From positions 1,696,001 to 1,760,000 of the forward strand of contig OZ244197.1 in the NCBI GenBank assembly GCA_965216785.1: a stretch of 64,000 nt of DNA, written 5' to 3'. This stretch comes from Thermodesulfobacteriota bacterium (lineage in GTDB: Bacteria; Desulfobacterota_D; UBA1144; Nemesobacterales; UBA2774). Both the position numbers and the translations under genes were made by a program. Each line of letters begins with the position of its first letter. Positions within the stretch are counted from its first letter, which is position 1. This document shows positions 1-64,000 of this stretch, piece by piece. The notes beneath the pieces are model-generated. The model saw only the letters and a program-made list of their open reading frames with translations, was not told where the DNA came from and ran no database searches.

Positions 1-2198
1 GAAATAAACACGGTAAGCCCGGGCAGTCCGGTGATGCCCTTTAACACTTCTTCCGCAAGATTTATATCGAGCACGGCGCCGTCGACAATCTCAGCCTTGG
101 CGGTGCCCTTGAGAGCGGGTTTTATCTTCTCCCACTCAGTGCCGCTTCCGAATACGTTTATATCAAGATTTGCCTTCCCCTCTATATTCTGCTCGCCCCC
201 GGGGTCTCTGGAAGTAAGGAAAGTTTTCAGATCAATTCCCCTTACACTAGATATCAGCGCAAACTCGGGAGTGGGGCCCATCGTGTAGCTTGCCTTGCCG
301 CTAATAGTGCCGTCGTAGGCTTTAGTGCTGAAGCTGTTAACCCTGGCTTTATCTCCCGTAAGGCTTAAATTTGACTTCAGATCGGTAAGCTCAAAGTCCG
401 ATAACACGGCTTTTGATGAAGACACGTTACCACTGAATACGGCTGTTTTATTAGATATTCTCAGAGTGCCTTTACTCTTAAGGTTCTTAAGCACGTCGGG
501 CTTTTTGCTTTTGGAGGCCTGTTTTATCAGATCACTCAGATTGAGCTCGGGCGAGGATATCTCGTAGCTTAATCTAAGGGGCGAGAAGCTTGTGACGGAC
601 GTGCTGAGGCGCAGCTGTGATTTGCCCAAACGGAGCGACAGGTTCTGAACAGTCGCGGAATTGCCAGTGAATTCTATGTTTGTGTTTATGTCTTTAATCG
701 GTTTTTTGAAACCAGGCGGTGTCACGCTTACGTTCTTTACTTCGAGTGCGCCTCTGATGTCCGGGCTTTGTCCTTTACCCGACTCGCCCGTGACTTTTGT
801 CGGTAGCAGCTTGAGCTGACCCGATACCTCGTGCTTATTGAGAGCCGGAAATATGTCCTTCATGTCGGACAGATTAATATTATTGGAACTTAGCGATAGG
901 TTCAGTAGCGTCGTCGTGCCCTGATTTATTTGGCCTGCTAGTGATAGTAGCAGTGTGCTTAGTTTTATTTCAGTCTCGCTTATATTAATTTTGTCATTTC
1001 CTATATCCGCTCCAGTCGTGATTACAAGGGGAGTATCGCTCGGTTTAAGGAATTTGCCGATAACCGCAAGCCTAGTTGCTGTGGCGTCCACGACGATCCC
1101 GCGGAGCTTTAAGTCCTCGGGGTTGCCGGACGCTTTCCCCTTGAAGCTGATGTTCCCGTGCGAGGATAGGCTGTTGGGAATTGAGCCTTTAAGATAGGTG
1201 AGCAGTCTGAGCTTGTTTATGTCCGCGTTCTTGAGGTCGAACTCTGTATCAATATTTAAACTCTCGGTGCTTTCACCGATTGGGCCCACGCTTCCCGTGA
1301 GCTTGAAGTTGGGTTTGCTCGCTCCGAATACCGAAGCGTCCACAACTATGTCCGAAAGCGTGAGCGCTCCCGCCTTACCGCTGAATTTAAACTTCGCTTC
1401 TACGGGGCCGGAGAAGTCGAGGCCATTAGGGATTTTCTCTTTGAGCATAGGAAGGGATTTTTTTAAGGTGCTAATATTAAGATCGTTAATGCGGGCATCA
1501 CCATGAAGGGCTGCATCGCTGAAATCCATGCCGGGAGTTAGGGGGCCGATGGATGTGTCCAGCAATACGTTTTGATCTTTGGCCAGGACGGCTGCTTTCA
1601 GCTTCACCCCAATCTCTTTTTCAAAACCGAGATCTTTTATGCCAAGGTCGATCATCTCCGCCTCAAGCTCTCTGCCCTTCTCTTCATCTATGTAAGTGAC
1701 ACGCCCATTTTTAATCGCAATGTTAGAGGCGGCAATAGGAATCTCACCAATCTGATCTTCCTCATTCTTGCTGGTTTCCTCACTGCTTTTCGGGGATTTG
1801 TCTCCATTTGTAAGTGTTGAAAAATTAAAATCTCCGCTTTTATTTCGTATGACTGTGATTACGGGCTCACTCAGAATGAGTTTCGTTACTACTATCTTTT
1901 TACTAAGCAGTGGAAAGAACGCCACGTTTACCTGAATGTCTTTTGCTCTTATAAAATCGCCGTCCGAAAATTCTCTGTCATCCGATACCGAGAAGCCGCT
2001 CATCCTTATGCCGATGCCGTCAGAAAAGCCTGTCTCCACATTGCCGAAGCTAACTTTTCTGCCGAGAGACTCCTCAACCTGGGCAAGTAAGAATTCTTTG
2101 TTCTGGTTTATGAAATGGTTCAGGTTGAGTACAGCGAGCGCAAGGAGGGCTGCCAGTATTATTACAAGTACAAACAAGGCTATAAAGAATTTTTTCAT
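1..2198 (-). CDS. AsmA family protein (partial, runs off the left edge)
   Basis: Not in the ORF track, consistent with no stop inside the window. Manual translation from ATG 2198 (RBS GGAGA upstream) gives MKKFFIALFVLVIILAALLALAVLNLNHFINQNKEFLLAQVEESLGRKVSFG...FFPLLSKKIVVTKLILSEPVITVIRNKSGDFNFSTL, a typical AsmA N-terminus. I translated only the N-terminal part. Confidence 0.85.
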   Translation of the reverse strand, partial: MKKFFIALFVLVIILAALLALAVLNLNHFINQNKEFLLAQVEESLGRKVSFGNVETGFSDGIGIRMSGFSVSDDREFSDGDFIRAKDIQVNVAFFPLLSKKIVVTKLILSEPVITVIRNKSGDFNFSTLTNGDKSPKSSEETSKNEEDQIGEIPIAASNIAIKNGRVTYIDEEKGRELEAEMIDLGIKDLGFEKEIGVKLKAAVLAKDQNVLLDTSIGPLTPGMDFSDAALHGDARINDLNISTLKKSLPMLKEKIPNGLDFSGPVEAKFKFSGKAGALTLSDIVVDASVFGASKPNFKLTGSVGPIGESTESLNIDTEFDLKNADINKLRLLTYLKGSIPNSLSSHGNISFKGKASGNPEDLKLRGIVVDATATRLAVIGKFLKPSDTPLVITTGADIGNDKINISETEIKLSTLLLSLAGQINQGTTTLLNLSLSSNNINLSDMKDIFPALNKHEVSGQLKLLPTKVTGESGKGQSPDIRGALEVKNVSVTPPGFKKPIKDINTNIEFTGNSATVQNLSLRLGKSQLRLSTSVTSFSPLRLSYEISSPELNLSDLIKQASKSKKPDVLKNLKSKGTLRISNKTAVFSGNVSSSKAVLSDFELTDLKSNLSLTGDKARVNSFSTKAYDGTISGKASYTMGPTPEFALISSVRGIDLKTFLTSRDPGGEQNIEGKANLDINVFGSGTEWEKIKPALKGTAKAEIVDGAVLDINLAEEVLKGITGLPGLTVFI

Positions 2199-2365
2199 GG
2201 TTGTTTCTCCGGACAGTAGTTAGCTGTGTTAGCCCGCCCTATATTCCAAAAGCATAATTGATGAGATGTGTGAATCAATGAAAATTTTGTTTAGTTAGAA
2301 ATGCGCCGTAATTTCTACTGGTATTAATAAGGAGGCATGGGTTATTATTTTAATATGAATGGGAT

Positions 2366-2393
2366 TAGAGCTGTTTTCGTCCCCGCTCGTAAT
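2366..2393 (+). promoter_or_regulatory. Putative ECF-sigma autoregulatory promoter (TAGAGC-N16-CGTAA)
   Basis: CCCCGCTCGTAATAT upstream of the sigma gene is nearly repeated upstream of pspA; CGTA is a common ECF -10 element. Confidence 0.5.
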
Positions 2394-2431
2394 ATATTGA
2401 AGATAGTACAGAACTTGCAAAAGAGCGTCCG

Positions 2432-3070
2432 GTGATAGGACTAACTATTAACAAAGAAATCGGGGACGAGAATGCCATGCGGAAATTCCAAAATGGTGAC
2501 ACAAAGTGCTTTGACTTGCTCCTTAAGCGCCACAGCGGCGGTGTGCTCCGCTTCATAATGAAAATGACGGGTGGCAGCAAGCTTCATGCAGAGGACCTGC
2601 TACAGGAAATATTCCTTAAGGTAATAGAGCGTAAGGACCGCTACGACCCCGAGCAGAAATTCACCACCTGGCTCTACAGCATTGCGCGTAACCACTGCAT
2701 AGATTATCTGAGGACCGAGAGCTACAGGAGGCACCGCTCGCTTGACTCGCCGATAAACAGTGCGGAAGAAAGGGGGGCAGTAGTTCTCGAAATTGTGAAG
2801 AGCGACACGAGAGCCCAGGATGAGGAAGCGTATGATAAAGAGCTAAGGGAGTTAATAGATATAGGCGTAAAGGGACTTAAGGAAGAGTTTAGAGAAGTGT
2901 TTTTACTCCGTGAGGTTGAAGGGCTCTCATTTCAGGAAATCGCGGAGATTACGGAATCTCCTCTGGGCACAGTTAAGAGCAGGCTCCGTTACGCTTTTCA
3001 ATATTTGAGGCGCATATTATCGGAGTCCGGATACTTTGAGCAGAAACAAAAAGCGAAAGAGGGAGTATAA
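2432..3070 (+). CDS. ECF RNA polymerase sigma-70 factor
   Basis: Region 2 motifs AEDLLQEIFLKV and FTTWLYSIARNHCIDYLR; region 4 motif GLSFQEIAEI...LGTVKSRL. Start uncertain (GTG 2432). Confidence 0.95.
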   Translation: MIGLTINKEIGDENAMRKFQNGDTKCFDLLLKRHSGGVLRFIMKMTGGSKLHAEDLLQEIFLKVIERKDRYDPEQKFTTWLYSIARNHCIDYLRTESYRRHRSLDSPINSAEERGAVVLEIVKSDTRAQDEEAYDKELRELIDIGVKGLKEEFREVFLLREVEGLSFQEIAEITESPLGTVKSRLRYAFQYLRRILSESGYFEQKQKAKEGV

Positions 3071-3076
3071 ATAGTT

Positions 3077-4153
3077 ATGGAATGTAAAGAATGCAGCGGG
3101 CTACTGATCGATTATCTTGAGGACCTCCTCGGCCCCGAAGAGTCGGGCGCGCTAGAGGAGCACCTGAGCAGCTGCCCGGACTGCGCTCTTGAACTCGAGC
3201 ATTACAGGGAGATCGGCACGGCCGCGTGTGAGGGAGCTTTGCCCGAGGTATCGCAAGATGTGCTTACCTCGCTCAGCGAGGCCGCAAGGAAAAGCGCATC
3301 TCCCAAGAAAACTCCTTTCTGGAAAAAATGGTCATACTCACCGGTACTCGTGCCTACTATCAGCGCCGCCATTGCGCTATCCGTTTGGTTCTATTACGGG
3401 CAGAATGGTTTTGAAGGTGTAGACACCGTGACCAGAGAAGTGGGCGCTGTGAAAATGAGGGCTCCACAAGTACGGGAGGAGATGTTCAGTGATACTGAGG
3501 AAAAGGAAATGCTAGCAGACGAGTCTCAGGATCCTAATGAGGCGCTAATTGCAGCATCGGATTCAGAAGAAAAAGAGAAACCCACGGCTGAATCGAGGAT
3601 AGCCCCGGCATCGCCTTCAGAATTACAGACAGATAAAAAGACTTCGGAAAACGCCCCGGAAAAAAGTACACTCCGTAAAAAAGATGTAACAGAGGAAGAC
3701 TTGGTTACTTACAGAAAAGAGAAGTCTGCTTCATCCGATCTTCTCGGGCGGGAGTCCACGGAAGAGCTCCCTGCAAGGTCTTCGGATGAGGCGGCGTCAG
3801 AGAGTCTGTTAAAAGCAGAGCAGCCTATTTTGAGAGATTATGCCGCCGAGCTTGAGCTTGCACAGCGCCAGCAGAAGGAGGGCAAATGCGAGGCTTCAAT
3901 AACGACGAATAAAGCTTTACTCAATTCTTCCCCACCTCCGCCCATGGATGTACAGGCAGCCTCATATAGATCTCTTGCAGAGTGTTATGAGCAGACAGGT
4001 GATCTGCCGAGCGCTGCAGCTTCTTACAATAACCTGGCCCGGGTTGATCCTGCACAAAGCGGGTTTGTAAACGAAAAGCTTGAAGAAATGAAAATTGACT
4101 CAGCTTATATGAATTACGAAGATTCGGATTCCAGCGACAAGCCGGCAAACTGA
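3077..4153 (+). CDS. zf-HC2 (ZAS) anti-sigma factor with TM helix, acidic linker and C-terminal TPR-like domain
   Basis: HLSSCPDC (HxxxCxxC), hydrophobic segment VLVPTISAAIALSVWFYY, TPR-like ASYRSLAECYEQTGDLPSAAASY; directly follows the ECF sigma gene. Confidence 0.85.
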   Translation: MECKECSGLLIDYLEDLLGPEESGALEEHLSSCPDCALELEHYREIGTAACEGALPEVSQDVLTSLSEAARKSASPKKTPFWKKWSYSPVLVPTISAAIALSVWFYYGQNGFEGVDTVTREVGAVKMRAPQVREEMFSDTEEKEMLADESQDPNEALIAASDSEEKEKPTAESRIAPASPSELQTDKKTSENAPEKSTLRKKDVTEEDLVTYRKEKSASSDLLGRESTEELPARSSDEAASESLLKAEQPILRDYAAELELAQRQQKEGKCEASITTNKALLNSSPPPPMDVQAASYRSLAECYEQTGDLPSAAASYNNLARVDPAQSGFVNEKLEEMKIDSAYMNYEDSDSSDKPAN

Positions 4154-4219
4154 CTTTTTTAATCCAATAACACCGTAAGTTTCTACATTTATTACTGTTT
4201 GAGTAAACCCCCCGAGTTT

Positions 4220-4249
4220 TAAATCTTTCCAGGCCCCCGTTCGTAATAT
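4220..4249 (+). promoter_or_regulatory. Putative ECF promoter upstream of pspA (TAAATC-N16-CGTAA)
   Basis: CCCCGTTCGTAATAT matches the motif upstream of the sigma gene at 14/15. Confidence 0.5.
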
Positions 4250-4279
4250 CTCATAAATCTAAATTGAGGAGACACCGTT

Positions 4280-4939
4280 ATGGGATTTAAAAGACGAATA
4301 GGGTTTATAGTGAAGTCCCAGTTTAACGACTGGGTAACTCGCGCAGAGGACCCGGAGAAGATGCTTAATCAGGCGGTGGAGGAGATGGAAGAGGGCCTAG
4401 AAACCGCAAAAGCCAAGATACTGCTGATCCGTTACAGAGTGGAGGAAGAAAATAAGCTCCTTACAAAACTCACCGAGCAGATCGAGTACTGGCAGAAAAA
4501 GGCTGAGGAATACGTCGGCAAGGAAATGGACACAAATGCCAGGGAAGCTGTCAGAAAGAGACGAATTCTGGAAGAAGAGCAAAGAGTCATCTCTCTTAGA
4601 CTTACCGAAGACAAACTCAAGTTTGATGAGTACGAAGAGCGCTACACAGACCTTGAGCGCCGCGTTCGGGCTTCAAAATCGAGGAGAGAGCTTTTGCTGA
4701 AAGAGATTTCGCTAGATAAGGGTCCGTCCGAAGCAGGCGCCCCTTCAGAGTCTGCTGTATATACGGACGATCCGTTTTCGGTATTCAGCAAGATGGAAGA
4801 GAGGGTTGAGGAAGGGAGCGCATTGCGGGCCGCTTCGATGGAGAGAAAAGAAGCCGCGCTTGAGAACGAGAGCAAGCTCATAGATGAAGAGATAAATATT
4901 ATCAAAAAAAACTTGGGTAAAGGAGGTAGTAAAAAATGA
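4280..4939 (+). CDS. pspA: PspA/IM30 family protein
   Basis: N-terminus RRIGFIVKSQFNDWVTRAEDPEKMLNQAVEEME, long coiled coil, FSKMEERV motif. Confidence 0.85.
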   Translation: MGFKRRIGFIVKSQFNDWVTRAEDPEKMLNQAVEEMEEGLETAKAKILLIRYRVEEENKLLTKLTEQIEYWQKKAEEYVGKEMDTNAREAVRKRRILEEEQRVISLRLTEDKLKFDEYEERYTDLERRVRASKSRRELLLKEISLDKGPSEAGAPSESAVYTDDPFSVFSKMEERVEEGSALRAASMERKEAALENESKLIDEEINIIKKNLGKGGSKK

Positions 4940-6324
4940 AGTACGGCGTAAATACAATCATAATTGGATTATTTCTAGTTGTAGGCCTCGTGCTTGCAGG
5001 TGTTAAATATTTAGGCGCGTTCCCGACCATACCCAAGCCCTCGAATAGCGTGGCGGAGAGACTATCGTGGTTCCTTCAGCTCGACCACCCATACATTCAT
5101 AAAGGCTCTAGGGGCGAGGTGCTCTTGAACACCAGGATTGTCGGCAATGAAGCCCCGCGGATCGAAAGGGCGCCTGTCAATCTGGTGCTTGTTATAGACA
5201 GGAGCGGCTCGATGAACGAAAAGGGGAAGATCGAATACGCAAAAGAAGCCGCTAAGCAGATAATTTCGGGATTAGGTCCAGAGGACAGGCTCTCGGTAGT
5301 CGCGTACTCAACAGACGTTGAGCTTCTTTTCCCGATCCAGTTCCTTAACAACAAGGAGAGGGCAACATCTGTTGTGAACTCGCTTTACCCGACAGATTCG
5401 ACAAATCTCTCCGGGGGACTTATCACAGGTATTGGGCAGATCGAAAAGCTTCATAGGAAGGGCTATATAAACCGAGTGATACTCCTATCGGACGGGCTTG
5501 CTAACTACGGTATTACGGACATGGGACAGTTAATTAAGATCGCAAGCCAGGCGGCTGAAAAAGGTATACACGTAACGACTATGGGGCTCGGGGTTAACTA
5601 CGACGAGAATCTTTTGACGAACCTTGCGGAGTACGGGGCCGGGAATTACTACTTTGTCGAATCACCCTCTCAGCTCGCGGGGATATTCGATCAAGAGTTC
5701 GGTCAGCTTGCCTCGACCGTGGCAAAAGACCCGGTATTCACGCTCACACTCGCTCCAGGCGTCAGCGTAAGCGATGTATACGGCTATGCCTATGAGACCA
5801 CCAAGGACGGTAAAGTTCGGATTAAGCTCGGGGACTTCTACGGCGGGCAAGAGAGGAACATTCTTGTGAAACTAAATGCTCCCGCGGATAAAACGGGACA
5901 GAGCCCGCTTGCGACAGCCAGGCTAGAGTACGGAGACGTACTGGGTGATGACCAAACCCTATATCACGAAGAGAATATAAGTTATGAAGTCACAAAGGAC
6001 GCCGAGTTAGTTGCGGAAAAAGAGAATGATGAAGTTACAGCCAGGGGAGTTTCCATAGACGCGGCTACGCAGTACTACGAGGCGGCTACAGCGTATGAGA
6101 AAGGTGATCGTGAAGAGGCTTTGCGGCAGATGAACGCGGCTATGGGCAGTGTGGAGGAGCTCAAAAAATCCTCGCCAAATAGTCCTGAGGTTTTAAAACA
6201 GGAGGCCGAGATTAGAGAGGCGCTTTCTACTCTAATGATGGATTCTGCGCCCGAGCCTGCCTCTCCCGAGGGTAAGAGCTTTATTAAGGACAATAAAGCG
6301 AAAGCGAGAACAATGCAGAAGTAG
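4936..6324 (+). CDS. Membrane-anchored von Willebrand factor A domain protein (YfbK-like)
   Basis: N-terminal TM; MIDAS motif DRSGSM, STNLSGG, ILLSDGLAN, GAGNYYF; 4-bp overlap with pspA. Confidence 0.9.
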   Translation: MKYGVNTIIIGLFLVVGLVLAGVKYLGAFPTIPKPSNSVAERLSWFLQLDHPYIHKGSRGEVLLNTRIVGNEAPRIERAPVNLVLVIDRSGSMNEKGKIEYAKEAAKQIISGLGPEDRLSVVAYSTDVELLFPIQFLNNKERATSVVNSLYPTDSTNLSGGLITGIGQIEKLHRKGYINRVILLSDGLANYGITDMGQLIKIASQAAEKGIHVTTMGLGVNYDENLLTNLAEYGAGNYYFVESPSQLAGIFDQEFGQLASTVAKDPVFTLTLAPGVSVSDVYGYAYETTKDGKVRIKLGDFYGGQERNILVKLNAPADKTGQSPLATARLEYGDVLGDDQTLYHEENISYEVTKDAELVAEKENDEVTARGVSIDAATQYYEAATAYEKGDREEALRQMNAAMGSVEELKKSSPNSPEVLKQEAEIREALSTLMMDSAPEPASPEGKSFIKDNKAKARTMQK

Positions 6325-6339
6325 AACGGCAACCCATGC

Positions 6340-6389
6340 AAAAGAGCGGGGGAGCGCGGTTGTGAGACCTAGCCTCCCCGCTCGTTTTA
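6340..6389 (+). terminator. Putative intrinsic terminator after VWA gene
   Basis: GAGCGGGGGAG...CTCCCCGCTC imperfect stem followed by GTTTTAT. Confidence 0.45.
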
Positions 6390-6411
6390 TACATTAAGTC
6401 AGGAGAGTAAG

Positions 6412-7026
6412 ATGAAAGTCCATATAAAACCTCTTTTAGCCCGCGGCGTCTTAGGTGGTGTCTGGGGCCTGGCGGCGGTTCTCGCCGCGTACATGTTTGA
6501 CGCATGGCTCCCGATGTTCTCACTTCTTTTTTATCCGCTGATATTCGCGGGCGCTGTGCCTCTAGCGATTCTATTCTCCGGGAAGAACGTACCAGTTCAT
6601 CGGGCCGTGTCTGTCGGTTTAATCTCAGGGCTAATTTACCAGCTACTCTCACCCATATTCCCGCTCATAGCCTCAGTACTTGCCGGGGCCTCGCTCGGCG
6701 GGGGGTTAACCTGCAATACCGAAAAACCAGGTGAGCTGCTCGGGCTTTTGTGGAATACCCTTAAAGGCTCGGTAATTTTGCCCTTAGTTATTATTACCGG
6801 CTCGTTTATAGGCGGGTCTCTCTATATCCTCACTGAATCACCATTAGTCCACTGGTTCTTCTGGGGTTTGTGGGCCGTGATCGGCTTTACGTTTATCCCT
6901 TGCAATGGTGTAAGGGACAAAGATAGTTTTTGTGAGCCATTAAGACATAGGGGGATTGATGAATTTAAAGAGGACGCAAGGGATATAGCGAGGGAACTCT
7001 CCAAGCTGAACAATAATCTCAACTAA
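6412..7026 (+). CDS. Hypothetical multi-pass membrane protein
   Basis: About 6 Gly-rich hydrophobic helices; RBS AGGAG. Confidence 0.75.
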   Translation: MKVHIKPLLARGVLGGVWGLAAVLAAYMFDAWLPMFSLLFYPLIFAGAVPLAILFSGKNVPVHRAVSVGLISGLIYQLLSPIFPLIASVLAGASLGGGLTCNTEKPGELLGLLWNTLKGSVILPLVIITGSFIGGSLYILTESPLVHWFFWGLWAVIGFTFIPCNGVRDKDSFCEPLRHRGIDEFKEDARDIARELSKLNNNLN

Positions 7027-7166
7027 AACAGCGTGTTGAGATTATCCCGAATGCTCTTATTAACTAGCCAATAACTTAAGTGTGTTGGTATACACAATTA
7101 AAGTTTTGCTCAAGGTATTCCATCTCTTACGAAAATGCTGTACAATTAGAGAAAGGAGGATGTAGG

Positions 7167-7859
7167 ATGAATCTCGCAATCAGGTTTTTTCTAGCAATAT
7201 TCGTATTCACAATCTTAGGTATTGTTACCAATATACTTTCGGTCTCGGCCCAGGAAGAGACTATTGATGTAGAAGAAGTGCTCGAGGTTAAAGAGCCCGA
7301 GATTGGGCCCGACCCCCAGCGCCTCTTCTGCGCGAAGGAGTGGACCGACTTGTATAAGAGGCGGAAGGCGGAGATACGAGTTACCACAAGGGGACAGTAT
7401 AACGAGATAGCTGTGTTTGACTGTCCGGACTGCAGCCTTGAAGAGCATTTCGTAGAACCTTTTCTCGAGACCGAGTACAGGGGTAAGACCGGGATGATGC
7501 GTCTTTACGAATGCGGATTCAAGACGGCGGTTTTCGAAGGCTTCCGGGGGACACAGGACATTGAGGTGGAAGTGCCGCAGGTATTCCCCAATCCCGAAAG
7601 GGCCCGGTGCGCGGCAGAGTGGAGCAGTCAGTACGAGAAATATCACTCGCCTGTAAAAGTATCTACCAGGGGGGAGCTGGACGAGATAATTGTGTTTAGC
7701 TGTTATTACTGTACATCTCAGAAAGGCTTCATCGCCCCGTTCCTGCTTCAGACTCATCAGGATAAAACCGCCATGCAGAGGATGCTACGCTGCGGTTATA
7801 CAGAGGTGCTTTTCACGACCCCCGACGGATCTAAGGAAGTCATTAAGAAGGTCCGGTAG
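7167..7859 (+). CDS. Exported hypothetical protein with two tandem Cys-containing repeats
   Basis: Strong RBS AAAGGAGG before ATG 7167; signal peptide ending VSA-QEE; two ~85-aa repeats (RxxCAxEW...TRG..EIxVFxCxxC...PFL...KTxMxRxxxCG). Confidence 0.8.
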   Translation: MNLAIRFFLAIFVFTILGIVTNILSVSAQEETIDVEEVLEVKEPEIGPDPQRLFCAKEWTDLYKRRKAEIRVTTRGQYNEIAVFDCPDCSLEEHFVEPFLETEYRGKTGMMRLYECGFKTAVFEGFRGTQDIEVEVPQVFPNPERARCAAEWSSQYEKYHSPVKVSTRGELDEIIVFSCYYCTSQKGFIAPFLLQTHQDKTAMQRMLRCGYTEVLFTTPDGSKEVIKKVR

Positions 7860-8045
7860 AGCGGAGACCCACAGATACGCCGGTGCTTTACTCTTGCCTC
7901 TGTCGTTATATTTTTACCCCGGCATCGCTGTGAAGCACTTGTCTCTGTCCCCATTATTCCTACCTCGTATTGTAATAACTATTAAATCTGGCACAATTCT
8001 TTTCGAGACTAATCTTTTCTAGAAAAAAGGACGGGCTATAAAAGA

Positions 8046-8255
8046 ATGAGCACTGTAGGTACTTTTCCCTTTGGATGGGTCAGGGGTGTGCGAAGCGACA
8101 ACTGGCAGCTGATCTGGGACCCGAAGACTAATACTCTCACAGCTAAAGGCGCTTCCACCAAGGAGGTGCTGGAGCTGGGTCAGTCTTCCAGCTGGAAAGA
8201 TGCCAAGGCGCTTGCTGATGAGATCATAAATGATCCCGCCCCTTACTTTAAATAA
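8046..8255 (+). CDS. Small hypothetical protein (69 aa)
   Basis: Fills an intergenic gap with protein-like composition; no recognised motif. Confidence 0.65.
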   Translation: MSTVGTFPFGWVRGVRSDNWQLIWDPKTNTLTAKGASTKEVLELGQSSSWKDAKALADEIINDPAPYFK

Positions 8256-8388
8256 TGTGTTATACCTCACGATTATCTCAACTCTGCGGTCATCAACTGA
8301 ACTTTAACAATATATATTGGGTTTTGGATTGCAAAAATTTCATCTCAGGTTAGTTTATTTATTCGATTAATATACTTCAGGCGAGATC

Positions 8389-9297
8389 ATGAAAATGGAC
8401 TATATGGACCAGGAGTTGGTGTCTATACCGTTCGGTAAGAGTAAGATAGACGGTATTTACTACCACAGCAGATTTAAAGAAGGCAATCGGGCCGACGGTA
8501 ACACTATTGTGATCCATGTGCACGGGTTTTTGGGTAATTTCCTGGATGGAAGCCAGCGTTTTCTTCCTCCTATTCTTGCAGAAGGGGGGTATTCCTCTCT
8601 AGCCATCAATACCCGGATGGCTAACTTCGGATTGTTCTTTGGCTACGGTATTTTAAACGATACGATCCCGCAGATAGACAGAGTGGTTGAGTATGCCATG
8701 GAGCTTGGATACAAAAATATCATATTGTCGGGATACAGTCTCGGGACAAGTATCATCTTAAGATACGCGTCCCTGAGGAGCGATCCAAGGAAGACTCATA
8801 ATATAAGCGGCATAATAACGCTTGCAGCTCCTTATTCAATGCCGGACTCGATCCGCAGACGGTGGGATTATTGGGGCAGCGAGCCTTCTTATCAAGAGGT
8901 TTTTGAAGAGGCAAAAGACATCATCAAGCCCGGGCTCGAAGGCACGGGACAAGACCGTACCATACTGATATACAAAGCACGGGGAAACACATACTGTCCG
9001 GAACACACCGAGATATACACATACAGGACATGGTGGCACCTTGCGGGGCCCGAAGCCAAATATGCCATGGCTTACAAAAAAATTCAGAATATAAAAGTCC
9101 CGATTTTGCTTATTCAAGGATGGCATGATCAGGTGGTGAGGCACGAAGAAGCGCAGCAGCTTGCTCAGCTCGCACTAAGCGCCGGGAATAAAGACGTTTC
9201 CGCGTTTTACGTAAACGCTGGTCACTCGTTCGAAGATAAAGAGGAAGAGCTCGGAGATATAATAGTGAGATGGCTGGACCGAAGATTTAAAGACTGA
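8389..9297 (+). CDS. Alpha/beta hydrolase
   Basis: HVHGFLGNF, nucleophile elbow GYSLG, LLIQGWHD, AGHSF. Confidence 0.88.
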   Translation: MKMDYMDQELVSIPFGKSKIDGIYYHSRFKEGNRADGNTIVIHVHGFLGNFLDGSQRFLPPILAEGGYSSLAINTRMANFGLFFGYGILNDTIPQIDRVVEYAMELGYKNIILSGYSLGTSIILRYASLRSDPRKTHNISGIITLAAPYSMPDSIRRRWDYWGSEPSYQEVFEEAKDIIKPGLEGTGQDRTILIYKARGNTYCPEHTEIYTYRTWWHLAGPEAKYAMAYKKIQNIKVPILLIQGWHDQVVRHEEAQQLAQLALSAGNKDVSAFYVNAGHSFEDKEEELGDIIVRWLDRRFKD

Positions 9298-9310
9298 CGA
9301 CCCTACTCAT

Positions 9311-10204
9311 ATGGTTTCAAGACAGAGAAAGATTTTAAGTTTCCCGGCTAAAGACGGGTTTACGGTAAACGGGATGCTGGTTACCGGGGAATTTAAAAAC
9401 GAGAAGGATTTATATGACTCGCCGATAGTGCTTTTAGTGCATGGTGTCATGGGCAATTTTTTAGCCAGGGGTACCCCGCGGCTGCTCCCAAACGCATTAG
9501 TGGAAAATGGAATTAGCTCATTTTCGATTAATACCAGAATGGCATTTATGGGACAGATATTCGGGGGCGGAATATTTGATGATTCTATTATGGACATCGA
9601 GGCCGCTGTAGACCGTCTGGCAGAGGAAGGGTTTCGGAATATAGTAATACTTGGCTGGAGCCTTGGCGCGAACCAAAGCGTGTACTATGCGGTAAATATC
9701 CACCACCCAAACCTTAAAGGTCTCATACTGGAAGGCTGCTCATACTCGCTGCCGCTATCCAACAAAAAGAGACTCGAGAAGTGGGACAGCATACCTTCCT
9801 ATGACCATATCTACGAAATAGCGAAAAAGGTGCTGGGTAACGACCCTCGCAACTCTAATAACGATAGGGTGTTTATTGTCTATAGAGCATGGGGTCCGAC
9901 GTTTAACCCTTCGGACGTAGAGCTCCACACCTACAAAACATGGTGGTTCATGCGAAGCCCAGAAGCTGAAAACGCAAAGACATTTCAGATTATTTCAGAC
10001 CTCAGTGTCCCTGTTCTCTTTATTCACGGTGAGAACGATTATGCTGTTGACTTGGACGAGCCTAGAGAGCTCAAGCGTATACTGAATGAAGCGGGCAACA
10101 ACGATGTCGAGATAAAATTTATCCCTGACGCCCGCCACGACTGCATGGAAAACCCCGGGGCTACTGTACCTGTGCTCGTAGAGTGGCTCTCGAATATCTC
10201 CTGA
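9311..10204 (+). CDS. Alpha/beta hydrolase (paralogue of upstream gene)
   Basis: LVHGVMGNF, GWSLG, FIHGEND, ARHDC. Confidence 0.88.
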   Translation: MVSRQRKILSFPAKDGFTVNGMLVTGEFKNEKDLYDSPIVLLVHGVMGNFLARGTPRLLPNALVENGISSFSINTRMAFMGQIFGGGIFDDSIMDIEAAVDRLAEEGFRNIVILGWSLGANQSVYYAVNIHHPNLKGLILEGCSYSLPLSNKKRLEKWDSIPSYDHIYEIAKKVLGNDPRNSNNDRVFIVYRAWGPTFNPSDVELHTYKTWWFMRSPEAENAKTFQIISDLSVPVLFIHGENDYAVDLDEPRELKRILNEAGNNDVEIKFIPDARHDCMENPGATVPVLVEWLSNIS

Positions 10205-10230
10205 ACGATAATTTCATACAAAGGGGGTGT

Positions 10231-11427
10231 ATGATGCAACGTCAATGCCAGGTGCTTATAGTAGGCGGTGGAATTACGGGTCTTACGACCGCACGCGAGC
10301 TGTTGAAAAGAGGCGCGGACGGTATCTTGATAATAGAAAAAGAGAAGTCGCTCGGCGCTCACGCAAGCGGTCGCAACAGCGGTGTTCTTCATGCAGGCAT
10401 CTACTATTCCCCTGGAACCAATAAAGCCAGGTTCTGCGTCGAGGGAAACGAGCTTATGAAGGATTACTGCCGCCAAAGGGGGCTCAACTTGGAGGAGTCC
10501 GGCAAGGTAATTGTAGCGGGTGACGAGGATAAGCTAGATGGTCTTGACGAGCTTAAGAGGAGAGCGGATTCAGCAGGCGCAGAGTCCCGTATCATTGATG
10601 ACGAAGAGCTCTCGGAAATAGAGCCCTACGCGGCCAGGAGGGGAAAAGCGCTGTATTCTCCCAAAACGGCTGTCATATCACCGCTTGAAATTCTCGAATC
10701 TCTTAAAGATGAGCTCATAGAAAGTGGGAAGGTGGATATTCTGTTTAGTACATCTTTTACCGGATTAAACGGAAACCGCACAGCGGTTACTTCAACGGGT
10801 GAGATAGATTTTGAAACATTCGTAAATGCTGCGGGTTCGTTCGCGGACAAGGTGGCAGGGCATTTCAGTGTCGGTGAGCAATACAAAGTGCTTCCCTTTA
10901 AGGGGACGTATAAAAAGCTGAGTCCCCGGGCATCACATCTGGTACGCTCTAACATCTACCCTGTGCCCGATCTCAGAAACCCTTTTCTGGGAGTTCATTT
11001 CACTCGGGGCGCGGACGGAAGCGTCTATCTCGGCCCTACCGCGATGCCTGCGCTCGGGCGGGAGGAATACGGGTTCTTAGACGACTTGTCAAAAGAGACG
11101 CTTTCGATACTTTTTAGGGACTCAGTACTTTTTTTCACAAACGACGCTTTTAGGACAGCGGCAATTAGCGAGATAAGAAAGTATTCGAGCTCCTATTTAC
11201 ATAAAGAGGCAAGAAAGCTTGTCCCGGAGATAAAGGAAGAAGACCTGATAGATTCACCAAAAGCAGGTATTCGTCCTCAGCTTGTGGATTGGAGCTCCCG
11301 GGAATTGGTTATGGATTTCCTGGTCCTAAAACAAGCCGATTCTATACATATACTAAACGCAATTTCCCCGGCATTTACATGCTCAATGGCGTTTGCGAAA
11401 TATACGGTCGATCAGTTATCAGCTTAA
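10231..11427 (+). CDS. lhgO: L-2-hydroxyglutarate oxidase (FAD-dependent)
   Basis: GGGITG, HASGRNSGVLHAGIYYSPG, IYPVPD...PFLGVHFT, AGIRPQ, LNAISPAFT. Confidence 0.9.
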   Translation: MMQRQCQVLIVGGGITGLTTARELLKRGADGILIIEKEKSLGAHASGRNSGVLHAGIYYSPGTNKARFCVEGNELMKDYCRQRGLNLEESGKVIVAGDEDKLDGLDELKRRADSAGAESRIIDDEELSEIEPYAARRGKALYSPKTAVISPLEILESLKDELIESGKVDILFSTSFTGLNGNRTAVTSTGEIDFETFVNAAGSFADKVAGHFSVGEQYKVLPFKGTYKKLSPRASHLVRSNIYPVPDLRNPFLGVHFTRGADGSVYLGPTAMPALGREEYGFLDDLSKETLSILFRDSVLFFTNDAFRTAAISEIRKYSSSYLHKEARKLVPEIKEEDLIDSPKAGIRPQLVDWSSRELVMDFLVLKQADSIHILNAISPAFTCSMAFAKYTVDQLSA

Positions 11428-11539
11428 ATTTGAGGCTCTTACTCCTTGCATATTCGGTGAAGTTTTTACTAAAACTTGCCAAGGGTCTCAAAACCCATAT
11501 AAAATTACAGCCTATCAAATGAATACCCAGAGGAATTAA

Positions 11540-12829
11540 ATGCCTGAACTTAGAATTATCCGCAGCTACGCCGGAGTCCCCGACTCCCATAAAATCGAAT
11601 CGTATATTGAACGGGGTGGGTACCAAGCGCTCCCAAAGGCGCTCAATATGGAGCCGGACGATATTATCGACCTGATCAAAAGAGCAGGGCTCAGGGGAAG
11701 AGGCGGCGCGGGGTTCCCTACGGGAATCAAGTGGGGATTTATTCAGAGGGATTCAAAGAAGCCAATTTACCTTTGCTGTAACGCGGACGAGAGCGAGCCC
11801 GGAAGCTTTAAGGACCGTGAGATAATCGAGCAGGACCCGCACCAAATGTTAGAGGGAATTATTATCGGCTGCTACACGATTAACTCTCACAAATCCTACA
11901 TATATATAAGGGGCGAAATGCCTTACGGCGCGAGTGTTTTAGAGCGCGCTCTACAAGAGGCGTACGAAAACGGCTACCTGGGTAAGAACATCCTTAACTC
12001 CGGCTTTGACCTTGACGTTGTAGTATTCAGGGGCGCGGGCGCATACATATGCGGAGAAGAAACGGGACTGCTAGAGTCGATTGAGGGTAAGAACGGCGAG
12101 CCGAGGCCAAAGCCTCCTTTCCCAGCGCAGATCGGTCTCTTTGGCTGCCCTACCATTGTAAACAATGTTGAGACTCTCGCTTTCGTTCCCCACATTATCA
12201 ACCGCGGGGCTGAGTGGTTCTCAGAGATAGGGACACCAAAGAACACGGGGACAAAGATTTACGGGCTGTGCGGACAGGTAAATAATCCCGGGCTTTACGA
12301 GCTTCCGCTGGGAATTCCGCTTCGGGAGCTGATCGATGAGTACGGGGGCGGGGTGCCGGGAGGCCGGAAAGTAAAAGCTGTTTCTCCGGGGGGCTCTTCA
12401 GCGCCGCTTCTTACAGCGGATGAGCTGGATTTAAAGATGGATTTTGATACTCTCTCGGAGGTGGGGTCTATGTTAGGTACCGCCGGGGTAACGGTGATAG
12501 ACGACGCAACCTGTATGGTGCGTGTAGCCCAGAATCTGGCCCATTTTTACCGCGACGAGTCGTGCGGGCAGTGCGTTCAGTGCAGGGAAGGCACCTGGTG
12601 GCTTGAGAAAATGCTCACCATGATAGAAGAAGGCAGGGGCAGGATGGAGTACATAGATACTCTCCTTGACGCTTGCTCACAGATGAGGGGTACGACGATA
12701 TGCGCCCTCGCTGACGGCTGCGCTATGCCGGTAGAATCTATAGTGAAAAAGTTCCGTCACGAGTTCGAAGAGCATATCAAGCTTGGCAAGTGCCCGTTTG
12801 AGCGTGGGCATTTAGGCGAGTGGTCATAA
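11540..12829 (+). CDS. nuoF: NADH-quinone oxidoreductase subunit F
   Basis: GLRGRGGAGFPTGIKW, CNADESEPGSFKDR, GAGAYICGEET, ESCGQCVQCREG, TICAL. Confidence 0.93.
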   Translation: MPELRIIRSYAGVPDSHKIESYIERGGYQALPKALNMEPDDIIDLIKRAGLRGRGGAGFPTGIKWGFIQRDSKKPIYLCCNADESEPGSFKDREIIEQDPHQMLEGIIIGCYTINSHKSYIYIRGEMPYGASVLERALQEAYENGYLGKNILNSGFDLDVVVFRGAGAYICGEETGLLESIEGKNGEPRPKPPFPAQIGLFGCPTIVNNVETLAFVPHIINRGAEWFSEIGTPKNTGTKIYGLCGQVNNPGLYELPLGIPLRELIDEYGGGVPGGRKVKAVSPGGSSAPLLTADELDLKMDFDTLSEVGSMLGTAGVTVIDDATCMVRVAQNLAHFYRDESCGQCVQCREGTWWLEKMLTMIEEGRGRMEYIDTLLDACSQMRGTTICALADGCAMPVESIVKKFRHEFEEHIKLGKCPFERGHLGEWS

Positions 12830-12928
12830 CTAATAAAACTTCCGTAACCATCCTTTGGTCCGGGTATCTATTGAGTACTCGAATAAGCTTTCAGAATCAG
12901 AATGTGAAAGAAACGTAAAGCGGCCCTA

Positions 12929-13171
12929 TTATTGGACCTTTTCCTTTTCTTCAGAAGAGGAGGGGGGTGTTTCCAGGTCTGTATCCTCAATGTGTTTTTT
13001 CTCGTCTTTTGCGGGAGTTACGTCAATCTCGTCATCCTTCATGGATTTCCTGAACCCTTTGATTCCCTTACCCAGCGATGAGCCCAAATCACCCAATCTG
13101 CTGGGACCGAAAATTAAAAGCAGTATCCCGAGGATTATTAAAAGCTCCCAAATTCCAAGTCCACCGATCAT
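12929..13171 (-). CDS. tatA: Twin-arginine translocase TatA/TatE subunit
   Basis: GLGIWELLIILGILLLIFGPSRLGDLGSSLGKGIKGFRKSM. Confidence 0.93.
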   Translation of the reverse strand: MIGGLGIWELLIILGILLLIFGPSRLGDLGSSLGKGIKGFRKSMKDDEIDVTPAKDEKKHIEDTDLETPPSSSEEKEKVQ

Positions 13172-13376
13172 GTTTACACCTCTGCCTATAAATTACCGTT
13201 ACTACAGTGCAAAGTCAACAAAACCTAGGTGTGTTATGTAGATATATTTTTAGTTAACACTAAGGGTATGGATACTTTGAGAAGAAGATGGGATGGGAGC
13301 ATGGGGATTCTTATCAATTAAATATCTTGCTTGCCAAAGTTCTTACGGTAATATATGCATTAAAGGGATAATTTCT

Positions 13377-13805
13377 ATGATATTAAACAAATCATTGTAC
13401 ATATTGACATCTACCTTATTTCTTTGTCTTGTGTTTACTTTTTCCTGTGACAGTAATAACGCCAACAATGATCTTATATGCAGTGTTCAAGAAATGCAGG
13501 ATAGGTTTGCGGAAACCAACTGCATTGCGGAAGAGTTAGTTATGGGGTGCAGTAATATTAATTGTAGAAATGTTAGTAGACCGGGCATTGGAGAAAAAGA
13601 AATTAGGTTTAGTGGATTCTCGAATCGATGTACGATCCTTGATTGTGAGACTATGGAATGCGAGCTGCTGGTTAGTGGTACGGATTTTGAGCTAGGTTTG
13701 GTTTCTGAATTGGTGATTAGCAAAATAAACGGACTACCAGCGGGAGCGTTTATTATAAACGAAGCAGAAACTCCGTTCGATTGTATCGGTATTGCAGTTA
13801 ATTAA
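13377..13805 (+). CDS. Cys-rich putative lipoprotein
   Basis: Signal peptide ending FTFS-C, then 8 further Cys; start moved to ATG 13377 after AGGGA. Confidence 0.65.
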   Translation: MILNKSLYILTSTLFLCLVFTFSCDSNNANNDLICSVQEMQDRFAETNCIAEELVMGCSNINCRNVSRPGIGEKEIRFSGFSNRCTILDCETMECELLVSGTDFELGLVSELVISKINGLPAGAFIINEAETPFDCIGIAVN

Positions 13806-13834
13806 TTGCAATGCCGAAATGTTTATCTACTACA

Positions 13835-15151
13835 CTACTTGTCCAAGCTACGGTTCTTATTCACAACAGGAAGCGCGTCTTCCCCTGTAATTAGCCGTAC
13901 CCCCCTCTTTCTCGTAAAGTAGTTCCAGGCCCATCTGAAAAATACAACTGCCCTGTTTTCAAACTCGATAAGATAGCTGATGTGAATAAGAGCCCAGACG
14001 AGCCAGGCGAAAAACCCGGAGAAATGGAGTCTGCCGAGGTCGGCAACCGCATGGCTTGAGCCTATTACCGCCATGCTGCCCTTGTCTTTGTATTTAAAGG
14101 GGGCTGTCTCTTTTCCTTTTAACCTGTTTTCTATAAGGAGTGCTACGTATCTGCCCTCCTGCATCGCCACCTGTGCCACACCAGGAAGGGGCTCCCCGCC
14201 TTGGTACGAGTAATTGGCCAGGTCTCCGATAACGAATATGTCGGGATGTCCCGGGATGCTTAAATCAGGGTTTACAACAACGCGGCCCAGCCAGTCAAGC
14301 TCAGCGCCTGTACGCTCTTTAATTTTTCCCCCGAGTTTTGACGCTTTGACCCCGGCGGTCCACAGCATGGTCCTCGATTCTATTTTTTCCGTAGCTCCGT
14401 TCATTTCAATCAAGGCGGTATTGTCCTCTATATTCTTTACCATGGTGTTCAGTCTTACTTCGACTCCGAGCTTAGTCAGCTCTTCCTCAGCTTTCTCGGA
14501 CAGATCGGGGGGATATGTGCGGAGCACCCGGTCGTCGGCCTCGACCAGGATTATTCTGGCCCGGGCGGTATCTATATTCCTGAAATCGGATTTAAGTGTA
14601 GTACGGGAAAGCTCGGCTATGGTTCCGGCAAGCTCGACACCGGTCGGGCCCGCGCCGATAATGAGAAACGTCATCCAAGCCCGCTGCTCATCCGGGTCGC
14701 TCACGCGCTCTGCAGCCTCAAACGAGAGCAGTATCTTTTTCCTTATGGTCAGTGCGTCCTCGATGGTCTTGAGGCCGGGGGCTGTTTTCGACCATTCTTC
14801 ATGACCGAAATAGTGGTGGTTTGAGCCCGTGGCCACAATAAGTGTGTCGTAGCGCAGCTCACCATCGCTGAATAGTACCCTTTTCCCTTCGGGATCAATG
14901 TCACTCACACGGGCGTTTTGTACATATACGTTTTTGTAGCGGCTAAACACCACTCTGAGAGGAGATGCTATCTCTCCCGGAGACAGCCATCCAGCCGCGA
15001 CCTGATACAAAAGAGGCTGGAAAAGATGGAAGTTTCGTTTGTCTATAATCGTAATTTTTACAGATGCCCGGGACAGCATTTTGGCTGCGTATAAACCCCC
15101 GAAGCCCCCGCCGATTATGACAACATGCTTTTTATATTTGCCGTTTTCCAT
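13835..15151 (-). CDS. ndh: Type II NADH dehydrogenase (NDH-2)
   Basis: GGGFGG, HLFQPLLYQVA, GAGPTGVELAG, AQVAMQEG, YKDKGSMAVIG. Start could extend to 15190. Confidence 0.92.
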   Translation of the reverse strand: MENGKYKKHVVIIGGGFGGLYAAKMLSRASVKITIIDKRNFHLFQPLLYQVAAGWLSPGEIASPLRVVFSRYKNVYVQNARVSDIDPEGKRVLFSDGELRYDTLIVATGSNHHYFGHEEWSKTAPGLKTIEDALTIRKKILLSFEAAERVSDPDEQRAWMTFLIIGAGPTGVELAGTIAELSRTTLKSDFRNIDTARARIILVEADDRVLRTYPPDLSEKAEEELTKLGVEVRLNTMVKNIEDNTALIEMNGATEKIESRTMLWTAGVKASKLGGKIKERTGAELDWLGRVVVNPDLSIPGHPDIFVIGDLANYSYQGGEPLPGVAQVAMQEGRYVALLIENRLKGKETAPFKYKDKGSMAVIGSSHAVADLGRLHFSGFFAWLVWALIHISYLIEFENRAVVFFRWAWNYFTRKRGVRLITGEDALPVVNKNRSLDK

Positions 15152-15325
15152 TTTTACTTTATTTCCGGAGACTGTATTGTTAATATACACGCTGAATTTA
15201 TTTCCGGTATGTATAGGAGTTTTACGGGATAGCTTGTAAAATGGTTATTCTGTAAGATAATTTCTGAGCTATACTAAGTCCGTCTAATTAATTTCACGAA
15301 AATTAATAAGCGCTGATAAGGAGCA

Positions 15326-17134
15326 TTGGTAAAAATGAGTGAAGAGCTGTTAGTAGGACTGGCTACGGTAATAGTGCTCGGGATCGGGGCGCAGTGGATT
15401 GCATGGCGCATAAACCTGCCGGCGATACTGCTACTTCTTATCGCGGGGTTTGTTGCGGGTCCTGTTACCGGGTTTTTCAACCCGAACCACGTGTTCGGCG
15501 ACCTCCTGCTTCCCCTTGTATCGGTCTCGGTCGGCATCATATTGTTCGAAGGAGGGCTCAGCCTTAAGTTCTCTGAGTTCAAGGAGATACGTAAGGCTGT
15601 AATTAACCTTGTTACCATAGGAGTTTTGGTTACCTGGGTTCTGAGCACGGCTGCGGCTTACTTCCTGTTCGGTCTTGACTTCAGGCTTTCGGTGCTTTTA
15701 GGAGCGATACTCGTAGTGACCGGGCCTACCGTGATTATCCCGCTGCTGCGTCACGTCCGCCCTTCGGGGAAATCGGGCTCGATAATGAAGTGGGAAGGTA
15801 TTGTTATCGACCCTATAGGCGCCATATTGGCCGTTCTCGTATTCGAGGCCATACTCTCGGGCGGGGTTGCAGAGGCTTCGGAGCAGGTCGGGTTGAGTGT
15901 TATCAAGGCTGCTCTAATTGGAGTTGTATCGGGACTACTCGGCGCGTATATCATTGTAATAGTGCTTAAAAGACACTGGGTGCCGGATTTTCTTCAGAAC
16001 CCTGTGGCGCTGATGACCGTTGTAGCGGCATTCACAGTATCGAATTATTTTCAGACTGAAGCGGGACTCCTTGCCGTCACGGTTATGGGTATAGCGCTTG
16101 CCAATCAGAAGTGGGTGAGCGTAAAGCATATAATGGAGTTTAAAGAAACTCTCCGCGTACTGTTTATTTCAAGCCTATTTATTATTCTCGCCGCCAGGCT
16201 TACGGAAAAAGAGGTCGCCTACGTGCTGAATTATAAGAGCGTCATTTTTCTCGTAATTATGTTTTTTCTCGTGCGCCCGCTATGTGTGTTTGTGTCAACT
16301 TTTACTGCCGACCTGGATATTAAGGAGAAGGTGTTTTTGTCGTGGATGGCTCCCCGGGGAATCGTAGCTGCTGCTGTATCTTCTGTTTTTGCCTTAAGGC
16401 TCATAGAAGCCGGGTATGAGGACGCAGAGCACCTGGTAACGATTACTTTCCTGGTTATAACGGCGACTGTGGCGGTGTACGGCCTTACAGCGTCTCCACT
16501 TGCGAGGTATCTGGGTATTGCGTCTCCCAATCCGCAGGGCGTCTTGATGGTCGGGGCCCACGGCTGGTCAAGAGCGATAGCCAAAGTTCTTCATGAGAGC
16601 GGGTTTCAGGTGTCGCTCGTTGACTCTAACTGGTCTAACATCTCGGCTGCCCGAAACGAGGGGCTTAAAGCTTATTATGAGAATATTCTTCTCGAGGATA
16701 TTTCTGAAGACGTTGATCTTGACGGCATCGGTAAGCTTCTTGCCCTTACTTCAAACGAAGAGGTGAACTCGCTCTCGGCGCTTCATTTTGTCGAGTTTTT
16801 CGGACGTGCCCAGGTCTATCAGCTCTCCAAGCACTCAAAATTCAGCGCCAGGAGCGAGGCCAGCATACCGCAGCATCTGCGCGGCAGGCTATTATTTTCC
16901 CCTGACGCCACTTTCGACTATCTGACTAAACGGTTTACCTCAGGGGCTGTGATAAAGAAAATAACCCTGACTGAAGACTTTGACTACGGGGCGTTTATGT
17001 CTTTATACGAGCACGCTCTCCCGCTGTTTATAATAAAGGAAAGCGGCGAGCTTACCGTTTGCTCTACGGACGTTAAACCCGCGCCTGTGAAAGGTCAGCA
17101 GATAATTGCTCTTGTGAATGAACTCGTGCAGTGA
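15326..17134 (+). CDS. Cation:proton antiporter (CPA1/NhaP type) with C-terminal TrkA-N-like domain
   Basis: About 13 TM helices, VTGPTV, EGIVIDPIG, WMAPRGIVAAA. Start TTG 15326 or ATG 15335. Confidence 0.9.
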   Translation: MVKMSEELLVGLATVIVLGIGAQWIAWRINLPAILLLLIAGFVAGPVTGFFNPNHVFGDLLLPLVSVSVGIILFEGGLSLKFSEFKEIRKAVINLVTIGVLVTWVLSTAAAYFLFGLDFRLSVLLGAILVVTGPTVIIPLLRHVRPSGKSGSIMKWEGIVIDPIGAILAVLVFEAILSGGVAEASEQVGLSVIKAALIGVVSGLLGAYIIVIVLKRHWVPDFLQNPVALMTVVAAFTVSNYFQTEAGLLAVTVMGIALANQKWVSVKHIMEFKETLRVLFISSLFIILAARLTEKEVAYVLNYKSVIFLVIMFFLVRPLCVFVSTFTADLDIKEKVFLSWMAPRGIVAAAVSSVFALRLIEAGYEDAEHLVTITFLVITATVAVYGLTASPLARYLGIASPNPQGVLMVGAHGWSRAIAKVLHESGFQVSLVDSNWSNISAARNEGLKAYYENILLEDISEDVDLDGIGKLLALTSNEEVNSLSALHFVEFFGRAQVYQLSKHSKFSARSEASIPQHLRGRLLFSPDATFDYLTKRFTSGAVIKKITLTEDFDYGAFMSLYEHALPLFIIKESGELTVCSTDVKPAPVKGQQIIALVNELVQ

Positions 17135-17219
17135 AGACGGGGTTAAGTGAATACGTGCTTATGAATATAGCGTTGAAAATGCTAGTGATTACCTGCGGAG
17201 CCCCGCGAAATAATACTGA

Positions 17220-17642
17220 CTAGGTGGTTAAAGCTGCAAGTATGAAGCTTGCGATCAGGAATACCGCTATTATTCCAAGCATGACGACAGGAGTTTTGGG
17301 GTTATATCCCCTGTGGGCGTTGGGAACGCTTGTTTGAGCGAAGCTCTTTCTTCTTTGCATAAGCCCTTTTTTCGGAGCGTCGGCCGCAGCTTGTGTATGT
17401 GCTTCTTCAGGCTCGGCGGTTTCCTGCTCAGACTCAGCCGATTCGGCCTCTTTTTGCTCTACCTCAGCTTCAACCTCTTGGGCTGCTGCAAGTTCTGCCT
17501 CTTCAGGTTCAGCGGTAGAAGGTATATCTTCACCGCCAGTCTCTGATTGGGCCTCTGAAGACTCAAGCTCTTGGGTTTGTTCTACTTCTTTACCTGCTTC
17601 AGCTTCTTGTTGAGGCTCGGCGCCGTCTTTTTTCTCAGTCAT
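17220..17642 (-). CDS. Acidic low-complexity protein with C-terminal membrane anchor
   Basis: Glu/Ala-rich N-terminal ~90 aa, repeated TAEPEEA, C-terminal TM VVMLGIIAVFLIASFILAAL. Confidence 0.7.
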   Translation of the reverse strand: MTEKKDGAEPQQEAEAGKEVEQTQELESSEAQSETGGEDIPSTAEPEEAELAAAQEVEAEVEQKEAESAESEQETAEPEEAHTQAAADAPKKGLMQRRKSFAQTSVPNAHRGYNPKTPVVMLGIIAVFLIASFILAALTT

Positions 17643-17689
17643 GGTATGGTCACTTCCGTTATCTTAATATTTTCTGTTACAGGGACTGA

Positions 17690-18133
17690 TTACATAGGTC
17701 CGAACGCATATTCTTGCGCGACCTTGAGCTGATACTTGAGCTCTTTTACGAGTCTTCTTTGTAAGTCCGACCAGGCCAGCATACCGTAGTAATCGCCGTC
17801 TTCGTCAAGTATGAAGAGGTGAGAAATGTTATGCGTGTTCATCATTTCCACACAGTCGAAAAACGAAGTATCGAGCGTTACGGTGTGAAGAGTGGTGCTC
17901 ATTATCTCAGAAATCTTTACGTCAGAGGGTTTTTTCCCTAGAGCCACTACTTTAGTTGAGAAATCAGCGTGTCCGACCACTCCAACTATATTGTCATCAT
18001 TCATGACCCCGATCGTTCTTACTTTGAAGTTACGCAGTTTGAGCGCAGCAACATCAGCCGTGTCGTTAGCGTCTACGAAGAATACTCTATCCCTAATCCC
18101 GATCAGATCACGTACTTTTAAATCTTCCAGCAT
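17690..18133 (-). CDS. CBS domain protein
   Basis: Two CBS repeats (VGVVGHAD; KISEIMST...HLFILD...GMLAWSD); RBS AGGAGG. Confidence 0.85.
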   Translation of the reverse strand: MLEDLKVRDLIGIRDRVFFVDANDTADVAALKLRNFKVRTIGVMNDDNIVGVVGHADFSTKVVALGKKPSDVKISEIMSTTLHTVTLDTSFFDCVEMMNTHNISHLFILDEDGDYYGMLAWSDLQRRLVKELKYQLKVAQEYAFGPM

Positions 18134-18484
18134 AGTTGCATACCTCCTTATGCGTGGATTTGTCGAGATGGAATTAAAGGCTTAAGCCCCATCTATATAA
18201 CAGAATAACACAAAACAAGTTGTGATTGAAGGGTTTTTTTCATTGTGGTTATGATACGTTTGAAAGGGGTGTAAGTATCTGTCATGATTATATTTACGAC
18301 CTACGGATACTTTGAGTGCTCTCTTTCCTTAGCAATTTTCACAGATAGATATAGATTTTATTCAGAATTGATTAAGATACTTGAATTATTTTGCTTCAAG
18401 CCATACACTAATCGACGGGTCAAAACAGTCCTTTTTTGTTTTTTCGCATCATAAATTAAAACAGCAATCAGGAGGAAATATTAA

Positions 18485-19330
18485 ATGGCAGAATATACGC
18501 ATCCGGACGTGTTGGTCAGCACCGATTGGGTAGCCGAGCATAAAAGTGATCCGGGAGTACGGATAGTAGAGTCTGACGAAGATGTTCTTCTTTACGACGT
18601 TGGTCACATCGAGGGAGCAGTCAAAGTGGACTGGCAGACGGACCTTCAGGACCAGTTGGTAAGGGATTACATAGACAAAGAAAAGTTCGAAAAATTAATG
18701 TCGGAGAAAGGTATTTCAAACGATACAACAGTGGTTTTTTACGGCGACAGAAATAATTGGTGGGCCTGCTACGCTTTTTGGGTTTTCAAGCTCTTCGGAC
18801 ACGAAAACTGTCTTATGATGAACGGCGGAAGACAAAAGTGGATTGATGAGGACCGCCCGCTGGTAAAGGACGTGCCTGAATACTCGTCTACGAGCTATGC
18901 CGTATCGGGAGTAAATGAATCAATCAGGGCGTTTAAGGATGATGTAATGGCCCATATAGGCTCGGGTAATCCGATGATCGATGTACGCTCACCCGGTGAA
19001 TACACAGGGGAGCTTCTCCACATGGAGGCTTATCCTCAGGAAGGCGCGCTCAGAGGCGGTCACATCCCGGGAGCCGCGAATGTGCCCTGGGCTACTGCCG
19101 CAAATGAAGATGGCACGTTTAAGTCCGCGGATGAGCTTATCTCGATCTATAAAGACGACAAGGGGCTTAAGGACGGAGACGACGTAATAGCATACTGCAG
19201 GATTGGGGAGAGATCCTCGCACACATGGTTTGTACTTACTTATCTTCTTGGTTTTGAGAATGTAAGGAATTACGACGGCTCGTGGACGGAGTGGGGCAAC
19301 ATGGTACGCGCTCCAATAGAAAAACCCTGA
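18485..19330 (+). CDS. sseA: Two-domain sulfurtransferase (rhodanese, SseA/CysA type)
   Basis: [48 protein letters not shown]. Confidence 0.93.
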
Positions 19331-19354
19331 CTTTAAAGTAGAAAACAATCTTAC

Positions 19355-19390
19355 AGAGGGCGCGGACTGAATGTCTAGCGCCCTTTTTTA
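19355..19390 (+). terminator. Intrinsic terminator
   Basis: AGGGCGC...GCGCCCT stem followed by a T run. Confidence 0.7.
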
Positions 19391-19471
19391 TTGCCGCTCT
19401 AGGCCGATTTAGGTCAATTCAGGTTGATTTAGTCCGATTAGAGAATATCTTTAGACATAATAGGATTTAAC

Positions 19472-19897
19472 ATGAACATAGAAGAGATTATTCAAGAGTT
19501 TCAGGAAGCGGATTTTCAGGAGACGCTTGCAATTTTGCTCGATTACTCAGAAGGGCTTCCAAAGCTGCCCGAAGAGTTTGAGGAATCTAGGGACGCGGGT
19601 TATAACCGTGTGACAGAGTGCGAGACTCCGGTGTTTGTATTTGTAAAGCTCGAGGACGGAAAGGTGAGGATATTTGCCGACGTTCCCGAGGAGTCTCCGA
19701 CTGTCAGGGGCTTTGTAGCGCTACTTGTGGACGCCTTTGACGGCTTGACCCCAGAGGAGATTGAAAGCGCTCCCTCAAACCTGATCAACAGCCTCGGGTT
19801 AGATCAGAAACTCGGTACGAGGCGAATGTTCGGGCTTAGCGCTGTATATGCCCGCATTAAGAAAGAAGTAAAAAAGGCGCAGCAAATTCAGCAATAG
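19472..19897 (+). CDS. sufE: SufE family sulfur-acceptor protein
   Basis: RVTECETPVF (conserved Cys), ESPTVRGF, LGL...RRMFGL. Confidence 0.85.
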   Translation: MNIEEIIQEFQEADFQETLAILLDYSEGLPKLPEEFEESRDAGYNRVTECETPVFVFVKLEDGKVRIFADVPEESPTVRGFVALLVDAFDGLTPEEIESAPSNLINSLGLDQKLGTRRMFGLSAVYARIKKEVKKAQQIQQ

Positions 19898-19948
19898 TTT
19901 TCGAATTGAGGTAAGTAAAAAAAATTACATAGCGGCGGTGATTTTAAT

Positions 19949-20350
19949 TTGAACCATGACGAATTGATGGAGCTGATACTTGAGCACTACGAGCACCCGA
20001 GGAATTTCGGGGTGATGGAGGGGTCTTCTCTTACTCAGGAGGGTGGAAACCCCGGCTGCGGTGATCTTATAAAGGTTTATCTAGATATCGGGGATGACGG
20101 AGTAATAAAAAACGTAAGTTTTGACGGTGAGGGTTGTATGGTAAGCATGGCGGGGACTTCGATAATATTAGAAAAACTCAAGGGTAAAACCGTTTCCGAT
20201 GTGGAAGAAACACCCCCAGAGGTGGTTTCTTCGATTCTAGGAAAGAGGCTCGTAACCACAAGGCATAATTGTGCTTTCCTGGGTTTTAATACCTTAAAGA
20301 AAGCGGCCATGAAATGGCGCCAGAAAAATATGCTTGAGTCGGCTAAATAG
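19949..20350 (+). CDS. Fe-S cluster scaffold / sulfur-transfer protein (IscU/SufU family)
   Basis: EHYEHPRNFG, NPGCGD, GEGCMVS, RHNCA; TTG start. Confidence 0.88.
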   Translation: MNHDELMELILEHYEHPRNFGVMEGSSLTQEGGNPGCGDLIKVYLDIGDDGVIKNVSFDGEGCMVSMAGTSIILEKLKGKTVSDVEETPPEVVSSILGKRLVTTRHNCAFLGFNTLKKAAMKWRQKNMLESAK

Positions 20351-20401
20351 AAAAACCGGGCGGTATTTAATTCTACAAATTAAGAAACTACTCTCGGCTT
20401 C

Positions 20402-20908
20402 TTAAGACTTTGATTTTACAACATACATATTGGGGTTCTGGAGCCTTACGGCTTGAAGCCTTTGCTGGATGATATGGGCGAAACGTTTTAAAAGCTCATA
20501 GCCGAGATCATGGTCTTCCTCGCATTTGTCTCGCATGAACTGTCCGTCAAGCGCGATTGCTTTTGTGCGCGCAACCACCTTTGCGTCAAAGTGCCACATG
20601 TAGGGAGGAAAGAGCCATGCCCATCCAAGGACGTCGCCTTCACCGATCATTTGAATAGTGATTGGGTCTCTGTCGGCCGCAAGCTTTGCCTCAAGGCCCA
20701 CAATGCCTTCTTCGATTATATAGAACTTGTCCGCCATCTCGTTTTCCCTGAAAATAAAATCTCCCTCTTCAAAGGTCACTTCCTCGGCCTTCTGAACAAT
20801 CATATCCAGGTACCCCTTATCGAGTCCTTTAAAGCAGTAATGTTCTCCGAGTATCGATTCGAGTTTTTGCATGACAGACATCTCCCGCGAGTAATTGTTA
20901 TATGACAA
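20402..20908 (-). CDS. Stand-alone cyclic-nucleotide-binding domain protein
   Basis: GDFIFRENEMADKFYIIEEG, GDVLGWAWLFPPY; no HTH. Start may be a few codons downstream. Confidence 0.85.
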   Translation of the reverse strand: MSYNNYSREMSVMQKLESILGEHYCFKGLDKGYLDMIVQKAEEVTFEEGDFIFRENEMADKFYIIEEGIVGLEAKLAADRDPITIQMIGEGDVLGWAWLFPPYMWHFDAKVVARTKAIALDGQFMRDKCEEDHDLGYELLKRFAHIIQQRLQAVRLQNPNMYVVKSKS

Positions 20909-20985
20909 TTATTATATCATGATTCCCGATGCGGTATATAAGTTAAATTAGATTACTTCTCTTATCGTGTATTCTTAATTGCAGT

Positions 20986-21309
20986 ATGAAGAGGTTATAT
21001 ATACCGACTGATGAATCGGAACTTGTTTTTTTAAAGAGTTTCCTGGATGCCGAAGGTCTGCCGTATTTTGTGCTAAATGATAATTTCGGCTCTATGTACT
21101 CAGGGGTATATATGAATAACTTTAACGCCAAGACCATAATGGTTCCCGAAGAGCTTTATGAGGATGCCAAGGAGCTGATCCGCAGCGTGATAGAAGACGC
21201 GAAGTTTGAAGACGAGCGCGGCGCGGATGAGGGGGGAGGCGGCGGCGGAGTAATGGATTTTCTTTCTTTTAAGTGGTTATTTCCAAAAAGCGGCAAGGAC
21301 GAAAAATAG
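20986..21309 (+). CDS. DUF2007-like putative signal-transducing protein
   Basis: E.E..FLKSFLDAEGLPYFV...IMVPEELYEDAKELI pattern. Confidence 0.75.
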   Translation: MKRLYIPTDESELVFLKSFLDAEGLPYFVLNDNFGSMYSGVYMNNFNAKTIMVPEELYEDAKELIRSVIEDAKFEDERGADEGGGGGGVMDFLSFKWLFPKSGKDEK

Positions 21310-21352
21310 GGTTCGCAAAGACTAAAAATGGATTGGGGAGGGGAGGTCTGAG

Positions 21353-21487
21353 ATGAGCTTTTCTGATACTTTAGCGGAATTGTTCGGCTGGCGCTCCGCC
21401 GTCAACATAGGATTGCTGATATTGGAGTCTATTGCGGTGGTATTGGTTTGCGGGCCGATTTCAAAAATCCATGCAAAACTGCCGTGA
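21353..21487 (+). CDS. Small hydrophobic ORF (44 aa), possibly an MFS-like fragment
   Basis: RBS GGAGG; MSFSDTLAELFGWRSAVNIGLLILESIAVVLVCGPISKIHAKLP; below the ORF-track size cut-off. Confidence 0.4.
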   Translation: MSFSDTLAELFGWRSAVNIGLLILESIAVVLVCGPISKIHAKLP

Positions 21488-21570
21488 TCGTTCGTTTTTG
21501 TATACATACAATTAACCACTTATCACCCTATTACACTTCTATTAATTACTATCTCCATTTTACAACCGAC

Positions 21571-21599
21571 TTGACTAAGTTTTAATTCTTTACTAATAT
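21571..21599 (+). promoter_or_regulatory. Putative sigma70 promoter of pnt operon
   Basis: TTGACT-N17-TAATAT. Confidence 0.45.
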
Positions 21600-21787
21600 C
21601 GTTTAGCCGGATGCGAGTGGTTCTTGGGTCTGGCCGGTTCCGGATCTCTTCGACTTAAACACTGTCGATGCAAAAACTTCCGGATTGAATATCATGGGTA
21701 TTGTGTTGTTTTAAAATTACAGGTATAACATTGCACTCAAATTTTTACCTGTATTGTCTAAATATTTAGTAGGTTGGAAAATAAAAG

Positions 21788-22936
21788 ATGATTATAGGCG
21801 TTCCAAAAGAAACATATACCGGCGAGAGAAGGGTAGCTATTGTACCCGCAACGGTACCTTCTTTACAGAAAGCGGGTTTCGTTATCCATCTGGAAAAAGG
21901 CGCGGGGCTTGAAGCCGGATTTACTGACAAGATGTATGAAGACCAGGGAGTAGTGATTTCAGACCGTGCTGAAGTACTCTCGAAGGCAGAGGTAATACTT
22001 CAGGTAAGGGCGATCGGCAGCGGCAATGAGTCGGACGCCGAGGACCTGAAAGCGCTCAAAAAAGGTCAAATCGTAATAGGGCTCATAGACGCTCTTACGA
22101 ACAAAGACGCTGTGCAGTCGCTTGGCGAGGCCGAAGTTAAATCGTTTGCGCTTGAGCTCGTCCCCAGAATAACAAGGGCACAGAGTATGGACGTTCTCTC
22201 CTCACAGGCAAACCTGGCAGGCTATAAAGCAGCGCTTATGGCTGCTGACTCGATGCCGAAAATATTCCCGATGATGATGACAGCCGCCGGCACTATCACA
22301 CCTGCGAGGGTGCTGGTGATAGGTGCGGGGGTGGCTGGGCTTCAGGCCATAGCCACATGCAACCGTCTAGGGGCCATCGTTTCAGCTTATGACATACGCC
22401 CTGCGGTAAAGGAGCAGGTGCAAAGCCTTGGCGCGAAGTTCGTTGAACTTGAGCTCGAGACCGGTGAAGCCGAGGACAAGGGCGGCTACGCCAAAGAGAT
22501 GGACGAGGATTTTTACAGAAAACAAAGGGAGCTAATGACCCGTGTTGTGGCAGAGAACGATGCTGTCATAACGACAGCTTCGATACCGGGTAAAAAAGCC
22601 CCTGTGCTCATAACTGAGGAAATGGTTTCCGGCATGAGCCCGGGCTCTGTGATCATTGACCTTGCCGCGGAGAGCGGAGGGAATTGTGAGCTTACAAAGG
22701 CGGGCGAAACAGTGGAGAAAGGCGGCGTGAGCGTAATCGGGCCGGTCAATGTGCCCTCCAGCATACCTTATCACGCAAGCCAGATGTACTCCAAGAACAT
22801 AGCCAACTTGGTACTCTTAATGGTAAAAGACGAAAAACTCGAGATCGACCTCGAGGATGAAATATTAAAAGACTCTCTCGTAACTGATGACGGAAATGTA
22901 GTAAACGAGCGAGTGAAAGAGAGTTTGGGACTTTAA
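21788..22936 (+). CDS. pntA: NAD(P) transhydrogenase subunit alpha, part 1
   Basis: GVPKET..GERRVA, PRITRAQSMDVLSS, GAGVAGLQAI, GGYAKE. Confidence 0.95.
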   Translation: MIIGVPKETYTGERRVAIVPATVPSLQKAGFVIHLEKGAGLEAGFTDKMYEDQGVVISDRAEVLSKAEVILQVRAIGSGNESDAEDLKALKKGQIVIGLIDALTNKDAVQSLGEAEVKSFALELVPRITRAQSMDVLSSQANLAGYKAALMAADSMPKIFPMMMTAAGTITPARVLVIGAGVAGLQAIATCNRLGAIVSAYDIRPAVKEQVQSLGAKFVELELETGEAEDKGGYAKEMDEDFYRKQRELMTRVVAENDAVITTASIPGKKAPVLITEEMVSGMSPGSVIIDLAAESGGNCELTKAGETVEKGGVSVIGPVNVPSSIPYHASQMYSKNIANLVLLMVKDEKLEIDLEDEILKDSLVTDDGNVVNERVKESLGL

Positions 22937-22958
22937 ATAAAACAGGAGGTGCCTCGGA

Positions 22959-23240
22959 ATGGACGGATTTACAATTGTTTTCACAATTTTTGTGCTGGCC
23001 GCTTTCATAGGCTTTGAAGTAATCTCAAAAGTGCCTCCTACACTTCATACACCACTGATGTCAGGGTCGAACGCGATATCGGGAATCATCCTTATTGGCG
23101 CAATACTATCTGCGGGCACACAGCACACGTGGCTCACCACGATGCTTGCCTTCGTTGCGGTAGTACTTGCGACAATTAACGTAGTAGGCGGGTTTATGGT
23201 AACAAACAGAATGCTCGAAATGTTCAAGAGGAAGGATTAA
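22959..23240 (+). CDS. pntA: NAD(P) transhydrogenase subunit alpha, part 2 (membrane)
   Basis: VPPTLHTPLMSGSNAISG, NVVGGFMVTNRMLEMF. Confidence 0.95.
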   Translation: MDGFTIVFTIFVLAAFIGFEVISKVPPTLHTPLMSGSNAISGIILIGAILSAGTQHTWLTTMLAFVAVVLATINVVGGFMVTNRMLEMFKRKD

Positions 23241-23243
23241 CTA

Positions 23244-24650
23244 ATGTCTTCTGCAATAGTAAACATAGCGTATTTAGTAGCGGCGTCACTGTTCATATTC
23301 GGACTCAAGGGACTGACGCATCCGAGAACCGCGGTCAGAGGCAACATGCTTGGCGCGCTCGGAATGCTCCTTGCAATAGTAGTAACTCTGCTCGATAAGA
23401 ACATCGTCAGTTACAGCGTGATTTTCGCAGGTATCATCATTGGCGGCGGTATTGGCGCAGTTTTGGCGGTGAGAATACAGATGACCGCTATGCCTCAGCT
23501 TGTGGCGCTCTATAACGGTTTCGGAGGCGCTGCTTCGGTTCTCGTGGCAGGAGCGGCACTGTTTGAAATAATGGTTGCTGGAGACTCAAGCCCGATACCC
23601 CTTGACGCTCAGTTCTCTATTGCCACTTTTGCCTCAGGTCTCATAGGAGCGGTTACGTTCTCCGGAAGCTTAGTGGCGTTCGGCAAGCTCCAGGGACTAA
23701 CGGATGAGGGATCGGTTCGTTATCCGGGTGATCAGATAGTTAAGATAGTTCTTGCAATAGTATTAATTATATTCGGTGTTTTAATGGTACAGTACGCAGG
23801 ATATTCTGTCCCTTACTGGCTTATGGTAGCAGTGGCGCTGGTAATAGGCGTTCTGGTAGTTATCCCGATTGGCGGAGCGGATATGCCGGTCGTAGTAGCG
23901 CTATTAAACTCGTTCTCCGGTCTTGCAGCCGCGGCTACGGGATTTGTTCTTTACAACACGGTTCTGATTGTTGCGGGAACACTGGTCGGCGCATCAGGTC
24001 TGATCCTGACGATGATTATGTGTAAGGCGATGAACCGCTCGCTCACAAACGTTTTATTTGGAACATTCACAGTGACTGACGACGGCCCTTCCGCAGACGA
24101 AGTTTATGCGGGCAAGGTAAAGTCCACCTCCCCTGAAGAGGTAGCGATGCTCCTGACCGGGGCAAAGAGAGTGGCTGTAGTTCCTGGGTACGGTATGGCG
24201 GTTGCGCAGGCGCAGCACGCGGTGAGAGAGCTTTTTGATATACTTGAAGAAAACGATATAACCATGGAATTTGGTGTGCATCCTGTTGCGGGACGTATGC
24301 CCGGACACATGAACGTACTGTTGGCAGAGGCCGACATCCCCTACGATAGGCTTAAAGACATGGACGAGATCAACCCCAGCTTTAAGCAGATCGACGTTAC
24401 GATTATCATCGGCGCAAACGACGTTGTTAACCCTGTAGCTAGGACGGATCCCGAAAGCCCGATAGCCGGTATGCCGATACTCGACGTCGATTACTCAAAG
24501 ACCGTTGTCGTGATAAAAAGGAGCTTGAGTCCGGGTTTTGCCGGAATACCAAATCCGCTCTTTGCGGCGGACAACACCCTTATGCTCTTTGGCGACGGTA
24601 AGAAGATGGTCGAGGAAATGGTAAAGAGCGTAAAAGAAGACCTTGGCTGA
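23244..24650 (+). CDS. pntB: NAD(P) transhydrogenase subunit beta
   Basis: MTAMPQLVA, IGGADMPVV, PGYGMAVAQAQH, HPVAGRMPGHMN. Confidence 0.96.
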   Translation: MSSAIVNIAYLVAASLFIFGLKGLTHPRTAVRGNMLGALGMLLAIVVTLLDKNIVSYSVIFAGIIIGGGIGAVLAVRIQMTAMPQLVALYNGFGGAASVLVAGAALFEIMVAGDSSPIPLDAQFSIATFASGLIGAVTFSGSLVAFGKLQGLTDEGSVRYPGDQIVKIVLAIVLIIFGVLMVQYAGYSVPYWLMVAVALVIGVLVVIPIGGADMPVVVALLNSFSGLAAAATGFVLYNTVLIVAGTLVGASGLILTMIMCKAMNRSLTNVLFGTFTVTDDGPSADEVYAGKVKSTSPEEVAMLLTGAKRVAVVPGYGMAVAQAQHAVRELFDILEENDITMEFGVHPVAGRMPGHMNVLLAEADIPYDRLKDMDEINPSFKQIDVTIIIGANDVVNPVARTDPESPIAGMPILDVDYSKTVVVIKRSLSPGFAGIPNPLFAADNTLMLFGDGKKMVEEMVKSVKEDLG

Positions 24651-24807
24651 GGGATTTAACCTCAAACTGACATCTTGAAATAATCCGCTCTCCTTAAGTT
24701 TTAATCCCAGATTGTAATATTCAATAGGTCTTAGCGTATAACTAGCTTGCTTTTGTATATGGAGCGATGTGAGTTTTCATGCATATCCGAGAGGGGTTTA
24801 TTCTATT

Positions 24808-27800
24808 CTAATTCTCTAACTTGCCGTCCCATTTAATAATCTTGAAGTCGATAACGAAAAACGCATAGAACACGGGTACGAGTATAAGCTCGATGATTGT
24901 GGCTAGCGCCAGGCCCCCGATCTGCGCGTAGCACAGCGGTTGCCACAGCGGTCCGCCGTCTATTGCGAGCGGGAAGAGCGCAAGGATAGTGGCGCCCACT
25001 GTTATTAGTATGGGTCTAAGACGCTCAATCCCCGCGTCCAGCAGAGAGTCTTTGAAAGGCTCTCCTTTGTTGTGCATTTCTTCTATGTAATCGAATAGCA
25101 CGATTACATGGCTCACAATTACTCCTATCAGCGCAATCATACCGAGAAATGCCATAAACCCGAACGGTTCGCCCATAATGGCGATGGCGATCAGTGAGCC
25201 TACGATCCCGTAAGGCACAGCAGCGAATACCAGTAGGGGCTTAACTGCGTTTCCGAACTGAAGCACCAGTGCCAGAAATATTCCAATCACGGAAATCATA
25301 AGCACCATGGTCAGGTTCCTGAAACCTTTTTGCTGTTTTGCCCTCTCTCCCGCCCAGATGAGCTCGTATCCAGGAGGTAGATCGTCGATGAATGCGTTAA
25401 TTTTCTTCTCCGCTTTCTTAAGCACTGTTGAAGGCAGCTCTCCCGCAGCCGGGAAGGCTATTACCGTTAGAGCGCGGAAGTGGTTTCGCCTTATGACTCT
25501 TGAGGTTTCCATTGAGTGCTCGATGTCGGCAACTTCGATTAGCGGAATCTTGGTATCGTTAGTAATTCCGTAGACGTACATGCTCTTTAGATCAGAGAGC
25601 TCGGAGCGCTCGTCCACGCGGAGCCTGGCCATAACGGGGATGTTCTTGTCTCCTTCTTTATAGGTTGTGAACTCGTAGCCGCTTAGCGCGGTGAGTGAAG
25701 AAATCGCAACGTCTCTGTTAGAGACTCCGGCAAGCTCGGCTCTGTCGGGGTCTACGGCGAGCTTCACAGTAAAACTGTCCTCAAACCAGTCGTCTCTTAC
25801 GGCCTGTGTTTCGGGAATCTCCCGAAGAATCGCCTGCAGCTCCTTAGACAGTGCTCTAAGTGTTGCTATGTCCTGAGCTTCGGTCTCAAGGTCCGAATTT
25901 ATGTCGCTTCTTCCCATAAGGTGTATTTCGATCGGGTAATCGACGGTGTTTAGCTGAATCTGCTGTACCTCAATGTGGGCTCCGGGGATATTTTTAGACA
26001 GCGCTTCCTGAAATAGCGGTATAAGCGGAGGTGTATCGTTCTTGTCTTTGAGTTTTATGATTAACTGGGCGTAATTTTTCTGCTGCTGCTGTGGTGTGAC
26101 GGTATTCCAGAACCTGGGTGAGCCCCCGCCTACGAAAGAAGCCAGGGAATCAAGCACCTGTTTATTCTTCTTTTTATCTTTTGAGTATTTTTGGGCTACG
26201 TCTTTAATTACCAGATCGGCTTTGATTACAGTTTCATTGGTTGAAGAAAGCGTCGCGTCGTTAGGCATCCAGATGTCCACGTAGGAAAGGTACTGGACGT
26301 CTGCCGGAAGAACGAGCTTTTTAAAGTGGATGCGACTATGGCCCCGACTATGAAAAAAATCATGGATATAGCAAACGCCGCTTTTCGGTGCTCGATTGCC
26401 TTTTTAGCTATACGGTAATAGAGGCCTGTAAGACCCCGCTTCCTCTTCTCTTCAATCGTAAGCTCCTTCTTCTTTGGTCTGAGAAGGTAATAACCAAGAA
26501 GCGGCACGAACGTCATAGACACTATTCGCGAGGATATTAGCGCGCACGCCATCACGACGGGGAGGCTGTAGATAAACTCCCCCGTAGTGCCCGAGATCAA
26601 TAGGAACGGAGTGTAGGCGACAACGTTTGTCGCTGTCGCAAAAAGTATAGCGCGGGCAAGCTTTGTGGGGCCGAGCCATGCTGAAATTATGGGCGGGTGA
26701 CCGATGGCGAGGTTGCTCTTAATCGCATCGTCCGCAACCACAGGGTCGTCCACCAGTAGTCCGAGCGCGATAATAAGCGCGGCAATCGAAACCTGTTGAA
26801 GGTCGATACCGAGTAAATAGGCAAAACCAAAGGTCATCGCCAATGTTAGAGGTATCGAAATCGACATAAGGAGCGCTGAGCGCCATTCCCGAAAACCGAT
26901 CCAGGCAACGATGATTACGAGTATTACGGCTTCTATGAGGGCTTTCATAAATAGAGCCAGGTTTTCCTTTACCTGAAGCGGCTGATCTGAAGTCTTTGAG
27001 ATAATAAGGTCGTGGGGTAAAAGTGGTTGTAGCTCTGCCAGAGCGCCGTCAAGAGCAGTGCCGAATTCCTGGATCTGTTGTTTTTCCCGCATCTGCACAG
27101 CTAGGGTGACAGCGCGGCTCCTGTGCCAATTGCCCGAGTCGTCCTGCCACATATAGTAATTGAGTAGCGTGGGCGGGCTCTGATACCCTCTGACTATCTC
27201 TCCCAGATCGCGCAGATACACGGGTACGCCAGAGGTCGTATCTGTTATAGCTACATTCCCTATTTCCTCAACAGAGCCGAAAGCGCCCGAGGGGTAAACG
27301 AGCACCTCTGTACCGCCGACTTCGACCTCGCCGCCGGGGATGATGACGTTACGGCTGTCCAGCGCATTTTTAATCTTGTAGGGTGTAATACCGTATGAAG
27401 CGAAAACGTCCTGTGAGTAATCCAGATAAATCCTCTGATCCAGCACCCCGGAGCGCTCTATTATCGAGACCTGGTCTATTGTCTGAAATGTCTCGGTCAT
27501 AAGCTCGGTAATGTTCTCAAGCTCTCTATAGCTGTATTTGTCACCATCGACTGATTTTAGCTTTTCCTCTGTTTCGCCCGGGTCGCCGATCAGCACCGGG
27601 TCCCATGCGTCTATATGGAAGCTAGAAAAACCGAGCATCTCACGTGAAAAATCGGCCGTGTAGGAGAGAAACTCTTCGTCATCCACAAAAGGGACCGCAT
27701 CGAGTCCTATGAAGCTTGGGCCTCTTAAAACAGTTATATCGCCCGCAATCTCGTTCTGGAGGAGAGAGTCCGAAAGGGTTCCGAATACGTTTGTGAGCGC

Positions 27801-28442
27801 CGCGGAATCCACTGAGCCCGGGAGCGCTATGATTAATGAACGGCGCTCGGCTCCCTCAAAAGACGGGTTAGCTGCACGGGCTTGTTCTATCGCCAGCCTG
27901 ATATTCTTTGCCCGTAGCTCGAGCTCGATCTCGCTCTCCTTGGGACTTGCAACGGTAAGCAGCATGGCGGCGGTATTACCAAAGCCGCTGTTAAATTTTA
28001 TCGGGCCCGCCCCTTCGGGGAGCTGGTTGTTCAGGTAATCGAGTCTGAGGTTTATATCGTTGAACTCTTTAGTCGTGTCTTTAAGCCCCTCTTGCAGCTG
28101 GATCTGTATGATGGCCACCCCTGGCAGCGTAGTGGACTTAATCGCAAACTCGTCTCCGGGGTCGGGTTCATGGAGCTTGGAGTTCTGCGCGATCGTCTCC
28201 TCCATGAGCTTTGTGACCTGCTCTTCGACCTGCTCTGCAGTGGCCCCGGGCCAGGGGCATACCGCCACAGCTACCAGCACTGGGATATAAGGGTCCTTAC
28301 TCTTAGGCATACTGATGAAGCTGTACGCTCCCCATATGAGTACGGCTACGAGAAAGACCCATGAAATATGACGGTTCTCGGTGAAAAACCGTGCGGTATT
28401 GTGCGTGTTGGCGATTATTTCGTTATCGTCTCGATGAGCCAT
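24808..28442 (-). pseudogene. AcrB/AcrD/AcrF family RND permease with a single frameshift near 26306 (pseudogene or sequencing error)
   Basis: ORFs 26226-28442 and 24808-26280 are the N- and C-terminal parts (GLLVDDPVV; RLRPILIT). Adding one C to TTCTTCCGGCAGAC restores ...SSFFPADVQYLSYVDIWMPND. Confidence 0.85.
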
Positions 28443-28466
28443 GCTGCTTCCGGGTTTTCAGAATTA

Positions 28467-28913
28467 CTATTTTAAAATTACGTACTTGAGTATTTCAACT
28501 ACCTGCTCGGGGGTTCTTGCAGTGGCGCGCGAGGCGGCGTCGACTTCTTTGAGAGCATGGTCGTGCTCTTCGTCGTGTAGCGTTATGTACGGTATGTCCA
28601 TAGCGCATGCGTAACCCGCGTCAAACGCGGCGTTCCACTGTTTATACTTTGGGCCGAACCTCACGACAACCAGGTCCGAATTCTTAATCAGCGTGCTGGT
28701 CCTGAGTGAATTAATACCAGCCCCTTTTCTGTCCCTCCAGAAGTTTGAATCCTCAGCTCCCAGTATCTGCTCGCCGCACAAATCGCTTGCCTCGTGGTCT
28801 GTTACAGGGGATGAAAACTCAACGGGTAACTCTCCGGAGCCTTCCATTATTTTCTCGCGCCAGTCCGTATGAATCTCACCCGAAAGGTATATCTGCCAAA
28901 TTCTATCTTCCAT
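28467..28913 (-). CDS. YtoQ family protein (nucleoside 2-deoxyribosyltransferase-like fold)
   Basis: IYLSGEIHTDWRE, PVTDHEASD, VRFGPKYKQWNAAFDAG, HALKEVD. Confidence 0.9.
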   Translation of the reverse strand: MEDRIWQIYLSGEIHTDWREKIMEGSGELPVEFSSPVTDHEASDLCGEQILGAEDSNFWRDRKGAGINSLRTSTLIKNSDLVVVRFGPKYKQWNAAFDAGYACAMDIPYITLHDEEHDHALKEVDAASRATARTPEQVVEILKYVILK

Positions 28914-28957
28914 GTGTGTCTCCTTCTACGATTTCCTCTACTGTGTTTTCGTAGTCG

Positions 28958-30082
28958 CTATTTAATGATGTTCACGACCTCTTTGTCGCGTATGATCTGA
29001 GCCCCTGTGGTAACTATACGCTCCCCTTCCTCTAGTCCCGAGGTTACGGCTATTCGGTTACCGAACACGCTCCCGAGCTCTACGTCTTTTCTCCGAGCCA
29101 CTGTCTTGCCGCCGCGCTCTTCAACACTGAATACAGCGTAGCCGTCCCTGCGGTTTACCGATCTTACTACCGCACCGAGGGGGATCAGTAGGGCGGCTTT
29201 TGAGGAATCTCCCTCGTATACGTTCAGCGATGCTATCATTCCGGGCTTTAGCAGATTCTCGGGGTTTTGTATGGTGATTCCAACGTTGAAAACGCGGGTC
29301 CTGGTGTTGGCCGCGGGCGCAATCTCTGTTATACGGCCCGTGAACACCGTATCCTGCAGCGACCTTGTGGTAACCTCCATTTCCTCCCCAAGGCTCACGT
29401 CCTCTAAAACAACATCGGGGACCGAAAAAAGTACCTTCACCGAGGTAACGTCAGCTAGTGTGAACCCCTTTGAGCCCGGGCGTACGAGCGCCCCCGTCTC
29501 TACGTATCGTTTTAGAAGCACCCCGTTTGAGGGGGCTCTGAGGGTGCAGTACGCGAGGTTCTGCTCGGCTTCAACGAGCTGGGCCCCGGCGCTTTCCACC
29601 TGTGCCGCAGAGACCTTAAAGTTCTTTACCGCCCGGTCATATTCAGGGGCGGTCATGCTTTGCTGGGAATAGAGTATTTCGGCTCTCTCGAAATCTTCCG
29701 CGTCGTTTAAGTGCGTTGCGCGCGCACCCTCTAGCTGCGCCTTGGCTTCCACTACCTTGGCAAGGTATTCAGTCTGATCAATCTGGGCCAGAGGCAGGTC
29801 TTTTATGACATTGTCACCTTCCTGAATGTCCCGGGGTCTTCCGTCCGCGCCCTCTACCTGAAGAATTTCTGTCACATACCCGTCCACCTTAAAATCCAGA
29901 TCAACCTGGCTGTAGGGCTGAACGCTTGCCGTGTAGCGAAGCGGAGCAGACTCGTCCTGGACGCTTACCTGCTCGACCCTTACGGGTGTTACGGTCTTGC
30001 TATGGTCCTCCCCGCCGCAAGCGCAGATACACACGGTGATAACGATAAATAGAGTTAATTGGGCGGTTATCTTTCTCATCAT
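28958..30082 (-). CDS. RND efflux periplasmic adaptor subunit
   Basis: Lipoprotein-like ICAC, FKVDGYV, LRAPSNG, TRVF, LKPGM, GLEEGERIVTTG. Confidence 0.9.
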   Translation of the reverse strand: MMRKITAQLTLFIVITVCICACGGEDHSKTVTPVRVEQVSVQDESAPLRYTASVQPYSQVDLDFKVDGYVTEILQVEGADGRPRDIQEGDNVIKDLPLAQIDQTEYLAKVVEAKAQLEGARATHLNDAEDFERAEILYSQQSMTAPEYDRAVKNFKVSAAQVESAGAQLVEAEQNLAYCTLRAPSNGVLLKRYVETGALVRPGSKGFTLADVTSVKVLFSVPDVVLEDVSLGEEMEVTTRSLQDTVFTGRITEIAPAANTRTRVFNVGITIQNPENLLKPGMIASLNVYEGDSSKAALLIPLGAVVRSVNRRDGYAVFSVEERGGKTVARRKDVELGSVFGNRIAVTSGLEEGERIVTTGAQIIRDKEVVNIIK

Positions 30083-31527
30083 AGCTCTCCGAGGGCTTTT
30101 TCAAGCTCCGCTCTTGCGGTCCAGTACTCAAGCACAGCTTTTTCATAGTTGTCGTTTTTATCTTCAAGCGAGGATTCGGCCTCGAGAAGCTCTGTCAAGA
30201 GCGCCTCCTGAACCTTATATTTATTCATGGTCACTCTGAGTTTCTCTCTCGCCGCAATCTGCTCAAGCTCCGTTACACCTATCAGAACCGTCGATTCTTC
30301 CAGCTTGCGTATCTTGGAGTTAACGTCAATGCGTACCTGAGCCTCCGCCTCGTTAAGATCATTTTCAGCTTGCAGAACCTCTTTTTTCTTCTTGGACACT
30401 TCTTTGCCTTTCTTCCCCCATTGAAATACGTCGTATTTGGCAAATAGTCCCACAGTGGCGATATTCTCCGGCAGAAGCTCGATATTGAAATTGGCTATAT
30501 AGTTGAATTCGACCCCTATCTCGGGGATGTACTTTGCTTTTTTGAGCCGCACTTCGTTCTCGGCGAATTCGATGTAGAGTTTGGCCGATTTTATCTCGGG
30601 TCTTTGCGCAAGCGCAATCTCTTCTGCCGCCTCTGTGTCAATCACATAAGGCTCCGCGTCCGGCACTTCAAGTACAGTAAACGGTGTTTCGATATCCCTT
30701 CCCAGGAGCTTATTCATGCGCTCTTTTTCGGTGGCGAGCTTATTTTGAATGACGAAACGCTCGTATTCGACCTGCGCGAGCCTGGCCTTTACCTCCATGC
30801 TGTCCTGCTCGAGCGCCCTCTGAACGGCCACGTTTTTGTCTACAAGGGAGCTTAAGGATTTAAGGAAAACTATCTTCTCGTCTTTAGAGCGGAGACTGCT
30901 CTGGCTCTTGAGTATATTGTAGTACTCCTTTTTAACCCGGTCCGCAACTTCCTGGCGGTTCGCTCTGAGCTCTTGGTCAAAGAGCTTCTGCTCGACCTCT
31001 CTTTGCTTCACAAAAAGAGATATCTCATAGAGCTGAGAGAGCGGCTGGCCGACCGAAGCAGTCAGGTAAGTCGTGAAATTGGGCGCTGTTCGTATTTTAG
31101 TGTTCTCAGGGGGTATGGGGCCGATGCCGGGGAAATTGCCGAAGGCGCCTTCTTTAAACGTAAAAGCTTCCTCAGTAAGGTGGTAAAGCTCAAACACGCT
31201 GAAATCAAATTCCGGAAGCAGCTTGGTCTTCGCGGCGTATATATCATCTCCGGCTTTACTTACGTCAAGAGATGCGTTTTCAATGTTGCGGTTTTGGGTA
31301 AGCGCAATAGACACGGCGTCCTGCACTGTGAGGACTTGTTCTGACCCAATCTCAATAACGACTTCCTCGGAAACAGCTGTGGAGCCCGGGCCGAAGGCAT
31401 ATATTAAAACCGAGAGAAGAGCGTATATGAGTACTGTGAGGGCGAGTACCTTGAGCTCGGCTATGAATATTATGTTAATAAAAGAGGTCTTGGATGATCC
31501 GTAGAATGCAGACCGCAACTTAATCAC
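30079..31527 (-). CDS. TolC family outer membrane protein
   Basis: LTVQDAVSIALTQN, ALAQRPEI, LLEAE...ARAELEKALG; RBS AAGGAGGAG with GTG start. Confidence 0.88.
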   Translation of the reverse strand: MIKLRSAFYGSSKTSFINIIFIAELKVLALTVLIYALLSVLIYAFGPGSTAVSEEVVIEIGSEQVLTVQDAVSIALTQNRNIENASLDVSKAGDDIYAAKTKLLPEFDFSVFELYHLTEEAFTFKEGAFGNFPGIGPIPPENTKIRTAPNFTTYLTASVGQPLSQLYEISLFVKQREVEQKLFDQELRANRQEVADRVKKEYYNILKSQSSLRSKDEKIVFLKSLSSLVDKNVAVQRALEQDSMEVKARLAQVEYERFVIQNKLATEKERMNKLLGRDIETPFTVLEVPDAEPYVIDTEAAEEIALAQRPEIKSAKLYIEFAENEVRLKKAKYIPEIGVEFNYIANFNIELLPENIATVGLFAKYDVFQWGKKGKEVSKKKKEVLQAENDLNEAEAQVRIDVNSKIRKLEESTVLIGVTELEQIAAREKLRVTMNKYKVQEALLTELLEAESSLEDKNDNYEKAVLEYWTARAELEKALGEL

Positions 31528-31721
31528 ATCACTCCTCCTTTGATAACGCCTCGGAAACTATATTAGCCGTAATAACAATAATAATAAAGATAGGAGTAGT
31601 TTAAATGATAATAGAGCTCAAATTAAATACAGATTTTCCGGATAGAAATAATGGAATATGCGCCGGCCCCTATACTCTATATATGTAAATGTCTTACAAA
31701 TTCTATGTGAAGATAGAGTTT

Positions 31722-31737
31722 TTGTGCAGTTGCACAA
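31722..31737. promoter_or_regulatory. Palindrome with perfect 7-bp arms, TTGTGCA-GT-TGCACAA (candidate operator)
   Basis: Inverted repeat in the divergent TolC / glyoxylate-fusion intergenic region. Confidence 0.5.
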
Positions 31738-31812
31738 TGATGTCTGAAGGGGAAATGTTAAGCGTTTTCAGGCTGTTAGCTCTCTTAAGTCCTTCTGAAA
31801 CATAGCCATCTG

Positions 31813-31840
31813 TTGATTTAACTCTCGCTTGTATTATAAT
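31813..31840 (+). promoter_or_regulatory. Putative sigma70 promoter of the MS-ICL gene
   Basis: TTGATT-N16-TATAAT. Confidence 0.5.
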
Positions 31841-31928
31841 GATAACTCCGTTTTCGGGTCATAAGTATCAAAAGCCAAGGTATTTAATAGAGCCTGGGCC
31901 TTTAATAACAAGTAAGGAGAGGTAGAAA

Positions 31929-34900
31929 ATGAGTACCGTTCATAATCTAAACAATGATTCATTGGAAGTAATATCGGCATCTAGAGGGCTGCAGATAAGG
32001 GACAATCTGGAGTCTGAATATTCCGATATATATACACCTGAGGTAATAGAAGCGTTAAAAGCGCTGTCAGTGTTTAACAAGGACCAGAAAATGCTGATGG
32101 AAAAACGCTATTCCAGGCGCTCGCAGAGGTTTCGCAACAAAGAGAGAATTCGATTCCTCGATCCGAGCGATTTTATATCCAGAACAAACATTAAAGTGCA
32201 GGACGCAAGGGACGGTAAGTTTGTAGGTACTGAAATCCCGCATGACCTTCAGAGGCAGTGGATTCAGGGCACCGGTCCTGCCGCGAAACCTAATACTTCG
32301 ATAGAAAAAAGCATTCGTAACGTAGCATACGCCCTTCTTTCCGGGGCAGACGGGTGGATGTTCGACGGCGAGGACGCGCTTGGGCAGATAAGCTCCATGT
32401 CGCTCGATAACCAAAGAAACCTGAAGCTCGCGATCAAAAAAGACCCTGTGTTCATGGATACCGCAGAGAAGGTGTCACGCGAGATGAACAAGTGGGCAAA
32501 GGGATTTTTCGGAAAAGAGATAATCACAGATTGGAGAAGCCAGCTCGATTTTACTACAAAGATCTTTAGAGCCAGAGGGCTTCACCTGGACGACAGACAT
32601 ATAAGAGATGAGAACGGACTTGCTCTTTCGGCATCAGTTGCCGACGTTGTGCTCTACGTGGTTAACAACTACAAAGAGCTTGCGGCGCAGAACTCTTCAA
32701 TTGTACTTTACCTTCCAAAAATACAGACTGCTGAAGAGGCCGCTTTCTGGAACGAAATCTTAAACGCGGTGGAAGATCACCTAGACCTCGCTCACGGCGC
32801 GATAAAAGTTTACGTGCTCGTAGAGCAGATAGAGGCTACTTTCCAGCTTATGGAAATCAGGGCCGCGCTCGGAAGACATTTCGCGGGTTACAACACAGGC
32901 CGCTGGGACTACATAAACAGTGTGTCTGACGCAATGGCCTGGGACCCTACATTCATTAATCCAAACATCGAATCAATCACAATGACATACGGCTACATGC
33001 GTAACTATGAAGACAGGGTACGTAGAGCCGTAAACACTCCCGGCATAAACGGGAACTGCGCACTATGGCAGGGCGGTATGGAACCGAACATACCGGTTGG
33101 CTCTGAAGAGGGCGTCAAATCGGGTATGGAAAAGGCGCTTGCTGGAGCGGTAAGAGAGCAAAAAGAAGGCGCAAGCGGTAAATGGGTAGCACACTGGAAG
33201 ATGGTCCACATCATCAGACCTGTTTGGGAAAAAGCGGGTGAGGACAATCAGCTCGGGAGAAAGTTCCCTGCACTAACATATACAGACGAAGACGCGGACG
33301 GGCTGACTCTACTCGAGCCGGCGCCCAGGAGCATACGCGGCGCCAGAAACCTAATAAGTGTCGGGCTTCAGTACGGAAACGCATTCGGACAGGGATTTCA
33401 GGCAGCAGCGCTAAAGCCGGCAGACTTTTTCGGAAACGACGACATTCTATATCTTATGGAAGACGCCGCTACCGGAGAGATAAGGCTCAGCATTCTGTGG
33501 GAGTGGATTCATAAGGGCGCCCAGTTAAATGAGGCCGATAAGGAAACAAAGGTTAAAAAAGGCGACGTGTTCACGGCAGACCTTTTCGAAAGGCTCCTGA
33601 CCGAGGAATACGATAAGCTCCTCAAGGCCAAGGACAAAGACGTTCACGACGACTCAAAACCCACAACGCTTCCGATAGCAAGGGATATAGTGGAGACATA
33701 CGTGCTCGACGATGTGAAGACCCCTTGGTACATAGACCTTTTGAATATCAACTTGAACAATCACGATCTATCTACAGCGAAACTTAGAATTAAGCAGTAC
33801 ATGGATGCTTTCAGGAAGGACGGTACGAGAATTACCGAGAACCTGGACTTTTTGCCCGAAGAAGGACTCGATACGTCGCTAATCGACGAGCTTGATACCT
33901 TCGAAAGAAAAGTGAAAGAGACAAAAGAGTGGTTCGCGAATCCGCGCTTTAAAGGGGTGAGAAGGCTTTACTCCGCGCGTCAGGTCGTACAGCAGCAGGG
34001 TACGCTTGAGGCAGACTACGCTGTAGCCAGGAAGTATTCTGAGGAGTTCTACAACAGGCTCCGCGAGCTATTCGCAAACGGTGAGCAGATAACGAGCTTC
34101 GGACCCTACACGCCGGGTCAGGCGGTTGTTATGAAGCGCATCGGGATTGAGGGAATTTATCTCGGAGGCTGGGCGACATCCGCTAAAGGCTCATTGGATG
34201 AAGACCCGGGCGCAGACCTTGCAAGCTATCCGCTGAGCCAGGTGCCTGATGAAGCGGCAACGATTGTGCGCGCGCTTCTGACAGCGGATAAAAACCAGAC
34301 TTTCTTCCGTTCCAGAATGTCGGAGAAAGAAAGAAAATCCACTCCTAGAGTCGATTACAGACCGTTCATCATCGCCGACGCCGACACAGGGCACGGTGGA
34401 GACGCGCACGTACGAAACTTGGTACGCAGATTCGTCGAAGCGGGCGTTACGGGGTATCACATAGAAGACCAGAAGCCGGGTACGAAAAAGTGCGGACACC
34501 AGGGCGGTAAGGTTCTCGTCCCGGTAGACGAGCAGATAAAGAGACTAAACGCAGCCAGGTTCCAGCTGGATATTATGAAGGTGCCGGGCATCATCGTCGC
34601 AAGAACGGACGCTGAGGCAGCTACTCTACTTGACGGCAGGGGAGATGAAAGGGATCACCCGTTCATTCTCGGCGCAACTAATACCGAAGTGCCGGGTTAC
34701 AAGATTTGTTACCTCGCTATTCTAAAAAGGTTCTTCGATAAGGGCATCACCGATGTAAACGGTTTCATGCTCTACGATATATCGGAGGACGAGTACCAAG
34801 AGGCTTACGCATGGTTTGATAAAGTGGGCCTGACCGCGATAATAGACGAAAGCATTAAAGCGCTATTAGACGGTAAAGAGAGGAGCATAACCAAGCCTCT

Positions 34901-36197
34901 CGATAACGCAGCCACAAAGTTCGTCGAGATTTGGGAAGGCGAATCGGGGCTTATGACCTTCGCGCAGGCGGTAGCTGATGAAATGGAATTTAAAATTGAA
35001 GAGGGTCGCTCGCTCGATATGACCATGGATGAATGGTTTGAGTTCGCAAACCACTCCTCGTTCCACCATGCAAGAGAGCAAGCGCGCTCTATGGGCATCG
35101 AAGCTTCCTGGGACTGTGAGTTGTCAAGGACCCCGGAAGGTTACTATCAGGTGAAAGGCGGCATCGAATACGCGATAGCAAAATCACTCGCAGTAGCTCC
35201 TTACGCCGATCTGATCTGGATGGAAACTAAGACAGCAAACCTGGAAGAGGCAAGAGAGTTCGCGGAAGCGATACACGCTCAGTACCCGGACAAGATGCTT
35301 GCATACAACCTCTCCCCTTCGTTTAACTGGGACACTACCGGAATGACGGAAGAAGAGATGACGGTATTCCCGAAAGAGATCGGGAAGCTGGGATTTGTCT
35401 TTGACTTTATAACATACGGCGGACACCAGATTGACGGTCTGGCCTCTGAGGAATTTGCAACGGCTCTTCAGCAGGACGGAATGCTGGCGCTTGCAAGGCT
35501 CCAGCGCAAGTTCAGACTTCTTGACTCACCATATAGGACCCCGCAGTCACTCGTTGGCGGCCCGAGGCTTGACGGCGCGCTTTCGGCGTCTTCCGGTCGT
35601 ACTGCCACTACAAAGGCTATGGGTAAAGGCTCTACTCAGGTACAGCACATGGTTGAGACAGAAGTTCCGCCGAGGCTGCTTGAGCAGTGGCTTGAGCTAT
35701 GGACACAGCACTACGGGATTGCAGGACCTCTGCATGTAAAGCTTAGACCAAGCAGAGCGGGCTCGGAGCTCCTGGAGCTTTCGGTTCTGGATCCTGATAA
35801 TAACAAAGTCGCGGACGTTATCTTCTCAACACTCCGTGACCGTATGGGTAAGACTATGCTCAGCGTTAGGGACCAGAATACATATGATACCAATTACCGT
35901 CAGAAGAGACTTATGGCGCTAATTCACCTGTTCCTGATACACCGATATAAAGGTATGTCTGTGCACTATGTTAGCCCGACCGAAGACAACCAGATGCAGA
36001 CTAAGGGAATGAAGGCGCTCGGTATTTATGATGAAGTGAATACTGAAGTGGGTGATATTATTGTTGCAAAAGTTGACACGGATCGCATTGAGGGGCTTCT
36101 GAACCCTAATCAGAAGGAGCTAAAGAACCTCATAGCAAAGAAACCTTTGCCAAAGCCCAAAGCCAGTGCTAAAAAGACAACGAAAAGTAAAAAATAG
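31929..36197 (+). CDS. Bifunctional malate synthase - isocitrate lyase (ICL2 type) fusion
   Basis: N-terminal MS motifs ([43 protein letters not shown]); C-terminal ICL motifs ([45 protein letters not shown]) plus an ICL2-like tail (SVRDQNT...HYVSPTEDN). Confidence 0.93.
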
Positions 36198-36215
36198 TAT
36201 CTTGTAGCAAATTAA

Positions 36216-36246
36216 GCCCGGGGCCTTTATAATAAAGGTCTCGGGT
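36216..36246 (+). terminator. Hairpin after the MS-ICL gene
   Basis: GCCCGGGGCCTTTAT-A-ATAAAGGTCTCGGGT inverted repeat with G-U pairs; no clear U-tract. Confidence 0.45.
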
Positions 36247-36279
36247 GCAGTAAAAATAATGCCAGGGGGTTTTTAACGA

Positions 36280-36372
36280 ATGTTACAAGTTTTGCCGCCG
36301 GTAATCTTTGCTCTTGTCATTATAGGCTTTGTGGTCGCAATTATTCTGCGTGCCAGAAAAGAGCAGGACTAG
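36280..36372 (+). CDS. Small single-TM protein (30 aa)
   Basis: MLQVLPPVIFALVIIGFVVAIILRARKEQD; purine-rich AGGGGG 10 nt upstream. Confidence 0.5.
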   Translation: MLQVLPPVIFALVIIGFVVAIILRARKEQD

Positions 36373-36512
36373 AGTTAATTTGCAAGGGGATATTCGAGGG
36401 GGACCCAATAAACTCGGTCTTTGAATAACTCTTTCTTTTAGTAAATCCCAACAACTCTATTTGTACCTAAATATTCAATAAGCTCATGCTCATTGGCGAG
36501 TGCTTAAATGAA

Positions 36513-36911
36513 TTATTTTCCATCGGGGGATGTAGCGGTATCTTCTGCTGAGGTTTCAGCCGCTGAAGATGCGGATGTTGCGGCCTCTGCTGCTTTTTCT
36601 TCAGGTTTAGTTTCAGTCGTTTCTTCGCTTTGTACACCGAACGCTTTTTCAAACCCGTAGTCTTCTATTATGGAGTCGTATATTTCACACGCTTTTGCGT
36701 AGTCACCCTGATCAGAGGCCTGTTGCCCTTTTTTCATACGCTCCCCAATGGCTTTTGAATTCTCGGAATTCAGCTTGCCCTGAAAATTCATATCCATCAT
36801 CCCTTTAATTACGTTTTGGTGATTGTTAAACGCCTGCATTTCGTTAGTGCACTCAGCGTATGCCACAGCCGAATATATTAAAAGAAGTGTTGTGATTATA
36901 ATTGTTCTCAT
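36513..36911 (-). CDS. Exported hypothetical protein
   Basis: Signal peptide ending AYA-EC, two Cys, acidic Ala/Thr-rich tail; RBS AAGGAGG. Confidence 0.75.
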   Translation of the reverse strand: MRTIIITTLLLIYSAVAYAECTNEMQAFNNHQNVIKGMMDMNFQGKLNSENSKAIGERMKKGQQASDQGDYAKACEIYDSIIEDYGFEKAFGVQSEETTETKPEEKAAEAATSASSAAETSAEDTATSPDGK

Positions 36912-36912
36912 C

Positions 36913-37848
36913 TTAGTCCTCCTTACTTTCGCTCTGTTTAAATTTGTATCCTTGTCGTTCGCGGGACTTAACCCTTATAGCGTGCTCGTAGCTGTCTACA
37001 CATTCCTCTTTGCAGCAGCCGCTCCTTTCAGATCCGCAGTTCTCGCACATAACAACGAGGTCGTCGCAGACCGGGTTCTTGCAATTGGTATAGCGGTCTG
37101 TCGGCCCGCCGCACCAGATACACTGTGAAATGGTGCCGCCCTCGGGGTCTACGTCCGAAACGAGCCTCTGGTCGAATACGAAGCACTTTCCTTCCCAAAT
37201 AGTATCGGGATATTTCTGGCAGAAATTTATTATCCCGTCCTTAAGCTGATACACGTCGGTAAACCCCTGCTCAACCATGTAGGAAGTTGCTTTCTCGCAC
37301 CTGATGCCGCCCGTGCAGTAGGTGACGATTTTTCTGTCTTTTATATTCTCCAATGACTTGAGCGCCTCGGGAAAATCCCTGAAATTCTCAATGTCGGGTG
37401 TTAGGGCGTTTTTAAATTTGCCGACTTTAGATTCATAGTTGTTTCTGGTATCGAGTATTATAAAGTCCTCTCCACTCTCGTATAACTCCAACAGCTCTTC
37501 AGGAGAAATATAGCGTCCTGTTTTTTTGAGGTCGAGCTCTTGGTCCATCCGGATGATCTCCTTTTTTACCCGTACTATCATTTTCTTAAACGGGCTGAAG
37601 GTGCATGTTTCTTCTTTAAACACTATGTCGGAGAACTGATCCTGCGCGGTAAGATAGGATTTATATCTTTCCATCTGTTCTTTTGAGCCCGAGAGTGAGC
37701 CGTTAATGCCTTCTTTGGCAACGAGTACTTTACCAAGAAAGCCCTGAGACTTGCAGAATTCCAGGTGCTCTGCGGCGAATTCATCCGGTCTTTGAATGTC
37801 CGTGAATTTATAAAATAGAATTACATGTATCTTAGGTTCTGTATTCAT
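36913..37848 (-). CDS. trhO: Rhodanese-related tRNA uridine(34) hydroxylase (TrhO/YceA, UPF0176)
   Basis: ILFYKF, EGINGSLSG, LDTRNNYE..VGKF, YCTGGIRCEKA, WEGKCFVFDQR, Cys-rich C-terminus. Confidence 0.9.
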   Translation of the reverse strand: MNTEPKIHVILFYKFTDIQRPDEFAAEHLEFCKSQGFLGKVLVAKEGINGSLSGSKEQMERYKSYLTAQDQFSDIVFKEETCTFSPFKKMIVRVKKEIIRMDQELDLKKTGRYISPEELLELYESGEDFIILDTRNNYESKVGKFKNALTPDIENFRDFPEALKSLENIKDRKIVTYCTGGIRCEKATSYMVEQGFTDVYQLKDGIINFCQKYPDTIWEGKCFVFDQRLVSDVDPEGGTISQCIWCGGPTDRYTNCKNPVCDDLVVMCENCGSERSGCCKEECVDSYEHAIRVKSRERQGYKFKQSESKED

Positions 37849-37973
37849 GATCCGGTAATTATAACTGATTGTTATATTTAACTTAATAGACATACCTCTA
37901 GTACCTGGGGTCCCGTAAACAAATATCTATGAAGGATTTATGGGAGTATTTACGAATAAAATCCGCATAAACG

Positions 37974-38054
37974 AAAAGAGGGAGCGGGTTTTGAAGCCGC
38001 TCCCTCTTTCTTAAAGGAGGATGGAGGATGATTTAAGTGCGTTACTTAAGTTTC
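37974..38054 (-). ncRNA. Candidate ~80-nt small RNA with tandem anti-Shine-Dalgarno repeats
   Basis: Predicted transcript GAAACUUAAGUAACGCACUUAAAUCAUCCUCCAUCCUCCUUUAAGAAAGAGGGAGCGGCUUCAAAACCCGCUCCCUCUUUU, bounded by a near-consensus promoter and a 13-bp terminator; no AUG inside. Confidence 0.65.
37975..38009. terminator. Intrinsic terminator (13-bp perfect stem, potentially bidirectional)
   Basis: AAAGAGGGAGCGG-gttttgaag-CCGCTCCCTCTTT. Confidence 0.8.
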
Positions 38055-38060
38055 AATAAT

Positions 38061-38089
38061 AATATAAAGCGTGAGACTTAATATGTCAA
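38061..38089 (-). promoter_or_regulatory. Near-consensus sigma70 promoter driving the candidate sRNA
   Basis: Minus strand TTGACA-N17-TATATT. Confidence 0.75.
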
Positions 38090-38260
38090 GCAAAATTTTT
38101 TCTGTTATATAAAAATATCTCGTTTAATAGCGCTTAACGGCTCTAAGTTGCTCATCTTTCTATAATTATTATGTGTTTGTAAGTGAATATGATGTAAATA
38201 TAGCTTGATTTTATTACTTAGTTCTGATAAATATATCGGAACGATTTAAAGGAGGTTGTT

Positions 38261-38770
38261 ATGAGAAAAATCCCAAATATTTTGTATGTTTTTCTTTTTG
38301 TATCGGTCTTTGCTATAGGTTCTTTCATAGTGGAATCTCAGAGCGCGTTCGCCGGTAAAGGTGTGCAAGGGTGCGAAGTAGAAGTTGTATTGAACGCCAT
38401 ACCCGAAGGCGATACGGAATTTACATTTATTTCGACTCCAGGAGATGAATTCACCTTGGTTGAGACGGGGGAATGGTTCAAAATCTTGTTTGTGCCTATC
38501 GGCGGTTCGCTGCAAGTTACGGAGATAGTGCCCGAAGGTTGGACGCTCGTTGACGTTTCATGCGAAAGCCGAGGATCGGAAGGTTTTATCTTAATAGAAA
38601 ACGGCTTTTTCTTAGAGAGTTGCGTAGGTGATCTACTCGTATGCAATTTTGTGAATGCGCTTGAAGTAAGACCAATTCCAGCCTTATCACAGTGGGGAAT
38701 CATTGCAGCAGCAGTGGTTCTTGGGATCGTTGGTATTGTATTCTACAGCAGAAGAAAAGCTGCCGCGTAA
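38261..38770 (+). CDS. IPTL-CTERM sorting-domain surface protein
   Basis: Signal peptide, beta-rich domain (VTEIVPEGWTLVDVSC...CNFVN), C-terminal RPIPALSQWG + TM + RRK. Confidence 0.88.
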   Translation: MRKIPNILYVFLFVSVFAIGSFIVESQSAFAGKGVQGCEVEVVLNAIPEGDTEFTFISTPGDEFTLVETGEWFKILFVPIGGSLQVTEIVPEGWTLVDVSCESRGSEGFILIENGFFLESCVGDLLVCNFVNALEVRPIPALSQWGIIAAAVVLGIVGIVFYSRRKAAA

Positions 38771-38793
38771 TTTAATATCCGAATTCACTTATT

Positions 38794-38830
38794 AACCCGG
38801 AGGCTGACGCCTTAGCCTCCGGGTTTTCTT
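38794..38830. terminator. Intrinsic terminator between convergent genes
   Basis: AACCCGGAGGCT...AGCCTCCGGGTT followed by T-rich sequence. Confidence 0.8.
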
Positions 38831-38836
38831 TCTAAG

Positions 38837-39823
38837 CTAATTGTCTTGCTCAAATCCCAGCTCGCCACCTTCATGAATCGCCAGACCTATTTGTTCAAGA
38901 AAACCATGCCGGCCATTATACCAAAGTTTCCAATGGTCTCTATGTTTAATAGCGTATGGTTTGTATACAGCAGAACTGTCCCATGCTCTATACTTGCCTG
39001 GCTTGATTATAGGATTTGCAGGGTGTCTTTCCCAATTGTTTATTCCGTCGGCTGAGCGTGCTAGACCGATCATCGCGCGGTCAATGTTTTCAAAGCCTAT
39101 GTAAAACATTATATACCATTCATCGATTTGAATTACCTGTCCCCCGGTAACTTTATATCCATCCCAGCCTTTGTTAGTAGAAGGAAGAAATACCGGGTCC
39201 GGGTATTTCTTCCATTTATATCCATCGACGCTTGTAGCATAACCGATAGCATCCGGTTCATACTGTTCTCCGCCTGAATACCACATCTTATAAATCCGCT
39301 CACTTTGATCCCAGATGACATGAGGAACCATGACGGCAACTTTTTCCCATGGTTGGTCCGGATAGAGTACGGGCTTATCGCTCGCCCTTGTCCATGTTAT
39401 ACCGTCGGTACTAGTTGCATAACCGATGTACGAGTTATCGTCTGTTTGGCCCGTGTACCACATATGGTATAAACCGGAGTGTTTTAAAACTACCGGTCGA
39501 TTTACGCGGGATTCCCACCCCGAAGCTGAATTAGGTCCAAGTACAATTACCGGTTCACTCCAATTTATCCCGTCACTACTCTCGGTTAACGCAATACTCT
39601 TCTTTGGCCGCCAGGAAAACCACATGTGGTATAAATCGTCTTCCCGCAATACCGAGACATCAAAAGCCGTGCCCAAATCGCCTCCAAGAACCGGGTTTCC
39701 GTCAAACTTTTCCCAACCCCCGCTTGTCTCGGACAAACTATTCCAAAGTATAAAGGAAGTAACTGCAATGATTATTAGTAAGATAAAGACAGCTATGTAT
39801 TTTGTTGATTTCTCCATTTGCAT
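38837..39823 (-). CDS. Five-bladed beta-propeller glycoside hydrolase-like protein (GH43/32/130-like)
   Basis: Repeated YHMWY.G...IGYATS.DG..W blades; N-terminal TM. Confidence 0.8.
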   Translation of the reverse strand: MQMEKSTKYIAVFILLIIIAVTSFILWNSLSETSGGWEKFDGNPVLGGDLGTAFDVSVLREDDLYHMWFSWRPKKSIALTESSDGINWSEPVIVLGPNSASGWESRVNRPVVLKHSGLYHMWYTGQTDDNSYIGYATSTDGITWTRASDKPVLYPDQPWEKVAVMVPHVIWDQSERIYKMWYSGGEQYEPDAIGYATSVDGYKWKKYPDPVFLPSTNKGWDGYKVTGGQVIQIDEWYIMFYIGFENIDRAMIGLARSADGINNWERHPANPIIKPGKYRAWDSSAVYKPYAIKHRDHWKLWYNGRHGFLEQIGLAIHEGGELGFEQDN

Positions 39824-39999
39824 AGCCCTATATTCAATTAGTATTTAAAATAAATGATCTATGGATGTCTTATTGATATTTATTAGAAAATTATACGGCA
39901 TAACATATACGCTGTATAATACTCAGATTCAAGATTAAATTATATGTTAGAATGACTTCTGAGGCTTAGTAAGGCCATTTTTAGAATGTAAATGCGTAA

Positions 40000-41607
40000 A
40001 TGTTCAATTTTACAAAAGACCAATCAATTTATGTTTTCATTCTGCTGATTATTTTAGTGATAATAGTCGGGACTTGTTTCATTCCGCTTAGTAATATGCT
40101 CCCCAATCGTGACTCTGGTGTATTTCTTTATGTGGGCCAACAAATTCTTGACGGAAGCATCCCTTATCGTGATATATGGGATCACAAAGGCCCAACTGTT
40201 TATTATATTAACGCATTGGGGCTGCTCATAGCTCAAGGCTCGCAGTGGGGAGTATTTTTCCTAGAGCTGCTTTCGCTCTTTATTGCTGCCTTACTCGGAT
40301 ACAAAGTGATGAGTAGAGCGTTTGGAAGGGCGCCCGCAGTTTGCGCTTCTATTTTGTGGATTTTTAGTATTTTTTACTTAAATATCGATGGATATGAAGG
40401 AAACTTTACAGAAGAGTACGCCCTGCCTCTAAGCTTTGCTACTATATATATTTTTTTGCAATCGAGGAATTCGAACTCAAAACTTGTATATTTTTTCTTA
40501 ATCGGGCTCATATTTTCGATTTCATTTTTGTTAAAACCCAATAGCACGGGAATACAGTTTTCCGTTTTATTATTTGTTTTTATTGAGGGAATTTTACAAA
40601 ATCGGATTTATGATCTGATTAAGAAAGTTCTTTCGTTTATTCTAGGTTCGTTAGTTATTCTGGTTCCTGTTTTAATCTATCTTAAGTGGAACGATGCCCT
40701 CAATGACTTATTGGATGTATTTCTTCGATACAACATTTTGTATTCTCACTCTTCTCTAAAGGATAAAATAGTTTCAATACTTCAAGGACTGTTTTATCTT
40801 GCTCCATCGGGGCTTATGTTTACAGCATTAGGTGCCTGGATATTCGGCTTATTTGCCTTAAGGGGTGGTTCAAGGCTACAAGAGAGCCAAAAGGACTTAA
40901 TTTATCTTAGTCTTCTGGCAATGCCTGTTGAATTTATATTCTCATCAATCACGGGAAGAATATATTATCATTACTACTTTTGCTGGCTTCCGGTATTTGC
41001 AGTCTTGACCAGTTACTTTTTTTCCATACTCCTTACACAAGTTTCCAGTACAAGTATCAATGTATATAAATACAAAATCGGAACGAATTACCTATTTTTA
41101 TCTGCTCTACTTATAGCTATGTGCAGTTTAACAAGTTTTATGGTTTATCATAATTTGAAGGAGCTCATATATTCATATGGTAAGGAACGGATTCCAGTTA
41201 TCGATAAAGTTGAGCGGCATAGAGACGGAGCGGAATATCTATTGATGTGGGGGGCTGAGGCCTCTGTCAATTATGCTACTAAAATTAAGTCTCCTACCCG
41301 CTATGTTTATCAGTATCCCTTATATACATGTGGTTATTACACAGAAGAAATGATTAACGAGTTCCTGGATGGCATTAGGGGAAAAAACCCTATAATCGTT
41401 GACACCTCTTCAACCAACGAATTCATTCCCCCGATTGATGATATTAAGAGAGAAAAGTGGGCATACCTGGCATTTGCAGGTAATAGTGGTGCTGATTGTC
41501 AGGTACTACAGGATATGGAAGAGGTGTTTGACTATATAAGCTCACAATACGAGCCGGTAGATACGATTGAAGAAAATGGATGGGTAATATATAAATTGAG
41601 ACAGTAA
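40000..41607 (+). CDS. GT-C fold membrane glycosyltransferase (ArnT/PMT, family 39-like)
   Basis: RDSGVFLYVG..IL.G.IPYRDIWDHKGP, NFTEEY, LLKPN, YYHYY; many TM helices. Confidence 0.8.
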   Translation: MFNFTKDQSIYVFILLIILVIIVGTCFIPLSNMLPNRDSGVFLYVGQQILDGSIPYRDIWDHKGPTVYYINALGLLIAQGSQWGVFFLELLSLFIAALLGYKVMSRAFGRAPAVCASILWIFSIFYLNIDGYEGNFTEEYALPLSFATIYIFLQSRNSNSKLVYFFLIGLIFSISFLLKPNSTGIQFSVLLFVFIEGILQNRIYDLIKKVLSFILGSLVILVPVLIYLKWNDALNDLLDVFLRYNILYSHSSLKDKIVSILQGLFYLAPSGLMFTALGAWIFGLFALRGGSRLQESQKDLIYLSLLAMPVEFIFSSITGRIYYHYYFCWLPVFAVLTSYFFSILLTQVSSTSINVYKYKIGTNYLFLSALLIAMCSLTSFMVYHNLKELIYSYGKERIPVIDKVERHRDGAEYLLMWGAEASVNYATKIKSPTRYVYQYPLYTCGYYTEEMINEFLDGIRGKNPIIVDTSSTNEFIPPIDDIKREKWAYLAFAGNSGADCQVLQDMEEVFDYISSQYEPVDTIEENGWVIYKLRQ

Positions 41608-41731
41608 AAGTATTAGAAATCTCAATGTCCGCGAAAAATACGGGTATCTTAGAGATCTTATCCACTTGTATTTTACATAAAGCGTTTGTCTGATTGAGTG
41701 CTATAATGTTGTCAAATAGGGGGGAGACAAT

Positions 41732-42019
41732 ATGAGCATAAACAAGAGTTTCGCGTCATGGAGGAAACAGATACTTTATTTCCTCATTATATCCGTCTTC
41801 GGTGCCGTCGCGGGCATCGCGCACGGAGTGTTTTTCGACCTTGAGTGGTCTCAGATACAGAGGCTATCCATATTTGGGATAATATTTACTACCGTGATCA
41901 TTTTCCCGTCGCTTCTTTTATTCGAATACGTTTTCGATATAGATAACCAAGCGGAGATTACAGAGTTAAAAAACAGGGTGGAAAAGCTCGAGAGTACTCT
42001 GAAGGCACAAGGCGAGTAA
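41732..42019 (+). CDS. Small membrane protein
   Basis: Two TM helices plus a short C-terminal coiled coil; RBS GGGGAG. Confidence 0.7.
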   Translation: MSINKSFASWRKQILYFLIISVFGAVAGIAHGVFFDLEWSQIQRLSIFGIIFTTVIIFPSLLLFEYVFDIDNQAEITELKNRVEKLESTLKAQGE

Positions 42020-42171
42020 GTACTCATATTGTTTTGAGATAATAGGAAAATATGATAATGTTGATAAGTAATGATAATGCTGAATAAGAATGCGATAATC
42101 TGGATTATGATTCTTGGATTATCAAAAAAATAAGTTTGCTGTGGGTTAAATATAATAGTGAGGGAAAAAAT

Positions 42172-44556
42172 ATGAATTTCAAAATTTTAGCAATACTGGC
42201 TTTGGTTGGCTTACTTTACGGTTGCAATTTGCAAGCGGAAGAGAAACAAACCGTTACGGCTTCGGAGTTGATAGATCGTTCGGTACTGCCAATACAACCC
42301 CCCAAGCGTGATCCTATAACTGAAATGGATGCTCGGAACGTCGAAACACCCGAGCGTTTTGATATAAAAGCCCCCGAAGGCGCTCCGAATATAGTAATAG
42401 TATTAATAGATGACATAGGCTACGGGGCATCGAGTACGTTCGGCGGCCCGATTTCTACACCGACGTTCGATAGGCTGGCTGAAAACGGCCTGCGGTTTAG
42501 CCGGTTTCATACTACAGCCTTATGCTCTCCAACAAGGGCGTCCTTACTTTCCGGCAGGAACCACCATGCGGTTAATGTAGGGTCTGTTATGGAGGTAGCA
42601 ACAGGTTTTCCCGGCAATCTAGGCCAAAGGCCTGATAACGCAAAATATGTAGCCGAAACTCTGCGCCAAAACGGTTACAGCACCGCCGCATTCGGCAAGT
42701 GGCATGAAACAGCGGCCTGGGAAGTATCGGTGTCGGGCCCGTTTTTCCGCTGGCCCACACATTCAGGATTCGATAAATTCTACGGGTTCATAGGTGGAGA
42801 GACCAATCAGTGGGACCCTGTTATATATGACGGCGTGACCAAGGTAGAGAAGAAGGACAACGAAGATTACCATTTTACGACAGACATGACCGATGAGGCT
42901 ATCGAGTGGATGAAATTTCAACATGCAATGACACCGGACAAGCCCTTTATGGTTTATTTCGCAACCGGGGCTGTACACGCGCCCCATCACGCACCGAAAG
43001 AATGGATTGAAAAATACGACGGGCAGTTCGACGGCGGCTGGGACAAACTACGCGAGGAAACATTTGCGCGTCAAAAGGAGCTTGGTTTAATTCCTGAGAA
43101 TACCAAATTGGCTCCAAAACCAGAAAGTATAAAAGATTGGGATCAACTAACACAAGAAGAGAAAAAGCTTTTCGCTATACAGATGGAAACATTCGCCGGA
43201 TTTACGGAACACACTGACAACGAGGTAGGACGCCTTGTGGATGCCATAGAGGAGATCGGCGAGCTCGACAATACGCTCTTTATCTATATTATGGGCGATA
43301 ACGGCTCCAGTGCCGAGGGGGGCTTAAACGGTACATATAATGAGCTCATAAATCTAAACGGGTTATTTGGTGTAGAGACTATCGAAAGTATGTCTGAAAA
43401 AGCCGATGAATGGGGAGGTCCCGATTCCTACCCGCACATGTCCGCCGCATGGGCGGTTGCTACGGACGTGCCTTTTACCTGGACCAAACAAATGGCCGCT
43501 GATTACGGAGGCACGCGGAACGGAATGGTGATGCATTGGCCAAGCGGTTTTTCTTCTAAAGGGGAGATCCGCTCGCAGTGGCACCACGTTAACGATATAA
43601 GCCCGACCATTCTTGAGGCAACGAAATTACCTGAGCCAAGGGTGATTAACGGAGTAGAGCAGCGTCCGATGGACGGGGTCAGTATGCTTTATGCTGCCAG
43701 AGATGAAGATGCCGAGGGCCGTCATACAACGCAGTATTTTGAGATGTTCGGCAACAGAGCCATATATCACGACGGCTGGCTTGCCCGTGTAGTACACCGC
43801 GTTCCATGGGAAGATAAACCCAAAAACACGCTCCAGGAAGATAAATGGGAGCTCTATAATACTGAAGAGGATTTTAGTCTCAGCAATGATCTGGCGGAGA
43901 CTAATCCTGAGAAGTTGGAAGAAATGAAAGCCTTATTTGAAAAAGAGGCTGTTAAAAATAATGTTTATCCCTTGGACGACCGTGTGTACGAGCGGTTTAA
44001 TCCAAAATTAGCGGGCCGCCCTGATTTAATGGGAGATAGAACCAGCTTAACTCTAGCAGAGGGAATGGACGGAATAATGGAAAATGCCTTCATCAATATA
44101 AAGAATAACTCTAAAACGATTACGGCGGACCTTGAGCTTAAAGGCAATGACCGGGGAATAATCTTGTCTCAGGGGGGTAAGTTTGGCGGCTGGGCTTTAT
44201 ACATGAATGAGGGCAAGCCCGCTTATACCTATAATTGGTTTGGATTGGAGAACTATACTATCACATCACCAAATGCCATCCCGAAAGGAAATGCGGAGGT
44301 TAAGCTGGAATTTGCCTATGAAGGCGGAGAAGAGCTTGGTAAAGGTGGTACCGCTACCCTTTATGTGAATGGAGAAAAGGTCGCTGAAGGTCAAATCGAA
44401 AAGACTATACCTGCTGTTTTCTCTGCTGATGAAACCGCTGATGTTGCAAAAGACGATGCTACACAAGTAGCAAACACCGTATTCAAAAACATGAATGATT
44501 CTGAATTTACGGGGTACGTTAAGAAGGTGGAAATAAGCATTCCTGAAAAACAATAA
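42172..44556 (+). CDS. Arylsulfatase (Cys-type, lipoprotein)
   Basis: Lipobox LLYGC, PNIVIVLIDDIG, formylglycine motif LCSPTRASLLSG, GKWH, GDNG. Confidence 0.93.
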   Translation: MNFKILAILALVGLLYGCNLQAEEKQTVTASELIDRSVLPIQPPKRDPITEMDARNVETPERFDIKAPEGAPNIVIVLIDDIGYGASSTFGGPISTPTFDRLAENGLRFSRFHTTALCSPTRASLLSGRNHHAVNVGSVMEVATGFPGNLGQRPDNAKYVAETLRQNGYSTAAFGKWHETAAWEVSVSGPFFRWPTHSGFDKFYGFIGGETNQWDPVIYDGVTKVEKKDNEDYHFTTDMTDEAIEWMKFQHAMTPDKPFMVYFATGAVHAPHHAPKEWIEKYDGQFDGGWDKLREETFARQKELGLIPENTKLAPKPESIKDWDQLTQEEKKLFAIQMETFAGFTEHTDNEVGRLVDAIEEIGELDNTLFIYIMGDNGSSAEGGLNGTYNELINLNGLFGVETIESMSEKADEWGGPDSYPHMSAAWAVATDVPFTWTKQMAADYGGTRNGMVMHWPSGFSSKGEIRSQWHHVNDISPTILEATKLPEPRVINGVEQRPMDGVSMLYAARDEDAEGRHTTQYFEMFGNRAIYHDGWLARVVHRVPWEDKPKNTLQEDKWELYNTEEDFSLSNDLAETNPEKLEEMKALFEKEAVKNNVYPLDDRVYERFNPKLAGRPDLMGDRTSLTLAEGMDGIMENAFINIKNNSKTITADLELKGNDRGIILSQGGKFGGWALYMNEGKPAYTYNWFGLENYTITSPNAIPKGNAEVKLEFAYEGGEELGKGGTATLYVNGEKVAEGQIEKTIPAVFSADETADVAKDDATQVANTVFKNMNDSEFTGYVKKVEISIPEKQ

Positions 44557-44796
44557 TCTGCGGGAATTCAAGCGAGTTTCCATTTAGCAGTGTTTGAGCT
44601 TGGGATTATGTAAATGCTGGCAGGTTAATTCTCTTCGTTCTTTGCTTAATATGCCTATAAGAGAAGTACTTTCGTCTATTTAACCCTTTTTCTACGAGGA
44701 TGGCTATAGCTTTGTTCATGCTCGGAACGTTTGACGCTATCTGTGTTGAGGTCATAATATATATGTAATTAATACCGCAATAGGGAGAACCGTGAT

Positions 44797-45390
44797 ATGA
44801 AAAGCAGGCTAGGCTTATCTATAACTCTGATATTTATTCTTTCCCTTACTCTAGGCTGTGTGCAGAAAAAGCAAGAAGACGCAGAAGAATCGTACTCGGT
44901 TTCTCAGATTCAGCGCGGACGACAGCTGGTGGCCGCGTCCAATTGCAGCGACTGCCACTCGCCAAAGATCCAGACCCCTGAAGACGACTTGACACCTGAT
45001 CCCACAAGGCTCATGTCCGGGCATCCGGAGGGCACTCCGCTCCCCGATCTTCCATATGAGAATATAGGCGCTCCCGGATGGGAAAGGGTTGTTTACACTA
45101 CGGATATGACCGTTTGGGTAGGTCCCTGGGGGGTGAGCTACTCGGCTAACCTGACTCCTGATCAGGAAACGGGTATCGGAGGCTGGACAGCGGATGATTT
45201 CGTAAAGACCATGCGCACAGGCACACATATGGGAATGGGTAGAGAGCTAATAGCTCCGATGCCCTGGGAAGACTACGCGAACTATAGCGACGAGGACCTC
45301 ATGGCAATCTACGCATACCTGAGAACGCTGACCCCTATCAGCAACAAAGTGCCTGCCCCCATCCCTCCGGACGACCCGTTGTTTCAATAA
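44797..45390 (+). CDS. Monoheme c-type cytochrome lipoprotein
   Basis: LTLGC lipobox, CSDCH, ANLTPDQETGIGGW, MPW. Confidence 0.85.
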   Translation: MKSRLGLSITLIFILSLTLGCVQKKQEDAEESYSVSQIQRGRQLVAASNCSDCHSPKIQTPEDDLTPDPTRLMSGHPEGTPLPDLPYENIGAPGWERVVYTTDMTVWVGPWGVSYSANLTPDQETGIGGWTADDFVKTMRTGTHMGMGRELIAPMPWEDYANYSDEDLMAIYAYLRTLTPISNKVPAPIPPDDPLFQ

Positions 45391-45483
45391 CTGCTGGGCA
45401 TATGTAGGGGCGCTTTTACATACTCTGCCTGAATAACTTGAGCAGGGCGGTTCCAATTTCACTCAATATAATTTCCCGACTTC

Positions 45484-46557
45484 TTAGTGAGAGGTGGTTT
45501 TCTCTTTAAGAATCTCCAGTACCGGTTTTGGCGTGTTGTCGGTATTTGGCGGCAATATCGGGTATTCAACTTTCGGCTGATCACCTGTCAGTGTTAATAG
45601 GAAAGCAGTGATATTCTCAACATCCTCGTCCGTAAGCTCGATTCCAAGCTGGGCCGAGCCCATAACGCCGACCGCTTGCTTTAGGCTCCAAACTTTCCCG
45701 GAATGAAAGTAGGGAGGAGTTAGCTCAATGTCTCGGAGCGTTGGCACTTTAAAGACAAACTTATCACTTTCTGTATTGGTAACCGCAAACCTTCCTTTAT
45801 CATCGGGGGGGAGTATATCCGCGCCTGGTTTCTGAACTAATCCAAATGGGAAATAACCGCTACCACCCATGTTAATCCCATTGTGGCACCCTGCGCAGCC
45901 CTTATCAACAAAAAGGCCGAGCCCTTCTTTTTCCTGAGCGTTAATTGCATCTTGATTACCTCCCAGGTATTGGTCAAAGCGTGAATTGGGTGTGAGTAGT
46001 GTTGCCTCAAATACTTCAATTGCCTTCACCGTGTTATCGAAAGAAACGGGGTTTTTGTCTTCCGGGAACGATTTAGTGAATAGCTCGACATACTCAGGCA
46101 TGCTGTTTAGAGTTTCTACGACTCGCTCCGGGGAATTGTTCATTTCAACTGATGCCTGCACCGGACCCTTGGCCTGCTCGGCGAGGTCCTTTGCCCTGCC
46201 GTCCCAGAACTGAGCTATATTAAATACGGAATTAAGTACTGTCGGGGCGTTCCTTGGGCCCCTTTGCCATGCGTGACCGACCGAAGTTTCTTGAAGATCA
46301 ACACCGCCCGTTCCCAGGTTATGGCAAGTATTGCAGCTTATGAGATTTGATGCAGATAATCTGGGCTCAAAGAAAAGCATCTTCCCAAGTTCTACTTTTT
46401 CAGGGGTTATAGGGTTGTTATCAAGTTCAGGCGGACTGTCGGGTACAGGTTTAAACAGGGCTTGTGACTTTTGAAGCAGATCATCCTCTGCCCGTATGGG
46501 CAGTGTTAAAATTAATGGTAATACTAAAAGGCAAGCCGTCAGAATTAACGTTCGCAT
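45484..46557 (-). CDS. ccp: Di-heme cytochrome c peroxidase
   Basis: LGKMLFFEPRLS, SCNTCH, RNAPTVLN, QFWDGRA, CAGCH, FKVPTLR, PYFHSG. Confidence 0.95.
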   Translation of the reverse strand: MRTLILTACLLVLPLILTLPIRAEDDLLQKSQALFKPVPDSPPELDNNPITPEKVELGKMLFFEPRLSASNLISCNTCHNLGTGGVDLQETSVGHAWQRGPRNAPTVLNSVFNIAQFWDGRAKDLAEQAKGPVQASVEMNNSPERVVETLNSMPEYVELFTKSFPEDKNPVSFDNTVKAIEVFEATLLTPNSRFDQYLGGNQDAINAQEKEGLGLFVDKGCAGCHNGINMGGSGYFPFGLVQKPGADILPPDDKGRFAVTNTESDKFVFKVPTLRDIELTPPYFHSGKVWSLKQAVGVMGSAQLGIELTDEDVENITAFLLTLTGDQPKVEYPILPPNTDNTPKPVLEILKEKTTSH

Positions 46558-46641
46558 CTTCTAATCTCCTATATTAAGTATCTAAATCGCGCTCTTTGTT
46601 TATGGGCGGACTATATTACTTTACTTTTTTAAGAATAACAA

Positions 46642-46875
46642 TTAAAGCTCAATTGCGACATTATGATTTTTGGCCGTACTGCCCTCTACCTTTATAATAC
46701 TCTCAAGTTCGCTACAGCTTAGGTGCTTGGTGTTTTTTATCACCAGTTTTGAATCGGAAAGACTGCTTACAGAAGCGAAGCTCTGCATATCCTCTACCGA
46801 CCAGTCAGATGCATCGATAATAACCTCGGGCACATATGATAATATCTCTAAAACTTCATACTTTTGTCTGGACAT
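46642..46875 (-). CDS. Small hypothetical protein
   Basis: RBS AGGAGG; 77 aa between ccp and adh on the same strand. Confidence 0.65.
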   Translation of the reverse strand: MSRQKYEVLEILSYVPEVIIDASDWSVEDMQSFASVSSLSDSKLVIKNTKHLSCSELESIIKVEGSTAKNHNVAIEL

Positions 46876-46950
46876 ATAAGCCTCCTTGTGGCTTCATAAC
46901 CAACATTTTTAGTCTTAGCCGCTTATGTGCAATCAGTATCCTAATGTCGC

Positions 46951-48006
46951 TTAAGGCTGTATCGCAACTTTTATAACCCCGTCTTCCTGCGACGCGAACA
47001 ATCTGTATGCCTCCTCAATATCATCTAGAGAAAAGCGATGCGTTATGAGCTGTCTCAGATTTACCCTCTCGTTTTTAACCAGGCTCATAAGTCTCCTCAT
47101 TCTTTCCTTCCCGCCCGGACACAGTGTAGAGACAATTTTTTTATCTGCCAAGCCAAAGCCGAAGTCCTGGTTAGGAACCCCGATGTCATGGAGCTCTGTT
47201 GGGTATACGCCAAGGCTTGAGATCGTCCCGCCTACGCAGGTGGATCTTACACAATTCTCAAAGCTCTCCTGAAGCCCTATAGCCTCGATTGCTACATCTG
47301 CCCCTCTTCCCCCAGTTATGTCCATAACAGTATTTACAGGGTCATCGGATTTGTAATCTATTACGATATCAGCTCCCATTTTCTTTGACATTTCCATTCT
47401 CTGAGGCACGGTGTCAACGCCTATGATAAGCGATGCGCCCTTTAATCTTGCCCCAGCTACTGCGCTTAGTCCAATCGGCCCTTGTCCGAATACAACTACT
47501 ATGTCACCCACTTTGATTTCTGCGCTCTCAGCGCCGGATAGCCCGGTGGAAAAGATATCGGTCGTGAATAATACATCCTCATCCGACAGCTCGTCCGGTA
47601 TTCGGGCAAGATTGGCCATAGCGTTTGGGATCTTCACATAATCCGCTTGCGCTCCGTCAATGGTATTCCCCATCTTCCAGCCGCCCAGGAACCCTCCGCA
47701 CTGAGCCCAATGCGCGGAGAGACAGTACTCACACATACCGCAGGGTGTAATGGCATTTATGGCAACACGTTCTCCAAGCTCATAGCCCGAAACTCCCTCT
47801 CCGATATCGTGTATCACTCCAACCGGCTCATGCCCTATAATCTGACCGTGCTCCACCGGGTACTCGCCTCTCATTATGTGAACATCTGTACCGCATATAG
47901 TAGTAAGCGTTACCCTGATAACTGCTTCCCCCTGTCCCGCGACAGGGATAGGGCGATCCTCTAAACCGATTTTATTTACGTCTTTTAATATATTTGCTCT
48001 CATCAT
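46951..48006 (-). CDS. Zinc-dependent alcohol dehydrogenase family protein
   Basis: ICGTDVH, GHEPVG, CGMCEYC, TDIFSTG, GQGPIG. Confidence 0.92.
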   Translation of the reverse strand: MMRANILKDVNKIGLEDRPIPVAGQGEAVIRVTLTTICGTDVHIMRGEYPVEHGQIIGHEPVGVIHDIGEGVSGYELGERVAINAITPCGMCEYCLSAHWAQCGGFLGGWKMGNTIDGAQADYVKIPNAMANLARIPDELSDEDVLFTTDIFSTGLSGAESAEIKVGDIVVVFGQGPIGLSAVAGARLKGASLIIGVDTVPQRMEMSKKMGADIVIDYKSDDPVNTVMDITGGRGADVAIEAIGLQESFENCVRSTCVGGTISSLGVYPTELHDIGVPNQDFGFGLADKKIVSTLCPGGKERMRRLMSLVKNERVNLRQLITHRFSLDDIEEAYRLFASQEDGVIKVAIQP

Positions 48007-48063
48007 GCTAAATTACCTCCCCAGTTATTTGGTATTTACCCTTACTTCCTATGTTAATAAATG

Positions 48064-48078
48064 GCAATTCTTATGCCA
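48064..48078 (-). promoter_or_regulatory. sigma54 -24/-12 promoter of adh
   Basis: Minus strand TGGCATAAGAATTGC (GG-N10-GC). Confidence 0.7.
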
Positions 48079-48150
48079 CATGGGCAGCATTCATATGTAG
48101 TTGGATATTATGAACAATCTGAGGTGTAGGAAATCGGTTCTTTATGTTGT

Positions 48151-48167
48151 TGTAAGATTTTAGGACG
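48151..48167. promoter_or_regulatory. Candidate enhancer-binding-protein site
   Basis: TGTAAGATTTTAGGACG, ~75 bp upstream of the adh sigma54 site. Confidence 0.5.
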
Positions 48168-48225
48168 GCTAGATCATCATGTACTTTATATTTTAAGTCG
48201 GGTTATTAGACAGTGCTGTAGTCGG

Positions 48226-49233
48226 TCAACTCTTGATACGCTCTTCTGAAATTTGATTCACACATTCACGGCCTTCTTCAAAATCTTTTATATTTGAAAG
48301 AGTCGTATCCGCGATTGCTTCAAGCGCTTCTCTTGTAAAGAAAGCCTGGTGCCCTGTGATAAGCACGTTCGGAAAGGTCAGTAGGCGCGCGAAGACGTCA
48401 TCCTGTATCACCTCGTTAGTTAAATCCTCAAAGAACAGTTCTTCCTCTTCCTCATAAACGTCCAGTCCGAGATAGCCTATCTTCCCAGACTTTAGAGCCT
48501 GAATGACCGCCTTTGTATCAATCACTGCTCCCCTGCTAGTATTTATAATCATTACTCCCGGTTTCATCTTATTAATAGCATCGTTGTCAATCATGTGGTG
48601 CGTATCGGGCGTAAGAGGACAGTGAAGGCTGATTATGTCGGATTCACTGAAAAGCTGGCCAAGAGAAGTATAGGTTACGCCCAGGGCTTCACACTCTTTG
48701 GCCGGATAGGGGTCGTATGCTAATATCTTACAGCCCAATGCCTGCAGTATTCTTGCTAGAGCGGTTCCAATCTTCCCCGTGCCTACGATGCCTATTGTTT
48801 TACCGCTCAGGTTATAACCCAATAGCCCTTCGAGTGAAAAATTACCGTCCCTGACTCTAGAGTAGGCGCGGTGGGTCTTTCTGATGAGAGAAAGAATGAG
48901 GGCTAGAGTATGCTCTGCTACGGCCTGAGGGGAATAAGAAGGTACTCTTACTACCGTTATGCCGAGCTTCGCCGCATCTGCAAGGTCTACATTGTTAAAG
49001 CCCGCGCAGCGAAGCGCTACAAGCTCCGTTCCTCCTTCTTTGATTACCTTAAGGACATAACCGTCCAATATATCGTTAACAAAAACACAGACTGCTTTGA
49101 ATCCCGAAGCAAGCACAGAGGTTTCTCTATTTAGCGGCGGTTCAAAAAAAACCAGCTCGTGATTATAAAATTTGTTTCCCGCCTCTAGGAATTCCCTGTC
49201 ATACGATTTAGTGCTGAATACAGCTACCTTCAT
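48226..49233 (-). CDS. ldhA: D-lactate dehydrogenase (D-2-hydroxyacid dehydrogenase)
   Basis: MKVAVFSTKSYD, ALRCAGFNNVD, VPSYSPQAVAEH, GTGKIG, LDVYEEE, TGHQAFFT. Confidence 0.92.
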   Translation of the reverse strand: MKVAVFSTKSYDREFLEAGNKFYNHELVFFEPPLNRETSVLASGFKAVCVFVNDILDGYVLKVIKEGGTELVALRCAGFNNVDLADAAKLGITVVRVPSYSPQAVAEHTLALILSLIRKTHRAYSRVRDGNFSLEGLLGYNLSGKTIGIVGTGKIGTALARILQALGCKILAYDPYPAKECEALGVTYTSLGQLFSESDIISLHCPLTPDTHHMIDNDAINKMKPGVMIINTSRGAVIDTKAVIQALKSGKIGYLGLDVYEEEEELFFEDLTNEVIQDDVFARLLTFPNVLITGHQAFFTREALEAIADTTLSNIKDFEEGRECVNQISEERIKS

Positions 49234-49336
49234 GTGAATCACCCCGTTATTATAGAGAGTAAAGCCACCGCTTCTCTTAATCAAGACACTTACAGCAATA
49301 GCATTGCTGCATGATACCAGAAGACTGATTATTAAA

Positions 49337-49353
49337 TGTATGAAAATCTTACA
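49337..49353. promoter_or_regulatory. Candidate enhancer-binding-protein site (TGT-N11-ACA)
   Basis: TGTATGAAAATCTTACA. Confidence 0.55.
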
Positions 49354-49413
49354 ACGGACAGCCTGGTTAGCTGTTTTATGGCTTCCTAACTCACATTATA
49401 AGCGTCTTAGGTA

Positions 49414-49429
49414 TGGTACAAATCTTGCT
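49414..49429 (+). promoter_or_regulatory. sigma54 promoter of the ppsA operon
   Basis: TGGTACAAATCTTGCT (GG-N10-GC). Confidence 0.65.
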
Positions 49430-49528
49430 GATAGTGTGAATAGTATAGTTGGACGGCGAATGTATTACATATCATAATTAATTGGGCGTTAATAACTGTT
49501 CAAAGTTTATATTTGGGAGGGACGAAAA

Positions 49529-49951
49529 ATGAGAAATTTTGTTTTTGTCACTTTATTCGCTTTTACTTTCTTCTCTGTACTGGGAGTTCAACATACGTAT
49601 GCAGAGAAGGTTCATGTCGTTAGGCTCAATAAATCACATGGGATAGTCGATAAAGAAAGGCCCAATGAGCTCACGGCGTATTTAGTATCGGAAAACGGTA
49701 GCGGGGGAGTGATAGTGACGCCAGTTGAGAGTCCCAAGTTCGGAATTATCAGAACGATTTATGCGAAAGAGAAAAAGGAGCTTCCGGATATCGGGCATCC
49801 TGGCGGCATAAAATCAGGCATTGAGCTTCGTATAGTATTTGAAGACTCCATGGTCGATCTTCCTCCTGAGGCCTGGATCACGCTTAATATCTACCAGTCA
49901 GGCGCAACCGAGATATGTACATACAGTATGGGATCTATTGTATGCGGATAA
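49529..49951 (+). CDS. Exported hypothetical protein
   Basis: RBS GGAGG, signal peptide ending TYA-EK, C-terminal Cys pair. Confidence 0.7.
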   Translation: MRNFVFVTLFAFTFFSVLGVQHTYAEKVHVVRLNKSHGIVDKERPNELTAYLVSENGSGGVIVTPVESPKFGIIRTIYAKEKKELPDIGHPGGIKSGIELRIVFEDSMVDLPPEAWITLNIYQSGATEICTYSMGSIVCG

Positions 49952-49984
49952 TCATTTCCTGCATAAGTGAGTAAGGAGGCCCCT

Positions 49985-52399
49985 TTGACGAAAGAATCAA
50001 AATATATTCTTTGGTTTAAAGATATCGGCATCGAGGATATCCCTCTTGTTGGCGGTAAGAATGCTTCGCTTGGTGAGATGTACAGGGAGCTTGCGGCAGA
50101 GGGTATAAAGGTCCCCAATGGTTTTGCCGTCACGGCTCACAGTTACAACGATATACTGAGCTCATCAGGAATTTTAAATGATCTGAAAGACGCGATGGAT
50201 GGGCTTGATAAGAACGATGTTGCCGATCTGGCCAGGCGCGGCAAGCACGCCCGCGATTTAATTCTGGGGGCAGGAATTCCAGATGATATTTGGCAGGTGA
50301 TAGGGACTGCGTACGATGAGCTTTGCAAGGAATACGGTGTTAAAACCGATGTTGCGGTAAGGTCCTCGGCCACAGCAGAAGACCTGCCCACCGCTTCATT
50401 CGCGGGTCAGCAGGAGACCTATCTCAACATAAGCGGTAAGAGCGCGCTCAGAGAAGCATGCCTGAAATGCTTTGCGTCCCTCTTTACCGACAGAGCCATC
50501 TCTTACCGTATTGACAACGGCTTTGATCACTTTAAAGTGGCGCTTTCCGTGGGCGTGCAAAAGATGGTGCGCTCGGACCTGGCGACGAGCGGAGTGATAT
50601 TCACACTGGACACCGATACGGGTTTCCGCGACGTAGTCCTGATCACAGCTTGTTACGGGCTTGGAGAAAACATAGTCCAGGGGACAGTTAATCCCGATGA
50701 GTATTACGTGTTTAAACCTACCTTCAGGAGTGGTCATAGGGCAATCATCAAAAAAAACCTAGGTCAGAAGAAGATAAAAATGGTCTATGGTATAGGCGAT
50801 TCAAAGATGCTGACCCGGAATGTGGAAGTGTCGGCGATTGATAGAAGGCGCTTTTGTGTTTCAGACGAAGACCTTTTAAAATTAGCCGGCTATGCAATTG
50901 CAATAGAAGATCATTATACAGAAAAGGCGGGCGAACCGAGACCTATGGATATTGAGTGGGCTAAGGACGGCATGACCGGGGAACTCTTTATAGTTCAGGC
51001 AAGGCCTGAGACCGTGCAGGCGTTAAAAGACAGGGACGTTTTGGAAACATATCGCCTGGACGAAAAAGGGGAGGTCCTTGCTTCGGGTAAGAGCGTTGGA
51101 GAAAAGATAGCGAGCGGTAAAGCAAGGCTAGTGCGCGACTCCGGGAGTCTTTCAATGGTAGAGCCCGGTGAGGTTATTGTTGCCAACACCACTACGCCCG
51201 ATTGGGAGCCTGTGATGAAAACGGCCTCGGCCATCGTAACTAACAGGGGAGGTAGGACTTGTCATGCGGCCATCGTGAGCCGGGAGCTCGGAATACCGGC
51301 TGTTGTGGGCGCGGAGAACGCTACTGAAAATATAGATGACGGAATGCCGGTTACGGTAAGCTGCGCTCAGGGAGAGAAGGGTTTGGTTTATGAGGGTGAG
51401 CTTCCTTTTCATGTTGATAGAGTCACTCTGACAGATCTAAAGCGACCGAAAACAAAGATAATGATGAACCTGGCAAACCCAGAGCTTGCTTTTTCACTGT
51501 CCATGGTGCCAAATGACGGCGTTGGGCTTGCGCGTGTGGAGTTTATAATCACAAGCTACATCAAGATTCATCCCATGGCTCTCTTATATCCGGAAAAAGT
51601 CACAGACCCTAAGGCAATGAATGAAATCTACTATCTGACCTACGGCTATAAAGATAAAAAGTCCTATTTCGTCGACAGACTATCAGAGGGAGTAGGCACC
51701 ATTGCCGCGGCGTTTTATCCAAAACCCGTAATAGTGCGTATGAGCGATTTCAAAACTAATGAGTACGCAAGCCTTGTGGGAGGTGAGTTCTTTGAGCCCG
51801 CGGAGGAAAACCCCATGATAGGTTTTCGCGGAGCTTCACGTTACTACGATGAAAAGTACCGTGAAGGATTTGCGCTCGAATGCGAGGCCATGAAAAGAGT
51901 GCGTGAGGATATGGGACTCACAAATCTTGTGATAATGATCCCGTTTTGCAGAAGGGTGGAAGAGGCTAAAAAGGTGCTGGACGAAATGGCTAAAAACGGT
52001 CTCGTAAGGGGCGAGAGGGAGCTTGAGGTTTACGTGATGTGCGAGATACCGAATAACGTTATCCTGATAGATGAGTTCAGCGAGCTCTTTGATGGGTTTT
52101 CCATAGGCTCAAACGACCTGACGCAGCTTACTCTGGGAGTTGACAGAGACTCTGAGCTAATTGCACACGACTTTGATGAAAGAGACCCGGGTGTTATTAA
52201 GATGATCTCCATGACCATCCAAGGCTCAAAGCGCAATCAGACCCACTGCGGCATTTGCGGGCAGGCCCCGAGTGATTATCCTGAATTTGCGGAGTTCCTG
52301 GTCCGGGAAGGGATTGAGTCAATCTCACTAAACCCTGACTCGGTTATGAAAACTACACTCAGGGTAATAGAAATTGAGGAAGAGCTAGGTAATTTATAA
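49985..52399 (+). CDS. ppsA: Phosphoenolpyruvate synthase
   Basis: VGGKNASLGEM, VRSSATAEDLP.ASFAGQQET, GGRTCHAAI, EENPMIGFRGASRY; TTG start after AAGGAGG (alternative GTG 49967). Confidence 0.96.
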   Translation: MTKESKYILWFKDIGIEDIPLVGGKNASLGEMYRELAAEGIKVPNGFAVTAHSYNDILSSSGILNDLKDAMDGLDKNDVADLARRGKHARDLILGAGIPDDIWQVIGTAYDELCKEYGVKTDVAVRSSATAEDLPTASFAGQQETYLNISGKSALREACLKCFASLFTDRAISYRIDNGFDHFKVALSVGVQKMVRSDLATSGVIFTLDTDTGFRDVVLITACYGLGENIVQGTVNPDEYYVFKPTFRSGHRAIIKKNLGQKKIKMVYGIGDSKMLTRNVEVSAIDRRRFCVSDEDLLKLAGYAIAIEDHYTEKAGEPRPMDIEWAKDGMTGELFIVQARPETVQALKDRDVLETYRLDEKGEVLASGKSVGEKIASGKARLVRDSGSLSMVEPGEVIVANTTTPDWEPVMKTASAIVTNRGGRTCHAAIVSRELGIPAVVGAENATENIDDGMPVTVSCAQGEKGLVYEGELPFHVDRVTLTDLKRPKTKIMMNLANPELAFSLSMVPNDGVGLARVEFIITSYIKIHPMALLYPEKVTDPKAMNEIYYLTYGYKDKKSYFVDRLSEGVGTIAAAFYPKPVIVRMSDFKTNEYASLVGGEFFEPAEENPMIGFRGASRYYDEKYREGFALECEAMKRVREDMGLTNLVIMIPFCRRVEEAKKVLDEMAKNGLVRGERELEVYVMCEIPNNVILIDEFSELFDGFSIGSNDLTQLTLGVDRDSELIAHDFDERDPGVIKMISMTIQGSKRNQTHCGICGQAPSDYPEFAEFLVREGIESISLNPDSVMKTTLRVIEIEEELGNL

Positions 52400-52470
52400 A
52401 AAACTAAAAAAGCAGTGACAGACCGTAAATGTTTTAAAATTGGGAATAATAATTTAAGGAGGGCTTTCTG

Positions 52471-52818
52471 ATGGTAAAAAATTATCCTGAGTCTTACAGG
52501 TCTTTACTGGATATGCAGAAAAAACTTTCAGCCGAGCTGCCGGGTCCAATGAAAAGCTTTGGTCGTCTGCACCAAGATGTGATAACAGATGCCGCACTGG
52601 ATACGAAAGCCAAGGAGCTCATTGCATTAGGTATTGGGATAGCAGTCAGATGCGATGGCTGTATCTCATATCACATTCATGATGCACTTGTGGCGGGAGC
52701 AACGCGAGAGGAAATAATAGAGACAATCGGGGTTGCAATACTCATGGGCGGCGGGCCTTCAATGGTTTATGGATGCGAGGCACTCGAAGCGTTGGACCAA
52801 TTCGATAAAGAGAATTAA
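52471..52818 (+). CDS. Carboxymuconolactone decarboxylase / AhpD-like protein
   Basis: LDTKAKELIALGI...RCDGCISYH...GATREEI.E...MGGGP. Confidence 0.9.
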   Translation: MVKNYPESYRSLLDMQKKLSAELPGPMKSFGRLHQDVITDAALDTKAKELIALGIGIAVRCDGCISYHIHDALVAGATREEIIETIGVAILMGGGPSMVYGCEALEALDQFDKEN

Positions 52819-52850
52819 ATTCTCGGTTTCTATTTTATAATCTCTTAATA

Positions 52851-54020
52851 ATGAATGAAATATCTCTGGTTCTCCTAATTATCGGGGCTTTGTTACTTAC
52901 AGGATATTCCGCACACATAGTTGGTAAACGTACGCATGTACCCAGAGTGACTCTTTTACTATTATTAGGTCTTATCTCAGGTCCCCACTTACTGGATTTA
53001 ATTCCCAAAACAATTGAAGAATGGTTCCCCTTTATAGCTCATATGGCTCTTGCCATGGTCGGCTTTTTATTAGGAGAAAGTTTCTACGGTAAGAATTTGA
53101 AGTCTACCGGAAGGGACGTACTTTGGATTTCTATAGCGCAAACGGTGGTGGTCTCACTCTTAGTTTTTACTATTCTCTATATATCGGGAGCAGGGCTGGC
53201 ATTATCGCTTATACTTGCGGGGATTGCGCCCGCTACCGCTCCTGCGGCGACCATCGACCTGGTACAAGAGAGTAGGGCGAAGGGCCCGCTTTCCGATACC
53301 TTGCTCGGAGTTGTGGCGCTCGATGATGCGTGGGGAATTATTTTATTCAGCGTAATGCTTATACTGGCAGAGGGATCTGTTAACGGATCAATATCAGAAA
53401 TGCATTTCCTTCACGGATTATGGGAAGTTTTTGGTGCTGTAGTTTTGGGAGCAGTTTTGGGAGTTCCGATGGCTTGGCTTACGGGCAGGGTCAGGACGGG
53501 AGAGCCTACACTGCTTGAAGCCGCCGGTTTTGTATTTGTCTGCGGAGGGCTGGCGCTTTACCTGAACGTTTCATTTTTGCTGAGCTCTATGGTATTGGGC
53601 GCCGTCGTTGCCAATAAAGCCAAGCACCATACTAAACCATTTCGGGATATAAAGGGAATAAGCGAACCGTTCCTTGCACTGTTCTTTTTCTTGGCTGGTT
53701 ATGAGTTTGAGCTGGAAAGCTTTTATGTTATCGGCGGCGTTACAGTTACCTACATTATTACGAGATTAATAGGGAAGGTTCTTGGAGGCCTGGCCGGTGG
53801 TAAAATGTCAAAAGCACCTCAGGTAATCACACGCGGTATAGGATGGTGTTTAGTGCCTCAAGCAGGAGTTGCCGTAGGAATGGCTTTACTCGTGGTTGAA
53901 AGATTGCCTGCTCTTGGAATCAAGATTCTGCCGGTTGTAATAGCGAGCACGATTATATTTGAGATTATCGGCCCGATACTTACTTTATGGCAGCTCAGAA
54001 AAGCGGGTGAAGTTGAGTAA
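52851..54020 (+). CDS. Cation:proton antiporter (membrane domain only)
   Basis: About 12 TM helices, ATAPAAT, VALDD, PQAGVAVG. Confidence 0.88.
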   Translation: MNEISLVLLIIGALLLTGYSAHIVGKRTHVPRVTLLLLLGLISGPHLLDLIPKTIEEWFPFIAHMALAMVGFLLGESFYGKNLKSTGRDVLWISIAQTVVVSLLVFTILYISGAGLALSLILAGIAPATAPAATIDLVQESRAKGPLSDTLLGVVALDDAWGIILFSVMLILAEGSVNGSISEMHFLHGLWEVFGAVVLGAVLGVPMAWLTGRVRTGEPTLLEAAGFVFVCGGLALYLNVSFLLSSMVLGAVVANKAKHHTKPFRDIKGISEPFLALFFFLAGYEFELESFYVIGGVTVTYIITRLIGKVLGGLAGGKMSKAPQVITRGIGWCLVPQAGVAVGMALLVVERLPALGIKILPVVIASTIIFEIIGPILTLWQLRKAGEVE

Positions 54021-54145
54021 CGGCGAATCATTAATACTGGTATTATCGGGTTTTATCAACAATACTAAATGTATGAAACGAACTATGAGTACATCATATA
54101 TCAACCATTTGTCTTAAATAAGAAAATACACAGGAGTATTATTTA

Positions 54146-55051
54146 ATGCGGATTAAAAAAATTGTGTGGGCAACGGACGGGTCGAATGAAGCGCAAGAAG
54201 CGCTCAAATATGCGGTTTATCTGGCTAAGGAATATTCCGCAGAGATTTTGGGTGTATATGTAAGCACGAAGAAAGTTAAAAGTATCTCCTCAGAATTCTA
54301 TAGGTTGATGCAGGAGCAATTTAGCGATCTGGCCGAAACCGAAGATAAAGAATTTGAAGCTGATTTTGCCTCCACACAGGCAAGTATGAAATCCCAGGGC
54401 GTTCGTTTTGCCGGTACAGTTCTTAAAGGGGATGCAGCTTTAAAGATTGTAAATTTTATACACAAAGAAAACGCAGACCTTGTAGTGATCGGGACCCGGG
54501 GGCACGGGCTTATTGATAAAATGCTCATTGGAAGCACTACGCTTAAAGTCCTGAAAAAGTCTAGCATACCTGTCTTTGCCTTTAAAAAGAGTGAAAGAAA
54601 AAGAGCTAGTATTAAAAATATTCTCGTTCCGGTGGATGTGTTTCAACATAAGGGTCATGCGCTTGAGTATGCCGTCGACTTAGCCACTGTTCTGAACGCG
54701 CAAATACACGCGGTATATTCCATTCGGCTTGCTCGCCACATTTATGCTGTGCCGAGCATTCTGAACGAGCTCATTAAACACTCTAAAGCGGAGTTAATAA
54801 AAAGGGTAGAAGAAATAAAACTAAAACACAGGCTCCGGGGCAAAGATGCTGGTGAGCTCAGGATTAGCACACAAGTGATCCATGGCGTAAACCCGGCTAT
54901 AGCCATTACTGACTATGCTTCTACAAAGAATATTGATCTAATTGTTATAAACATGAACTCAAGAAGCGGAATTAAGAAATTGATTCTGGGCAGCACTACG
55001 GAAAAGATTGTTCGCTCTTCTCATTGCTCGACTCTCGTCGTAAGACCGTAG
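54146..55051 (+). CDS. Tandem universal stress protein
   Basis: KIVWATDGS, DLVVIGTRG...LIGSTT, ILVPVD, ILGSTTEKIVR. Confidence 0.92.
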   Translation: MRIKKIVWATDGSNEAQEALKYAVYLAKEYSAEILGVYVSTKKVKSISSEFYRLMQEQFSDLAETEDKEFEADFASTQASMKSQGVRFAGTVLKGDAALKIVNFIHKENADLVVIGTRGHGLIDKMLIGSTTLKVLKKSSIPVFAFKKSERKRASIKNILVPVDVFQHKGHALEYAVDLATVLNAQIHAVYSIRLARHIYAVPSILNELIKHSKAELIKRVEEIKLKHRLRGKDAGELRISTQVIHGVNPAIAITDYASTKNIDLIVINMNSRSGIKKLILGSTTEKIVRSSHCSTLVVRP

Positions 55052-55097
55052 TGGAAAAATCCGATCCACAACACCCCAAGTGTATCGGATTCTTACA
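55052..55097. promoter_or_regulatory. Inverted pair of candidate enhancer-binding-protein sites
   Basis: TGGAAAAATCCGATCCA (55052-55068) and TGTATCGGATTCTTACA (55081-55097), 14/17 inverted match. Confidence 0.5.
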
Positions 55098-55170
55098 TAG
55101 TCCCAAGCTTTTCAATTAGAAGAATAAATAATATTTATTAATGCAGGCTGGTTACAACAAGTTAATCCTA

Positions 55171-55186
55171 CGGCACGCAGATTGCA
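55171..55186 (+). promoter_or_regulatory. sigma54 promoter of CBS gene
   Basis: CGGCACGCAGATTGCA, near-consensus. Confidence 0.75.
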
Positions 55187-55237
55187 CAACGTATAAATAA
55201 ATGTTGGTAAAAATCTATGTGGTAGGAGGTAACGGTT

Positions 55238-55678
55238 ATGAGTTTAGGAAATATGTGTAGAAAAGATGTTGTTACCGTGGGCCCGGAAACGATGGTAAGT
55301 GATGTGACAAAGCTCATGGAAGAGAAAAACATCGGAAGTGTGATTGTTAAAAATATTATAGAGGGCGCTGACAGAGAAAAATTTGGCATCGTAACGGACA
55401 GGGATATAGCGCTCAGGGTTATTAATAATAACCTTGATCCCGCAAACACCCCGATTGACGATGTGATGACTCAAAATCTGGTATTGACCCTTAGAGAGGA
55501 CATGGGGCTTTTTGAAGCTCTCGAGCTGGTAAGAAAGAGTGCTATCAGAAGATTCCCGATCGTAGACATCGACGGTAACTTAAAAGGAATTCTCACACTC
55601 GATGATATAATCAGGCTATTAGGTAAAGAGATGGCCGATGTAGCTAATATTATAGAAAATGAGGGGCCGCTTCTGTAA
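55238..55678 (+). CDS. CBS domain protein (Hrp1/Rv2626c-like)
   Basis: VVTVGPE...LMEEKNIGSV, GIVTDRDI, IRRFPIVD..G.L.GILTLDD. Confidence 0.9.
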   Translation: MSLGNMCRKDVVTVGPETMVSDVTKLMEEKNIGSVIVKNIIEGADREKFGIVTDRDIALRVINNNLDPANTPIDDVMTQNLVLTLREDMGLFEALELVRKSAIRRFPIVDIDGNLKGILTLDDIIRLLGKEMADVANIIENEGPLL

Positions 55679-55704
55679 GAGCGTTTCTATATACTCAATT
55701 TCTG

Positions 55705-56895
55705 TCATACTATTTGGAACTGTCCTTTCAGTACTTTTTCCCACATCTCAGGCATTTCGTCGAGCATCTTTTCGGTAAGGAGTCCTATAGCATCTTCGTC
55801 GTAGTCTTTACCTTTAAGCTTTATATCGAGTGCCATGGGCTCGTTTATGGGTTTTCCTATTTGGGACACAATATAACAATATGCCTCTTCCGCATAGCCT
55901 TTTTGAATGATCAGTCGGCACAGCTCATTAGCGAATAAGTTGTAGATTTTTCCTACATGGCTAACGGGGTTTTTACCGGCCACTGCTTCGAGCGTCATGG
56001 GCCTGTATGGTGTAATCAATCCGTTTGCCCTGTTTCCCCTGCCTACCTGACCGTCATCTCCCCCCTCGGCGCTTGTTCCCGACACAGTGAGGTATACGCT
56101 TTCACTAGCGTAGTCATCGGCTGCGTTGATTTTTAGCTCTGTCCCTTCTCGGATACAATCCTGCGCTTCCAGGAAATCCTTAATTTCATTAATTTTCTGT
56201 ATATAATCAGTTATCGATATTACGTATTTATCAACGATCGCGATTGCAACGGTAAGTGTTATTTTCTCTTTATATCTTACTCCCATAACCTTTATATCTT
56301 CGCCTATGTAGGGATAGGCCCTTTTGGTTTCGGGATTATTTAGCAATTTCTCGGCCTTTAGTACAGTTTCCTCGAGAGTGTCGTGAGGATAAAATCCCGT
56401 TCCTATGGACGTATCGTTTGACAGGGGGATATCTCCTTTGCCAAAACGCTCGAACAGCTCTATTAGGTCTTTGCTCCCGGATCTGATCTTAACGTCGATT
56501 TTAATATGATCTTCTACGTCAAGGTGGCGGACATTTTTACTTATGGATTTCCTGACCGCATCTCTAGCTATTTCGTCTATGGGTAGGGCTATTCCTCTCT
56601 TCTCTTTTACTGCTCTTCCCGCAATGGTTAGCTCTATGGGCTTTACTATTCTGCCGCCGTTGTATGAGGGCTTTGACGCTCCTCCGACAAGAAGCGCTTT
56701 ATCGACATTGTGGTGCATGATTGAGCCGAATTCTTCGAGATAGTATTTACTTATAGCGATCGAAGTATCTTCGGCAATGAGATCACATATCGTATCGGGA
56801 TGTCCAAGTCCCTTCCTTTCGACAATCTCTATATCTCGGTCCTGAGCGAGCGTGTCGGTGAGTGGACCTACGAATATATTGTTATTCATATTCAT
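55705..56895 (-). CDS. mat: Archaeal-type methionine adenosyltransferase (SAM synthetase)
   Basis: [65 protein letters not shown]. Confidence 0.92.
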
Positions 56896-56904
56896 GAGTC
56901 ATAT

Positions 56905-56920
56905 TGCAAGACATATACCA
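56905..56920 (-). promoter_or_regulatory. sigma54 promoter of mat
   Basis: Minus strand TGGTATATGTCTTGCA (GG-N10-GC); predicted start site falls at the first ATG. Confidence 0.6.
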
Positions 56921-57003
56921 GTAAGAAATAGTAACACAAGCGGAATTAAGAGCGCTCTGGCGATATATCTTTTGTGAGAGGAAAAATGAGAGAAATTGTC
57001 AGA

Positions 57004-57020
57004 TGTCAGATTTATAGACG
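57004..57020. promoter_or_regulatory. Candidate enhancer-binding-protein site between divergent mat and pcm
   Basis: TGTCAGATTTATAGACG, 13/17 identical to the site at 48151. Confidence 0.5.
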
Positions 57021-57141
57021 GAGTATTCGTCTTTATTTGAAACAAAGGCTGAGGGTAGGGTATATAAAATTGAACCTCTTTTCAGCTATCTGCCTGTAAA
57101 TGTAAGATTGCTCGGAATTCTCTCCAATAACTGGATGCTCC

Positions 57142-57157
57142 TGGCATCAATATTGCT
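57142..57157 (+). promoter_or_regulatory. sigma54 promoter of the pcm operon
   Basis: TGGCATCAATATTGCT (GG-N10-GC). Confidence 0.7.
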
Positions 57158-57206
57158 CATTTAACTATTAGAGGTAGTAGGCACTGGACCTAAGAGGAGG
57201 CTTTAA

Positions 57207-57920
57207 ATGGAGCTATTATTTGTAGCTGTTTCTTTGTGTCTGTTGCTGGCCGCGGCTTTTAATGCCGATAAGGACGGCGGGACATATTCCCAAAGGCGGT
57301 GGGATATGGTCGAGTCTCAGATTGTCTCCAGGGGGGTTAGCGGAGCCCGGTTAATTGAGGCAATGCTTAAAGTTCCGAGGCATAAGTTCGTTCACCAGGA
57401 TTTTAGACACCAGGCGTACCTTGATTGCGCTCTTCCGATCGAGATGGGTCAGACTATATCTCAGCCATACATAGTCGCCTACATGACAGAGCTCCTAAAC
57501 CTGAAGGAAGGGAATAAGGTGCTTGAAATCGGTACAGGCTCGGGTTATCAGTCCGCTATACTCGCTGAGATGGGCTGCGAAGTATATACGATAGAGATAA
57601 TAGAGCCTCTTTCAAAAAGCGCTAAAGAAGTTTTAGATGAATTAGGTTATAAGAATATTCACTATAAAGTCGGCGACGGATACGAGGGGTGGAAAGAGCA
57701 CGCTCCCTACGACGGGATTGTCGTAACAGCTGCTCCGCCAGAGATTCCCGAGCCGTTAAAAGCGCAGCTCAATGAAAGGGGTAGGATGGTAATACCTGTT
57801 GGCGAGAATATTCAGGAGCTCGTCCTTATTAAAAATACTAAAACGGGGTTGGTTGAAAAAAGGGTAACCCCGGTACGCTTTGTTCCTATGGTGGGAGAGG
57901 CCCGGAAATCTCATCATTAA
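57207..57920 (+). CDS. pcm: Protein-L-isoaspartate O-methyltransferase
   Basis: VPRHKFV, GQTISQPYIV, VLEIGTGSGYQ, APYDGIVVTAA, VRFVPM; hydrophobic N-terminal extension. Confidence 0.95.
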   Translation: MELLFVAVSLCLLLAAAFNADKDGGTYSQRRWDMVESQIVSRGVSGARLIEAMLKVPRHKFVHQDFRHQAYLDCALPIEMGQTISQPYIVAYMTELLNLKEGNKVLEIGTGSGYQSAILAEMGCEVYTIEIIEPLSKSAKEVLDELGYKNIHYKVGDGYEGWKEHAPYDGIVVTAAPPEIPEPLKAQLNERGRMVIPVGENIQELVLIKNTKTGLVEKRVTPVRFVPMVGEARKSHH

Positions 57921-57975
57921 GAGAGGGTTGTAGCGTAGAGACAGGGGGATAAAAACACAATTCGGAGGTACTAAA

Positions 57976-58455
57976 ATGAGTATCTTGAAGAGGTTAAAAA
58001 AATATCTGGATGAGAATAATATCAAATATATAGTGATAGCTCACTCCCCTTCCCATACGGGACAGGAGCTTGCCGAGACTGTGCACATTTCCGGCAAGGA
58101 GATAGCAAAAACAGTTATTCTTAAAACAGAGGATCAATACGTGATGGCGGTGCTGCCGGCTTCACGGATGATAGACGTTGAGTATCTCGAAGAATATATA
58201 GGAGCTCAGGGGCTCAGGCTTGCGGAAGAGAGTGAATTTAATGAATTATTCCCTGACTGTGAGCTTGGAGCGATGCCTCCATTCGGCAATTTATACGGGA
58301 TACCCGTTTACTCGGCCTCAGCCTTATCCGATGATGAGGAAATCGTTTTCAACGCCGGCACTCATACGGACGCCATTAGAATGAGCTACAAAGATTACGC
58401 GGATTTGGTTAAGCCTACGGTGATTCATTTTTCAGAACCGCTTTACACGCAGTAA
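57976..58455 (+). CDS. YbaK/EbsC family aminoacyl-tRNA deacylase
   Basis: IAKTVIL, LAEESE...FPDCELGAMPPFG, FNAGTH. Confidence 0.9.
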   Translation: MSILKRLKKYLDENNIKYIVIAHSPSHTGQELAETVHISGKEIAKTVILKTEDQYVMAVLPASRMIDVEYLEEYIGAQGLRLAEESEFNELFPDCELGAMPPFGNLYGIPVYSASALSDDEEIVFNAGTHTDAIRMSYKDYADLVKPTVIHFSEPLYTQ

Positions 58456-58558
58456 TAAGCTGTGGTCATCAAGGCGTGAATTGGGTGCAGGGGCGGATAC
58501 GTGATTGATGGCCGATATGCATGGCGCTTGACTAAATAGATCGAAGAGAGGGAAAATC

Positions 58559-59758
58559 ATGGAATTTAACAACAGAATAAAGAGCCTTTCAGATTATGAG
58601 TATCAAAATAACCCGGTAACTTCCCTATACCTTAAATTGGGACCTCAGGATAGACAGAACCTAAAGTATAAATTGACTGTAAAGAACCTGGTAAGAGATA
58701 CAAGGGAGGCTCTCGGCAAACGAGGGTTAAGTAAGTCCGCATTAGACTCCATAGATTCTGATTTTTCTAAAATTACGGGATACGTGGAGAAAACAGCCGA
58801 TATCTCCGAATGCCGGGGTTTAGCTATATTTTCATCATCAGGTGAAGAATATTGGGAGGTATTTAAGCTCCCCGAAGTGTACCGAAACCAGCTAGTAGTG
58901 GACAGAACGCCTCTACTTGGCCAGCTGATAAAAATAAACGAGGAATACAGTGATATCGTCACGGTATTCGTGGATAGAAAAAAGGCAAGGATTTTCAGAC
59001 TCGACCCCGAAGGTTCGAATGAGATTTTGGATTATTTCTATCCGGCGGCATCGAGGACCAGGAAATTCAGCTCACCGGAAGGCACATTCAAACAGAGGGT
59101 TTCACAGGGAGAGGGAACGGGCAGTATGACACAGAGTTACGGGGAGCACAGCTTTCAAAGAACAATTGAAAACGAGGTGCATCAGCACTATAAGTACACC
59201 TCAGATAAGGTATTTGAGTATTATAAAGAACATAAATTCAAGTGGCTTATCGTAGGAGGTACGGAAAAGAATATCTCAGAGTTCACTGAGCATCTGCATA
59301 CGTATCTCGGGGACATTTTGGCGGGCACAATTACTGCAGACGTGGATAAAATAAAGCCTTATCAGGTTATGGATGCAGCATTGGAAGCGCTGCAGTCAAA
59401 GAAAATAGAGAGGCTACAAAGATTACTTGCCGAATTTGAGGAGAAAAAAGGCAAGGGATTAACCGTAGAAGGTGTTGATTCTACATTAAGCGCTCTATCA
59501 GCAGGTCAATTAAGAGTTCTCTTTGTAGAAGAAGATTTCAACATCCCGGGATTTGTGTGTCCTGAGACAGGGGTGCTGTTAACAGAAGAAAACAAAGAGC
59601 TTTGCCCGGAAGACGCGGAGCCCAAATACGTTGTCGATGTAGTGGACCTTTCCATTGAGGAAGCCTTCAGGCAAAAAGCGGAGATAGAGATTTTGCGCAG
59701 TGAAGAATCTAAGAAGAAAATAAGCGGGATGGCGGGAATTCTGAGGTTTAAACAATAG
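58559..59758 (+). CDS. Bacterial archaeo-eukaryotic release factor 1-like protein (baeRF, probably family 10), lacking GGQ
   Basis: VTSLYL, RGLAIF, VDRKKARIF, LIVGG, eRF1 domain-3-like C-terminus ending GMAGILRF. Confidence 0.8.
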   Translation: MEFNNRIKSLSDYEYQNNPVTSLYLKLGPQDRQNLKYKLTVKNLVRDTREALGKRGLSKSALDSIDSDFSKITGYVEKTADISECRGLAIFSSSGEEYWEVFKLPEVYRNQLVVDRTPLLGQLIKINEEYSDIVTVFVDRKKARIFRLDPEGSNEILDYFYPAASRTRKFSSPEGTFKQRVSQGEGTGSMTQSYGEHSFQRTIENEVHQHYKYTSDKVFEYYKEHKFKWLIVGGTEKNISEFTEHLHTYLGDILAGTITADVDKIKPYQVMDAALEALQSKKIERLQRLLAEFEEKKGKGLTVEGVDSTLSALSAGQLRVLFVEEDFNIPGFVCPETGVLLTEENKELCPEDAEPKYVVDVVDLSIEEAFRQKAEIEILRSEESKKKISGMAGILRFKQ

Positions 59759-59823
59759 GAAGGGTGATAACTCTTTAACCATCAAAACATCCCGAAACGT
59801 GAAGTAAGCGGGGTTTCGCGAAA

Positions 59824-60492
59824 ATGATGTTAAGAGCATACATCAGATTAGTTGTTTACATTATACTGGTAAGCGTAATTCTCTTTTTTTCAGCCGGGCG
59901 TATAGACTGGCTTGCTGCTTGGGTATTTCTGGTTATATATACGGCGATTATTATTATAGGCGTTACTTTTGTCGATCCAGAACTGTTAAAAGAACGAAGC
60001 AAGATAGGGCCAGGGGCTAAGAGGTGGGACATTGTAATAGCCAGCGTCGCAGTCGTCTTTTTGTTCCCGGCTACGTTTCTTGTTGCGGGTCTGGACGCCG
60101 GTCGTTACCATTGGTCGCCTCCCTTCCCGGTATGGCTTCAGATCGCTGCTTTTCTCGGATTCCTGGCAGGAAGCGCTCTGCAGTCGTGGGCAATAATTAC
60201 AAACAAGTTCTACTCGTCAGTCGTTCGGATTCAAACCGATAGGGGCCATTACGTTATCACAGACGGGCCGTACAGATACGTGCGCCATCCCGGTTACACA
60301 GGAGTTATCGTGACATCATTTGCTATCCCGCTGATGCTGGGATCGCTATGGGCTCTTGTTCCCGCGCTGATAGGGGACTGCATTCTCGTTATCCGCACCT
60401 TACTAGAAGACAATACTCTAAAGAGTGAGCTTGCAGGATATACGGAATACGCCGCTAAGACCCATTACCGTCTAATACCGGGTATCTGGTAG
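59824..60492 (+). CDS. Isoprenylcysteine carboxylmethyltransferase (ICMT) family protein
   Basis: NKFYSSVVRIQTDRGHYVITDGPYRYVRHPGY, RTLLED..L..EL.GY.EY....YRLIPGIW. Confidence 0.9.
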   Translation: MMLRAYIRLVVYIILVSVILFFSAGRIDWLAAWVFLVIYTAIIIIGVTFVDPELLKERSKIGPGAKRWDIVIASVAVVFLFPATFLVAGLDAGRYHWSPPFPVWLQIAAFLGFLAGSALQSWAIITNKFYSSVVRIQTDRGHYVITDGPYRYVRHPGYTGVIVTSFAIPLMLGSLWALVPALIGDCILVIRTLLEDNTLKSELAGYTEYAAKTHYRLIPGIW

Positions 60493-60517
60493 CAGACATT
60501 TAAAATACTTACCCTAA

Positions 60518-61639
60518 TCAGGATTGTCCTACGGTTATGCTCTGACGGAATCTAAATAGCGCCGCGCTAAAGTAGAGCGATCCGATAAGGATCAAAATTA
60601 AAAAATCACCCCAGACCACTTCTACGCCCGCGTCGCGGAACAGCACGGCTTGGGCGTAGTTTACAAAATGTGTGGATGGTGAAAAGTACATAACATACCG
60701 CAGTACCGCAGGCATGCTGTCCATCGGGGTATAGACCCCCGAGAGGAGCATCATTACCAAAAAGACCGGCAGTGCGAGAAGGCCGAACTGCGGCATGGAG
60801 CGTGCGATAGTCGCAAGTAATATCCCGAGCGAAGTGACCGAGAATAGGAAGGCTATAGTGCCCGCGATAAACAAGGGGATTGAGCCCGCGATATGGACTT
60901 GAAGCAGTCCTTGTACGACTAAATATAATGAGGCAATGGCCGCAGCTACAATAACTAGCCCGTTTGCCCATATCTTCGCTGCCATTATGTCAAAAGGCCT
61001 TAGCGGCATTGCTAAAAGGTGCTCTAGAGTGCCGTGCTCACGCTCCCTTATCACAGCGGCGCCGGTAAGGATTATTGTCAGCAGCGTCATGTTGTTTATG
61101 ATTTCCATTATGCTCAGAAACCATACTGATTCAAGGTTCGGATTGAACTTAGATCTGATTACTATATTTGCCGCTTGCCCGGGGTCGTTGTAACTCATGA
61201 AGTCCCCTATCTCGTCCGCTATGATGCTTTGTATATACCCGGCGCCTCTGCCCGCTATACTCATTGCGGTCGCGTCCACGTTTATCTGAATTTCAGGACT
61301 CTTTTGTGCAAGCAGGTCCTCCTGGAAGTCCGGGGGGATATCTATTACAAAACTGTACTTTCCGTAATCCATAGCGCGGTCGATCTCGCTCACGGAAATC
61401 AGAGTCGGCGGCTTAAAATACGGCTCGAGCAAGGCGTCGTGTATCCGGCTCGAGAGGGTCGATCTGTCTTCATCCACTATGCCGATGGCGGCGTTCTCAA
61501 CGTCGGTTCCCGACTGGGAGGCCTCGTATACGCCAAACGATAGGGAATAGACGATCAGGAAAACCAGAAATAGATCGTAGCGCAAGCTGAATAGCTCTTT
61601 TATGCCCAGTCTGAAAATGTTATCTATTCTCTGTAGCAT
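60518..61639 (-). CDS. yhhJ: ABC-2 transporter permease (YhhJ-like)
   Basis: LGIKEL, VDEDRS.LS, REREHGTLEHLL.MP, ARSMPQFGLL, SPSTHFV. Confidence 0.88.
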   Translation of the reverse strand: MLQRIDNIFRLGIKELFSLRYDLFLVFLIVYSLSFGVYEASQSGTDVENAAIGIVDEDRSTLSSRIHDALLEPYFKPPTLISVSEIDRAMDYGKYSFVIDIPPDFQEDLLAQKSPEIQINVDATAMSIAGRGAGYIQSIIADEIGDFMSYNDPGQAANIVIRSKFNPNLESVWFLSIMEIINNMTLLTIILTGAAVIREREHGTLEHLLAMPLRPFDIMAAKIWANGLVIVAAAIASLYLVVQGLLQVHIAGSIPLFIAGTIAFLFSVTSLGILLATIARSMPQFGLLALPVFLVMMLLSGVYTPMDSMPAVLRYVMYFSPSTHFVNYAQAVLFRDAGVEVVWGDFLILILIGSLYFSAALFRFRQSITVGQS

Positions 61640-61641
61640 AG

Positions 61642-64000
61642 TTAGCTCTCCTGAGCCTTTAATAGTAATAGGCCGAATGTTAGGTATGCGAATATAATGA
61701 TTACAAGAGCTAAATAGTTAATCGCGAGATCTCCAAAGTCGAGTGCTTTTGTAAAAGTTCCCATGCTGATGAGCTGAAAATATCCGTACGGGAATATAAG
61801 ACCCATTGCCTTTGCGCCCCCTGAAAGAGAGGATACCGGCGTAAAGTAGCCCGAGAAGTTAATTGCCGGGGTAACCGTGATAATAGCAGTTGCGAATATG
61901 GCGGCAATCTGTGTCCTTACCAAGGTGGAAACCATCATACCAAAGCCTGTAGTAGCAACTACATAGAAAAGAGCGCCCAAGGTGAGCGCGGCGAAGCTTC
62001 CCTTAACCGGGACTTTAAACAAAAAGAGGGATAGCAGCACAAGAGTGGCGAAATTAATCATAGCAAGCAGCACGTACGGGGCCTGCTTGCCCAGTAGAAA
62101 TTCGAGTTTTGTAACGGGGGTAGCATAGAAATTGGTAATCGAGCCTAGCTCTTTCTCGCGCACTACGCCTAGGGCCGTCATCATTGCCGGAATAAAAACG
62201 AGAAGTATCATGATCGTACCCGGTACCATTGCGAATACGCTTTTAAAATCCTGGTTGTAGCGAAAGCGCGTCTGTAAGCTGACGGGCAGGGTAGAGAGCC
62301 CCCGTCCATGATCTTTCATGGCTTGCTCTTCAAGGTAGCTTCGGTGAACGCCCTCTACATACCCGCGGCTCGTTTCAGCCCTATAGGGCATAGCGCCGTC
62401 GAGCCACACGCCCACTTCCGGCGTAGCCCCTCTCTTCAGGTCTTTCCCGAAGTCGGGGGGCATCTCAATCGCAAGTCTGAGCTCGCCGCTCCTGAGCCTA
62501 TGCTCAAGCTCTCTCTGGTCATAAATTGGAGGCGTCTCTTCAAAGTAGCGGGAGCCGGAAAAATTCTCGAGGTAGCGCCTGCTTTCGGGTGTGTTATCTC
62601 TGTCGAGCACGGCATAGGGGAGGTTTTCTACATCGAAAGTAATGCCGTATCCGAACACTATCATTAATATGATGGGGCCGAGCATAGCGAATGCCAGACG
62701 GATGGGGTCGCGCTTGATCTCCATTGCTTCGCGGCGCGCGTATGCCCACATACGCCCGAAATTCAGGATGCCGGGTCTTTGTTCTTTTCGGTCGTCGGTG
62801 TGGTGAGACGATATTTTCTCAGTTGTCTCTTGGTCGGTATTCTGTAAAATATCACCTTCGGCCTCTTCAAGATAGGCTATAAACGTATCTTCCAGGTTCT
62901 CGGAGGATTTACTCTCAATTAGCTCCCGGGGGCTTCCCTGCGCCAGCACTTTGCCCGCGTGCATTAATGATATGCGGTCGCACCGCTCCCCCTCATTCAT
63001 GAAATGTGTGGATATAAATATAGTTACGCCATCCTCTCTTGAAAGCTTAATCAAAAGCTCCCAGAAACCGTCTCTCGCAATCGGGTCGACACCCGAAGTA
63101 GGCTCGTCCAGAATCAGCATCCGGGGGGCGTGGATAAGAGCGACCGCGAGAGATAGCCGCTGCCTAATACCGAGCGGCAGCTTTTCGGGAAGCTCATTTT
63201 CAGATCCTTCAAGGCCGAAACGATCGATCATCTCCGATACCCGCTCGGGGATATATTCCCTGGGAAGATGAAAAAGGCGGGCGTGAAGTTCGAGGTTCTG
63301 CTTCACGGTGAGCTCGTTATACAGGGAAAAAGACTGAGACATATAACCGACCTGTTTTCTTATCTCCAAATCTCTTGCGTCTACGCTTTTCCCAAACAGA
63401 TAAGCTTCACCTTCAGATACGGGCAAAAGCCCGGTGAGCATTTTCATGGTCGTCGTTTTCCCGCAGCCGTTAGAGCCAAGGAAACCGAATATCTCGCCTT
63501 GCTCGATACGGAAGCTTACTTCGTCTACAGCGGTAAAGCTGCCAAAACGCTTGGTGAGATTCCTGGCTTCAATGGCTGTCTCGCCGACGTGATTTTGGTA
63601 CGGAGTAATCTCTAATTTTTTATAATACTTGCTCTCATCCTCGGGCATGAGATGTATAAACGCCTCTTCAAGGCTACTGGAGCCGTTTTGCTGTTTCAGC
63701 TGCTCTGGACTTCCGGTTTCGAGCACCCTTCCGTCGTTCATGGCGATGAGCCAGTCAAACCCCTCTGCCTCTTCCATATAGGCTGTAGCTATAATTACGC
63801 TCATTCCCTCACGCCTGTGACGGATGCGCTCGATTAGCTCCCAGAACTGACGTCGTGACAGGGGGTCGACTCCTGTTGTGGGCTCGTCTAGGATCAGGAG
63901 CGTAGGGTCGTGAATAAGAGCGCAGCAAAGACCGAGTTTCTGCTTCATACCCCCGGAGAGCTTGCCCGCGGGACGCGTGGAAAAAGGAGCGAGCCCGGTG
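61642..64000 (-). CDS. rbbA: Ribosome-associated ATPase / ABC transporter RbbA (5' part outside the window)
   Basis: Frame stays open to the edge ([28 protein letters not shown]); second ABC domain GSNGCGKTT; RDPIRL; [10 protein letters not shown] permease domain. Confidence 0.92.

Follow-up and report, generated by a model that had tools for sequence, protein, structure and literature searches.

AbcR1 and AbcR2 of Rhizobiales are sibling anti-Shine-Dalgarno sRNAs that act on mRNAs of exported periplasmic binding proteins; their motifs reside in hairpin loops, and Hfq is required. The cuckoo RNAs of Alphaproteobacteria (CcsR/RSs0680, NfeR1, SmelA075/A099) are described as two to four hairpins with the motif CCUCCUCCC in each loop (PMC4615179; PMC3927594; bioRxiv 10.1101/2025.11.14.688489). 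In the sigma-E response, the sRNAs MicA, RybB, and MicL are reported to act as repressors of outer-membrane proteins at the same time as repair proteins increase (PMC4102768). Among exported proteins, GlyGly-CTERM surface proteins are described as delivered by type II secretion (PMC6219818), and an IPTL-CTERM protein as the S-layer protein of Methylomirabilis (PMC8671808). A survey of Dadabacteria assigns type II secretion to terrestrial clades, and its available text leaves small RNA unmentioned (bioRxiv 10.1101/2020.06.22.165886). Our literature search found no report of a Dadabacteria sRNA or of a multicopy anti-Shine-Dalgarno RNA on the element analyzed here, though supplementary motif screens could list it, and no sRNA control either of GlyGly-/IPTL-CTERM-type cargo or tied to type II secretion or PilQ.

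The locus considered below lies in a window of 64,000 nucleotides, where a first-pass annotation had proposed a short minus-strand RNA with a C-rich, anti-Shine-Dalgarno tract. Its features, together with the neighboring genes and a predicted target, are as follows.

38084..38089, minus strand: -35 hexamer TTGACA (sequence and promoter consensus scan)
38061..38066, minus strand: -10 hexamer TATATT (sequence and promoter consensus scan)
38065..38081: palindrome 1, TTAAG-N7-CTTTA, between -35 and -10 and overlapping -10; predicted operator
38033..38049: palindrome 2, TTAAG-N7-CTTAA, the same segment as the previously annotated 5' hairpin; predicted second operator, 32 bp from palindrome 1
37969..38054, minus strand: predicted sRNA of about 85 nt, its start placed from the promoter
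38011..38031, minus strand: seed UCAUCCUCCAUCCUCCUUUAA, made of an anti-AUG, a 7-nt spacer, and an extended anti-Shine-Dalgarno (alignment)
37969..38009, minus strand: intrinsic-terminator hairpin (13 bp) with a short U tail (covariation)
36913..37893, minus strand: trhO, downstream neighbor (NF001133 above cut-off), syntenic at this locus only
38261..38770, plus strand: divergent exported protein with an IPTL-CTERM-like tail just under cut-off; candidate target
7167..7859, plus strand: exported protein, no family found; predicted target, rank 4 of 2837

Elsewhere in the window (31929-36197, plus strand), a malate synthase is fused to an isocitrate lyase in one 1422-aa protein.

Copies, range, and structure of the RNA

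The annotated promoter TTGACA-N17-TATATT was recovered at its minus-strand position; its hexamers, 17 nt apart, match the consensus at 11 of 12 positions and form the best of five consensus sites in the region. The tract is likewise present, at 38031-38011, and the predicted RNA contains no AUG, as had been claimed, nor any GUG or UUG up to the terminator end. The perfect 13-bp terminator with a U-tract was borne out only in its stem (arms 38009-37997 and 37987-37975), which covaries; a short, interrupted U tail follows, and the terminator was not called by a consensus scan of the region. The predicted 85-nt RNA has a fold z-score of -5.65, and none of 200 shuffles folded as well.

The source genome (G000) contains three copies with an identical tract: the window copy, C1:954523+, and C1:1076742+. 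Across 185,579 species genomes the exact 19-nt tract occurs at 115 loci, 112 of which have a sigma-70 promoter and a terminator. Because of the three copies in one genome and the promoter and terminator at 112/115 loci, the element is more than a chance match. The three exceptions are a chance match in a record titled Bacillaceae (L109), a locus with the terminator only (L131), and a reverse-complemented pilQ start (L116). The promoter follows the form TTGACA-17-TAnnnT in the 112 copies, the -35 box being TTGACA in 98/112 and TTGACT in 14/112 of the promoter-bearing homologs. Nearly all exact-tract loci belong to Candidatus Dadabacteria, with record titles mostly of Candidatus Dadabacteria or Thermodesulfobacteriota. 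Several loci labeled Spirochaetia, Ignavibacteriales, or Brocadia have an unchanged element and layout and are therefore taken as mislabeled. No tract match was found in viral contigs, and one Omnitrophota-titled pattern match, devoid of a palindrome, was set aside as probably due to chance. In three genomes (L003, L004, L007), the whole promoter-RNA-terminator unit is tandemly duplicated upstream of trhO.

Of 101 genomes in the order, 51 have a strict promoter-plus-tract pattern, in one to four copies each, with no control matches. The covariance model matches in 98 of 120 genomes of the phylum; it is strong in most families and weak in genera g14 (33/36) and g12 (4/6), with 2/19 genomes of family f9 matching at E ~5e-4. 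The g14 RNA is a true variant that has one seed change and is syntenic with the copy preceding the SCO gene; the 5' inverted repeat of the g14 copies differs. Treating g14 as an RNA-free control was thus wrong, the variant having been missed by the strict pattern. One g12 genome (G047) has the promoter, both palindromes, and a diverged seed. In three f9 and two g12 genomes, the operator-promoter pattern gave three matches, none followed by seed and terminator.

The novelty claimed for the RNA stands with respect to Rfam: at gathering score nothing matched the window, and over the element in eight related loci only two tRNAs were found, with nothing relevant at the E-value threshold either. Weak hits of 14-24 bits (best 20-24) are confined to the hairpin. 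The homolog search that the first-pass annotation had proposed as a check yielded a conserved family with a near-invariant tract.

The structural alignment comprised 42 dereplicated copies of 126 distinct ones, two of 44 representatives having been omitted for length. Its sole conserved helix is the terminator, with two-sided changes in 11/11 consensus pairs and pairing in 93.4% of cells (0/500 shuffles as high). The seed is mostly unpaired (mean probability 0.95 here, median 0.86 in the 42 homologs). The inverted repeat TTAAGT-N5-ACTTAA (38049-38033, minus strand), annotated as a 6-bp 5' hairpin, is present and folds in the window copy, but as an RNA element it does not hold up: palindrome 2 folds in 44/112 copies, its G-C pair is broken in 25/42, and its covariation is at shuffle level (292/500 shuffles). 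The covariation check thus favors the terminator and not the 5' hairpin. With its own promoter, a terminator, no ORF, and a conserved unpaired seed, the element has the general features of a trans-acting base-pairing sRNA.

The first-pass annotation had also offered an alternative, in which the RNA is an attenuator leader of trhO and the tract pairs with the 5' arm of the terminator. Such pairing is feasible in the nascent RNA (about -10.9 kcal/mol), and at 29 of 72 loci trhO lies downstream, 83-882 nt away, in a neighbor sample enriched for the window-type (trhO) locus. Yet the terminator fold of -26.9 kcal/mol displaces the tract-arm pairing once the 3' arm appears, a leader peptide is absent, and the other 43/72 loci are followed by an SCO gene (16), another gene (10), convergent genes (7), one of three further genes (5), or no hit (5). 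The wide gap to trhO and the occurrence of tandem copies also argue against attenuation. With neither a fixed downstream gene nor a competitive antiterminator seen at these loci, we regard the attenuator as hardly credible. Conservation, copy number, changing neighbors, and conserved complementary sites in predicted targets point instead to an independent anti-Shine-Dalgarno sRNA, as originally suggested.

As to expression, a small share of a marine metatranscriptome contained one 263-nt contig over 37969-38100 with three differences; it extends 87 nt upstream past the promoter, may be DNA, and delimits no discrete RNA. The same data contain scattered low-identity pieces elsewhere, and three further runs presumed to be RNA gave no match. 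Hfq was not found in the source genome, which is 92% complete; a Jag/KhpB protein, a possible chaperone, is present.

A shorter seed followed by a terminator was observed at mRNA 3' ends of the source genome (G000:C1:2034022+, 2329956+, 2127718-, 2120772-, 2115880-, 741303-). The host genes encode three 91-aa exported paralogs, an MsrB-domain protein, a 72-aa protein, and an IPTL-CTERM cluster. These six extra intergenic hits compare with 0-1 for seven control motifs, and five of them lie 4-44 nt past a stop codon. They are possible 3'UTR-derived siblings of the RNA.

An RNA-binding protein or nuclease could also recognize the C/U tract, the RNA serving as a decoy or sponge and its pairing with mRNAs being incidental. 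A near-invariant tract would suit such a role, as would the short motif before terminators at the 3' ends of several mRNAs. Against it, start codons have conserved complementary sites, one of them a perfect 20-nt match (see below), and a sponge of the CsrB/RsmZ type is at odds with a promoter that drives the C-rich strand and with the search for CsrA, which found it in none of five genomes (0/5). A protein-binding role is accordingly quite improbable in our view, and the RNA is treated below as a base-pairing sRNA.

A promoter layout shared with the type II secretion operons

The palindrome TWAAG-N7-CTTWA (17 bp) occurs twice, 32 bp apart, between the -35 and -10 boxes and just past the inferred start. 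A scan for the full two-site pattern across 59 of the 64 parts into which the genome collection is divided gave 123 matches in 120 stretches. The RNA follows 81 of them and RNA variants another five (86 together), 31 precede gspC as identified by tblastn, four more precede gspC-like starts recognized by eye, and two are cut-off RNA copies. Upstream of gspL, the palindrome site was found at 28/30 loci and in 11/12 further non-g14 genomes; upstream of gspC, in 13/13 non-g14 genomes. Palindrome 2 has the same position in the gspC and gspL promoters. The layout is common only to the RNA, gspC, and gspL, the latter two being the heads of both type II secretion operons.

In the source genome, the promoter model retrieved just five sites (the three RNAs, gspC, and gspL) at 37.8-45.0 bits, and the next match (21.9 bits) is the window element read backwards; as the model was trained on these promoters, the five matches are circular, and the informative part is the absence of others. 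Among the gsp genes, gspC, D, E, F, G, K, and N scored above the NCBIfam cut-offs and gspM above that of Pfam, while the matches of gspL, H, I, and J stayed below cut-off. In most genomes, gspC and gspL start a few bases past palindrome 2, without a Shine-Dalgarno sequence.

The link between the RNA and type II secretion is not universal. Genus g14 retains the gsp genes, with the sites lost at gspL (0/8) and gspC (1/6), and the g14 RNA keeps palindrome 1 despite this loss. In g12, gspC and gspL were not found with these queries, and G047 keeps its diverged RNA.

Two additional observations concern these genes and sites. A second, stand-alone GspC-like gene (G000:C1:1429047-1429895, minus strand) is present in most of the order and was not found in g14. 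In genome G018 (L323:1501-1517), and similarly in genus g2, a perfect single palindrome precedes an RpoD-like sigma factor gene by about 107 nt; the source genome has no such site.

In a near-consensus promoter, the interval from -35 to -10 and the bases right past +1 are typical positions for repressors, and it is from their placement there that binding of a repressor at the palindromes is proposed. Palindrome 1 is untranscribed and therefore cannot be an RNA hairpin, so that the palindromes probably act as a DNA operator. A different induction logic would follow, with the same RNA and targets, if they served an activator or if palindrome 2 were mainly a 5' RNA hairpin. The folding of palindrome 2 in a minority of copies, the different 5' inverted repeat of g14, and the regulator searches, which identified no regulator, speak for such a logic. 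We nevertheless rate it as highly improbable, given that palindrome 1 is outside the transcript and overlaps the -10 box, that palindrome 2 does not covary, and that both sites occupy repressor positions.

Single-site and paired-site scans of the genome revealed no autoregulated factor; the families searched directly were MerR and HTH_3. An XRE gene (g219), present in 116/120 genomes of the phylum and located ahead of genes for a sensor-like membrane protein and a lipoprotein and of pilMNOPQ, was rejected as the regulator: it has no conserved site and persists in 19/19 f9 genomes without a clear RNA match. The MerR-like gene g236 was rejected as having no conserved site upstream, and the DtxR/MntR, TetR, PhoB-like, and NrdR genes shared with the g14 genome G057 (names assigned by eye), as occurring in other contexts with no strong site. 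The stretch G000:C1:231324-232893 (minus strand; L490), upstream of pilMNOPQ, encodes such an XRE regulator along with a sensor-like membrane protein and a lipoprotein of the FxLYD-like type. A MerR-like gene at G000:C1:256641-256985 (plus strand), conserved across the order, starts directly past its -10 box and is leaderless.

Predicted targets

The complement of the seed reads UUAAAGGAGG, a 7-nt spacer, and AUG, that is, an extended Shine-Dalgarno sequence with a start codon. Duplexes were ranked over 2837 genes called in the source genome, 608 of them labeled exported, with our own heuristics for starts and signal peptides; the exported set includes 54 mapped of the 56 IPTL-CTERM hits. Exported genes account for 21 of the top 25 duplexes, against a background of 21% and 6/25 with the 16S 3' end as a probe, and for 16 (seed) versus 7 (16S) of the top 25 when only upstream windows are used. 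The top 30 include 24 exported genes, compared with 12.7 +/- 3.0 for flank-shuffled seeds (0/150 as high). The base after GGAGG is A, which pairs with the seed and not with 16S, in 31/38 IPTL genes versus 121/376 other genes. Without the IPTL-CTERM genes, the enrichment for exported proteins is modest: 12/20, 21/40, and 42/80, values that 10, 10, and 1 of 120 shuffles equaled or exceeded. Seed-type start motifs precede exported genes more often than 16S-type ones in the source genome (16/18 versus 6/15, p 0.008); the same contrast in families f7 and f5, where 30 + 30 loci were sampled from 122 and 150 matches, gave 10/20 versus 9/26 (p 0.37). The divergent window gene (38261..38770, plus strand) has a 10-nt perfect match and ranks 181 of 2837, and all 12 gsp genes rank between 518 and 2793 of 2837.

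In the g14 genome G057 (1220 genes called), 15/25 top duplexes involve exported proteins versus 3/25 with the 16S probe. Behind this excess are 15 collagen-like, calcium-repeat lipoproteins at ranks 3-61; once the family is collapsed, significance is lost (40, 22, and 28 of 200 shuffles).

Several observations were made on individual families along the way. The fifteen paralogous lipoproteins of G057 (for instance, L755:10216-12153, plus strand), with collagen-like and calcium-binding repeats, are scattered over the chromosome, and all have seed-complementary starts. In the source genome, 56 IPTL-CTERM matches exceed the cut-off; such proteins reach 59 per genome in family f1 and are nearly absent elsewhere in the order. 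IPTL-CTERM proteins were rejected as the ancestral target, since they occur in 36/101 genomes, mostly of f1. Seed-complementary starts were also seen in an RpoD-like sigma factor gene (G000:C1:2322817-2324160, plus strand; rank 9) and in the Jag/KhpB gene (G000:C1:659549-660205, minus strand; rank 381).

Conservation of pairing was assessed among orthologs, a start being counted if it fell within the top 5% of the duplex distribution of the source genome; each distinct start region was counted once, loci whose start was cut off were excluded, and the genes were picked from the source-genome ranking, their orthologs being kin. Pairing is kept in 24/25 orthologs of pilQ (TIGR02515 above cut-off; 16S probe 12/25) and, for the two lipoprotein genes that follow it, in 11/17 (g211) and 11/16 (g210), with two by the 16S probe in each. 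It is kept in 22/29 orthologs of a DUF3943 exported protein gene (16S probe 5/29) and in 27/28 of a TsaP-like gene (16S probe 3/28). The latter encodes LysM and FlgT_C, the domain layout given for TsaP (bioRxiv 10.1101/2020.05.29.123786). In L537, the start of pilQ is complementary to the seed over 20 nt with no mismatch, and GGAUGG-type extensions past the Shine-Dalgarno sequence are conserved in pilQ, TsaP-like, and DUF3943 orthologs. Among control genes, top-5% pairing was found for pilP in 0/18, pilO in 0/26, pilN in 3/27, and an XRE gene with a conserved GGAGG in 0/26; it was found for gspC in 0/22, gspL in 0/28, and gspD in 0/6. With 0/24 orthologs in the top 5%, trhO is not a predicted target. 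In the one g12 genome with a diverged seed, no compensatory change was seen at its pilQ start.

The same rankings bear on whether the RNA could be a general anti-Shine-Dalgarno damper of every mRNA that has a strong site of the AGGAGGA type, exported proteins leading the list through their strong sites. Exported and IPTL genes are ranked no worse by the 12-nt core than by the full seed, the 16S probe too favors exported genes (AUC 0.62-0.64), frr and tuf also rank high in G057, as does a sigma factor gene in the source genome, and the enrichment is weak once the expanded families are removed. General damping would not, however, account for the conserved GGAUGG-type extensions or for the low 16S counts at the pilQ, TsaP-like, and DUF3943 starts; genes of the r-protein region have a median rank of 1204, and the promoter is shared with the gsp operons only. 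On balance, we consider it unlikely and prefer selective pairing with surface- and outer-membrane-protein mRNAs.

Proposed circuit and comparison with known systems

The observed gene layout, copies, shared promoter sites, and complementarity with its conservation in orthologs lead us to propose a conserved Dadabacteria sRNA that has a two-palindrome promoter layout in common with the gsp operons. In surface- and outer-membrane-protein mRNAs, its seed likely masks both the ribosome-binding site and the start codon, lowering their translation. A dimeric repressor bound at both palindromes would hold down gspCDEFGHIJK, gspLMN, and the sibling sRNAs, all of which would rise together upon its release. 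As gspC and gspL have no Shine-Dalgarno sequence, these head genes would escape the sRNA. The sRNAs would damp pilQ, the TsaP-like gene, the two lipoprotein genes of the pilQ operon, the DUF3943 protein gene, and many surface-protein genes (those of IPTL-CTERM proteins in the source genome); occlusion of these starts is suggested by the conserved complementarity. On balance, the secretion machine would become more abundant and the envelope traffic that competes with it would shrink; our guess at the inducing signal is an envelope or secretion overload.

More tentatively, and with somewhat less than even confidence, we put forward a stricter version, an Hfq-independent circuit dedicated to type II secretion, whose repressor would govern the machine and the sRNAs only, rivals and cargo carrying a start-site tag. 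The first genes of the machine would have dropped their Shine-Dalgarno sequences and so escape, whereas the rival secretin complex (PilQ, TsaP) and the surface cargo would bear the extended tag read by the sRNA. Unrelated expanded surface-protein families would have re-acquired this tag in two lineages. The 56 IPTL-CTERM proteins resemble GlyGly-CTERM proteins in having a C-terminal motif, a hydrophobic helix, and a basic tail, and by this analogy, together with that to the S-layer protein bearing the IPTL-CTERM tail, may be type II secretion cargo.

If correct, these proposals would add a new sRNA family, the first for the uncultured phylum Dadabacteria as far as our literature search shows, and would place the type IV pilus secretin and surface proteins under a post-transcriptional brake coupled to type II secretion. 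They would also provide an instance of an anti-Shine-Dalgarno RNA that owes its specificity to recognition of the spacer and start codon and works without Hfq. We further predict that IPTL-CTERM proteins, a barely studied sorting class, are surface cargo under sRNA control. Our overall assessment is of a new sRNA family with a known mode of action, in a circuit for which no description was found in the literature searched.

Like the cuckoo RNAs, the family consists of multicopy anti-Shine-Dalgarno sRNAs (CCUCC) predicted to silence many mRNAs at the ribosome-binding site. A kinship with cuckoo/CcsR, named as precedent in the first-pass annotation, is not supported, motif and architecture both being different. 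The motif CCUCCUCCC is absent, the seed here being CAUCCUCCAUCCUCCUUU; instead of two to four adjacent hairpins with a motif in each loop, there is one linear, unpaired 21-nt seed and a single terminator, the only conserved helix, with an own promoter for each copy; and the range is that of Dadabacteria rather than Alphaproteobacteria, with no Rfam match at gathering score. As with AbcR1 and AbcR2, sibling anti-Shine-Dalgarno sRNAs are predicted to act on exported-protein mRNAs. Unlike the AbcR pair, those described here have no Rfam match, differ in predicted targets and in promoter, and occur in a genome (92% complete) where Hfq was not found.

Finally, the circuit may be likened to that of the sigma-E sRNAs in enterobacteria, where one regulator raises envelope-handling proteins and lowers outer-membrane and lipoprotein synthesis via sRNAs. 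In contrast to these, the RNAs of Dadabacteria are unrelated in sequence, their host yielded no Hfq, and they carry an extended anti-Shine-Dalgarno and anti-AUG seed. In all 112 copies, their promoter is of the sigma-70 and not the sigma-E type. The promoter layout comprises two palindromes, and the protein arm of the proposed circuit would be a type II secretion system.
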